DNA from: the human T2T-CHM13v2.0 reference genome, Homo sapiens
DNA: 64,000 nt
Assembly (NCBI RefSeq): GCF_009914755.1
Contig: NC_060947.1
Direction: 5' to 3' (one strand)
Positions 1 through 64,000 of this stretch are shown here, one piece after another. Below the pieces are notes generated by a model, which worked only from the letters and a program-made list of their open reading frames with translations, ran no database searches and was not told the DNA's origin. Position 1 is the first letter of the stretch. Every line of letters starts with the position of its first letter. The position numbers and the translations under genes are program-made.

Positions 1-183
1 CAAATCAGAGCCAGGGTCCTGGTGGACTTGTTATCTCATACACACAGTTCTAGCCTAGATTTCTCATGTTCTGAGTGGATTTGATGTTTTGGAATAAACT
101 GGCAAAGAGTAGTGATCTCTAAACACTTTGCTGCTTAAATCCATGTGAATTTAAAAATTTTATGCCACGTTGCACCATTACAC

Positions 184-782
184 AGTGGTTGACACCTTCT
201 AAAATGGCCCCCACGATTCCCCGCTCCCAGTGTTCATGCCCTTGTGTAGTCCCCACTTTGAGTGTGGGCTGGACCTAGTAACTTGACATTGGCAAACAGA
301 ATGTGGCACAAGTCATGGGATATTACTTTCAAGATTAAGTTCTAAAGAATGTTATTTCAGCTGTGCTTTCTCTCTGACTCTTCTCATTTGTTCTCTCTGG
401 TGAAGCAGGCCATCATATTGGGAACTGCTCTACAGAAAGGCTCATGCAGCAAGAAACAGAGGGTGTCTTCTGGCCAATAGCTAGCTAGGAATGGAGCCCT
501 CAGTCCAACAGGCTTTGAGGAAGCGAATCCTGCCCACAACCACTTGCATGAACTTGGAAGTGTCTTCTCCCCCAGCTTAGCCTTGAGATGATTATAGCCC
601 CTGCTCAACACCTTGATTCCAGCCTTGATTCCGTACAGACCTTAAGAGACCTGAGCCAGAGGACCCAGCTAAGCCACTCCCAGATTCCTGTCCCATAGAA
701 ACTGTGAGGTAATAAATATTGTTGTTTGAAGTTGTTATATTTTAGGATTATTTGTTATGCAGCAATAGGTGACTGATATACA
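184..782 (+). mobile_element. MaLR solo LTR (MLT1E/MLT1F-like)
   Basis: Starts ..tctaaaatggcccccacgattcccc..gtgttcatgcccttgtgtagtcc; has cagccagcaagaaac/ccctcagtcc motifs; ends aataaat..gttatgcagcaataggtgactgatat, the typical MLT1 3' end. Confidence 0.8.
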
Positions 783-2169
783 CACTAAAGTCATTCCACT
801 CTTAGGTCAGTGGTATAATATTATGTCATCGAGTGCAGCAAAACACAGCTGTGAGGGCAAAGTGTTAAACTTGAACTCTAGTCCCTAATGGGTAGAGAGG
901 CACCCTGAGGTAGGGGGAAAGCAACCAACCATGACACACAGAAGTGAAGGCTACTGAGAAATGAAAGAGAATCAACCTGTAGCATGGAAATGGGAAGTTC
1001 ATTATTTCCAGCAAGAAAACAAAACGATGCAAACTGGGCACGATAGGGGTGGGCAGAAGTAAGCAGAAGAACAAAGAGTGGTGGTAAGAATATCAGGTGG
1101 AGTTTCCACTGCAGTAGGGAAGGGGCACTGGAAAGAAAAAGATCTAGTGTTCTAGGAGCACTGGGGATTCATGGAATAAAATGGTGATTGTGGTTTCAGA
1201 TTAAACCAAACCATTTCCTATACAGCAGAGAAAGACACTCTCCTGTCTTCACTCCCCACTCCACCTCCGCCAGTTTCCTTTCCCTAAAGTGAGATTTTAG
1301 AAATACATACTTACAGGCAGTAAAACCAGGGAATTTGTAAAACTTTTAAGCTTGATTGTAGTCTAGACATAATATGTGTTATGTTTTTTTAAAATCAGGC
1401 TTGTATTAGGGTCAAATGATATGTGTAGTCCATAGATTAGGTATTCAAGGATAATACAAATGAAATATTCTAGGCAGTCATTACACTCATTAGACACTTG
1501 CCACTCAAAGTGTGCTCCATAGCTTTCTTCCTTAAATCTACACTCAACATACTTCACCAGCCAGGCTAGAGGATGCAACTCTATGATTATTTTAAGTTTA
1601 CTTCATAATCTTGCGATTTCACCTGAAGCAAAGATACCAGCTTTTCTCTCAACAGCCAAATCTCCCACACTCTCATTTTCGATAGTCACAGCAGGAGTTT
1701 GAGTTTCTCTTTCTAGAAGGATCTCTGGCTGGGACTTGCTGTTCCTGTACAGCTTTTAGAACCTCATGCATGCACTTCTATTTAAAAGTTGTCTGTCTAC
1801 AAATGCTTAAGAGAGCAGACAATCTGGTTTATCCTTCCCTTTTAGGTAGTTTGTGCTGGAAAGAAATTTCTATGTTTTTGTGACAAGAGGAGACAAGACC
1901 CTACAAAAAGAAGGCATGATAGAAGATAGGTTGGGAACAAGGTCAGTATTCAGCTCGTAAGCACCAGCATGTCTGACTGGATGATAAAATATTGAAGTAC
2001 AGGACTTCAGTGCCGGTTAGGCAATGAACACTGCCCTGAGCCACCTGGGGGCCCCCTCTGCATGACTCAGCATGCATGGCCTAGCAGGGTTCTTCAGGAC
2101 AGCTTAACTCAAGGGCCATGATATTCTATGTGTTCTCATTTTGTGTCCCACACTTGGTGAATCCTGGAG

Positions 2170-2272
2170 TAGTTTATGCTTAGGAGTCAAAAGACCCGGG
2201 TTTTATCTGGCTCCACTGTTTGCACACCTCATCACAAGGTCTTAGTTTCTTCACCTACAAAACATAAAGTAA
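2170..2272 (+). mobile_element. MIR fragment
   Basis: ggagtcaaaagacccgggtttt..tggctccact..cttagtttcttcacctacaaaa matches the MIR core. Confidence 0.6.
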
Positions 2273-2889
2273 CTGTTAAATCAACTGTTTCTAAAGTGTC
2301 TTGTGCCATAACAATAAAAGCTACTGTAGCTTTTGAGTTTCTTGTCCAGTTATAATAATGGGCTCTCACATCTTCTATCTGCTAAGGTGCTTTCTTGTCC
2401 CTTAGGCCTATGGAGTTGCCCAGAAAATTCAGCTATAGTTTTGTAGCTAGCATAGAGGATTGGGAGGTTGAGGCTTCCTCTTCAGGGGTGGTTGTGGTTG
2501 TGGTTGTTGTAGGGATGTTTAACTCTTTGTCACACATCTCATTTTGGAAATACATTTTCAAACATGCTGCACATTTGCCCATCTTCTCAAAGAAGGTGTC
2601 AAGCATTGTTTCATCTGCTGTGTCTCAAGGCACACATCATGATCATCAAACATTGCCGTCTTTCCCTGGTGTTGGTCTCCGTTTAGGATTGCGAGACAAA
2701 ATGAGTATGTCCAAAGCATACTTAGTTAAAAATTATTCACTATTTATGTGAAATTCAAACTTAACTGGGTTTCCTGCTAAATCAAGCTAGTCTAAGTCTC
2801 CGCTAGCCTCTTCCATTTCTAATGTGTTGCCTCTAATCTGTGGCAGGGTGGGGTTGAAAATGGAGCTCGAAATTATAGAGTTGCCAAGA

Positions 2890-3810
2890 GTATAAAGTTC
2901 TCAATTCTTTTCCATTTACACTCACTTCTCTATAGCTTCAAATATTATCTGTCTTCTTACCAAACCTATTTTCCCAACTCCTCTCCCCTGAGTTCTAGGA
3001 CTCTTGGACCCAGTAACCTCCTCACCCTGATGAGCTGGCAATTGAGATCTCAAACCTGGATTCTTTTTTTTTTTTTTTGGAGTAAGTCTCACTCTGCTGC
3101 TCAGGCTGGAGTGCAGTGGTGCAATCTTGGCTCATTGGCTCACTGCAACATCTGCCTCTTGGGTTCAAGTGATTCTCCTGCCTCAGCCTCCCGAGTAGCT
3201 GGAATTACAGGTGTGTGCCACCACACCCAGCTAATTTTTGTATTTTTAGTAGAGATGGGGTTTCACCATATTGGCCAGGCTGGTCTCAAACTCCTGGCCT
3301 CAAATGATCTTCCCACCTTGGCCTCCCAAAGTGCTGGGATTACAGGTGTGAGCCACTGTGCCCCGTCCAAAGCAGGATTCTTGATTCTCCCTACCTCTCC
3401 AAGAATTCCCCCATTCCACCAGTTTCTCCTGCTATATTCTACATGTCAGTACGTAGTACTGAGCACCAACAATCTAAGAGCCATCTTGGATGCTGATCTG
3501 TTTTGTCCACATATTTTCTAGTCCATCAACTTGTTCTGGTGGCTTGTAGCTCTCTCTCCAAACATTTCTCCAATGCCTCCTTTCTTCTCCATTCCTACTG
3601 CTAAAATCCCACTCTATGCCATTATCCCCTCTTTCCTGGACTAATACCATGAATTGAGCAAGTCTCTTGGAATACCTTCTTGTCTCCTTTCTCCCTGCAA
3701 GCAGCAGCCAAGGGACCGTCTCAAAGCAGCAATCAGATCACATCACAAGCCCCCTCCCTCATCTCATTGTTTCACACATTTAAAGCCCTACAGCAGTTCC
3801 CTGTTGAAAC
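2890..3810 (+). mobile_element. L2 fragment interrupted by an Alu
   Basis: ctctcccctgag..gagatctcaaac..tccattcctactgcta..tctttcctggacta..cagcagcca..tcagatcacatcac, the L2 3' region. Confidence 0.65.
3062..3367 (-). mobile_element. Alu (AluS-like), full length
   Basis: polyT followed by gtctcactctg..gctggagtgcagtgg..ctcccaaagtgctgggattacaggtgtgagcc. Confidence 0.95.
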
Positions 3811-3837
3811 TATCGGCTAGAAGTTGATAAGTTTGTA

Positions 3838-4040
3838 ACAAAGGTTCTGAAATGGGAGTAATTTTGTCCCCCAGGGGACATTTGGCAATGTTTAGAGACA
3901 TCTTTGGTTGTCACCACTTGGAGGTGATACTGGCATCTAGTGGGTAGGGCCCAAGGATGCTGCTAAACATTCTCCAATGCCCAGGACAGGCCCCCACAAC
4001 TAAGAATGGCCAGCCCCGAATGTCACCGAGAAGCTCCAGC
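3838..4040 (+). mobile_element. MER20 (hAT-Charlie MITE)
   Basis: attttgtcccccaggggacatttggcaatg..actggcatctagtgggtag..gatgctgctaaacat..caggacagg. Confidence 0.9.
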
Positions 4041-4947
4041 CTAAAGTGAGCAGTATCACAGTGTTTAAGATGAAAGAGTCAGGGACTCTGCCCCCAGCTC
4101 TAGCTGGAAAGTTCTTGTGCCAACAAGCCACTCATCTGCATTAATGAACATCTTCATTCAACTGCTCCCTTCAGCTGTTGCTAGGCAGGACCTTGATAGA
4201 GATGCAACAGAGAGAAGCTGAGCTGTGCTGAGAGGCTTGTACATTCTCACCAAGAAGCATAACTAGGGTGCTTGGAGTTGACATAACCCTGAGCAAATCA
4301 TACCCTCATTAAAGAATAATCCAATTTAAAAAGAAAGTCTTGTGTACTCATGGGTTGTTTTTCCAAAGTTCTCAGAGGACAGATCATGAAAGCTTTGAAC
4401 CACCAGACTGTACATGGCTGCCCAGTGAATTTGCAGAAAACAAAGGCCTCTGATTTTTTTTCCTCCAAGCTGTTAGTCTTAAGTGAAACAGGGTAAGAAA
4501 GTTCTGTTTATTATCTTTTGACAATTAAAGGATGACATAGGCAATGTGTTTTGATCTCTCACAAAAACTATGAAATTTTATTTCTTCTGGCGAAACATCT
4601 TTTCCAACAACATTCAACAAATTAACAAGAGCAACTTCAGAATGTGTGTTTTTTCCACCTAAAAATGCAAAAACAACTGTTCTTTTTGGCTTTATTAAGC
4701 TAAACAGACTTGATATAAGTCTAGCCTTTCCTGCTACTGAATAATCTCATGTAATATGAATACAGCCACCGAAGAGCTAATAATTGCTAATTATATCCCT
4801 CAACTAGATTTCCTGTTAACCATTTTTAACTTGGGTTTCCCCAGTGGGTAGGAAGCATTCTACGGTGTGGTTTACCAGAGAAGCCCTCTGAAATCCCCTT
4901 TCGTTTGATAGGGTAAAGCCAAAACCTATCTTTGCCTGACAGGTTCC

Positions 4948-4958
4948 TATATATACAC

Positions 4959-5035
<77 letters not shown>

Positions 5036-5095
5036 ATGTATATGTATACATAACATTTATAAATATATGTTAATATTTATAAATATTATATATAT
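4948..5095. repeat. (TACATA)n microsatellite and AT-rich tract
   Basis: About 12 perfect TACATA units at 4960-5032, seen directly. Confidence 0.95.
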
Positions 5096-5298
5096 AATTT
5101 CAACTTTTAGATTCATGGAGTACATGTGTAGGTTTGTTACATGGCGTATTACATAATAGTGAGGTTTGGGATGTGAATGATCTGATCCCTTCACCCGGGT
5201 GGTGAACATAGGACCCAACAGTTAGTTTTTCAACGCTAGCCCCTCTCCCTCCCTCTGTCATCTAGTAGTCCCCAGTGTCTATTGTTTCCATATTTAGG
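5096..5298 (-). mobile_element. 5'-truncated L1PA/L1PB 3' end
   Basis: tttcaacttttagattcatggagtacatgtgtaggtttgttacatgg..agtagtccccagtgtctattgtt; TSD tgYctgacaggtt at 4933-4945 and 5299-5311. Confidence 0.85.
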
Positions 5299-5458
5299 TG
5301 TCTGACAGGTTTCAAGAGCCCTGCAGTGACAAATAGACTAAGTAAAAGACAGGGACATGGTTTTGGCAGAAGACTGCATGAGAGACACAAAATGGATGTT
5401 CATAGGAGTCAGATATGTTGAGGGCTTAAGAATAGGATATTTTGGACTATCTTTATGC

Positions 5459-5644
5459 CAGTAGCTCTCAACTCTGGCTTCATATTAGAATCACTTGGAG
5501 ATCTCTTTAAAAAGCACCAAAACCTGGGTTGGGCCCCAATCTCAGAGTTTCTGATTTAGTTGGCCTGGGGAATGACCAGGGCATAGGGATTTTTTAAAGT
5601 TTCCCAAGTGACTCTAATGAACATTGAGGGTTGAAAACCACTGC
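5459..5644. mobile_element. MER5 (hAT-Charlie MITE)
   Basis: cagtagctctcaac..cattagaatcacttggag..ttctgatttagttgg..ccaagtgactctaatg..gttgaaaaccactg with TIRs. Confidence 0.85.
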
Positions 5645-5650
5645 TCTAGA

Positions 5651-5858
5651 CCAGGATTTCTTCACCTCAGCACTATTGATATTTTGGACTGCATCATTGT
5701 CCCGTGCGTGGTAGGATGTTTTGCAGCATCCCTGGCTTCTACCCACTAGATGCCAGTAGCACCCCTTCCCCAGTTGTGATAACTCAAAACGTCTCCAAAC
5801 ATTGCCAAATGTTCCCTGGGAAACAAAATCACCCCCTTCCCACATTGAGAGTCACTGT
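5651..5858 (-). mobile_element. MER20
   Basis: ttcacctcagcactattgatattttgg..ctacccactagatgccagtagcacc..aacattgccaaatgttccctgg. Confidence 0.9.
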
Positions 5859-6081
5859 CTTGGCTACTGCATGTTAACTGTAGTTACACAGATAGTATGG
5901 TGGGTAAGTAGATGAGGGGTTGGAGATTCAACTCTATAAAATAAATACTAAGGAATAAGGAATAAAACAGTTGTTCAATGTCCCATCCTCAGCCCAGAGG
6001 CAGGATTAGTGGTTATCGTCTCTGACTGTACACTGAAACACCTTTCTTCTGGATTATAGGCACACAAACTAAACTGGCTCC

Positions 6082-7341
<1,260 letters not shown>

Positions 7342-7496
7342 TACACAATCCATGGTCAAAATCATTTATATAGTGTTAAAAATTTATCTCTGAAAGGAAA
7401 AGAAATGATTCCCTCTTTAATATAGTCTTTTTTTCCCTGTAGGAAGCCTTCTCTCCTCTTCCATTCAATACTCCTCCAGAGATAACTTTCTAGCTC

Positions 7497-7715
7497 TGGG
7501 CTGCCCAATATGGTGGTCACTAGCCACGTGTGGCTTGCTAAAAGTAAACTTAAATTAATTCAAATTAAATAGAAGTAAAAATTCAGTTCCTTAATCACAA
7601 TAGTTATATTTCAGTGGCTCAACAGTCACTGCAACATTTGAGCTAGTGGCTAGTGGCTGTAACATTTTAATGCGGAAATAGAACATTTTCATCACTGCAG
7701 AAAACTGGACAGCAG
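7497..7715. mobile_element. MER3-like hAT MITE
   Basis: gctgcccaatatggtggtcactagccacgtgtggct..aaattcagttcct..tagaacattttcatcactgcagaaa. Confidence 0.75.
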
Positions 7716-7729
7716 TTTATAACCATAGA

Positions 7730-8280
7730 GCTTATGGTGACATTGGCATGCTTAAAAACCTCTGTTAGTTCCCATTGCCTCTAGGATCAAGTTCAGTCAT
7801 CTAGCTTGGCATTTAATATATTTTACTATCTAACTTCAGATGTCTCTTCCAAACCCCTCTTTGCTCCTTAGACTCCTTTGAGCAGCCCATTCCTTTACAG
7901 GAAAGATCAACGCACTTCCCTACCTCCCAGCCTTTGTCCATGTTATTTTATCTATCATGGATACCCTTTCTCTAATTCCACTTGGCAAATTCATGCTTGA
8001 TCTTCAGAGTCAATTCAAATGTCCCTCCAACCTCCCTTCCCACCTTAGTTCTCCGGATACCAAATAATTGCTCCATTCACTGTCACCCCACGGGACTTGC
8101 ATACCTGTTAATTGCATACATGTCACATTTTGTCATGGTTGTGTCTCTGTCTCCCATGCTTAATTCGGTGCTCCTGAAGGTGAAGGAGTGGCTTTATTTC
8201 TCTTTGTATGACCAAAGGCCAGCACAATGTAGGCAATCACATTTCAAAGAAATAATCAACTGGCTAACGAATAAAATGGC
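7730..8280 (+). mobile_element. L2 3' fragment
   Basis: cccattgcctctaggatcaagttc..cctcccagcctttgtccatg..ggcaaattc..ccagcacaatgtaggca. Confidence 0.6.
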
Positions 8281-8895
8281 ATGATTCATCACATTTAACA
8301 CCACAGAATTCTAACAGCCCACACCTGCATGCAGTTGATAGAATTCTGGGATTGTTCTTGATGTTCTCTGGGATAAGAACAACTGCCTTTAATTTTATTA
8401 GCAGGATGAGCATATTTGGTGACTTAGAGGTCTCTATACTGAGATAGACGATAAATTTATTTAAAGGTTGTATCTGCTGGGTTGATAGTCACAAAGAGTA
8501 AGAAAGAAAATGCAAAGGAAATTTATTGTTCTTATATGTAGACTTCATCTCTGATATCAGTTAAACAGAAATATCTCAAAAGAATGAACATTAAGCTACA
8601 GAAAATCATTAAAAAGATCAGATTAATATTATAGCAACACAGTGTTTCTTCCCTAACACGCTCTTGGTTCTCTCTAAAAGGTCATTTGTCTGTACTACCA
8701 AACTCAGAGCTGTATCTTACACTTCCTTTCTCTTTTCCTCAGCACCTAACAGTGTCCAGTTCATAGCTGGTCCTCAGTTAATACTTGTTGAATAATTAAG
8801 ATTAAAAAAAAAAAAGAAAACAGGTGGTTATAATGGAGGGGGTGGTGTGAACACCAAATTAAACAAGATTGAGTGAAATTACTTTTCAAGACTAC

Positions 8896-9383
8896 ATCAA
8901 CTTTCTATTACTGCCGTGGCAAATTACAACTAACTTAGTAGCTTAAAACAATACACATTTATTATCTCATGGTTTTATAGGTTAAAAGTCCAACGCAAAT
9001 CTCACTGCGTTAAAATCAAGGTGCCAGCTGCACAGCATGCCTTCTGGAAGATTTAGGGGAGATTTTCTTGCCTTGCCTTTTTCACCTTCTGCAGGCTACC
9101 AGAATTCCCTGCAAAAGGTGAAAAAGGCAATTTCAGTGGCGGGCCAAGTCCTTCTGGTGCTGCCGTCAGATCTCCCTCTGACCACAGCCCAAAAAGTTTA
9201 TCCGATTTTAAGGACCTATATGATTAGATAGAGTCCACTAAGCCAACCCAGGATAATCTTCCCATCTCAAGACCTATACCTTTAATCCCATCTGCAAACT
9301 CCCCTTTGCCATGTAACACATTCACAAGTTCTAGGGGCTAGAGTGTAGAAATCTTTAGGGGACCATTATTCTGCCTGCTACAG
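8896..9383 (-). mobile_element. MaLR solo LTR (MLT1C/D-like)
   Basis: aaattacaactaacttagtagcttaaaacaatacacatttattatctc..ccaggataatcttcccatctcaag..ccattattctgcctgctaca. Confidence 0.8.
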
Positions 9384-10128
9384 GGGAGTCACATAGAATG
9401 ACTAGAATTACAAAGAAAAAAACAAGCAACTGCTACATGTCCCTGGTCTTCTCATAAGCAGCATGAAATATAAATGCTTAAGCTTTAGATTTGAATAGTT
9501 TCCTAGAGCTATTTTTAAAATGGCTTTTTTTCCTTAGTATACTGATAATAAATGCGAACTGTCAATAGTTTGGAAACACAAAAGACTTTGAAGAAAAAAA
9601 AACCACCCTAAATCCCACCAAGCAGTCCTAACCAGTTACTATTTATATGTCTATTCTTCTGATATTATGTAAATGCATATCAAATTTATATATGCATTAA
9701 AAATATTAATTTATTCTAAATGATTCCTTTAAGTAGCCTATTTCCCCTCTAAATATTATCCTAAATATGTTCTCATGGCATTAAAGATTTTTCAAAAAAG
9801 ATTATTTCTCCTCACTCTACCACATTGGCACCATATTATTGCCTCTGAATTTATGTGTTTATTATCCCATTGTTGAACATAAAAGGGTTATTTTTAGGCC
9901 TTTGCATTTATAAATAGTAGGTTTAGAAAAAGATGTATTCAAAAATCTGTATATACAGCTCTGATTATTTTCTTAAGGGTGTAAATGAGGAATTATCGCA
10001 TCAGAGACCATTTTAAGACCACTGGTACTCGTCACCTCATTTCCCTCCATAATGACTACACCAGATTTACCCCCACGAGCAGTGTACAAAAGTGCCCTTT
10101 GCAATGAACTCTGAGCAGTGTTTACCAG

Positions 10129-10543
10129 TGCTATGGACTAAATTATGGCTCTTTCCCCAAAATTCATATGTTTAAGCCCTAGCCACCAATGTGATTAGAT
10201 TTGAAGGTAAGGCTTTTAGGAGGTAATTAAGGTTAAATGAGGTCATAAGGGTGGGGTCCTAATCCAATAGAATTGGTGGCCTTATAGGAAGAGGAAGAGA
10301 GAGAGAGATCTCCTTCACATACATACGACATGCACATGCACTGAGGAAAGGCCACATGAGGACATAGTGAGAAGTTGGCTATTTCCAAGCCAGCAAGAGG
10401 GCCCTCACCAGAAACAGAATTGGCTGTCACCTTGAACCTGGATTTTCCAGCCTCAGGAACTGCAAAAAAATGAATTTCTGTCATTTAAGCTACCTAGTCT
10501 ATGGTAGCTTTTTATGGCAGCCTGAGCTAATGAGCTAATGCAA
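10129..10543 (+). mobile_element. MaLR solo LTR (MLT1A-like)
   Basis: tgctatggact..ccccaaaattcatatgtt..ggtaattaaggttaaatgaggtcataagggtgggg..cagcctcaggaactg. Confidence 0.85.
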
Positions 10544-11464
10544 TGATGGGTGAAAAATGATGTCCTTGTTCTATTAATTGGTGATGATTTGATTTCTAGA
10601 AGAATGGTCATTTTGTTTACAGACCACTTTTCATGTCTCTGGGAAAATTCAGAGTCTATTGTTGGACTCTAAAACAGAATGTTACAAAAATCATAAGGCA
10701 TAGAGGACTGAAATTCAATAGCACTTCCACAGAGCTAGAATTGTGTTCTTTAGAATAATGCATTTTTAAATGTCTGCATCAATCAGAACAAATGCTTTAA
10801 TCTACTTACATAAGCCCTTTTTGATTTTAGTCCCCATTTGTCTATTTTTAAAGGCTTAAAGATCTAGCTACAAGAGTACCAAGAAAACTCTTTTGCCTTT
10901 GTAGATGAAGTTCACAACATGTGTGCTAAAGTATTTGATTCCTTCAAGCACCATGTGAGTTAGGTGGTGTTGAGGTTGATTGGACAGTATGGATGGTGGA
11001 AGGAATTGATTGACTTGAAGGACATGAAGATGCAAGGCTAGTGCAAGAAACCATGTGTGAAGCCAGTGCATTTGGAGGCACATGTAAAGGTCACCAACGC
11101 CTTCTCGAACAATTTATAAAATAAGAATGGGTGGGAGGAAACTGAAGACAATTTTACATCCTTGTGACTAGAAAGGAGATGTGAGCTAAGAAGAGAGTTC
11201 AAGCATGACCAAATGAAGCAGAGGCTAGCAGCCCAGGCAACAATACTCCTTCCTTGGTAGGTAATGACATTATAATGAGTAACTGCAGACAAACAAAGTC
11301 AGCAGTTCTTAGACACAGAGCAGCACCTAATGCAGCAAGTAGTACCTAGGGGAAGGTCTGGGGAGGAGTTTTAAAGGGGTTTCTAAGATAGGAAAGCGTG
11401 AAGTCTTATTATTGTACAGAAAGATTGTATCTACTCAGAGGGATGAGAGTAATCACAAATACAC

Positions 11465-11590
11465 AGTGGTTATTACACCCATTATATAGAAAATGAAACT
11501 GAGGCTCAGAAACCTCATATAGTTCCCCTAGAGATACACAATTGTTAGTGCTGAAATGTGAACTCAAACCTTCAGACGTGAAGCTGGAAA
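11465..11590 (-). mobile_element. MIR fragment
   Basis: cccattatatagaaaatgaaactgaggctcaga..tgtgaactcaaacc. Confidence 0.7.
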
Positions 11591-11859
11591 TGAATTTCCT
11601 TGGCTTCGATGTCTCCATCTCAAAAATGACTGTATTTTTGGGAAGGTTGCTTCAGAGTCCACGTTCTATTGGCCATTCCACTGATTCCGCATCTCCTTGA
11701 CAAATGAATCTTGGGCCAAAAGTTCATTGTGGGGACGCTGTTCGTGAGTATATTAATTTGACCAGATGTATTCTCATTGGAAATCATATTTAAAATGGCT
11801 TACTGGGTTTGGAGGATGCAGAAGTTAAAGAAATAAAATTGAAATATCCCCTTTCTCTG

Positions 11860-12950
11860 TTGCCTAGAACTTTACCCATTTCCCTTGTCTCCTCACCAGC
11901 ACCCTGGTGGCTTCCTCCTACCTCACAATTCCTTTTCATGCTCCTTTGGTGGGTCTTTTGCCTCTGCCTGCACCTCTAAATGTTGAGCGCCTCAGGGGTC
12001 TATCCTGGGTCTCGTATCTTTTGTCCACACTCTAACTGGGCAAACTCATCATGTCCAATATCTTTAAAATATTCACGCCCAGGATTCTAGATTCCTGTAT
12101 CCAACAGCCAACTAGATATCACTATGTGGAAGCTTAATAAGCATCTCGAACTCAACATGACCCAAGAGTATTCTCTCTTTTGCCAATCAGGTTTTTTCCA
12201 GTCTCATGTATCTCATATAGCTCCCCTAGAAATACACATATCTCAGTAAATGGTTTTACCACCCACTTAGTGCTCAAGTAATTGTTCTTGATTACTGTCT
12301 TATAGCTTCCCTCACCTTCCACACCCAATACTTCTGGAACAGCAAGTCCCGTGAATTCTATTTTCAAAGCACCTCTCAAACCTTTCAATTTTTCCCCATC
12401 TCCACTGGTATCACCACCCTTTGTCAACTGGGGCTTGTACAAAAGCCTCCTAACTAGTTTTCTCTGCTTCCACATGAATTGTTTTGTAAAAATATAAATC
12501 ACATTAGTTCTGGGCTCAAATCTCTCTAATAACTTTTCATTGCACTTAGATTAAAAATCCATCCTTCTTAATCTAGTTTATAATGTCCTTCATGAGCTAA
12601 CTTCTGCTGACCTCTGAGACCTCATCTGTCCATTCACCCATTGGCCCACTATCCTCAGCTACACTGGACATTTTTCTATCCTGACGCTTACCTAGCTTAT
12701 TCTTAACTAAGGACCTTGACTCTAACTTAACTCTGTGCCTGGAATGTCCCTCCTCCTCCACATTCTTGTGGATAGCTCCTTCTTGTCATTTACATATCAG
12801 CTCAAATGTCATCTTTCCAAAGAGGCTTTCCCTGACCATCCCATCTAAGTAAGGCCTATTTTTCTTATGTATTGATTTGTGTGTTTCTTCATTAGAGTAG
12901 TTCCATGAGAGCAGGAAGCAGATCTATCTTACTGAGGACACTCCTGGTGC
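11860..12950 (+). mobile_element. L2 fragment
   Basis: ctcctacctcac..ctctaaatgttgagcgcctcagggg..agcatctcgaactcaacatg..ctcaaatgtcatc..gaggctttccctgacc. Confidence 0.8.
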
Positions 12951-13224
12951 CAAACTATCTGGGGAAGAGGAAACCAAGAATCCAGTGCAGTCTTAGAAGA
13001 TGGGGGAGTTGCTAATGGAAGGAACCAGGTCTCTGAAAGACTTCATAGAACACAGTACCACACTTTGTGACATCCCCTGACAACCTCATTAGACTGTGAC
13101 ATAGGCAAGAAATAAATCTTGGTTGTGTTTGCCCCTGAAATTCCAGGGCTGTTTGTTACAATGGTTAACCTCTTCTGACAAATTTCATAAAATTCCATTT
13201 ACCCTCGCTTTTCCTCACTACATA

Positions 13225-13472
13225 TTATTCAGTTTAAGATTCGGTTCACTGTCCTCCAGGAAGCCTTCCTTGACTTCCCTGTGGCTGGCTTTTGTGTTCC
13301 CATGGCACCATGTGCACTGTTTCATCAGGTACTAACCACGTTGTATTATATACTGTCTCCCTCATGTGACTAAGTTTTTCCTGAGGTCAGAAACTATCTA
13401 TTTTTCTTTTTTGTGTCTTTATGGCCTATTACAATGTCTGGCGCCACAATAAATCTTTGTTAGATAAATAAA
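13225..13472 (+). mobile_element. L2 3' end
   Basis: tcctccaggaagccttcct..ctgtctccc..ctgaggtcaga..caataaatctttgttagataaataa. Confidence 0.6.
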
Positions 13473-14039
13473 CCATAGACAGCAGGCAGTTCAGGTTTTA
13501 ATGGAGGGCAACAGTATTTCTTTGCAATGGTTAACAATACTAGTAGAAACAGAATATGAAATGAAAAGTGGGGAAAGGCTTCATGAGTATGAATTTATTT
13601 GAATGAAGAAAAATTTCAATGTTACTTAGGCTGAATAAAGACAATGATCATTAAGTAATTCTAGAAAATAGAGATTATTCTAGATAAATGATCCTTATAA
13701 GATTCCTTTGATTCCTGTTAATTGCAATCCAATACATAAATATTGAAGGCTTATTATGAGCAAATTACTCTTTTTCGTATGACAAAGATGAAAATACTTC
13801 TGCCGGTTAACATTTTATAATTCTATGACCTTATGATTCTGAACACCTACGTAAGATATTTTTAAACCTTGACAGTTACATTGGGAGATTTACATCAAGA
13901 ACCAGCACTATGGAGTCAGAATTTGCATGGAGTTCTATCTTCAAAGTTTTACTACAAACCGGTGCCACTGGGTCATTTTTAGATTCAGACCATTGGTTAG
14001 TGGCTTCTCCCCACAGTGAACCGGACAGTCATGTGCCAC

Positions 14040-14772
14040 TTGGCAGTTTTCAAGGTATGAGTTTATTCTGTTTGATGTTCTGTCAATTTCTCCAGGGGAC
14101 AAGCAGCCAGATGGTTAATTGCCCTTCCTTAAGCACAGACGCACTCACAGAAAAGGTGTGAGGAAGGACCCCTCCGAAAGAGGAGCCTCTCACAGAGCAG
14201 GCTGAGCCGCTGTACAGAGTTGAGATTGTTGACCCACTGATTGTGCCTGAAAGGCTTTTCAGCCACACAAAACCCTGGGCTTCCTCATTAGCATATCAGA
14301 GGTGGCGCAGTGGTGGGAAATACTGCAGGCAACAAAGAATGTGGTTCAGTGGCATTGTCTCATTGGTGCTTACAGAAGCAGAAAAAATGATAATCAGGCC
14401 GGAGTTGCAGTGATGGACAGATGTTGACATATTTTCTTGGGCAACCAATGTCTTCCACTCCCCCTCCATCAGTTGACCCATTCTCAAGACTCCCCGCCCC
14501 TCCAAGGCACAGTTCCTCAACCAATACACAAGGAAAAGCCACGACACAATCAAAACCTCTCTTGAGCTGAAACGAAGACACAGTTTCAGCTTTAACTTGA
14601 ACCATGCCTGGAAGGGATTTGTCATTTTTCTCAGACTTGAAAGTCTTATTTGGAACATAACTTGATGATAAATAGGAGAGTCAGCTGCCAGTTACTAATA
14701 CCATCATAGAGACTGAGTCACTGTTGATGTCACCGCGCCTCTTTGCAGGATCAGCCATCTTATTATTTTATA
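14040..14772 (-). other. Candidate (possibly terminal) exon of an unannotated minus-strand transcript, containing a disabled ORF at 14758-14360
   Basis: Strong acceptor on - strand: cactaaacctcttttttccctttcag|tataaaataataagATGG (AG at 14774-14773); TE-free unique sequence; AATAAA on - strand near 14064-14069. Confidence 0.4.
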
Positions 14773-14876
14773 CTGAAAGGGAAAAAAGAGGTTTAGTGAA
14801 AAAGTCACTTTACATTCTTATTGTCCTAAATTTTTCCCATCTCTGAAGTTTGAGACCAGTGTTCTATGCTCTATAG

Positions 14877-15090
14877 CAATGGCTCTCAACTGGAGGTGAT
14901 TTTGCCCCCCAGGAATCGTGGCAATGTTTGGAGTCATTTTTTGTGGTCACAATTGGGTGAGGGGGTGCCACTGGCATTTAGTGGATCAAGTCCAGGGATG
15001 CTGCTGAAGATGCTACGATGCACAGGACAGCACCTACGATAAAGACTTATTTGGCTCAAAATGTCAACAGTGTCAAGGCTGAGGAACTCT
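14877..15090 (+). mobile_element. MER20
   Basis: caatggctctcaactggaggtgattttgccccccagg..actggcatttagtgg..tgcacaggacagc..aaaatgtcaacagtgtcaaggctgag. Confidence 0.9.
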
Positions 15091-16295
15091 AGTCTGTGGC
15101 CTTCTTTGTGAAGCTAGTTTACAAATTCTTACTGAGTCAAATTGCTATTGATAAATGGGCACCTCGAGGGACTTATAGCCCCATGATCACTATATTGATT
15201 TAGAATATTGAACAGTTCTTGACAAAGAACAGGGCCGAAATTAAAATTTCTCATCCTTGGCTGCAATATTGAAAGATTTTATCTAAGCAGTGGGTGTAAA
15301 GTTTGAGAAAATTGTATATTGAGCACTGAGGGGTAAAAATTTTCCTACATGCAGTAATTTGACTTTCTTACAGCCAACAATATGTCTTTTACTTCACGCT
15401 CAGCTAAGTCTTAAATATGCTCCAAATGGCATAAAATTTGATTGAAGAATTCTTCCTCCTCACTTGGAAATATTTATAACCTCTTGGAAAATGACACACT
15501 GGGACACACTATATGTTGTTCAATTATATATATTATATATAACATTATATATTATATATAAAATCAAATTTACATTTAAAATCACATGTTGTATTAGCTT
15601 TGTGTTTAATATCATGTTCGCCTGGCTTAAATTTTTTTCAGCTCAATATTTACAAATCAAAATATTTGTAATTGTATGTATACATATATATATGCCTAGA
15701 TAGATAGATACGTCTAGAGAAACATATGGTTTTCCTTAGGTGCAAGTTATTCTACCCAAGTAACTACATGTTGACCAAACCACTCCAGATCCAAAGCACT
15801 AAAGATTATTGGTCACTGGTTGTTATATCCATTAGTATACAATTTTGATAACTATCTTTTCCACAGGTTAAAGTAGATTTTGTATGCCAGTAAAAAAAAT
15901 TGCAGGTGATTATAATGGACTTTATAAAGAAGAATATAAAATGGAGACCAAATTAATTGTCTCAGTTTACCTTCAACTATCTTAAGTTATGGTCTACATG
16001 ATATACAGTTTTGTTCTTAAAAGTTTTTGATCAAAATTACCCTATTGTATCGGAATTCATCAAGCCTAAAGCACTTTCAAATTCACTTCACTCTCTGATG
16101 AAGACACTTTACCATTTGTAAAAATATTTTTGCTTCCTGTAAAACACAGTGTTATGTAGTCTAACACAGTGGTTCCTATTAGAATCAATTGGGCCCTAAA
16201 GGCATACTCATTTCTTAGGCCCTGCTCAGACTGGTTGAATGAGAATATAAGAGGATAAGGCCCAGGTATTGATATTAAAACAAAACAACAACAAC

Positions 16296-16322
16296 CACAC
16301 ACACACACACACACACACACAC
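16296..16322. repeat. (CA)n microsatellite
   Basis: Seen directly. Confidence 0.95.
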
Positions 16323-16599
16323 GCCAGGCAATTCAAACATACTGCCATGGTGGGAAGGCTGGCTGAAAACTCAGATCTAAAGCACAGACCATCATAGGCA
16401 ACAGAATTGGCAGGTAAAATGGGAAAATATTGCCCCATAGAGATAGTAGGGACATTTCCCTGTGTTGGCCTTGAGGGGAGGTGGAAGGCAGGAATAGCCC
16501 AGGAGAATAAGTTTGGTATGTAACAATTTAGCAATGATTCACTTTTTAAATTGCCATCCTGTATGATAAAGTCCTCCTGGGGAACTATAATGCAAGAAT

Positions 16600-16750
16600 G
16601 CTGGGATCCAGGTGGGGTTCTTAGTTCTGGCTCTTTCCCCACCAGCTGTGGGTGAGCTCTGTGGGTGAGCTCTTCCTTTACTCTTCCCAGCCTCAGTTTA
16701 TTCACCTGTAAAATGAGGGGGCTTGGTTATGATTTCTACTGTTTCTGTTC
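16600..16750 (+). mobile_element. MIR fragment
   Basis: gttcttagttctggctct..agcctcagtttattcacctgtaaaatgaggggg. Confidence 0.75.
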
Positions 16751-17012
16751 AACTTAGAAAAATGAGTCATAATTATGAACTTAGAAAAATATTAAACTGT
16801 TTAACATTGTATATTTTTCATAAATTTATAAAGCACTGTATGGCAAAATGAAAAAGAATTTATAAAGTTTTTTTGGCAATTTGTAATTCAGACATAAATT
16901 TGATCATATCAGGAAAATGGGCCTAGTGTTTTGGCTGTTTTCTATAGCTAAATATATCTTATACTGGAGATCAGCAAATTTTTCTGTAAAGAGGCAGATA
17001 GCAATTATTTTA

Positions 17013-17420
<408 letters not shown>

Positions 17421-17587
17421 TTAAACAATTAAAACATATATTTGGATAAAAAGAAAATTACGTGCTTTTATATAACAACTGTTAAAAGATATTGCTATAC
17501 AGAGAGACTGAACCCAGGCAATAAGGAGACCTGCTGAAGAAGTTTTTACTCAAAGCCTGCATGGAAGCCACCATCATGTGCCCCTAT

Positions 17588-17675
17588 AACAAACTCATCC
17601 TAGTTTGCCAGCGACTTGCCCAGTTTAAGCACTGAAAGTCTCAAGTCCCAGGAAATGAGGATGACTGGTTATTTT
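17588..17675. mobile_element. MER81-like hAT MITE remnant
   Basis: aactcatcctagtttgcc..cagtttaagcactgaaagtctcaagtcccaggaaa..ggatgactggtt. Confidence 0.5.
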
Positions 17676-18564
17676 ACATCTGTGACTCTTGGAAAGGTTT
17701 CTTTTTGGAAAATCTAGGATCAAATTGAAAGGGAAGAAGCTTGAGATGGAAATGCTTTCAGGAGCTTTACCATATAAACAACAGGCAAAGATCCCAGCTG
17801 GAAAACTGCAAAGGGAAAATTGTAAGAGAATATTTTGCAGTATTTTTTTGGCTTGAGCTCAATGGATTCTAAATCTACCTTCCCATTAACAGCATCAGTT
17901 CAACAGGCTGTACATGAGGAAAGTGCTTATTCACAAGGTGTGTCAGGTCTTTTTTGTAGAACCAGTTTATACATCCTCTGGATATGATAAATGCTAGGCA
18001 TTATGATGAAACACAATCCAACCTTACTACTCAGAAGTTACAGGATTTAGAATTATTTCCTGGGTTTGTCCGAAGAGGACATGTGACATGAAACTAGCTG
18101 TGAGCCTAACTATGAATAAAAAGATTACTGGTAGAGACTACTTCTGAAACAGTCCAGAATAAAGTGGGAGCAATTTTCTCAACATATTATTATGTGCATC
18201 TGTGATATTATTATCATAATTTGAATCTTTAAGACTAGAAGCTCAAAGCTCAAAAGGCGATTTTCTCTGAGGAACTTGTCTTGAAATTAAGTACACGACC
18301 TCCAGAGAAGTTTTGTTATAACCACATGGTTTTCCAGTTGTACTTCATCCAAACAGGAACCCTTCTTAAAACATAAATATTAAAAAGCAGATCCAATAGT
18401 TCAAAAGAGGATGCCATTGGCTAAAACAAAACCAAGAATATAATTTAGAACCTTTTACAATATTCTTTCATTTTTTTCATTTTATCCAAATTTTAATCCC
18501 GTGTTTGAAGCTTCGAATGTTTCCTTTATGATTCATCCTATTTGGGGTCATAAAAGCACCTTTA

Positions 18565-19084
<520 letters not shown>

Positions 19085-19409
19085 CTAATGCAACCTTTAA
19101 CACAGATATTACATGCATATTTATTAATATATTTATATGGCAATACACACTGACACATTCCAGGAAAAAGGAGGTGAAGCAATAGTTTCTATTTCCTTAA
19201 AATTCCTCCATGACCATGCTTAGTTTTTTCCGTTCCTTACAAACACTTAAACCATTCTGAACTTCCGTGGTGTGAGGTCCTAATCCTACTTCCCATTCCC
19301 TTTATAGCAAAAGAAAATGTTTGTTTCCGTCTAGGAAAAGGCACTTCTCACTTTTTTTTTGTAGAACTAAAACATCAAACTGCTACCTAAATTATTATTA
19401 TTATTACCT

Positions 19410-19732
19410 GCATTATTTTTCGACCCTTAAAGGTACCAGCACCAGCTGATTGAGTGAGAGCTACTTCCTCAGAGGCCTGGGCCCCAGCCCTTCGAGGGTT
19501 CGCCTCATAGATTTTAGGTTCTGTTAACCCCAAGTTCTTCCATTTTTTTTTTCCCCGCAGGCCTGGGAGTGGCTGTTGTCTTCAGTAGTAGCAGCTACCT
19601 CTGTTACCTCCGTGTTCCCACCTTCTCTTTTCAGTCCTCTAATGCCTATTTAACTGAGTCTCTATATTCAATATTAAGATTAAAATAACAGGTGTGTTTC
19701 TCCTTTTCTCAATTGCATTTTGATTGAGACTC
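19410..19732 (+). mobile_element. Old ERVL-type LTR fragment (LTR16/LTR33-like)
   Basis: 3' end aaataacaggtgtgtttctcc..ttgattgagac; family assignment tentative. Confidence 0.4.
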
Positions 19733-20909
19733 AGCTCTACTGTAGGCCTCTAAGGCTCTGATTTCTCAAACATGCCACATGGTGATGGAAGGGAGCCTGG
19801 TAACATTCCTTTCCATTTGTCCAGGCTTTACTGTCTCCTTGTTGAGATCTATGTACTTATATAAAGTGGCCCCCAAAGAGGAATCCTCCTTCTAGGACCC
19901 CGCCTCCCCACTCCTTACACACATTTCTATTGCAACTCTGTGACACCTTCATGGATTGACCACACACCAAGGGTTCTGCCCAAGGGTTCTCTTTGATATT
20001 TGCTCAGAAAATCCTATCTCCCTATCCCAAATAGCCTGGGCTCCAGGGCATTCTTATCACTCATTCCATCCTTCACAAGATAACTGACATTTTACTCAAG
20101 GTGGCTGTTTAGGAGAGAGTTAGCTCCTGCCCAGAAGGACATGCCTTAGCTGATCCAAGGACTCTAGACAAGCCCTAAGACTCCTCATTTTGGCCCCGCA
20201 AGGCACTTTTTCTTAGATACGCTTACATTCTTAAAGCTAAAATGGACCTTTGAAATTATTTATCATCTATTCTAACCTTTCCTTCTAGGGAGGATCTATA
20301 AATTACATATTTTAAAAAATTACAATCATAGATGAATAAAACAAAAAGAAATGGTTACATAGATAATTCAGAGAAGACGAATTTTTCCTATGTCTGATGC
20401 TGTAAGGCAGCCAAGAAATCCAAAAGAAGTATTTTACATATGTGTGTATTTTTTTAAATAAAAATATATTTTTTAAAATTTTTATCTTTAACCTGGCTCT
20501 ACACATTGAGAGTTACCATCTCAATAAATGTCAGGTTCGGGAACTTGTAAATTCTATAGAGAACTAAAGTAATTTTCCTGTAATTATTCAGCAGCTGTCA
20601 TTCCTGGAAACTGTAATTGCAGTGAAATAGAATGTTCCCAAATCATGATGAGGGGAGGCAATGTTCTGTGATCTGGGGCATGCAATGCCAATGAGGAATA
20701 CAGCATATAATCTGTGTATCTAGAATATAAAATGGAAATACTGCTAGGGCATATGAGGCCACCATTTGTTCGATTATTCAAAATCTCTTATAATGTTTTG
20801 GTCTCTCAAGCATCCATGGCCACATTCTGATAAGATTCTATTTAATCCTCTGCATGTTCAAGCCTGATATCTGCTTATGGTATTCTCATCTCTATAAAAA
20901 CAACCACAA

Positions 20910-21192
20910 AGGATGGTTAACAGATAGAAAAGTACCGCCAGATAGGAGGAATAAGTTCTAGTCTTCTGTAGCACTATTGGGGGTGGTTATGATGAACAAC
21001 AATTTATTGTATATTTTCAGCTAGATAGAAAAGCGGATTTTGAATGTTCTCACACAAATAAATGATGAGTATTTGAGATGATAGATATGCTAATTACCCT
21101 GGTTTGATCATTATACATTGTATACATGTATCAAAATATCACATTGTACTATATGTACAATTATACGTCAATTTAAAATAATAATAAAAGTA
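20910..21192 (+). mobile_element. L1MA 3' end
   Basis: gataggaggaataagttctag..ttttgaatgttctcac..gatatgctaattaccctggtttgatcattatac. Confidence 0.85.
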
Positions 21193-21339
21193 AAAACCCC
21201 CCTTATGTACATTGAAAAAGCACTTTTAACGATGAATTCTGAGTTTCTTTTCCCGACAAATGTAAAACAACAGAGTTGAAAAACAGGGTTGATTCTCTAT
21301 AGTTATGTTTAAATATCCTCATTCCATTTAGCGCTGTGG

Positions 21340-21765
21340 TTACCTACTAGTTATCTATTGACATATAACAAACTACCTGAAATCTTAGCAGCTTAAATCA
21401 GTCAACATTTTTTATTTCACAGTTTCTGTGGGTTAGGAATTCAAGAGTACCTTAGATGGGTAGTTCCAGCTCAGGAGCATTCATGAGGCTCCTGTGGAAC
21501 TAGGCTGTGGACCAGGGCTGCAGTCATCTGCCTATTTTCAAGTATTTCATTCTTTTAGTCGCTATTGTTAACTGAGTTTTTCAATTATTTTTTTCAGTTT
21601 GTTCATTATTAGTGTAAAGAAATATATTAATTTTTGTGCTGATTTCATATCCTGCAACTGATGAATTAGTTTAGTAGTTTCTAACAGGTTTGAATGTGTA
21701 ATCTTTAAGGTTTTCTCTATATATAACCATGTCATCTGCAAACAGAGATCATCTTTCTTGTCAGT
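21340..21765 (-). mobile_element. MLT1 fragment joined to an L1M fragment
   Basis: taacaaactacctgaaatcttagcagcttaaa..gggttaggaattc, followed by gatttcatatcctgcaact..atgtcatctgcaaacagagat. Confidence 0.7.
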
Positions 21766-24123
21766 CGAAATCCATCATGAAAATAGCACTGCAGAGGGCT
21801 GATATACCCCTGTACTGGTGGGAGTCAGCTGGGTGTGTGCCCTTGGACTTAATTCTTCATATTTCTGGGTCTGTTTCCTCACTTGCCAAGTGAAAGAAGG
21901 ATGAGGAAAGAATGACACTGGTCTTAACTGGCCTTTTACAGTCATTATCTTAACTATAGTCATTATCTCATATAATGTTCAAAGCAGAAGCAAAATTCTA
22001 AGCAGTAAGAACAGAGAGACTAAGCAATCAGGAGGACCACCTACCTGCAGCACCCAATTGTAAGGCAAGGAACCAAATCCCATTCAGCCTTACCATAAAA
22101 CCAACTGAGTCAGGTACTTCCTAAGTCCACTTGCAGCTGTCAAACCCCTGTGCCTTCCACCAAAAGTGCCCACATACTTTATTTTGAGTTCTGTAGTCCC
22201 AGAGAATTGCTTTTCATTTTTTTAACAAAGATCCTTTAAATGCAAACCATTTGTATCATTTCCTTGATTTTCTTTTCCCCTGTGGAAACTAACCACTTTT
22301 GTACAGTGACTCCATTTTTAATTCAGGAAAATAAAGAAAATAAATGATTGGTATGTAGGTCAGTTTCTGGCTCTCCCTGAGTTAGGAAACAAACGATCAG
22401 GACCTAGCTAGACATGTACCTAGTTCCATTATTCCTTAATACGGCTATTCATAGAGATATTCCTGTGCATTTCACCTCGCTCTTTCCTTGTGACCTAGTA
22501 GTAATAAACCTCCAAAGAACTGACTTGAGGCTAAGAGTCCAAATTTATTGCATCTCAGATAAATGTTTTTTGAGGCTTTTGAGAACCTTCTGTTGACTTC
22601 ACTAAACCATTTTTTTCTCTACATAGACATGGATTGTTTAAAAATGTATTTCATATGGTTATTTAAGAGGATGTGTCTTTCTGCTAGCCAGATGATTACT
22701 GTAGGATTATAAGCATATTGTTGAGACTTTAGTACATAATCTCTCAAAAAATTCAAGGAATGTATAGGGTCTTTGGTTGCTTTGTGTGCTTTTCCCTTTA
22801 TGAAGCCACCCTGGTACCCTGACCCCCTGTCACACCACCCTGGGGCTCTGATGAATCTACAACTTTGAAGACCATTCTCATGTGCCTTGTTGATTGATGG
22901 CTTTCTTTTCAAAGCTTCAGGAGGTTGGGGACACATTTTCCACTGTGGGAACATTTTCATATTTAAAATTAAAGCTGCAGCACAGTTCTATGGTTAGAAG
23001 AGTAGCATTTTTAACTAAGGTGCCACCAAGTCACACATGATACAGATTCATCACTTTATGGTATTTGCCGTGCTTGACAGACAGAGCAAGACAGGCATTG
23101 GCTTCTAGCATCTGTCCATGTAAACCTACTTTTTGAAAAATGTTCACATCCAACCTTCTTTTGAGAGATTGAGAAGCAACAGGATGACTTTTTACCCAAC
23201 CAAATATGAGGTTCTCTTATGAATCAGGAAGAAGTGTACAATGTTTATTTTAAAGAAACTTCTTATTTATAGCATTTTGCTTACTGGAGTGCTGGAGCTA
23301 GCTCACACCAGCCTATAAAAGTTGACTGATTTTGTCCCACGTTTGAAAAAGAAGAAAAACACACGTTATGCAATGCCAACCATGTCCTTTTTTAAGATGG
23401 TGGGCTCCTCAGAAAAGACATTTTTTTTTTCCCCACAGAATTTATAACCTATTTGAGGAAAGAAGGAAGACTGGAAACACCAAACAAAGCAGTGTAACCT
23501 TGACCATAAGGACAAGCGGAGTCCAAGAAAGAAAGAGAAAGGAGTGGGCACATATGGCAGAGACCATGGAAATGCTGGAGTTTGGGCTAGGTCTCTAAGG
23601 ACAGGCAGGACAGGAATATGGGCAATCAGGCAGAGAGAAAGTCATGGAAAAGTTATGGTAGGCACATAGAAACAATAAAATCTACCATGAATAAGAAAAG
23701 CAAGCATAGAGCATGTGAGTGTAGTGATGTGGGGAGAGCTTGCCACTGTGGGACACGGTACAGTTTGTGCTGTGTCTCATACACATCATACGTCTTCTCA
23801 TTCTGATCCTCAAACCGAGCCTGAGAGATGAAGGCTATTGAGGCTTAATTGGTGCAACACAACTGTATAAGCCTGTGGTCAGAACAACAAAAAAAATTGT
23901 CTGCTATCCCTGGTTCTGCATTGTCCCACAGTACCATGTTGATTCCACTTATCTGCACTTTAAAGCATGTAATACAGAAAAGCAGCAACAAAAAGGAATT
24001 TTAAATGAGTAAATATATTTAACACTTTCTGATTAACTCTAAACGTGTGGATGATGTTCTGGTTGGCCTTGAATGACAGTAAAGTGTAACTTCCGAGTAG
24101 GATCGCTTTCAAGAGTTCAGATA

Positions 24124-24422
24124 GGCTGGGCGTGGTGTCTCACGCATGTAATCCCAGCACTTTGGGAGGCTGAGGCAGGCGGATCACTTGAGCCCAGGAG
24201 TTAGAGACCAGACTGGGAAACACGAGGAAAGCTCGTCTCCACAAAAAATACAAAAAATTAGCCGGCATGGTGGCACACACTGTAGTCTCAGCTACTTGGA
24301 CAGCTGAGGTGGGAGGATCACCTGAGCCCAGGGAGGTCGAGGCTGCAGTGAGCCGTGATCACACTTCTGCACTCCAGCCTGGGCAACAGAGTGAGACCCC
24401 GTCTCAAAAAAAAAAAAAAAAA
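24124..24422 (+). mobile_element. Alu (AluJ-like), full length
   Basis: Canonical Alu with polyA; TSD aagagttcWgata at 24111-24123 and 24421-24433. Confidence 0.95.
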
Positions 24423-24734
24423 GAGTTCTGATACAATTTCTCTGCAAGGCATCCAACATATCTGAGCACACAGGCTTACTGTAGTCAACCCTAACTTTGA
24501 CAGGAAGCAGAATTATAACCAGAGGTCAATTTCTAAGGAAAAGAAAACACACAACAACTAAAACATAGTGTTATCTAAACTATGGGGGCTGGATTCTTAG
24601 GCCCCCTGAGAGTCAACTTTCCTAAAAGAAATATTTTTGTTCTTTTCCCCATACCATATGCTAAACCTCAAAAGGAATAAACAAGAACTGAACTTTTGAG
24701 TTTAAAAATTTCCAGTAACTTGAATCTCGTATGG

Positions 24735-25035
24735 TGTTGAGTGAAAAAATCCAGAGACAAATGGAATACTTCATGATTTTGTTTCTCTAAAGTATAAAAA
24801 ACTAAGCAAAACCAATCTGTGCTGTTAGAAGTCAGCTTCGTGGTTATCCTTGGTGGTGTGGGAGTGGGGGTATGAAGACAGGGATCAAAAGAGAGCTTTT
24901 GAGGTGTAGGCAATATTCAGTTTCTCTGTCTGAGTAGTGTTTACACAGGTATGCTCACTTTGTAAAAATTCATCAAGTTGTAAACTTAGAAGCTGCACAT
25001 TTTTCCTTATGTATGTTGTACTTCGGTAGTTAAAT
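24735..25035 (+). mobile_element. L1ME 3' end
   Basis: gttgagtgaaaaaa..gttagaagtcag..gtttacacaggt..tttgtaaaaattcatcaagttgtaaactta. Confidence 0.7.
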
Positions 25036-25744
25036 ATTTCCTGCACACTTAAACAGGGTAGAGCCAGGATTATAATACTTTAAAAGACAAAGAATGCTCG
25101 ACACTGGAAAAATGCTCTATGACAATAGCGTGTAGTATTGGAGGCCTGGCTTGAGTAGATGTTAGGGTAGAGCAGTCTTAGGAGGTCTGAAGGAAAGAAG
25201 GCCAGGTAAACAGAAGCACTGGTACATTCCATCCTTCCAAATGAGTGCCAGAATCTAACTGAAGGATACTTGAGACAATTAGAGATATAATAAAAGGTCC
25301 TAGATGGCATATAATATCCAATATCAGAATCTGGCCCACTCTGGGGCTATTTTCTCATAATTCAACAAATTGGTTGCCCCTGGAGATCTTAATCCAGAAG
25401 GAAATGATTTCAGATAAAGAGAGAAAAGGCCACACTTATACGAGGTAAATAAAATAGACATTCTATTTTTAGTCATTCAATGAATAGAATACAATTTTAA
25501 AAGCAGAGTGTAGGGCCCCTTGAATCTCACTCACTGGTCACTCTTCATAATTGTAGCAGATACACAGGATCATGAAATTTTTGAACAGAAAGTGGTATAT
25601 AATTTAAGAGACATACTATTTTATCCCTTTTCTAGGTTTGCTAAGCCTCTACTTATGTCAAGTCAGCTCATTATAAAGTTCTGTACCATGTTAGGTTAAG
25701 CTCTTACCGCCTATCCAAAATTTTCTTCTCCAAGTTATACCTTG

Positions 25745-26235
25745 GAGCAAATGTCAGATCTTTTTCTATGCCACAGAGCCTACTGGTGATCTGGTGAAGC
25801 CTATGGACTCTCCCCAGAGCAAGTGTTTAAATCCATAAATGAAAAGGCATGAGCTTACAAAGAAAACCACTTTTACTAAAATTCAGTTATCAAAATACTT
25901 TAAAACTTTAATATAGCAACATGTATGCTTCTTAGAGAAAGCATTACAAACAAGAGCTGCCTGAGGTCTACTAGCAATTGTAATTTCAAAGTGTCAATGA
26001 GAACAAATGAATTTTTGAAATATCTGCAACAACTCTATTGTAATTTTTAAAAAATCTGTGGTTTCTATTGGTGAAAAAGTTATAAGTATTGATAAAATTC
26101 TGTGTAGGCTTCATGCACGCTAGAAAGAAATGCTAAATGTCAGTTAGGGGTTGATGAAAGTAAGGACGCAATTTTTTTTTCCATCCAAGCCCATAGATAC
26201 CGTGGATTCCACCTACAGACTCGAGATCTGTGAAT
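25745..26235. mobile_element. hAT-Charlie element (MER119-like)
   Basis: ctggtgaagcctatggac..cagttatcaaaatac..aatttttttttccatccaag. Confidence 0.6.
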
Positions 26236-26603
26236 CCCAAGCTAACGATCTCTGTTTTAGGGCATGCTCTCGGCCTATATTCAGGCTTACTAGCCATTTA
26301 ACAATAACATCCTTGATTTTTGTAAAATGGTTTAAATTATTGTGTAACATATAGTCCAAGGTTTCCCAAATAAAGGGTTTAAATTTTAGTATTAAGAGAA
26401 ACTGTGCCTCTGAAAAATAAGAAGAGTTATGTGTAATGGCCCTGCTTTACATTTCTGCCCACATTGATTTTTATCTGTATTGACAGTAACTATATTAACT
26501 TTTGTGGCTTGCATATTTGGCTTCTCTGCCTTTTCTTGATTTTAGTTTTCCACTGCCATTGTATGAACCCAATTTTATGTGTTTCTTTTATTGAAAACCA
26601 TCG

Positions 26604-26665
26604 TGTGTGTGCATGTGCATACACGTACATGTGTGTATGTGTGTGTGTCTGTGTGTGTGTGTGTG
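26604..26665. repeat. Interrupted (TG)n microsatellite
   Basis: Seen directly. Confidence 0.9.
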
Positions 26666-26669
26666 CTTA

Positions 26670-27071
<402 letters not shown>

Positions 27072-28434
27072 TCAATGTCATGTTTCCAAATATTTGCAAC
27101 CCCTGGTAAATACCAGACATAAGGTCTAGAACTGGCTTGTACTGTGATTGAATATGGATTTGTATTTATGTGAGAGGGGTTGATCTCCAGCAGAAAGGAA
27201 CTGCCTTTTAAAAATATCCAAATATAGAATAACATTCAGTATGCTGGAGTGTTGCATGCCTGTGGCCTGTCATTGAAGGGCAGCCGGAGGGTCTGCCAGG
27301 ACTCATCTTTGGCAACAACATAATTTCCTCTCGCATTCTAATCTTCCCATTCTCCATTTAAATGAGTTTTTTTCCTTGTACTAATTTTATTTTTAAAATT
27401 CCAGGCTTGGGGGAAAATTAGAAGAGTAATATATTCATTATTTTTAAAGATAATCAACATCCTGATTTATTAATTTTATAGTATTGTCTGCATGATGTAT
27501 AACAGATCTACTCTCTGGATTGGAAAGGGGCCTCCCAGGGAAGCCAGAGATAGAAGATGGATGAATTGCATGATAATTTTCTTGGCCTTTATTTAGCAAA
27601 TGCTGTGGGTGTGCTGTTTTTCACTGTTCAGCTTGAGAGTGAACATGACAATGGAATGACTCCAATTTAGAGGTAAGGCCATCCTTAAACATGTTCTCCA
27701 TTCTTCTGCCTCTATGACAGTGATGTGATAATACCTGACTCCTCTTTAGAGGCAAGACCACCCTTAATTATTCTCTCCATCCTTCTGTCTCCACAGCTGA
27801 GGCAGAAATTACATGAATCATTGATAATGTGTTTCTCTTACAATCGTCAAAGTCAGGTCCTTAAAACTTTGGGGTCTGAATGCCCACCCTTGCCAGCCAG
27901 CAAGGGCACAGGATCATCCTTAAACACATTTAAATGGTCTTCCCTGGAGCCAAGGATTAATAAACTTGTTAGAGTCCTCCAGACAAGTTCATGACTACAG
28001 GGTAGATGTTTTAAGTTTTGTCAAAGGAGAGACAAGACATTTTCTCCCTATCACTTCCTATATCTGTTGTATTTAAGGCTTACTGGTTTAATGTTCTTTT
28101 CCTCTATTGTAGCCTATACTCCTTGCGCCTCATGGGTTCAAGCCTCAACATCTTTGCTCAAACAGGCCTGACACTTGAGCAGATAAAAATCTAAATTGGA
28201 GATCTAGGACCAACATCCATGAAAAATAAGGCATAGGCTCACCTATCAATGCTATAAATGCAATCAGAACATCAATATACAAGTCCTGAAGGAATGAGAA
28301 ATACCAGGCAACTCTCCTTATTCTATCTAATCTCCTTATTCTAACTCATCCTCTGCATAATTGTCCAAAAAAAATCTTAAAACTTTTATTTCTCTCTTAT
28401 TTGCCACCCTCCTGTTCCTTTTGTGTATCACAGA

Positions 28435-29045
28435 GTAATAACACTGAACACTGATGGAGAGCTGACCACTACTGGGCATTATCCTAAGTGCTTTACATTC
28501 ATTCACCTATCTAATACTTGCAACAGCTCTCTGGGGTATGTGCTGCTCCTATCCACATGATTCAAATGAAGGAATCAAAGATTAGAGAGATTAGATAAAA
28601 TGCTGTGGAATTCACAGTACTTTTTCACCAAATATTTCTATTCCTCCACTTTCAGAGAACATGCTAGGCTTGCACCTTGTCTTTGGCTGACACCATATTC
28701 ACTGAATATGGCCCACTGAATATGGAAGTGACGAGTGTCATTTCCAGGCTGAGCACTGATTGAAGCCCCACGACTCTCCAGGGCTCTCTTTTCCCTTCTG
28801 CCACAGCAACTGACAACATTGAAGATGGTGGCTGCATTAGCAGCCCGGATCTCAGAGTAAGGAAACACGAAGAGAGCTCCCAGCTGCCTTGCAATGTACA
28901 TGTCGTGTTAAGAGATAAACAAACATTTGGGGCTGTTTGTCACTCCAGCATAGCCTATCCTCTCCTGACTAATAGAGGTGCCTCCTATATTATGCGGCTG
29001 GTCAATGGCAGAGATGATCTGACCTTAGAGTCCAAGCTCTCAATC
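28435..29045. mobile_element. MIR (-) interrupted by an MLT1J/I-like LTR (+, about 28600-28975)
   Basis: ctgggcattatcctaagtgctttaca (MIR); gaagtgacgagtgtcatttccaggctgagca..ggggctgtttgtcactccagcatagccta (MLT1). Confidence 0.65.
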
Positions 29046-29891
29046 AGAATGATATATTATCTTATTTAACATTAGTCATGTCAATCAGATTCTCTCAAGC
29101 ATTTAAACAGAAGATAGCAGGAGAGAATTTAATAGCAGTGAAATAAATGAAAGAGAGTCAGATAGAGGGAGGATGCAGGAACTCTTGAAGTTGAAGAATG
29201 GTAGGGAGAACTGATCATCCCAGTTCCCCTGACCCTGCCAGTTCTCCAGGTATGTTCCAGTCTAGGGACATGGATGTGGGAGCATTTGAGGGATCTCATG
29301 AGATTTGTGCCTGCATAATTGTCACATTTTCATCCAACAGAATTTAATGAATATAGAACCAAACTCATTGTATTGTCTTTTGTTTTTGTACAAGACATAG
29401 TTTTTAAAGGACATTTTCTTCTTCACTTGAACATGAAACATGGCATAAAAGCATGCAGGGTATTTGATTATTTCAGTAAACAGTATCCTCATTTTCTCAG
29501 ATCTCATCTTGCTCAAAATTCCTCAATAGCTCTCCATTGCCTATGAAATAAAACCTAACCTTATTAGCATGGACTAAACACACCTTGGATCTGGCTTCTG
29601 ACTCATCTGCCCCCATCCTTTCCCATTACATATTACATCCCAGCAGCAGTCATTAATAGTAATGCCCTCAAAATGCTATGCTCTCTCCTGTCCTTGCATC
29701 TTCACATATATCATTTCCCAAAATGACTTCCCTGATTTCCATACCTGGAAAACTCCTATTCATCCTTCAAATCGTAGCTCAAAGCCATCATACCCTATCA
29801 CCCCCAGACCAACTACCTCTCCTCTCCCCTATACTTTGAACACTTCTTATATGTCCATCAGCAGAGGGTCTCAACCTTGGCTACCTACCTT

Positions 29892-30372
29892 GTGAGATAG
29901 GAATAGCACTGGGCAGTTGCAGGAGGATGGAAAAACCCAGACAACAGCTAAATCAAGAACTAGGCAAAGAAATCACAGGATAACAGAAAACCCCAAATAG
30001 GGGAGAGAAAATGACAAAAATCTTGGTCAGGGTGACGTGTCCATGACTCTTCTGGGCAAACCAACATAAGGGAGAAAGGGGGCAGTAATGGGGAGTTGGG
30101 GCAGGGCTGAAATCCCCTTCTTTTCCAGAAAATCTAATGATTATTTTACCCCTTAATTTAAAAAAACCCCCAAAATTAGAAACCCATACTCCACTGTGGG
30201 CAACTCATTCTTATGAGCACGCCCACACTTCTCTCTTAAGTGTGTACCTTTGCTTTGCAATAAAGCTTCCTGTCTTTCACATCATTCCAACTTATCCCCA
30301 AATTCTTTCTTGTGACAGTGTCAAGAATCCAAAAAACTGGTTGGGGCTGGGGTCTCACTAGTGTCTCACAGT
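29892..30372 (+). mobile_element. ERV1 (MER4-group) solo LTR
   Basis: tgagataggaatagcac..gtgtacctttgctttgcaataaagctt..aattctttcttgtgacagtgtcaagaa; subfamily not resolved. Confidence 0.7.
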
Positions 30373-30904
30373 ATCTTTTAAAACTCCCCAAGTGATTTTA
30401 ATATTTGAATACTACCTTTTTTTCTTCCCCAAATTGAAGACTCCAGACAAGCTATGACCATGCTTTTAATCTCATATAAGCCTAGTGCCTAGCCCTATAT
30501 AGGAATAAATACATAGAGCTTGAGTGATAACTTCTCTCACAATATGTTTTCAGCACTTCTCTCACAATATTTTTTCGTCACTAATGAATTCTTTAGAAAA
30601 TAACTCCTGAGAGTAGCAAAAACTGCTTAATTCAAGTTGACCCATTTAAATATTTTTAATATTTCTACCAGCAAGTTTAGTTTATATCTCTAAATATATC
30701 CATCTTTGACGAACCATCTTCTATCACACTTAGAGAGGAAGGGAAGCTATCTCTCCAGAATTGCTATTTTTAAATGGTTTTGATATATCTTATTTATTTA
30801 GCACTATCAGGAAAAATAAGAAATATAATTAGCAAGTTAGCTGCTTTCAAAAGTAATCATTGCCTGAAATGGGGATAACATGGGTAAGTACCTAGTTGTG
30901 TACC

Positions 30905-31148
30905 TGGTCCATGCCGTCAACAAAAAGATTCAAACTCTTTTTGACTGTTCTATCAGTCTTAAGGGCTCTGTTTTAATGTTAATGCTGGTCAGCTGTGCCC
31001 AGATTCCAATGGGAGGAGGGTGTAATGAGGCATGTCCGACCCCTACTTCCCATCACGGCCTGAACTGGTTTTTTAGGTTAACTTTGGAATGCCCTTGGCC
31101 AAGGGGAGGGCCCATCAGTCTGTTGCATGGCTTGATTTTTGGTTTACA
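30905..31148 (-). mobile_element. MER4D/E-like LTR, internally deleted
   Basis: Reverse complement reads TGTAAACCAAAAAT..ggccaagggcattccaaagtt..gtcggacatgcctcatt..gctgaccagcattaacattaaaacagag. Confidence 0.8.
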
Positions 31149-32069
31149 ATGCTGTATGCTCAGTAATGGCAGCTGTTATCATTGTGTGCTTCCTCTTTCA
31201 GGAAGGGCTGCCTTCTTAAGTCACCTCACAGGAGGGCATCTGGAGATAACACTAAAAGAGGAAATAAGATGACTTGCCAGGCACTTTCTTTCATTTATGC
31301 ACAGTCCATGAGATTTCCTGACCTCTTTCATCACAAACAAAGAGGTGTGTGCAGCTTTAGAAATTTAATGGACATGCTACCCATGTCATAAAGAAGAAAC
31401 TGTTTCAGTTGTTTGTCTTTTCTTACTCCATTTGGCTACTGCTATATAGGGCCTGCTTTCCTAGACCCTTGTGTTTTCCTCAAATCTCTGATTCTACATT
31501 TACATGAAAAGCCTTTAGACTGATTGCTCTGAGATTAGCCAACTGTTTCCTAGGTTTGATCACACAATTCCACTCCTACACAATTCCTTCTCTCCTAGGT
31601 CTTGTGATTCCCCATCCCCAGCTGAGTCATTCAATTGCAATCACATTTAATTGTCTCCACCTGAGTGGCTTTTTCTTTGGGCCGCTTGCCTTTGTCAAGC
31701 AATTGGAGGCAACATTTATTTATGCACATAGCATTTCTAAGGATCCATGGTACCAAGTGACTCTTCCAGATGAAGTAAAGTGACAGCTCTCCACATGATA
31801 ATGACAGTGACATTTGAATTAGCTGCAAGTCTCCAGAAACAGGCATATTTCAATTTAATTTTTATCCAGCTCAAGATGAACTTAAAAAATTGTTTTCAAC
31901 CCTTGGTTTCATACTTTGGTTAATACCATGCATTAATTCAGTGAGGTTTTTGTTTTATAGTTATGAATTCAGTAGTGGATGCATAATTATGACCATAACT
32001 TTTCACTGACTAGGGCTTCAAAAATTGATAAAGGAGGCACAGAAGAACAGATCTTCTTGGCATAGACTA

Positions 32070-33655
32070 GCTAGTTGTTGAAAAAAACCCCTCTCCTCTG
32101 CCTCCTGGGCACCCAGCCAGGCTACATTTCCCAGCTGTCCTTGCAGTTAAGTGTGGTCATGTGACTGCATCCTGGTCAATGGAATGCCGACAGAAGTAAA
32201 ATGAGTGACTTTCAGGTCTAGCCCATTAAAAACCTCCAGGCACCATCCTCCATGTTCTTTCTTATTGGCTGCTGATAGCAGCAGGAGGCAGACAAATGCC
32301 TAGGCAGACAGGGGCAGGTCCCTAGTGAAACCCCACCTTCAAGCCTGTCTTTGGCTTGTTTAAAGCCTGAAGGCCAAGTTACAAGTCAAATCCACAGACC
32401 AGATTGAGAACCTGTCGTCCCATTTGGTGTGCTTTCCTTTGATTTATCCCCACCTTTCACCGATTTTACATATACCTACTCTTCCCTTATTGTTTTTACA
32501 CTGTGCCCACCTTTGATTGGTGCCTTTGTTTTAACTGTTTTTGCATACTCACACACCAACTGAATGTTGCCTTTTCCAATGCTACCTACGGCCTGCCCCT
32601 CCCCTATCCTGTGCCTATAAAAAATCCAGACTCAGCCACACTGGGGTAAGAGATGACCTGACTTTGAGGAAGAGATGATCTCACTTTGGGGGAAAGGTGA
32701 CCTGACTTTGGGGTAGAGGCCAACTGACTTCAGGGGAGAGATGACCTGATTTTGGGGGAGAGACGACCTGACTTCAGGGAAGAGACAACTCAATCTTCCC
32801 ATCCCCTCTCCACTGAGAGCTGTTTCGTCACTCAATAAAATTCTCTGCCCTCATCACCCTTCAACAGTCAGCATGACCTCATTCTTCTTGGATGCGGGAC
32901 AAGAGCTCTAGACCCACTGAATGTGGGTACCCAGAAAGGCTGTGGCACTGGCCCTCTGCCCTCACCAGTGGGGGGGCAGCGCCGCACAAAACAGAAGCAG
33001 TGGCAGGGCCAAACCAGTCCCAGAGCCATGCTGGTCCTGGAGCTGTGGGCCAGAGGGGGACAATAGGCTGACTAGCTGCTAACATACTGCAGTCCATCTG
33101 GCTGTGAACAGCAGAACAAAAAGAGCTAATTAGCACACTGTAACAGCCACTCTGGGGCTTTGGGGTCACAGGCACCCCTGCCTGGGTACCACCACATTCC
33201 CCTTGGGGCAACATGCCTGGTCTGGCGGCAGGCCCTGCATGGAACTTGCTTCTGTGTCGGCACTTGGAGTGGCCAGCTGGACCCCACACTCACTCACTCA
33301 TGTGTTCCCTCCCCCTAGGGGCTGAGGATGCAGTTGTGCAGCTGCAGGAGTTACAGGCCGGAATGCAAGCCAGATGTGGCCCGGTGGGCCGTGTAGAGGG
33401 TGTGCCCCCTGCTGCAAGTCTGGCAAAGGGGCTGTGAAAAATCCTGTGTCACCGTGACCTTGTAAGTCCTATGTTAAAAAATGCAAAGCCACAAGATGCA
33501 AGAAGCCTGGGTACCAAAATTATCGCTTGGAGGAATGTTACCCATCTATCAGGAATACCTCTTTTGGACCTTACATGAAAAGGAAATACACTTCTATTTT
33601 CTTAAGCCACTGAGATTTGGGGTTTATGTGTTATCGCATACTTTACCTTAACTGG
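32070..33655 (+). mobile_element. MLT1J/I-like LTR split by an LTR27/28-like insertion
   Basis: ctacatttcccagc..gtgtggtcatgtgact (32070-32272) continues as gccacaagatgcaagaagcctggg..taagccactgagatttgggg (33452-33655). Confidence 0.7.
32273..33451 (+). mobile_element. ERV1 solo LTR (LTR27/LTR28-like) with an internal ~22-bp tandem repeat
   Basis: TGATAGCAGCAGGAGGCAGACAAATGCCTAGGCAGA..TATAAAA..AATAAA..aaaaatcctgtgtCA; agagatgacctgactttgggg repeated about 7 times at 32640-32790. Confidence 0.8.
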
Positions 33656-34684
33656 TAAAGATAAATGCTGTACGTCTTAAAATAAAGTACTATTTTTCTC
33701 CTAATAACAGGGATATTTTCATTGTTTACTATTTGGAAAATACTCCATACTAGGTGTTAATGTCATCTGAAATATGTTTTTAGGAATAACTCTTTGGAAA
33801 ATAACTTTGCTAGTCATAACTTTCTTTCTTTTTCCTGAAAGTGGAAGGTAAAGGAGGAGGAAAAAACCTCAATCGAGATGCATTATTCTAGTTAAAGTTC
33901 TAGCAATGACTCAGGTTATTCTAATAACTAAATTAACTCAGCGAATCAAGCAATTTTGGAAATTGCAACTTTCTCAGGGCTCCAAGCCATGATACACTCA
34001 ATGTTTCAACAACAGTATTTCTACTTTACTACTAGGACACAACTTGGGCTTTGGTAGAAATTTTCTCAACATATTTCAGTACATACGGAACATTTTAAAT
34101 TATTTCTTATGTAATATTTCTAGCACTTTGACCAATTTATTTGTGATCAGGGCAATCTGGATATGAATACATTACAAACTACTATGAATAAAAGTCTGTT
34201 TGTTTTATGTATGATTATATAGAATTAACTAGCTGGTGTTCATCAGACATCAGCTAAGATCACCCCCACCCACCTCTTTGTAATTGACCTGAAACTGACT
34301 TGAATTCCCGAAACTTGATTAACTCAATTTCCTCAAATATCCCAAGCATTTTCACATGAGAGTACAATTTAGTGAATGAACATTTGGAATGACAAGGGAA
34401 GAGGAAGTATAAATCTCTATACTAAAAAGCAATCATTTAAAATATGATTATTATGTATTCATATATTAAAGAAAGGACTCTGACCTTCATCTCTTCTCCT
34501 ATTTCAGCTTTCAATTCCAGTTCATGTTACATACAAAGAATTTGAACTATTTCCTTGTTTCACTATCTCCTTTCAGATCATGTCCTCAGAGTTTCATTCT
34601 CTACACCTAAAGCACTCAATCAATGTAATCCTAAGTAAAGCTGCTCCAAAGGCTCGGGTGACATCTGTTAAAATAACTACCCTT

Positions 34685-34688
<4 letters not shown>

Positions 34689-34731
<43 letters not shown>

Positions 34732-34747
34732 CGCGCGCGCGCGCGCA
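34689..34747. repeat. Compound (CA)n-(CG)n microsatellite
   Basis: About 19 CA units followed by (CG)7, seen directly. Confidence 0.95.
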
Positions 34748-34827
34748 GTATCCTCGGTTTATGGTTCTTGGTGATTCTGAAACAGTGAGAGAAATAATGA
34801 ATTTTGAACATAAGATGTAATTAAAAA

Positions 34828-35005
34828 TAGTGCTTCTTAGAATTAACATACACATTACACACGTTACCTGTGAATTGTGAATCTTATTAAAATGCAGATT
34901 CTGAGTCCATAGTCCATTCTGGGGTGAGATCTGAGATTCTACATTTCTAACAAGCTTCCAGTTGATGCTAATGCTACCAGCACTTGGGCCACAGTTTGAG
35001 TACCT
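34828..35005. mobile_element. MER5A
   Basis: aatcttattaaaatgcagattctgag..ctgagattctacatttctaacaagct..ccacagtttgagta. Confidence 0.8.
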
Positions 35006-35031
35006 AGATTGTAGAACATTCAAATATTCAT

Positions 35032-35980
35032 TGTAGGGTAGAAAAAAATTCTCACCCATTGTAAGGGTCATGGCTGTGGCATCTATAATACAAGACAGAT
35101 TAATGAGAGAAAACCATACAAATCTGTTTAATATAAATTTTACACGACATGGGAGTCTTCAGAAATGAATACTCAAAGAAACAGGGCAAACTTTTTATAG
35201 ATAGTTGTGCATAAGTATTATTGGGGGACAAAAGGGTACGATCTTGTAAAATTAAATCATTCAGACTTAAAGCTGTTGGAACTTTAAATTATTTTGAGCT
35301 TTGAGAGGAATGTGACTATGTGGCATGAGTCATGTAGCATGCAGCTGCAACTTCTACTTTTTCCTGCAAATCATTAGGAAAGGCCTTGTGGCACCAGAGA
35401 TAAGACCCCCTTCAGATCATCACCCCTCCTCACAGAATGCTAAAGCAACCTACCTTGGAATGTAGCAAACTATAACCAACCAAACTGCTATACCATATAT
35501 ATTGACCTTGTATGGAAAATGTTGCAACTCTGTTAACTGCCTATATAAGTGAAACCTTAACTTTCCCACTTTGGAACGCTGACCCATTCTTTTATAGTCA
35601 GTGTTTCTGGGTGTCCATCCTCAAGCTTTGCACTCAAATAAACTCGAATAAGCACAGTTGATTATATTTTCTGAGTCATATTATTTAAGGTTGACAGTCT
35701 AATGGTAATAAACTAGAGGGAACTTAGCAAGGCATGTTTGTTCAGATTCTTTTTTGTGTTCCTTTGCCTTCAGAGATAGGGACATTCCTTTCCTCAGGTA
35801 TAGAAAGGACACCTCTGGAATGAAGGTTTTATGGCCTACTTTAGAGGAAGGTCAGATAATTCTTTTATGGCCTGCTTCAGGGGAGAACGGTGAAAGAAAG
35901 CCAAGAGAAACCTTCCTGCTTCTGCTATTATTTCAAATGCCAAGGTGCCATTTTTGGGGGTAGCATATCCTGAACCCCGT
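35032..35980 (-). mobile_element. MER34/MER39-like ERV1 LTR hosting a nested LTR
   Basis: Reverse complement starts ggggttcaggatatgctacccccaaaaatggcaccttggcatttg..gcagaagcaggaagg..cccctgaagcaggccataaaa. Confidence 0.7.
35245..35696 (+). mobile_element. Nested ERV1 solo LTR (LTR23/LTR24-like)
   Basis: TGTAAAATTAAAT..aagctgttggaactttaaattattttgagc..aataaa..tttaaggttgaCA; near-perfect 4-bp TSD atct/gtct. Confidence 0.75.
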
Positions 35981-35994
35981 AACTATCCATTTAC

Positions 35995-36312
35995 TGGTAT
36001 TGTTCTGGTCACCTAAGAATCACGTGGAGAAGAAGAGTGATTAGACATACAGCCAACTGGACCCTCTTCCTTGGAAGTTCTGATTAGGTACACCTTTTAG
36101 AAAACTCTTTGGATGAACCTAACGTTGGGAACCTCTGATTAAGGCTTCTGCTCCTCAAAGTGGGGTCCTCAAACAAGCCGGACTAGCAGCCTTCAGGAGC
36201 TTCATAGATATGTAGAATCTTGGGTCTTAACCCAGCCTTACTGAATAAGAATTTACATTTTAACAAGAATCTCCGTTGATTTGTATGTACATTGAAATTT
36301 GAGAAGCGCTAC
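35995..36312. mobile_element. Two adjacent MER5-family MITEs
   Basis: agaatcacgtggag..ttctgattaggt..gttgggaacctctg; then ctcaaagtggggtcc..tacattttaacaagaatctcc..tttgagaagcgct. Confidence 0.65.
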
Positions 36313-36575
36313 TCTAGAATATCATAACAATACAGTGGAAAGAGAGAACTGGGGATATTTTAAGTGCAAAACATTAACATCATCATAGCCAACACTCACT
36401 GGAGAGTCAGAAAGTACGTTATATTAGTATGCTGTTTTACAATTCAAATTGTTTTCAGACATGTTTTTCTTATTCAATTTAATCAGTATCTCTCAATATC
36501 CTTCTGGGAGACAGGTATTATTCTCCTACTTTTATAAATAAATCTTGGTTTATTACTGAGGTTAGAAACTAAGTT

Positions 36576-36930
<355 letters not shown>

Positions 36931-37259
36931 TAAAAGCTAACATTTACTATCAAGGGAAGAATCCTTAAAACGGAACTTGAATCTTACTCAAAATAGTCTC
37001 TCGGTCAATCAGTTAGTATATGTTTATGTGAAGAGGAAATTTACTTGCTCATCCTGAACTTATTTAATGATGTTAAGCCTACTAAGTTGTAAATTAAGCA
37101 AGTTTGGAAATGGAAGCTGACATGCATTTGAGGCTAGATATATTGTTATAGTTTTTGTGATACAAATATATTTTTCATGCAGTTATATACAAAGCTTTAT
37201 ATTCAGTGCCATGTTTCTTCAGACAACTGTTGAGGCTTACTGTCAGCTGCACTATTCTT

Positions 37260-37687
37260 CACTTACTCAAAAAACATTTCTTAAATACCAACTATGAACT
37301 GTCTAGGTTTTGGAGGTACAATATTGAGTGAGAAACAGTTTTGACAATTGAGGAGTTTATAGGCCTAGACAGAGGACGACTAACTGCTGTGAGGAAGGGG
37401 ATAGGAGAATCTTCAAAGACAAGGTTATATCTCCTAGAGGTCTGAAAAGACCAACTGAGAGCGTGACAGGAATAAACGAAGGAAGGGCATCCCAAATTGA
37501 GGGAATAACAGGGTCTGAGACATAAGGTTCTGAATGAACTTGAAATGTTTGGGGAGTGATGATTCATTTTGACCAGAGTTTCGGGGAAAAGGGGGGTGCC
37601 TGGATTAGGAGGATGAGGAGGTAGCTTGGGGACAAACTATGGAGCCTTGGATGATATTCTATAGATCCTGAACATTTACTTTCTGTA

Positions 37688-37729
<42 letters not shown>

Positions 37730-38140
37730 GAGATCAACAAACAGATAATAATAGATAAGAGATTTTAAGCAGGGCAAGGAGTGACCTCATTAGGTTTAGG
37801 TTCAGGGTAAATAATTCTAGGCATAGCATGGAGGATGGCCTAGAATAGACAGAATATTCTGAAAGTACAGACGCTGGTTTGGAGGCTGTTGTTTAAGTGT
37901 TTAAGTAGAGGAGGTGCCTGATTTGGGAGATGTTTCTGAGACAGAATCAGGACTTGTTGCTTACTTGGGTGTGGGGAAAAGGAGAAGTTAAAAATACCTG
38001 ATATTTTTATCTGGGGACTCTGGGCAGATGATGATACCACTAGCTGAGAGAGGACATTTAGAAAAAGAGCAAGGTGGGATGAAGCTAAAAAGGTTGGTCC
38101 TTAACATATTGTCATAAAAGTGCCCGTGAAGTAGACAGGG
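37260..38140 (-). mobile_element. L2 fragment with (TA)n at 37686-37724
   Basis: aacatttcttaaatacc..gattttaagcagggc..gacagaatcaggacttg..ggttggtccttaacatattg. Confidence 0.7.
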
Positions 38141-38214
38141 ACAACAGGAACCAAAGAAGCTATGGTTTTCAGTCTCAAAATGTCTCCTTATTAATGGTCC
38201 TATTAATTGCAAAT

Positions 38215-38500
38215 GGGGAAAAGGTACCTTTACAGTGGACAAATCTGGAGGACACCACCTTAACCAAATGATTCATCAATACCAAAGTGATGTTGTGTGC
38301 CTCCTGATACAATACGCTGATAAGGACACAACTTCACTTATAAAGTTCTCCTACCAAAAATTCATAACCTGATTCTAATCAAGAGAAAACATCAGACAAC
38401 CCCAAATGGAAGTACCTGGCACAAAACAACTGTCCTGTATTATTCAAAACTGTCTAATAGGACACGGCACTGAAATGCAGTGGGTCCTGGACTGTGGGGC
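38215..38500 (+). mobile_element. L1MC-type 3' UTR fragment (continues at about 40480-40805)
   Basis: tttacagtggacaaatctggaggacaccaccttaaccaa..cataacctgattctaatcaagagaaaacatcagacaacccc. Confidence 0.7.
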
Positions 38501-38830
38501 GTGGTGGTGAACTGAGGCGCTCCTCTTGCAGCCCACTGTCACCTCGTCAGCTCCATAGGCTGCAGAGTCCGGCCATGTCCTCGTGCCACAGGCCGCCCTG
38601 CACCCCCCCGCGCCCCCCCGCGCCCCCCCGCCACTTTCTGCGCCTGCGTGCATTTCAAGTGCTTGCGTGACATCCCCCCGCACCCCCCCCGCCACTTTCT
38701 GCGCCTGCGTGCATTTCAAGTGCTTGCGTGACATCCGGGCACTGCATGACTGGAGCGTCTGGCTCGCGGAGATCAACATGGCAGTTTTCCTGTGCACCCG
38801 CATAAAACCGTCCGCCTACTCAGATGTGGC
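38495..38830. promoter_or_regulatory. Small CpG-rich promoter-like element with a 61-bp tandem duplication
   Basis: Dense CpGs; GC boxes (cccccccgcc); NRF1-like TGCGCCTGCG twice (38639, 38700); CGTGACATC twice; YY1-like AACATGGC near 38775. Confidence 0.55.
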
Positions 38831-38953
38831 TGAGGGAGTGGACTGCTGCTGGTCATCTCTATCAGAGGTATCTGAAAGCTCCCTATCTGAAGAAACATGG
38901 TTGGTAGCTTCAACCCTCACCCAACTCTATAAAATAAGAAGCCTCAAAAACTT

Positions 38954-39260
38954 GGCCGGGCGTGGTTCCTCACGCCGGTAATCCCGGCACTTGGGGAGGT
39001 TGAGGTGGGCAGATGGCTTGAGCCCAGGAGCTCAAGACCAGCCTGGGCAACATGGTGAAACCCCATCTCTACAAAAAATACAAAAATTAGACAGGCGTGG
39101 TGGTGTGTGCCTATAGTCCCAGCTACTGGGGAAGCCGAGATGGGAGGGCCACTTAAGCCCAGGAGGCAGAGGCCGCAGTGAGCCAAGATGGCGCTGATGC
39201 TCTACTTCAGCCTGGGAGACAGAGCGAGACTCCATCTCAAAAAAAAAAAAAAAAAAAAAA
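38954..39260 (+). mobile_element. Alu, full length, CpG-retaining
   Basis: ggccgggcgtgg..cacgccggtaatcccggcac..gagcgagactccatctcaaaa. Confidence 0.95.
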
Positions 39261-39439
39261 ACGAAACAGAAACCTTTCTGTCACTTGAACGCATTTAGTT
39301 TACATCGTACATTAGAAAGGAGGGCAAGGTAGGTGCCAGTCACAGTATTAACTGCTCCAGCTTTTGGCAGGAGATGAACTATACTAGGAAGTTTCAAACT
39401 CAAAAGTATGCCACATTTTTCGTCAGACCTATGTAGTCT

Positions 39440-40420
39440 GAGAGCCTAAGAGAAAGCATATGAGACAGACACTAGAGATCCAATATATGGATTACCGACA
39501 TGTTGAAAAGAAAACTGGAATAAAGGGAAAATAAGAAATATTTGAAGAAGAGAATAAAGTTTTCTTGAGCTCGAGAAAAATGTTTCATCTTCAGATGAAA
39601 AGGCCCTGTCATGGTCAAAGCAAAATTGACAAAAATTGCCCGGTACCTGAGTGGGAACAATAACGTTTTAAATTTGAAAGGAAAAGAATGCCATAGATTT
39701 CCAGAAAAAAGGAAAGATTATCCACAAAGTACATAATCAGACTTTGCCTGAGTGTCACATGATACAGGATATACGAAGCAACATATATATATTTTGAAAG
39801 AGACGGCTGTGTGTAATTCTATATCAAGTCACATGTGAAAGCCACAGAAATAATTCTTGCTTATATATGGGCTCTGAAAAAATTTATTCACAGATGTACT
39901 ATACATGACCAAAAGATTAATCAAAATAAAGACTTTCTTTTCTTTTTTTTCTTTTTTTTTTTTTCTTTTTTTGAGATTGAATCTTGTTTTGTTGCCCAGG
40001 CTGGGGTACCGTGGTGCCATCTCGGCTCACTGCAACCTCTGCTTCCCTGGTTCAGGTGATCCTCCCTCCTCACCCTCCTAAGTAGCTGGGATTACAGGCG
40101 TGCACCACCACACCTGGCTAGTTTTTTTGTATTTTTAATAGAGATTGGGTTTCACCATGTTGGCCAGGCTGGTCTCGAACTCCTGACCTCAAGTGATCCG
40201 CCCTCCTCAGACTCTCGAAGTGTTAGGATTACAGGTGTGAGCCACTGCAGCTGGCAAAATAAAGACTTTGGAAGTAGAAGTATGTGGTACAAGTCCTGGT
40301 GGTGAGTGTAAAATTCAATTAAATTAGGACATCTGAATAATTACTGTAAATATGGTTTAAAAGCCCTGCAAATGTTAAAAATAATTTGAATATTAATCTA
40401 TTTCATTTTTTAAAAATACT
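39440..40420 (+). mobile_element. HAL1 / ancient L1 ORF1-like relic
   Basis: agatccaatat..aaatatttgaagaa..ttttcttgagct..tcttcagatgaaaaggccc..aatcagact resembles decayed L1 ORF1. Confidence 0.5.
39937..40254 (-). mobile_element. Alu (AluS-like)
   Basis: TSD caaaataaagacttt at 39922-39936 and 40255-40269. Confidence 0.95.
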
Positions 40421-41544
40421 TTTTAATAAAAATAATTTAGTTCCCTTAAAAATTGTTGAGATTCATTAAAATAAATATGCTAGATAATAGTAATATTTAT
40501 ATCACTATTAAATTTTCTAAATTTGAGAATTGCACTGTGGTTACATTAGAGAATGGCATTGTTCTTAGAAAATACTGAAGTACCACTGGGGAAAGGGACA
40601 CACCCATATACTGTATACATATATATACATATATACATACAGATATACACATTTACCCATATGTGTATATATATATGAGAGAGAGAGCAAATGTGGCAAA
40701 ACATTAATAACTGGTGAAGCTGGATAAAGGGCATATGGGAGTTCTTTGTACTGTTCTTGCACATCTACACATTTGAAATGATTTCAAAATACAAGTTTAA
40801 AAAATTTTAAACTTTACAATTTTTAAAATATAGAGTCAAGACGTTATTAATATTCTGGTATGAGCCATTTTCATGCAGTGGTTGGGGCAGAAGCCAGTTT
40901 GATTGAGTTTGTCGAGTAAGAAATGAGAACGTAGAGAAAATAGGACATGACTCTTGGACCCCTGGGTGGAGTGGCTTCTGAAATACAAATATTTCACCTA
41001 CTTTCACATTAGGTTTTCATAGTTTGAATTTTCTGAGGCAGATCACATTTATATGCAAACTCAATTATGGAAGTACCCCTATATATTCATTCTATGCTAT
41101 AATGTAACAGGGCATAAATTCTTCAGGGCTGCCATCATTTTAAACTAGAAAGAGCGGTAGCATCCATGTGAGGAGAGAGAAGTACCAGCATCCCAAAGCT
41201 GCTCTTTGTTGCTGGTAATCACAATGCTGCATTCTCTCCAGTCCCTTCCCTTGGAAAGTATTTAGTTCCTGCAAGTCTAGGCAGGATTCTTGGGTCGAGA
41301 CAAAAGTGACTGTTTTATTGGCTCTGGCTCTCAGTGGCTACCTCATTATACTCTTTACTTATGAAACTGAACGGAAATGATTGTGTAAACACATTACCTG
41401 TTATTACCGATAATCACACCCACCATGGCTGCTTCTTGGCTGCCCAGCTAAATGTTAAATTACTTGCTATGTCAGGGAGGGGAGAAAACCGGACCCAAAG
41501 AAAAACACGGGGAAGAGATAGGCTGTCAAGATAAAAATGTTTGG

Positions 41545-41845
41545 TGGGGCAGGGGAAAGTGGAAGATCTGGTCAAACGTTACAAAGTTGCAATGATGTAG
41601 GATGAATAAATCTAGAGATCTAATGTACAAATTGAAGACTGTAGTTAATAATATTGTATTGTATACTGGAAATTTGCTCAGAGAGTAGGTTTTTGATACT
41701 TTTACCACAGAAAAAAGACGGAAGGAAGGATAACCATGTGAGATGAGATGATGGATATGTCAATTTGCTTGGCTATAATAATCACTTCATTGTGTAGATG
41801 TATATCAAAACATGTTGTATACCTTAAATATATACAATTTAAAAA
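41545..41845 (+). mobile_element. L1MA/L1MB 3' end
   Basis: ggtcaaacgttacaaagttgca..tctagagatctaatgtac..atatcaaaacatgttgtataccttaaatatatacaa. Confidence 0.85.
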
Positions 41846-42185
41846 GGAACCTTTATGGGAACTTTAATTTGTGATTAAAGTGCTTTTAAAATATATGAGG
41901 GACATTTAAAATTACATATGTAATTCCAATATCTCAGCAACATTATGATTTTCATTTGTTTGGAGTTCCTTTATTCATATGAACATATTGTTTCTAAGTT
42001 GATGAGGCACTATATATTTTATGCATTTATATATGTTAAACATTATGCTACATTATTTTAGAAACACTTTCTCTTGATTTTATATTTGTATCATAAAAGT
42101 TTTAATAGCTGTGTTACGTCTCATTGTATTTATACATTATATATATATACTTTAATCATTTCCTTATTATTGGATGTCAATGCTG

Positions 42186-42401
<216 letters not shown>

Positions 42402-43049
42402 CAACGCTGTTTTTTTTTAAATGATTTTAAATAACTGCTGTAAATGTCTTCATACATGTGGATTTTTCTCCTTTTAAATTTTCATATTTCCTCAATTCCA
42501 AGATACATATTTTTTTCTTTTAATATGTATCAGGATACATTTTAGTATAAAGATATTAGTAATTTTTTCTTTAAAATATATTATTAAATTAATATTGTAT
42601 CTTAAAATTGAAACTGCCTTAGAATTGGAGAAATACAATAGTTCTATAATATAAATTAGAAATAGAGGGTTTACTGAGTCAAACAAATTTATGATACTTG
42701 ATAAGTGTATCAGAATGTCTTCTAAAAGGATTTTGTTGCTATTTTTTACAGTTTTGCTAGCTTGAGATTTGACTTCTTTTTGATTTTTAATAGTTTTAAT
42801 AAACGCAAATGTTTTCTCATCATTATTTTAATTTACTTAGCTATTCTACTCTTCATATGTGAAGGAGTTTGGGTATAAAAAGAACAAAAGGCAACATTTG
42901 AAGACATCTCAGAAACCATTCAAAAGGAAAAACCTTGATGATTAGTCAGTAATTTTGGAGGGAAAAAGTGAAAGGTACTGGCTCTTCCCTTTCCATGTTG
43001 TTAGGTCTGTTCCCCTGCCATACGCAAAATTGGAAGGATTCTGTACAGT

Positions 43050-43230
43050 GATTTATTTATAGAATTACAGGGTTTTATAAGCCCTTAAGGATCATCTGGT
43101 TAACTCCCACATTTTATAGATGATTAAGTAAAAACCCAATGAGATTCAAATTGTTCAAGATTTTACAGCTAGTAAGTGCCAGGGCTGAAATTTGAAACCA
43201 AGGTTCCAGACCTTTCTACCAGGCACACTG
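43050..43230 (-). mobile_element. MIR fragment
   Basis: atcatctggttaactcccacattttatagatga..acagctagtaagtgccagggctgaaatttgaaacc. Confidence 0.7.
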
Positions 43231-45053
43231 CCTTTCTGGTGCAAATTCCATTTGAGAGCTAATGACATATCTACCAGTCCTTGACGTTTAGACTGGGCAG
43301 TATAATATTTAAGTTTAGGATATTACTAATTCTTACTTAATAAATTACTCAAGAAAGTGAATGATCTCAGATTTAAGATTATAGAACTAAACATGAAAAA
43401 AATTGCCTATATCTAAATATGTTGCACAAACGTAGACGTATATATCCGACATTTCCTGTAACAGGCTTATGCAAGAATTCTGATTAAGGTGCCTTAAGTC
43501 TAGTAATTCAGATTGTAGGTGATTAAGCCCTCTGGAAAACTGAATCACCGTGATCTTAAATTTTTCTCACTGTAGATTTAGTCTCATTGCTTATTAAATA
43601 TTGCTCACCTTTTCCAAACCAAATTAACATCCAATTTTTCCATCTAAAAGATGTCATATTTTTATCCCATCATCTTTATTACTGTTATTTCCAGGCATTC
43701 ATAATTTTATAAAATGTTCCTACAACTGTTAACCCAAGTCACAGTCTTTATCAGTCTATGACAACAAAATTAACTCATACTTGCATTTCAAACCCAAACT
43801 CGTATGGCACAAGTTCAAATCAGCAAAACTACTGGAAACTGGCCGTATTTAAATTGTTTCCCCAACAATTTCTAAGGTCCCAGGGTAATGCCTCATAAAT
43901 ACTCAGGACTGGTCACCATCTTTTACACCTGCTTCTTTGTCTTTCTTCTGGACAGGAATGTTGATGGACACCACTCTCCTCCCCTGGTGACAACTCTTGA
44001 TGCATCCCTACTGTGACAAGGTTAGTCCCTCTCCAGATTTTCCATATCTAAACTGTGATGAAACCATACTCCTTAAAAAACATATCTTGAAGGTTCCAGA
44101 AAAAGGAAACTGAAAACAGAGAATAACTTCCAACAGCCAAGAGCAGTAGATCTTTAGAGCTAACAAGCCCAAACCCAAAATATGAAGCCCTGCCTAATTA
44201 CCAGCAGTCCATCACGTGGCAGGGAGGCAGCTCAAAAGGAAACAGGTAACTCCAGGTATCTCCTTATCTTGGAGTTCAGGTTCCATGCCCCCCAGCTTAA
44301 AAAAAGGAGTCCTTCAAATTCTCTCAAGCCTAAGCTGGGCTTTATTTTCCTGCCTGGAATTTTCCTCTTCCCAGATGTGGGGTGGTAGGAATCCTGTAGT
44401 CTAGCCACTCAAAGATTGATCTGGGCTTCATAGCTTGAACAAGATAATCACAATCGTAGGCAGTATATTTTCCAAAGTCTGGCTTACACAGTCTTATAAT
44501 TACCTCATTGTAAGAAAAAACTGTGCTTTAGAGGGAAACTATGCATTGTCCAGCATAGAGGACACCCATCTTTCTGGGTTATCTGATTCTATGGGAGCTA
44601 TTTTACAATGCTGTAAATTATTGATTATTGATATCAATGCAAAACGCTTGTTTATAGACATCAGATTGTTTCCTATCCAGTAGAGGGATAGAGGTTCAAT
44701 TGACTTCTCTCTCCTACTGTGAAAAAAGGCTCGTTTTGTCTCAATTTGCATATTCATTTCCCTATTTCTCATCTATAACTGTGTTTGTTCTTTGTATTCT
44801 CCTTTGAACTGGCTGATACCTCAGCGTTTTCCTTATTAATGAGTTAAATAAAATCTTGAACACGTGTTCATATGTGTTATATAGGAGAGTCATGATTTTA
44901 CCATTAAAAAAATTATCTTTAACACCATGTATGAGACCCTAAAGTATGGTTAGTTTTTGCTACATCAAGTTTAGTTTAGTTCTTCATTACATTTTACCAT
45001 CAGCATAAGGAAAAGAGATGATCAAGCATGTGCCCAACCCCACCATAATATTT

Positions 45054-45386
45054 GTTTTTGTTTGTTTGTTTGTTTGTTTTTGTTTTTGTTTTTTGTTTTT
45101 GAGATGGAGTCTCGCTTTGTCACCCAGGCTGGAGTGCAGTGGTACGATCTTGGCTCACTGCAACCTCCACCTCCTGGGTTCAAGCAATTCTCCTGCCTCA
45201 CCCTCCTGAGTAGCTGAAATTACAGGTGTGCACCACCACACCTGACTAATTTTTTGTATTTTTAGTAGAGACGGGGTTTCACCATGTTGGCCAGGCTGAT
45301 CTTGAACTCCTGACCTCAAGTGATCCACCCGCCTCGGCCTCCCAAAGTGCTGCGATTACATATAGATGTGAGCCACTGTGCCCAGC
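45054..45386 (-). mobile_element. Alu (AluS-like)
   Basis: TSD cccaccataatat on both flanks; (TTTG)n tail. Confidence 0.95.
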
Positions 45387-45621
45387 CCCACCATAATATT
45401 TGTATACACACAAAATACACATTCATGTACACACAGTTCTCCAAAATAAGCATAGAACAGTCTAAAATCCACATGTAAGAAGAAAAAACTCTCTAATGCA
45501 ATAAAGGCACAGTTCTGGTGATCCATCAAGCAGAACATATGCTATTTCAGCTTGAAGGGTCTGCACTGAGTTACTTCCTCATATCCAGGAATTCTTCAAG
45601 AATGTAGAGTTTTCATCTGTA

Positions 45622-45785
45622 TCAGGGTTTCTCGGCCCCAGCACAATTAACATTTTGGATCAGATAATTCTTTGTTGTAGGAGTCGTCCTGTGCATTGTA
45701 GGATGTTTAGCAGCATGTCTGGCCTCACTCCAGACATTGCCACATGTCACTGGGGTCAAAAGTAACCACCAGTTGAGAACCACTG
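45622..45785 (-). mobile_element. MER20, internally deleted
   Basis: cagggtttctcggccccagcac..gtcctgtgcattgtaggatgtttagcagcat..cagacattgcc..gttgagaaccactg. Confidence 0.85.
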
Positions 45786-45869
45786 ATCTATTTTATTAAA
45801 GGTTCCCCAAGATAGCTCCTTTCAGAGTAAAGGGAGGATCTCCCTAAGGATAAGTGAATTTATTTAACC

Positions 45870-46270
45870 AATACATATCAGCATGGATGGGTCTCAGTGA
45901 TAATGTCGAGTGAACACAGCTAAATTACAGAATGCTTTCTGCAGCATGATACTATTTGTATAAATCTTAAAATCACAAAAACTTGTATGTTGCTTATAGA
46001 AATATATATATGAAATAAAATCATAAAACCATCAACATGGAGAATACATATCAATTTAATGAGTATGGCTGCCTCTGAGAAAAGAGGGAAGGAATTAGAT
46101 TAAGATTACAAAACAATATTCAACTGTGTTTATAATGTTTTGCTTTTTTAAGAGATCTAAAACAAATACTACCCAATGTTGTCATTTTTTCATTCCAGCA
46201 AATGCATATATGAATATTATGCTACTCTACAAACTTTACTGTAAATTTGAAAGAAATCCATAATAAGATA
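45870..46270 (+). mobile_element. L1ME 3' fragment
   Basis: gcatggatgggtctc..aatgtcgagtgaa..catgatactatttgtataaa..tggctgcctctg. Confidence 0.55.
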
Positions 46271-46799
46271 TGAAAAATGCAGCTTAAATTTCAAATAATG
46301 TTCTTCAAAGCCGTTGTCATTAATTTTCCAATCATCTTTTGCTTTATATTATTCATACTGCTGCTTGCCTCCATGATTATAGGTAGCTGTGAGCTGGCAG
46401 TGTTTTATAGAGCAATTTCCTGGCTCCGACTCTAATGACAGCCATAATATTAATGCTCTCACCCTGTATTTGTGGAGTGCTTTATCTTTTCCCAGTACTC
46501 TTACATCTGTCTTCTCTTTTTATATTCACAATTTCTCTCACCATCAGTCTTCGTCTCAACTGTATTTGCCATGTATTAATAAAAGTATTAAAAAGCCTTC
46601 TACGAATGCTTTTTCTTTGGCAGCTACCTGAGTTCAGGTTTCCCTAGATACCAACCCTGAAAGATTGGATTCTAGTGCAAGCAGTTTATTTAGGAGGTGA
46701 TCCTACAGAGCTCTGGTAGGGGAAATGTGACAAGGAAGAGAAGAAAGCTAATAAACAGCACATCTTAGAGCAGGTTACAGTTGAGGGCAATTGAAGCTC

Positions 46800-46930
46800 A
46801 GTCCTGCCCATTTGTTTACACATTATCTGTGTAGTTTTCATGTTATGGCAGAACTGAGTAGTGGTGACAGAGGCCTGAAAAGCCAAAAATATTTACTATA
46901 TGGCCCTTTACAAGAAAAGTTTCTTGACCT
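46800..46930. mobile_element. MER58A-like fragment
   Basis: cccatttgtttacacatt..ggcagaactgagtagtggtgacagag..aaaatatttactatatggccctttaca. Confidence 0.7.
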
Positions 46931-49900
46931 CTTCTTTATACCATAAAACTAGAAGAAAAGTTATTATTTTCAAGCATTTTGAGAGCTTCCAGTATGAGCA
47001 CATGTGTAAGAAGGAAAATGTCAATTATTACTCATAAAAATTCCATTTTTATGAAGTGTGTTAGGGGAAAAATTGAGTTAAGAAGAAAAACCTTTTTCCA
47101 TAAAAACAAACATTGGCAATTTGCCCTAAAAAATATATATATAAAGGTTCAAGAAGAAATTTGAGGCGGTTACATCTCTACTGTGGAATGAATTGTAAAC
47201 TCCTAGTGTAGACATAGAAAATAGTAATCATTTATTGTGCCAAACTCCAACTAATTAAAAATTACGGTGATAAAGATCTAAGACTATGTTCAGGCTTAGT
47301 GAAAGAGAGGGCCATAATTGGTAAGCAGTGTCTGAAGTGAGCACAGGAAGGAATAGTGGTGGCCAATGTTGAATGCAAAAAATAAGCACAGCTACCTGCC
47401 ATGAGATGGGAGGAGAAAAAACCAAGAGAGGAAAGGGGACACTTAGGCTTCCTGCGATCTCAGAAACCTAACAAGGGCTGATAAAAGGCTGTTTATACAC
47501 CAAGCAGGAAAAAACCCTATTATTAACATCTTGCATTAGTGTGGTACATCTGTTACAATTAATGAACCAATATTGTACATTATTATTAAATAAAATCTGT
47601 AGTTTACCTTAAGTTTCACTCTTTGTGTTGTACAGTTCTATGGGTTTTGATAAATGCATAACATCATATATCCATCATTATAGTATTATATGGAATAGTT
47701 TCACCACACTAAAATTTTCCTGTACTTCACCTATTTATAGCTTTCCTTCCACCCACCCCCATCCCAATCCCCTGGCAACCACTGAACTTTTGACTGTCTC
47801 CATAATTTTGCCTATTCCAGAATGTCATATAGTTGGAATCATACAGTAGGTAGCCTTTTCAGACTGGCTTTTTTTTCACTTAGGAATATGCTTTTAAGTT
47901 TCCTTTGTGTCTTCTTACATCTTGGTAGCTCTTTTTTTTTTCATCACTGAATAATTATCCATTGTATGGATGTACTAAATTTTGTTTATTCACCTATTGA
48001 AAGACATCTTGTTGTTTCCAGTTTTGGGCAGTTAAAACTATCTATTTCTTTTTGTGTGTATTTTGGTAGCTTATATCTTTCAGGGAATTTGTGTATTTCA
48101 TCTAAGTTATCAAATTTGTGGGCATAGAGTTATTTATAATATTCCTTTATTATCCTTTTAGTGTCTATGAGATCAGCAGTGATGGCCCCTCTTTCATTTC
48201 TGATGTTAGTAATTTGTGTCTTCTTTTTGTCTTGATTAGTCAAGCTAGATGTTTATCAATTTTATTGATCTTTTCTAAGAAGCAGCTTTTGATTTTGTTG
48301 ATATTCTTTATTGTTTTCCTGTTTTCAGTTTCATTGATTTGTGCTGTAATTTCTGTTACTTCTTGTTTTCTGCTTGCTTTAGGTTTATATTGCTCTTCTC
48401 TAGTTTCCTAAGGTGGAAACTTAGATTGCTGTTTAGATCTTTTCTCTTTTCTAATAATATGCATTCACGGCTATAAATTTCTCTCTAACCACTACTTTTG
48501 CTGCATTCAACAAGTTTTGAAAAGTTGTATTTTCATTTTCATTTAGTTCAAAATATTTTAAAATTTTTCTTGATACTTGACACATATGTTTAGAAGTATG
48601 CTTAATATTCAAATATTTTGAAAATTTTCAGCTATCTTTCTATTATTGATTTCCAACTTAATTCCACTGTGACCTGAGAGCAAACTTTGTATGATATCTT
48701 TTTTAAGTTTGTTAGGATGTTTTATGGCCCAGAATGCACGTTCTGAATGTTGGAAGCTGAATGTTCCATGTGAGCTTGAGAAGAATTTGTATTCTGCTTT
48801 GTTGGAGGAAGTATTCTAAATCTACGGATGTCAGTTAGATCCAGTTAATTGATGGTGTTCTTCAGTTCAACAATGCCTTACTGATTTTCTGCCTGCTGTA
48901 TCTGTCAATTACTGATAGAGAAGTTTTGAAGTTTCCGGCTATAATAATAGATTTGTCTATTTCTCCTTGAAGTTCTATCAGTTTTGCCTCACATACTTTG
49001 ATGATCTGTTGTTAGGTACATACATGTTGAGGATTGCTATGTCTTCTTGGAGAATTGGCCCCTGTATAATTGTATCATACCCTTCCTTATCCCTGATAAT
49101 TTTCTGGTCTGCTTTGTCTGAAATTGGTATTGCTACTATAGCTTTCATTTGATTTGTGTTATCATGGTATATCTTTCTCTATCCCTTTACTTTTAATGTA
49201 GCTGTGTCTTTATATATATAGTGGGCTTCATTAAATATAATAGGAATTATATAGTTGGGTCTTGTTTTTTCTATACACTCTGACAGTCTCTGCCTTTTAA
49301 TTGGTGATTTAAACTATTATTCACAGTGAGTAGTAATATAGTTGGATTAGTATCTACAATGTTTGTAACCGTTTTCTATTTGTTGCACTTTTTCTTTGTT
49401 TCATTTTTATCACCCCCACCCCCCGCCCCCATTTTCCTGCCTTCTCTGGTTTTAACTGAGCATTTTATATGAACCCATTTTCTCTCTTCTCTTAGCACAT
49501 CAATGATATTTCTTTGAAAAAATGTTTTAGTGTTTGTCTTAGAGTTTGCAATATATATTTACAACTAATCTAAGTACACTTTCAAATAATACTATAATGC
49601 TTCACGGGTAATGCAGATACCTTATAACAAAGCATTTCCAATTACTTTCTTCCATTCCTTGTACCATTGCTGTCATTCATTTCACTCATCCATAAGCTAT
49701 AACTACCCAATACATTGTTGCTATTACTCTTACTTTGAACAGTTATTTATTAAATCAATTTAAAATATGAAAAATGAAAGATCTTGTTTAAATCTTGTTG
49801 ATTCCCTGCTAATGTTCTTCCTTCCTTTCTTTCTTTCAGATCAGATCTGAATTTCTGACCTATATCAATTTCCTTCTCTCTGAGGAACTTATTTGAGTAT

Positions 49901-50676
49901 TTCGTGCAAGGCAAGTCTACTGGCAACAAATTACCTCAGTTTTTGTCTGAGAAAGTCTTTTTTTCCTTCTTCACTTTAGAAGGATAACTTCACTGGATGA
50001 AGAATTTTAAGCTTGTGTTTTTCTTTATTTTTCTTTCAACACTTTCAATATTTCACTTTATTCTCTTCTTGCTTGCATGGTCCCCGATGAGAAGTCTGAT
50101 GTAATTCTTATCCTTGTTGCTTTATAGGTAATGCTTCCCCCAACTCTCTCATTTCTTTCAAGATTTTCTCTTAGCTTTTGATTTTCTGCAGTTTGAATGT
50201 GAAATGCCTAGATGTCGATTTTTTGGATTTGTCTTGCTTGGTGTTGTCTAACCTTCCTGGATCTGTGTTTTGATGTGTTTCAATAATTTCAGAAAATTCT
50301 GAGCTATTATTACTTCAAATATTTCTTCTGTTCTTCTTTCTCTTTCTTTTCCTTTTAGTATTCCCATTATGTATATGTTACACCTTTTGTAATGATTATA
50401 CACTTCTTGGATATTTCGTTATTTTTCCCATTCTTTTTTTCTCTTTGCCTTCCAGTTTGGAAAGTTTCTGTTGACCTATCACCAAGCTCATTAATTCTTT
50501 CCCCAGACATTTCCAACCTGCTGATGAGCCTTTAAATACATTCTTCATTTCTTCATTTCTGTCACAATGTTTTTTTATTTCTAGCATTTCCTTTTGATTC
50601 TTTCTTAGGGTTTTCATCTCTGTGCTTACATTACCCACCTGTGCCTTCATGTTGTCTATTGTTTCCACTAGGGCTT

Positions 50677-51043
50677 CGTATTAGTCTGTTCTCACACTGC
50701 TATTAAAGACATATCTGAGACTGGGTAATTTATAAAGGCAAGAGATTAATGGACTCACAGTTCCACATGGCTGGGGAGGCCTCACAATCACGGCAGAAGA
50801 CAAAGGAAGACCAAAGGGACTTCTTACATGGTGGCAGGCAAGAGAGGGAGCTTGTGCAGGGGAACTCCTCTTTATAAAACCATCAGATCTCATGAGACTT
50901 AGTCACTATCACAAGAACAGCATGGGAAAGGCCCGCCCCCATGATTCAGTTACCTCCCACTGGGTCCCTCCTATGACACATGGGAATTGTGGGAGCTACA
51001 ATTCAAGATTACATTTGGGTGGGGACACAGCCAAACCATATCA
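50677..51043 (-). mobile_element. THE1 solo LTR (THE1B/C-like)
   Basis: gtattagtctgttctcacactgct..gactcacagttccacatggctggggaggcc..gggtggggacacagccaaaccatatca; 5-bp TSD ggctt at 50672-50676 and 51044-51048. Confidence 0.93.
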
Positions 51044-51048
51044 GGCTT

Positions 51049-52076
<1,028 letters not shown>

Positions 52077-52725
52077 GAGCCCTTAATATATCAATAATAG
52101 TTGTTTAAGTTTCTTATCTGATAATTCCAAAATCTGAATATATCTGAGTCAGATACTGATGCTTGCTTTGTCTCTTCAGACTTTATTTTTTCCTTCCCTT
52201 AGCATATCTCATAATTTTTTTCTGTTGGAAGTGATCATGCTATATCTAGTAATAGAAACTGAGTTAATTGGGCTTTTAATATAAGGCTTTATGTTGATCT
52301 GGCTAGGAGCTAGGCTACGTTTAATGTTAATTGTAACGCATATATGCCAGAGGCTCCAGTTTTCTATAGTTTCCTTTTATTCCCTGCTTCCATGGTGCCT
52401 TTAGGTTCCGCTAAGAACTCTTTCTTAAATAGATTACGTCTTTCAGTTCTCTCAGTTGTAATCCACCGTTTTTTTACTGGAGCCTTGCTGATGTGGTGGT
52501 AAGACTTTAAGGAGGGTAAGCACTCTATAATCTTATAATTAAATCTCAGCTATTTTTAGTGGGCCTGAGTCCCTGAGCTGTGACATTCAGCATTTCTCAG
52601 CCTTTTTTTTCCTTATCATTATGTGAGACACGAAGGCTAGGGGGAACTAGCATTGTCTAGTTGCCCTTCTTCTTGGTCACATAAGACTCTGGTAATTTCC
52701 CTTGATGTAACTCTTGTGACAGAGA

Positions 52726-52943
52726 ACAGAAAACTCTGGGCTTATTTCAAAATGGCACTTCTTCTTTCCTCTTGCTCAAAGCAAAGGAGATTTGTCTCCC
52801 ATATGATTTTTACTCTTATGGGGCTCCTAGTGGCACAGAAAACCCTGGGCTTATTTCAAAATGGCACTTCTTCTTTCCTCTTGCTCAAAGCAGAGGAGAT
52901 TTCTCTCCCATATGATTTTTACTTTCGGTGGGGCACCTAGTGG
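52726..52943. repeat. 109-bp tandem duplication inside the L1 5' region
   Basis: acagaaaacYctgggcttatttcaaaatggcacttc..cctagtgg at 52726 and 52835. Confidence 0.9.
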
Positions 52944-53958
52944 TAAATCCCACAAAAGTGTGGAGCTTCCTAAAACTGGGCCATCAGGAGTTTTTAAATC
53001 TCAAGTTAGTCTGCACTCAGCCTTCAGCAGTTTATCAATTACCATTTAAGTGTTCCTACCAGTTACTGGTTCCAGAAGCCTCTGCTCTTGGTAAACTGTA
53101 ATTCTTTGTATTTACACATCTCTACAGTTTTGGGGGTGGCAGTTTGCCCTGTGACCTCAATTCTCTGGTAGATTTAAGAAAAGTTGTTGATTGTTAGCTT
53201 GTTCAGCATTTTTCTTGCTGTGAGAACAGGAATGTTGACTTCTAAGCTCTTTGCATATCAGAGCTAATCAGGAAGCATGACCGGTATACAACTAGAGGAA
53301 GGGTGCTTAAATCTAAGTGGAATTAGCCTATCTATGGTTCATGGCAATCATGCATATTGATTACAGCCAGACGCCACTGATTCTTTCATCAAACCAACTT
53401 TTCTCCTAGAATTGCATTCTATGAATATAATATTTTGTTGAGTAGTTAGTCAAATTAAATGCAGTTTTCAAAAGGGGAATCTTTTAGGGAGATATGGCCT
53501 TATGGTTTGAACCAGATTTCATTTCCACTGTATCAAATCCCAGTGGCCTTCTCAGTGGCAGAATGGGTTTTTCACAAATTCTCTGTATTGTAGTTGTTAA
53601 TTCTTAAGTAAAGTAACTCTGGAATGTGCTTTCTTTGGCTTATAAGTAGACCTCCTCTCCACCTTATGAGTTTCCAACTCTTTGCCCTTGAATTAGACAC
53701 ATGTTGGTAGATTGTAGCCTAAGGCCTACTACTTACTAGTACTTGATAAAATCTTCTCCCTAGGATGAATGGGCAGTGGACTAAAGACAAGAATTACAAC
53801 TTTTTAATCAAAGTGGCTGAATCCATAACTATATCTTTCTAAATTAAGCCTGTTTTGTTATGAACTGTCTCTAGATTACCATTAGCAATGTTGTTGGTCG
53901 GATGATTTGGAGAAAATGAAAGAACATCATGATTTTTATTTTCCTTCTTTCTATAATC

Positions 53959-54190
53959 CAATGATTCTCAACTAGGGGCAGTTTTACTCCTGCAGGGACA
54001 TTTGGCAATGTCTGGAGACGTTTCTAATTGTCACACCTAGAGAAGTGATTGCTATTGGTGTCTTGTGGGTAGAGGCCAGGGATGCTGCTAAACATCCTAC
54101 AACACACAGGACAGTTCCCATAACAAATAATTATCCACAAAAAGTTATCTGGCCCAAATTGTCAGTAGGGCGGAGGTAAAGAAGCCCTGC
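53959..54190 (+). mobile_element. MER20
   Basis: ttctcaactagggg..agggacatttggcaatgtctggagac..gggtagaggccagggatgctgctaaacatcctac. Confidence 0.92.
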
Positions 54191-54487
54191 TAGAATCTGA
54201 GAAATTAGCCACCATGGCTTCTTTGTCTATACTAGGATCCTAAAGATCTCATTATTTTTATCTCTTTATTAATTTCTGTATTACAAAGATAATATTTTTC
54301 TCTGGACTATTTTCTCATTTGACCAAGGAAGTTAGTCTTGGAATCCTGCCCCACGAAGCTTACAGGTCAGTAATTCACAGTATAATCTCCTTATTGGAGT
54401 GGAGGCCTATGGGTGCTGGAGTCCTAAGAGTTAAACACCTTTGCACAATTATAGTGGTTTAGTGTGCAGCTTATACAAACAAAAATA

Positions 54488-54595
54488 TTATCTGTACCTT
54501 TAATTTGTAGTTTCCTTGTGTTATAGTAATAATACAGAGCAAATCTTGTGTTATAGTAATAATACAAAGAAACTACAAATTAAAGGTACAGATAA
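54488..54595. repeat. Long near-perfect inverted repeat enclosing a 22-bp direct repeat
   Basis: ttatctgtacctttaatttgtagtttccttgt ... acaaagaaactacaaattaaaggtacagataa. Confidence 0.9.
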
Positions 54596-55056
54596 AATTT
54601 CGAAAATAGCCTTAGTGGAAGAATGAGAACCAAGCTCTTTTGACCTGTTGAGCTTCACATATGGTTTACAGATGCTCTCCAATTTCATCCTCATAACAGC
54701 CTCACCAGACAATCTTGTTCTTGTCAGACAAAGAGTCAAGAAGAGAACAGAATGATACTTTGAAGATAATTTTATCCTGTTCCTGTTAATTAGTCAAATA
54801 TGTGCCTTGTATAAATTTACAACTTACACAGCGTCTACAGAGAAATATAAAAATCACTCATTATTATACTCTCAGAGATAACTGTTTAGTGTATTTCTTT
54901 GCTACTTATTTTTTTTTTGCATGTAAATGCATTTTAAGTGTAATTGCATTTATTCTGTGTACATCACCTTTATCTTTTCCCCTCCCCTCAGTATCATTTC
55001 ATGGGCATTTTAGGAGGTCAGTTGATATTTTCTTTCTTTTTCAGATTTGATAAGCT

Positions 55057-55172
55057 AATTTTTTTTATTTCAATAGATTTTTGGGGAACAGGTGGTGGTT
55101 GGGTTACATGAGTAAGTTCTTTAGTGGTGATTTCTGAGATTTTGGTGTACCCATTACCCAAGCAGCATACAC
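55057..55172 (-). mobile_element. L1PB 3' end fragment
   Basis: tttcaatagatttttggggaacaggtggtg..ttacatgagtaagttctttagtggtgatttctgagattttggtg. Confidence 0.8.
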
Positions 55173-55766
55173 TTGAGTTGATATTTGATATTTTCTAAAG
55201 TATGATATTTAATGATTTTAAATACTTCATCATATGACTACTTCATATGTTTAATCATTCCCCTTGATAAGTGGCAACATTTTTCTGTATGAAAGAAACA
55301 AACCAAAAAACAAACAAACAAACAAAACAGAGAAGAAAAGTGCCTGAAGCACACTGGTATATTGAAACAGCAAAATTCAACAACAAAAACAAAAAATACC
55401 ACCAGCTATATGAAAAACAAACCACAAATCTTTGACTTCTCATCATACCTAACAATACTGGGCTTTGTAAATATCCGTTAAATTATATACAAATCCGTGT
55501 ACGCAGATAATGATATTTTTCACTGTGCCCAGAAAATTTGATTGTTGTAGTGTCTGCTTCTAAAAACGGGTAAGATATAATAGTGTTTCATATTTAAGAT
55601 AAATAGTATAGCTTAGTAGTGGAAGCCTGTTTCGGGGGGTGGTTGATTTTTTTTTTTAGGTTCAAAAATAGTAATTTTAGTATCCCAGGAGTTCCAAGCT
55701 TATATAAAATAAAATAATTGTTATTAATATCTATACTGGTATATATAGGATATATGTTATATAATA

Positions 55767-56185
55767 CAGTTCATCCTTGAACAACATGAGTGTTAGGAAT
55801 ACCGGCCCCCACACAGCCGAAAATGTGTGTAACTTTTGACTCCCTCCAAATTTACCTACTAAAAGCCTACTGGTGACCGGAAGCCTAACTGGTAACATAA
55901 ACAGTTGGTTAACGCATATTTTGCATGTTATATGTATTATACACTGTAGTCTTACAATAAAGTAAGCTAGAGAAAAGAAAATCATAAGGAAGAAAGAATA
56001 TATTTACCATTAAGTGGAAGTGGCTCATGATAAAGGTCTTCATCCTCACTGTCTTTGTGTTAAGTAGACAAAGGAGGAGGAGGAAGAGGATAGGTTGATC
56101 TCGCTGCCTTGGGGTGGCAGAGGCAGAAGGAAATCTGCATAAAAGTGGACCTGCACAGCAACCCTTGTTCTTCAAGGGTCCACTG
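55767..56185 (-). mobile_element. Tigger2a-like DNA transposon
   Basis: TIRs cagttcatccttgaacaac / gttcttcaagggtccactg; internal aagtggaagtggctcatgataaaggtcttcatcctc. Confidence 0.85.
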
Positions 56186-57396
56186 CATATATCATATATA
56201 AAAATAACAGTTACATAGTATTGCAATTATATCCAGACATAATAGGCAAGACATGAGACATAAAATATAGAATTAATTTTGGAAGTCATCTAAATCATGC
56301 TCTGAGGGAAGGTACAAGGCTACTAAAGGCAAAGAGCCTTGCTAAGTCAGGGTGTGGCATAACTGAAAGCCCAAATGCCAGACTTTGTCCTCTGCTTAGC
56401 CTAAACCAGAGGTCAGATGTCTCTTGTCGCCAGATGTTGATAAACACAGAGAGGTAAGCTCTTCAGTTACCCTATCACCACCTTACTAATACATATGACT
56501 GCAAAACGTTGCCTTCATGTAAGTCAGAATATGAAGGAAAAGCCCCTAATGAATATGATTTCATGAACTTTGGACATAAAAACTCACTTGGTAGTACATT
56601 ATAATTTTAAATCACATTTAATTCCCTGCCAGCCAGGAAATAATTCCATGGGAAGTCAATCAATGAAAGTTAACAAAATCATTACTAGAAAAAAAGGTAA
56701 TATTTTTCATTTTCAAAAAGTAAAGGGTTGGGTTGAATGAGAAGTAGATATAGGAGACAGAGCAGCATTCTCAGGTGTTGTTCATGCCCCTGCCATTGTT
56801 TTAATTATGGCCTCAATATTCTTTCTCATGGCTGATGGTTGACTTTGGTGAGTAGAAGTAGGTAGTAGCTAAGAATAATCATGAAAAAATAGAACATTTT
56901 CTTTAAAAAGGAAAAATTGCCTAATGATATATCAGTTTTGTATCTACAATCACCATAGAACATTTAGGTTATTTGTACTCTATTATCAGGAAAGATTGGG
57001 GAAAAGTGGAGTGGCAAAGAGAAATAAAGAAGTATTAATTGGAAACCACCTCAAACATGAGAAAAATAGCCTTTATTTATTTCATTCTGCATCTGCTAGT
57101 CTCTGGGCAATCTAAAAAAACAGTCTTCAGAATTATAGCCACATGGTGATTTTTTTCCTCTCCAGAATTACAAGAAAATTGGCTCCCACACTGTGGAACT
57201 AAAAAGAGGGGCTATAGGGTGCTGCTTCTCTCTCTTGACATTTTACTTGGTTTTCAAAGGAATTCGTGACTAAGAATCTCATGGAATCTAAATGCGGTCA
57301 CTGATGGAAATTTAGGTTTCCACAAAGAGTGCAGGAAGAAATTTACATGGCAAAAAAAAAGAAAAGATTTGCTCTGGCAAATGGGTGAGGTAAGGA

Positions 57397-57423
57397 TGTG
57401 TGTGTGTGTGTGTGTGTGTGTGT
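57397..57423. repeat. (TG)n microsatellite
   Basis: Seen directly. Confidence 0.95.
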
Positions 57424-57899
57424 GGTGTATATATGTACACGTCACATACATATATCAGTGAGTATGTATATCTCAATGATTTTCATTTGCTAGGTCTAGT
57501 AATACATCTAATTTTTAAAATAACGAGTTTTTTTCCAGCAGTTGTATAAAAATAATTACTTAATTATTGTTTTTCTTTTTCAGCAAGTTTATGAACTTTG
57601 GACATATTGAGATTATGTAAGTCCTTGGACAGCATTAATATAATATTATCTAATTTGTAATAAAAGTGTATACCCATTTTATTCATTAAGTATAAATATT
57701 TGGAAAGACGATAGATTTTAAGCCAGGTATGGAGTGAACTGACACATTCATCCACAAAAGTCAGATCAAGTTAATGAAAAAAGAGAAGATTGAGGTGTTA
57801 CTATTCAGTAGTACTTCTTTTTATTTATTACTTTATTCATCAGCACATCCAGGAGAGCTTAATAACTCGCTCTCCTAGAATAAAAATCCTAGTTGGTAC

Positions 57900-60800
57900 T
57901 CCCACCATGGCCAATTTTAAGGACAAGGAACACTAAGTTACAAGGAAATGACAATAATCAGTTCTCATTAGATGGTAAGGACAGGTGTGAACACTGTGTT
58001 ACAGCTAACCAGGAGAAAAAGGAATGTTACGGAACTTAAACTGCTTAGAATGTTGATATAATAAAGGGGGATAGGGAAACAGCAAGCACTGAGGCTGGTG
58101 AGCCAGGCAGAAGTCAGAGTGGGAGGAGCCTTGAGGTCTCTCCAGGAGATTCAGGGACCATAGGATTTGGTAGTGATTCAGGTATGGGATGATCATGGCC
58201 CTCATCATTGTAGTGACCACAGTATTTTGCAGGAATCCAAAAAACAGATGATAGACATGTCCGTAACCATGATAGTGCCCATGGGATTTTGTAGCTATAG
58301 AGTGAAAAGATGACAGTGGCCATATCCAGGGTAATGTCTACGGGAATTTGTGAATATCCAGGTAAGAAATGAGTGTTTCTACTTAGGAATTGAACATGGG
58401 ATACTGAAGTTATAAAGGTAGGAAATGATGATAAACCTAACAGTGGGGGTGAGCATGGTGTTTTCTAGATATCCAGATAAGAGAGGATGATGGCCCTAAC
58501 TCGAGTACCAAAATTGGATTTCCTCAGGTAAGCACATAGGAGCTGAAGATGTTTCTTACCATGTTAGTGAACATGGCATTTTGTGCTATTCCAGACATGA
58601 TGGCGAACCTAACCACAAAATGACCATGAGATTGTCAGGGGTCTAGTAAAGACATGATGGTGCCCTTAACTGTGAAGGTTATGACGAAATTTGTAGGTCA
58701 GTAATTAAGAGATGATGCTGATAATAACCACAGTAAGGAGCAGGGGATTTTGCAAGTAACCAGGTAAGAGATGATGGTATCTCTAAAAATATGGTGACCA
58801 TGGAATTTTGAGGATATCCAATCAAGGAATAATGTGTTACTAGTAATGGTAGTACCAAGGGATTTTACAGTTACCCTGGAAAGAAATGATGTGTCCCTAG
58901 CAATGGCATTTAATCTGGGTAATTTGTAGGTCTTCATGTATGGTAGGCTTCTCTAAATCTGGTAGATCTCACGGGCTTCTGTAGGCATCCACATGAGAGA
59001 TGACGTGACACAAATTGCAACCAATTGCCACCATTGTAACCTAGGTGTTTTATAAGTATCCAGCTTAAAGCTGTAGCTTTATTTATTCCTTGGATGTAAG
59101 ACTTTCATGTTATCTATTGTTTTCTTTCTTTTTGAAACAGAGTCTGGCTGAGGTAAGTGCTGATGTGGGCCTAAACCACAGCCTGCACCGTGGGACTGTC
59201 ACAGAGACACAGTTGAGTGATGATGTGTCCCTACAGGCCTTACCACCATTATTTCCTTCATACTTATTCAGGTGAGAAATGATTGAGTCTTGTCTTGGTA
59301 AGTGATGATGGTGATGATGGTGTAGGCCTCCCTGTTGTTCCCGATTTCGCTTCAGGTGTCCCTGACATATTCGAAACCGTGAGTTTTCCCTCTGCATATT
59401 TCAGAGACAATGCCTAACCCCGTGTTCACAGTGGAACTTTGAATACTTGGTAATTATCCGGTGTTCCTTCCCACAGCAGTGACCATGGACATTTTGCAGG
59501 TGTCCTGTAGAGAGAAATGCTGTCTTCTGGGACCACCGCCCTGAGCTTGGGGGCCCCCACTAGCATTCAGGTAAGAGTCCTTCAGTGATGGATGTGAGCA
59601 TCGTGATTTGCAGGTGTCCTGGTAGAACACCTTGTGTGTTTCTGAGGCATATATCTCAGTATATGTTTTCCAGGTTCCCGGGAGAAAATCCTGAAGAACG
59701 GGGGTCATGAGCAGGGGACGTGTCTGCTATCTGGGTAAGTGATTGTGTGCACCATAAACTTACCACGGACAACCTGATCTTCACGTTTGTAGGTCAGTGA
59801 GGTTCCTTTCCCTGAACAGTTTACCATGTGATGCGTTTATGGGTATTCCGGTAAGAAAGGGTAGTGGCTCCTCGTTCTCCTTGCCATGTAATCCTATTGT
59901 TTTCTGTCTTGGAGAGAACGTATGAGGTAAGTACCCTGTGAGTGCTGATGGATTGGCACGTAACCAGGGAACTCCAGTGGCACTGTGCATCACAGGAGTA
60001 ACTAAGGTGGATGTGCAGAGAAGACGGCCAGAGAAAATGAAGTGTCCTATGATGTCCTACCCCTTGGAGCAACCACAAGCATCCAGGTAGATTTTTGGCT
60101 CCCACAATGATGTTAGTGAGCAGGTGGTTTTCTGGGTCCTGGTGGAAAAGCTGTGTCTGTAGGCAGATTGTAACACATGTGGTTTCACATTCCCTTCCAG
60201 AAGTCAAGGGAACCCTCATTATGCTCGAGCAGGGGCACTCTGCCCATATCCAGAGAGGAGACAGTATGGGCGTAAGCAGGCCATGGACGATCCAGTCTTC
60301 CGATACACAGGTAATCACCGATGTCATTCCTGCTATTTTTCCTGTCCTGCCATGGGTTTTCTCAGCTCATTTTCTGTTTTTTATTTTCTGCAGTTATTCA
60401 GTTAAGAAACAATGCTCTGCCAACCAAGGCTAGTAAGCATTAGTCCTTGCTGTGTTCGACTTTAGGATAATGTGCATTGAACCTGAGTCCGTGTTGACTG
60501 TGGTAGATGCGGGTGTCCAGGTGAATTATCCTACTCTACCAGACCACAGGATGGAATGATAGTTCTGACACATCCTCAGTCCAGAGCCGATAGTGGCGCC
60601 AACAGTGGGGTGGACGTTGGAGTTCTGCCAGGATCTAGGTAAGGTTGATGGTTCCCGGATGATGGCAGTGACCAGCCTGTGCGGTGCGTGTCTTTTTCGT
60701 CTTTCAGGTATGCCAAGTGGCATCCCGGAAAACACCTGTCAGATGCGTTTCTTCTGCTGCTGCTAGTCATGAGATCAAGGTGGGTCTGAGAATGGCCATT

Positions 60801-63800
60801 CAGAGGCCCTGGATAGTAACCAGGTAATGGATGACACCAGTCCTATGCCAATACAGACCACTTGAACTTCAGATTTCCTGGACAAAGAGGGCACTGTCCT
60901 TGACACAGTGTTTTTCCCATGGTTTCCTGCAGGAGTCCCGTAAAGTTCTCTTCCTGTAGAGAGGTAGGAGATGTTGTGGCATTACCTCATGAAAGACATT
61001 CTGAATTTCCTGCATGTAGATAGTTAATGATGGTTTAAGTCTGGTAGAGTAACCTTGTGTTTGGCATATGTGTCATTGAGAAAAAATAATTAGTGATTCC
61101 CAATGCCAGTAAGCATGAGATTTTACTGTTTGCTTATTCAGAGGTAAGGGCTTTTATTTTTTTTTTTCGGTAAATCTGACCCTCCACGTGAGAAACAGAT
61201 ATGCCAGTGCCCAGGTAGTTGATCATATTGTCTGTCACCCCGATGTGGACTGTGCTGTTTCTCCAGGTATCCCTCGGAGGCTCTGGCTTAGATATTTTCA
61301 GTTATCTGGGTAACCTGGATGAGTTGCGAAACGATACCAATGAACAAGAGTATTTGTGGGTGTCCTCGTAGCATAGGTTGTGTACCAAGCAGAGTTTCCC
61401 CAATATGTCTTTCAGATGAATGTCAGGGCATCACAGCAGGCCTTTTGAAGCTAGGTAACGTGGGGCATTGCTGGCTGAGGTAAGTGCTGACACAGGCCTA
61501 AACCACAGCCCGCAGCATCGTACTGTCACAGAGGCTTATTTCAATGATGATGTGCCCCTACACATCTTCCCGCCATGATTTCTTTTCCATGTATTCAGAT
61601 GAGAAATGATTCCGTTTTCACCACTCCCAGATAGGCCGGGTTTTCCCATTTTATAAAAGTATATGCTGAACCCTGTGAGTGTTGAGGGATTGCAGGGAGC
61701 CAGGTATTTATCGCTGTGTTCCCCACTTCTGTGCTGCCGCTCCGATTTCTAGAGATGTGCAGTTGAGAAACAGTAGTTTTCTGCTGTCAGGGTCGACCTG
61801 AGATTACTGCAACTATACACATCGAGTGGGTGTGTCCCATAAAGATGGAAATAAACATGGGACTTTGTGGGAGTCTTTGCAGAAAACCCCCTGTCTTTTT
61901 ACACATATGTATTGGTGCCTCTTTCAGATTCCTGCTATGACATCACAGTGAATCCAACATGGGTCCCTATCAGGAAGCAGGGCTGCTCTGCAGGTCAAGG
62001 CTGCATGAGGACCCAAAGCAACACATGGGCCACTTGAAGTTCAGGTGTATAGGTAAGTGAGGATGGTGTCCATACTTCCTGTTGTTCCCATGATTTCACC
62101 TCAGGTGTCCTGGTCAGAAATGACAAATGTCCCTGGCACACTAGAAACCGTGAGATTTCCCTCTGCATATTTCAGAGACAATGTCTAACCCAGTGAGCAC
62201 AGTGGGACTGCAAATACCAGGTAATGATCTTGGGGTTCCCAGCCACAGCGATTACGCTGGACATTTTGCAGGTGTCTTGTAGAGAGAAATGCTGTTTTCT
62301 GGGCCTGCAGCCCTGAGCTTAGGGGGTCCCACCAGCATCCAAGTAAGAGTCCTTCAACGATGGATGCGAGCATTGTGATTTGCATGTGTCCTGTTAGAAC
62401 ACTTTGTGTGTTTCTGAGGCATATATCTCAGTGTAGGTTTTCCAGGGTCCCACAAGGAAATCCCGATAAACAGGAGTCAGGATCAGGGAACACGTCTGCT
62501 ATCTGGGTAAGTGATGGTGTTCATGGTAAACTCACCACACACCAGGCGATCTCCACATACCTAGGTAAGCAAGGTTCCTTTGCCTGAAGGGTTTATCATG
62601 TGATGGGTTAACAGGTATTTTGGTAAGAAAGGGTAGCGGCTCTCCGTTCTCCTCGCCATGTGATCCTATTGATTTCTACCCTGGAAAGAATGTATGATGT
62701 ATGTGGTCTGTGAGGGCTGATTGATTGTCACATACCCAGGGAACTCATGTGGCATTGTGCATCACAGGAGTAACTGTGGTGGATTTGCAGGGAAACTGGC
62801 CAGGGAAAAATAGTGTGTCCTACAATGGCCTAGACCCTGGAGGGCCTGCAAGCATCCAAATACATTTTTGACTCCCACAGTGATTATACTGAGCAAGGCG
62901 GTTTGCAGGATCCTGATGGAAAAGCTGTGTCTGTTGAGCCATTGATCACACTTGCAGTTTCAGGTTCAGGCAGGCAGAAGTCAGAGCATGAGGACAACAT
63001 TGAGGTCTCTCCAGGCGATTTATGGACTCTCGGATTTGGTAGTGATTCAGGTACGAGATGATCATGGCTCTCATCATTGTAGTGACCATGGTATTTTGAA
63101 GGAATGCAAAAACAGATGATGGGCCCGTCCCTGACCATGGTAGTGCCCATGGGATTTTTTAGCTATAGAATGAAAAGATGACAATGACCATCTCCATGGT
63201 AATGTCTGAAATTTTTAAAATATCCAGGTAACAAATGAATGTTTCTGCTTAGGAAGTGAACATAGAATACTGAAGTTACAGAGTTAAGAAATGATGATAA
63301 ACTTCACCATGGGGGTGACCATGATATTTTCTAGATATCGAGATAAGTGAGGATGGTGACCCTAACTTGACTACCAAAATTGAGTTTGCTCAGGTAGGCA
63401 TGAAGGAGCTGATGATGCCGCTTCCCATGTTAGTGAATATGACATTTTGTGGTATTCCAGATATGATGGCGAACCTAATCACAAAATAACCATGAGATCA
63501 TGAGATTGTCAGGGGTCTAGTAAAAAGATGGTGGTCCCCTTAACCATGAAAGTTATGATGAAATTTTGTAAGCCAGTAATTAAGAGATCACAGAGATCCT
63601 AACCGTGATACTGAACAAGGAATTTTGCAAATCACCAGGTAAGAGATGATTGTGTCTCTAAAAATGTGGTGACCGTGGGATTTTGCAGATATCCAATTAA
63701 GGAATAATGTGTTCCTAGAAATTGTAGTACCAAGGTATTCAGCAGTTACCCAGGAAAGAAATGGTATGTCCCTAGCAATGGCATTTAATCTGGGTAATTT

Positions 63801-64000
63801 GTAGGTCTCCATGTATGGTAGGTTTTTCTAAATCTGATAGATCTCATGGGCTTCTGTAGGCATCCGCATGAGAGATGATATGTCATAAATTGTAAGTAAC
63901 TGCCACTACCGTAACCAAAGTATTTTATAAGTGTCCAGCTAAGAGCTCTGGCTTTATGTATTTGTTGGATTTATGACCATTTTTTTCTGTGTTTTCATAG
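57900..64000 (+). repeat. Degenerate ~58-bp tandem array with kb-scale internal duplications; runs off the window
   Basis: The CCATGGGATTTT-like motif recurs at about 58158, 58217, 58279, 58338, 58394, 58453, 58511, 58571, 58624, 58682, 58740, 58798, 58855, 58914 and 58969; block 58104-59100 is repeated at 62972-63990. Confidence 0.9.

What the first reader, a model, noticed from the sequence alone, without database searches (positions are those of the whole stretch)
57900..64000. A 'splice-signal satellite': each ~58-bp monomer carries a branch point, a 3' splice site and a 5' splice site on the + strand
Seen: the hand-built consensus read circularly is ..GTC-CCTAAC-CACGGTAGTGACCATGGGA-TTTTGCAG|GTATCCAG|GTAAGAG-ATGATGGT.. 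This gives a CTAAC branch-point-like motif about 28 nt upstream of TTTTGCAG, an 8-nt spacer, then CAG|GTAAGA. My manual count is about 18 GGTAAG hexamers on + in about 6.1 kb (e.g. 58361, 58527, 58763, 59152, 59570, 59926, 61479, 62052, 63638), versus about 3 on the opposite strand and about 1.5 expected at uniform base composition. Many CAGGTRR variants add to this. YCTAAC-like motifs recur at about 58436, 58494, 58607, 59413, 62185, 63360 and 63598. Established: GTAAG donors pair with the U1 5' end, YTNAY branch points recruit SF1/U2, U1 sites suppress premature polyadenylation and promote chromatin retention of lncRNAs, and ~50-nt introns are shorter than typical human introns. Inference: a + strand RNA through this array could be a multivalent U1/U2 landing pad (scaffold, decoy or nuclear-retained lncRNA) or a substrate for recursive or combinatorial micro-exon splicing. 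I do not recognise it as a named satellite.
Basis: partly seen in the sequence, partly recalled or inferred. Interest (0 to 1): 0.88.

Follow-up and report, generated by a model that had tools for sequence, protein, structure and literature searches.

The report
Transposon-derived 59-bp repeat feeding a testis lncRNA
An old, decayed tandem repeat on human Xp22.2, apparently copied from a 59-base piece of an ancient dispersed repeat, carries many splice-donor-like motifs on one strand that a testis non-coding RNA uses for its exons; this looks like inheritance plus decay, not a purpose-built device.

Summary
GGTAAG occurs 18 times on + and 3 times on -, against 1.6 in shuffles, and a profile consensus of exactly 59 nt matches the hand-built one. 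"Satellite 57900-64000" is overstated. TRF finds no array, and recognisable monomers cover 26% of the interval, in two blocks (58150-59030 and 62951-64000). The + strand-only domain runs on to about window 86000.

Only 20 of 85 monomer junctions keep both the acceptor AG and the donor GT. The donor GT columns are the least conserved of the junction core. So the predicted extra conservation of splice columns fails at monomer level. Between later segmental paralogs GGTAAG is kept about twice as often as matched hexamers (16 of 41 against 83 of 417).

The monomer core is collinear with a segment of an abundant ancient dispersed repeat (162 genomic matches, control 0). The TTGCAG and CAGGTRAG motifs are therefore inherited.

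The annotated lncRNA GS1-600G8.3 takes 8 of 13 donors and 3-5 of 12 acceptors from monomer positions. It does not use 8-nt exons or ~50-nt introns.

Verdict: a transposon-derived tandem repeat turned into lncRNA exons. U1-site density is real (4.3 per kb against 0.6-0.8), but a landing-pad function is untested.

The parts
58150..59030 (+). Array block A: about 15 recognisable 59-bp monomers, head to tail.
   Evidence: Lag-59 autocorrelation of 0.356 against a mean of 0.264. 79% is covered by significant + strand monomer hits. The monomers are listed.
62951..64000 (+). Array block A', a segmental paralog of block A that continues beyond the window end.
   Evidence: blastn aligns 58101-59289 with 62968-64167 at 82% identity. 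Lag-59 peak of 0.345. 61% is covered by monomer hits.
59031..62950 (+). Degenerate middle part. Few recognisable monomers remain, but it holds 13 of the 18 GGTAAG and runs of donor-like sites about 58 nt apart (59734/59792/59850 and 62506/62564/62622). It is built from segmental paralogs.
   Evidence: 6% monomer coverage. Paralog pairs: 59357-60187 with 62128-62962 (81%), 59359-61784 with 75891-78308 (85%), 61430-62967 with 75211-76721 (80%). Donor-like sites are listed.
58091..63050 (+). Exons 1-13 of lncRNA GS1-600G8.3 (NR_046087.1), which take splice sites from the monomers.
   Evidence: Exon coordinates come from the annotation supplied with the finding. The spliced 1258 nt has no open frame longer than 91 codons.
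58741..58781 (+). Best-preserved monomer junction (3' splice-site-like TTTTGCAA, 8-nt spacer, CAG|GTAAGAG). It is the only array copy within 3 mismatches of the 30-nt consensus core.
   Evidence: Core alignment. Whole-genome pattern search.
58338..58372 (+). A monomer whose donor is the annotated donor of exon 2 (58361|58362); its own acceptor column is lost.
   Evidence: row 58340-58372. (30 of 41 match, null fraction 0.0000).
58279..58320 (+). A monomer whose acceptor is the annotated acceptor of exon 2 (58294|58295); its own donor 8 nt downstream is lost.
   Evidence: row 58279-58320. (31 of 41 match).

Best explanation
This is a single-locus, old and heavily decayed tandem array of a 59-bp unit. 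It spans about 28 kb, from window 58.2 kb to about 86 kb, in one orientation.

The unit is a copy of a roughly 55-59-nt internal segment of an abundant ancient dispersed repeat. I recall that repeat as the LINE-2 3' region, but the name is untested. The segment already contained a TTGCA(R) word and CCAGG-CG-AGAGATGATGG. CpG decay turns the latter into CAG|GTGAG or CAG|GTAAG, so amplification multiplied a strong 5' splice-site look-alike and a weak 3' splice-site look-alike on one strand.

The array then decayed and was re-duplicated in kb-sized segments that are now 70-85% identical. Transcription of the + strand, reported as mainly in testis, exposes these sites. The spliceosome uses those combinations that make workable exons. 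In the one case examined (exon 2), a monomer that kept its acceptor but lost its donor is followed by a monomer that kept its donor. The result is the many-exon lncRNA GS1-600G8.3.

Shown: the array, its strand, its extent, the similarity to the dispersed repeat, and the use of monomer sites by annotated exons. Inferred: the direction and order of events, and that no selection for a 'landing pad' is needed.
For: Array and uniqueness. 81 of 82 profile hits are on +, all within 58180 to about 86000 of the 124 kb examined. Whole-genome searches with 601 nt and 6.6 kb of the array hit only this locus.

Origin. The 30-nt consensus core at <=3 mismatches hits the array once, plus chr3 and chr11, with 0 hits for the reversed control. 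Around the chr11 site lies a dispersed repeat with 21 matches on many chromosomes. The core profile hits 9 of 9 such copies, including the chr3 and chr11 ones, at E 1.6e-8 to 3.2e-5. A pattern of the dispersed-repeat type has 162 genomic matches on both strands, control 0. The two free positions are mostly TG, CA or TA, and CG remains in 4 of the 100 listed. An HMM of 20 dispersed copies aligns ungapped to the 59-nt monomer consensus over 47 nt (21.9 bits). None of 200 shuffled monomers reaches that score; their maximum is 0.2 bits.

No monomer-level constraint on the essential dinucleotides. GT is present in 36 of 87 cores. With monomers found by their body only, it is present in 18 of 61, while the flanking AAG stays at 0.7-0.8.

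Exon use. No coding potential and no Rfam family.

The kind is known: at least 23% of human minisatellites and satellites are reported as TE-derived (PMC3389668, abstract read).
Against: Between segmental paralogs GGTAAG is kept in both copies in 16 of 41 site pairs. Composition-matched hexamers are kept in 83 of 417 (Fisher p=0.009). The pairs are not independent: about 9 families retain the motif in two or more copies. This still hints at some constraint on donors.

The + strand is poor in A[AT]TAAA (0.54 per kb against 1.4-1.9 per kb in the flanks) and rich in U1 sites. That combination would also suit a selected long nuclear RNA.

Similarity to the dispersed repeat is strong only for about 30 nt. 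In the remaining 25 aligned positions I count about 13 identities. Single monomers hit the 20-copy HMM weakly; the best E is 0.0023. No full copy of the source repeat was found at an edge of the array.

The family name could not be checked because no Dfam or RepeatMasker library is on hand. No other species could be examined.
Confidence: 0.7

Rival explanations
1. Functional multivalent U1 (and U2) platform. The unspliced or partly spliced + strand RNA binds many U1 snRNPs through unused strong 5' splice sites. This would keep it on chromatin, protect it from premature polyadenylation, or titrate snRNPs in germ cells.
For: There are 119 sites with GT and >=7 of 9 U1-pairing positions on + in 27.9 kb (4.26 per kb, against 0.61 on - and 0.64-0.81 in the flanks). 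For >=8 of 9 the figures are 1.50 per kb against 0.02-0.11. GGTAAG is retained between paralogs above the matched baseline. A[AT]TAAA is scarce on +. A U1 recognition motif causes chromatin retention of a reporter RNA, and lncRNAs are enriched in such motifs (bioRxiv 10.1101/310433, passages read).
Against: The donor GT is the least conserved core column among monomers. The motif is inherited from a dispersed repeat, so the density needs no selection. PAS scarcity follows from a repeat unit that lacks the hexamer. There are no binding, localisation or cross-species data. The RefSeq transcript is spliced into ordinary exons.
Confidence: 0.12
2. The similarity to the dispersed repeat is coincidental or only partial. 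The monomer would then arise from amplification of a small exon with its flanking splice sites from an older, now decayed gene, so the splice signals were functional from the start.
For: The unit carries branch-point-like, 3' splice-site-like and 5' splice-site-like words in the right order and spacing. 6 of 12 annotated acceptors are followed by GT, as in the monomer junction.
Against: A 22 of 22 identical stretch, extended to a 47-nt ungapped alignment to a profile of 20 dispersed copies, was reached by 0 of 200 shuffles. 9 of 9 dispersed copies are hit by the array core profile. There is no open reading frame in the spliced RNA or in the DNA. An 8-nt exon and a ~50-nt intron are not workable units for the human spliceosome (established knowledge).
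Confidence: 0.06
3. Recursive or combinatorial splicing substrate. Juxtaposed AG|GT junctions in the monomers would act as ratchet points, so that the long primary transcript is removed stepwise.
For: The consensus has TTTTGCAG|GT. 6 of 12 annotated acceptors are AG|GT.
Against: The annotated introns are short, 103-1148 nt. Recursive splicing, as I recall it, is described for very long introns. The acceptor AG and donor GT are both present in only 20 of 85 monomers. No lariat or intermediate data are available.
Confidence: 0.05

Closest known systems
TE-derived minisatellites and satellites (Ahmed & Liang 2012, PMC3389668; abstract read)
   Same: The unit is similar to an internal piece of a dispersed transposable element. 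It was expanded by local duplication and sits at a single locus.
   Different: This array is very old and decayed (TRF-negative). It was secondarily duplicated in kb-sized segments. The copied piece happens to hold splice-site look-alikes, so the array became a source of exons. The source family name is unverified here.
Exonised transposable elements and TE-supplied splice sites in lncRNAs (Sela et al. 2007, PMC2394776, search listing only; Kapusta et al. 2013, recalled)
   Same: Splice sites of a non-coding transcript come from repeat sequence. CpG decay creates GT donors.
   Different: Here a tandemly amplified fragment supplies many donors of one transcript (8 of 13 in the window), rather than one insertion supplying one exon.
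U1-motif chromatin-retention elements in lncRNAs (bioRxiv 10.1101/310433; passages read)
   Same: High density of U1-pairing motifs in a non-coding RNA. That paper notes clustered U1 sites in Malat1 repeats.
   Different: No binding or localisation data exist for this RNA. The sites here are also used as real donors.
Recursive splice sites or ratchet points (recalled; Drosophila Ubx and long vertebrate introns)
   Same: Juxtaposed 3' and 5' splice-site consensus, AG|GT.
   Different: The introns are short, and there is no evidence of stepwise removal.
Repeat-built lncRNAs that bind one factor many times (PNCTR with PTBP1, NORAD with PUM, FIRRE RRD; recalled)
   Same: A tandem or dispersed repeat within one RNA multiplies a short protein- or RNP-binding word.
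   Different: In those cases binding was shown. Here it is only a sequence prediction.

Membership tests
Tandem repeat array (minisatellite or satellite type) | Head-to-tail copies of one unit with a constant period and one orientation | tested here: met
   Lag-59 peaks in the two blocks. Successive profile hits lie 55-60 nt apart in 58188-58990 and 63055-63865. 81 of 82 hits are on +. Donor-like sites lie about 58 and about 117 nt apart 13 times each, against 3.6 expected.
Tandem repeat array (minisatellite or satellite type) | Detectable by Tandem Repeats Finder (copies roughly 70% alike or more) | tested here: not met
   No row with period ~58 at minimum score 30. Mean column identity of 56 aligned monomers is 59%.
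TE-derived tandem repeat | The unit is significantly similar to a dispersed transposable-element family | tested here: met
   The 47-nt ungapped alignment scores 21.9 bits and is reached by 0 of 200 shuffles. There are 162 dispersed matches of the source-type pattern, control 0.
TE-derived tandem repeat | The array overlaps or abuts an annotated copy of the source element | tested here: inconclusive
   Profiles of the source repeat find no flanking parts of it at the array edges. At this age they may be undetectable. No RepeatMasker track is on hand.
LINE-2 (the name I recall for the source repeat) | Match to the curated L2 consensus in Dfam or Repbase | not testable with these tools
   No Dfam or Repbase library is available. 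The name is recalled from memory.
Recursive splice site | Juxtaposed AG|GT with a polypyrimidine tract | tested here: met
   The consensus is TTTTGCAG|GT. 6 of 12 annotated acceptors are followed by GT. The tract is only about 4 T long.
Recursive splice site | Lies within a very long intron and gives splicing intermediates | tested here: not met
   Annotated introns in the window are 103-1148 nt. Intermediates cannot be tested.
U1-dependent chromatin-retention element | Dense, accessible U1 recognition motifs | tested here: met
   4.26 per kb on + against 0.61-0.81 per kb in the controls. Accessibility was not tested.
U1-dependent chromatin-retention element | U1 snRNP binding and chromatin enrichment of the RNA | not testable with these tools
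   No CLIP, RAP or fractionation data are on hand.
Known structured RNA family (for example a snoRNA host repeat; the GATGATG word resembles a C box) | Rfam covariance-model match | tested here: not met
   cmscan of 57000-64000 at E<=1 gives only sub-threshold chance hits, none reaching a gathering score.

The most novel reading that the evidence does not exclude
The amplified transposon fragment has been co-opted. After the array formed, a subset of its strong 5' splice sites, including unused ones, has been kept by selection, which would explain why GGTAAG survives between paralogs at about twice the matched rate. Under this reading the testis RNA is a PAS-poor, U1-dense, chromatin-retained scaffold or snRNP sink, built from one 59-nt word.
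Probability: 0.1. Interest if true: 0.65.

Novelty: new member of a known kind. Interest (0 to 1): 0.3.

Why it matters
This is a clean example of how one short transposon fragment, once tandemly amplified, can seed a many-exon non-coding gene. The donors of GS1-600G8.3 are largely copies of one ancestral word. It also explains a striking strand-specific motif bias without invoking design. The locus is a natural test object with about 120 U1-pairing sites in 28 kb. It could be used to ask whether dense unused 5' splice sites affect RNA localisation or 3'-end formation in germ cells. I found no description of the array in print. Full-text searches for GS1-600G8.3 (4 papers) and LINC01203 (8 papers) gave titles and abstract starts that do not concern a repeat array. 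I read passages of only one of them (PMC13010821), and those do not describe the repeat.

Tried and rejected
TRF found no array.

Rfam gave nothing at or above a gathering score. The mir-297/466-like hits at 57392-57458 lie on a (TG)n run.

Six-frame ORFs and the spliced RNA show no long frame, so a coding-gene reading was dropped.

Iterating a rotated-phase profile to convergence collapsed it to a 25-column core. I used iteration 3 (88 cores) instead, and checked it with monomers detected by their body alone.

A first paralog test that counted both directions inflates n. It was replaced by site-pair counts with composition-matched controls.

A three-monomer higher-order repeat was considered, because of lag 174-177 peaks and a recurrent donor-less AGTCAAGAAAT variant. 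Donor spacing does not support a strict 3-unit period: 3 pairs near 175 against 3.6 expected.

A genome-wide search with a sequence-only covariance model was not accepted for this genome. Patterns were used instead.

A crude 3' splice-site measure showed no enrichment over the flanks.


Full report
Observation.

The counts are right. In 57900-64000 GGTAAG occurs 18 times on + and 3 times on -. Dinucleotide shuffles give 1.6+/-1.2, and 0 of 200 reach 18. Iterative nhmmer profiles reproduce the hand-built consensus. The merged consensus is exactly 59 nt.

The interval is not a clean satellite. TRF reports no ~58-bp array. A lag-59 autocorrelation peak is present only in 58100-59100 and 62950-64000. 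Significant monomer hits cover 26% of the interval: 79% and 61% of the two blocks, and 6% of the 3.9 kb between them. Other monomer words tested (GATGATG, CCATGG) are also enriched over shuffles.

Extent and structure.

The genome holding the window could be searched. I fetched 60 kb downstream. The monomer family fills window 58180 to about 86000. There are 82 significant hits, 81 of them on +, and none in 1-57899 or 86001-124000.

The domain is also built from kb-sized segmental paralogs, 70-85% identical. Examples are 58101-59289 with 62968-64167 and 59359-61784 with 75891-78308. Whole-genome searches with 601 nt and 6.6 kb of the array hit only this locus.

The ATXN3L retrogene (66086-67492, - strand) lies between monomer-bearing stretches (hits at 65182-65232 and 67466-67519). 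PMC13010821 dates that retrocopy to 61.6-71.1 Mya (passages read). I infer that the array is older than that.

Are the splice columns special?

In an alignment of 88 junction cores the two donor GT columns are the least conserved (0.5 and 0.6, where most other columns are 0.7-0.9). The column holds GT in 36 of 87, TC in 12, TT in 9 and AT in 7. The acceptor column is AG in 55 of 86. Both are present in 20 of 85.

To avoid detection bias I also found monomers with a profile of the body only and stacked their flanks. GT is present in 18 of 61, while the adjacent AAG stays at 0.7-0.8.

Between the later segmental paralogs the picture differs. GGTAAG is kept in both copies in 16 of 41 aligned site pairs, against 83 of 417 for composition-matched hexamers (Fisher p=0.009). 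ATGATG, CCATGG and TGACCA are at baseline. The pairs are not independent; about 9 families retain the motif in two or more copies. This is a hint, not proof.

Use by the annotated RNA.

With the supplied exon table, 8 of 13 donors (58181, 58361, 59297, 60310, 60520, 62052, 62506, 63050) match the 41-nt monomer junction in the donor phase better than 99.5% of GT sites upstream. Acceptors 58295, 58469 and 59500 do so as well. With a 20-nt test 59674 also passes, and 60708 is borderline. 7 of the 18 GGTAAG are annotated donors.

Exons are 12-413 nt. Five introns are 103-119 nt, about two monomers. No 8-nt exon and no ~50-nt intron is used. Around exon 2, the monomer that gives the acceptor has lost its own donor, and the monomer that gives the donor has lost its acceptor.

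The spliced 1258 nt has no open frame above 91 codons. Rfam gives nothing. PMC13010821 reports mainly testis expression from GTEx.

Density of U1-pairing sites.

Sites with GT and at least 7 of 9 matches to the U1-pairing 9-mer number 119 on + in the domain (4.26 per kb). The - strand has 0.61 per kb and the flanks 0.64-0.81 per kb. At 8 of 9 or better the figures are 1.50 against 0.02-0.11 per kb. The sites tend to lie about 58 and about 117 nt apart. A[AT]TAAA is scarce on + (0.54 per kb against 1.4-1.9 in the flanks). A crude 3' splice-site measure is not enriched.

Origin.

A whole-genome search for the 30-nt consensus core at 3 mismatches or fewer found one array copy and two other places, on chr3 and chr11. 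The reversed control found none. Around the chr11 site lies a dispersed repeat with 21 matches on many chromosomes, and the chr3 site aligns with it. The array core profile hits 9 of 9 such copies, including the chr3 and chr11 ones, at E 1.6e-8 to 3.2e-5.

A pattern written from those copies has 162 matches on both strands, spread over many chromosomes, with control 0. Its two free positions are mostly TG, CA or TA, and CG survives in 4 of the 100 listed. This is the signature of CpG decay of an ancestral CG.

An HMM of 20 such copies aligns without gaps to the 59-nt monomer consensus over 47 nt. The first 22 are identical, and I count about 13 of the remaining 25 as identical. The score is 21.9 bits, and none of 200 shuffled monomers exceeds 0.2 bits. 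Array hits to dispersed-repeat profiles together span about 59-66 profile positions.

The donor-like CAG|GTAAG and the TTGCAG word are therefore inherited from the source element. The CTAAC word is not in the source profile and arose in the array. I recall the source as the LINE-2 3' region. This could not be checked.

Reading.

The most economical account is a transposon-fragment-derived tandem array, a known kind (PMC3389668, abstract read). Its inherited splice-site look-alikes are used by a testis lncRNA.

A functional U1 platform is not excluded. The site density is real, and U1 motifs can retain RNAs on chromatin (bioRxiv 10.1101/310433, passages read). But nothing here requires that function, and the monomer-level test speaks against constraint on the essential dinucleotides.

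Limits.

No Dfam library, other eukaryote genomes, expression data or binding data were available. Only the window's share of the exon table was known. Supplements of the cited papers were not opened.

Noticed in passing
window 57397-57428: A (TG)16 microsatellite. Sub-threshold Rfam hits to mir-297, mir-466 and EBV sisRNA-1 lie on it and look like low-complexity artefacts.
   Followed up: partly
window 3519-3746 (-), 12310-12473 (-), 37920-37983 (+): Independent copies of the same ancient dispersed repeat that gave the monomer, found by the 20-copy HMM at E 3.2e-07, 8.2e-06 and 0.1.
   Followed up: no
beyond the window: 65360-65622 and 78652-78912 in window numbering (L003, L004): Insertions of about 260 bp inside the array domain. 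They match many places in 1-57000 on both strands at 74-85% identity. I take them to be Alu-like (name recalled). They were excluded from the paralog tests.
   Followed up: partly
L035 (G000:C12:61981677-61981946): One dispersed copy of the source repeat carries its own short tandem duplication of the GTGAGAGATGATGGTG stretch. This is the same segment that was amplified on Xp22.2.
   Followed up: no
L028, L029, L030 (chr1 at 147.88, 146.64 and 87.34 Mb): Three nearly identical copies of the dispersed repeat with the same flanks, which suggests a segmental duplication on chr1.
   Followed up: no
window 58091-58181 and 62964-63050: Exon 13 of NR_046087.1 is a paralog of exon 1, including the sequence around the annotated start. 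The transcript therefore reads through a duplicate of its own 5' end.
   Followed up: partly
window 59110-59400 (-): A 96-codon open frame on the minus strand with a run of seven His. It is a by-product of the GATGATGGTGATGATGG repeat and shows no other sign of coding.
   Followed up: no
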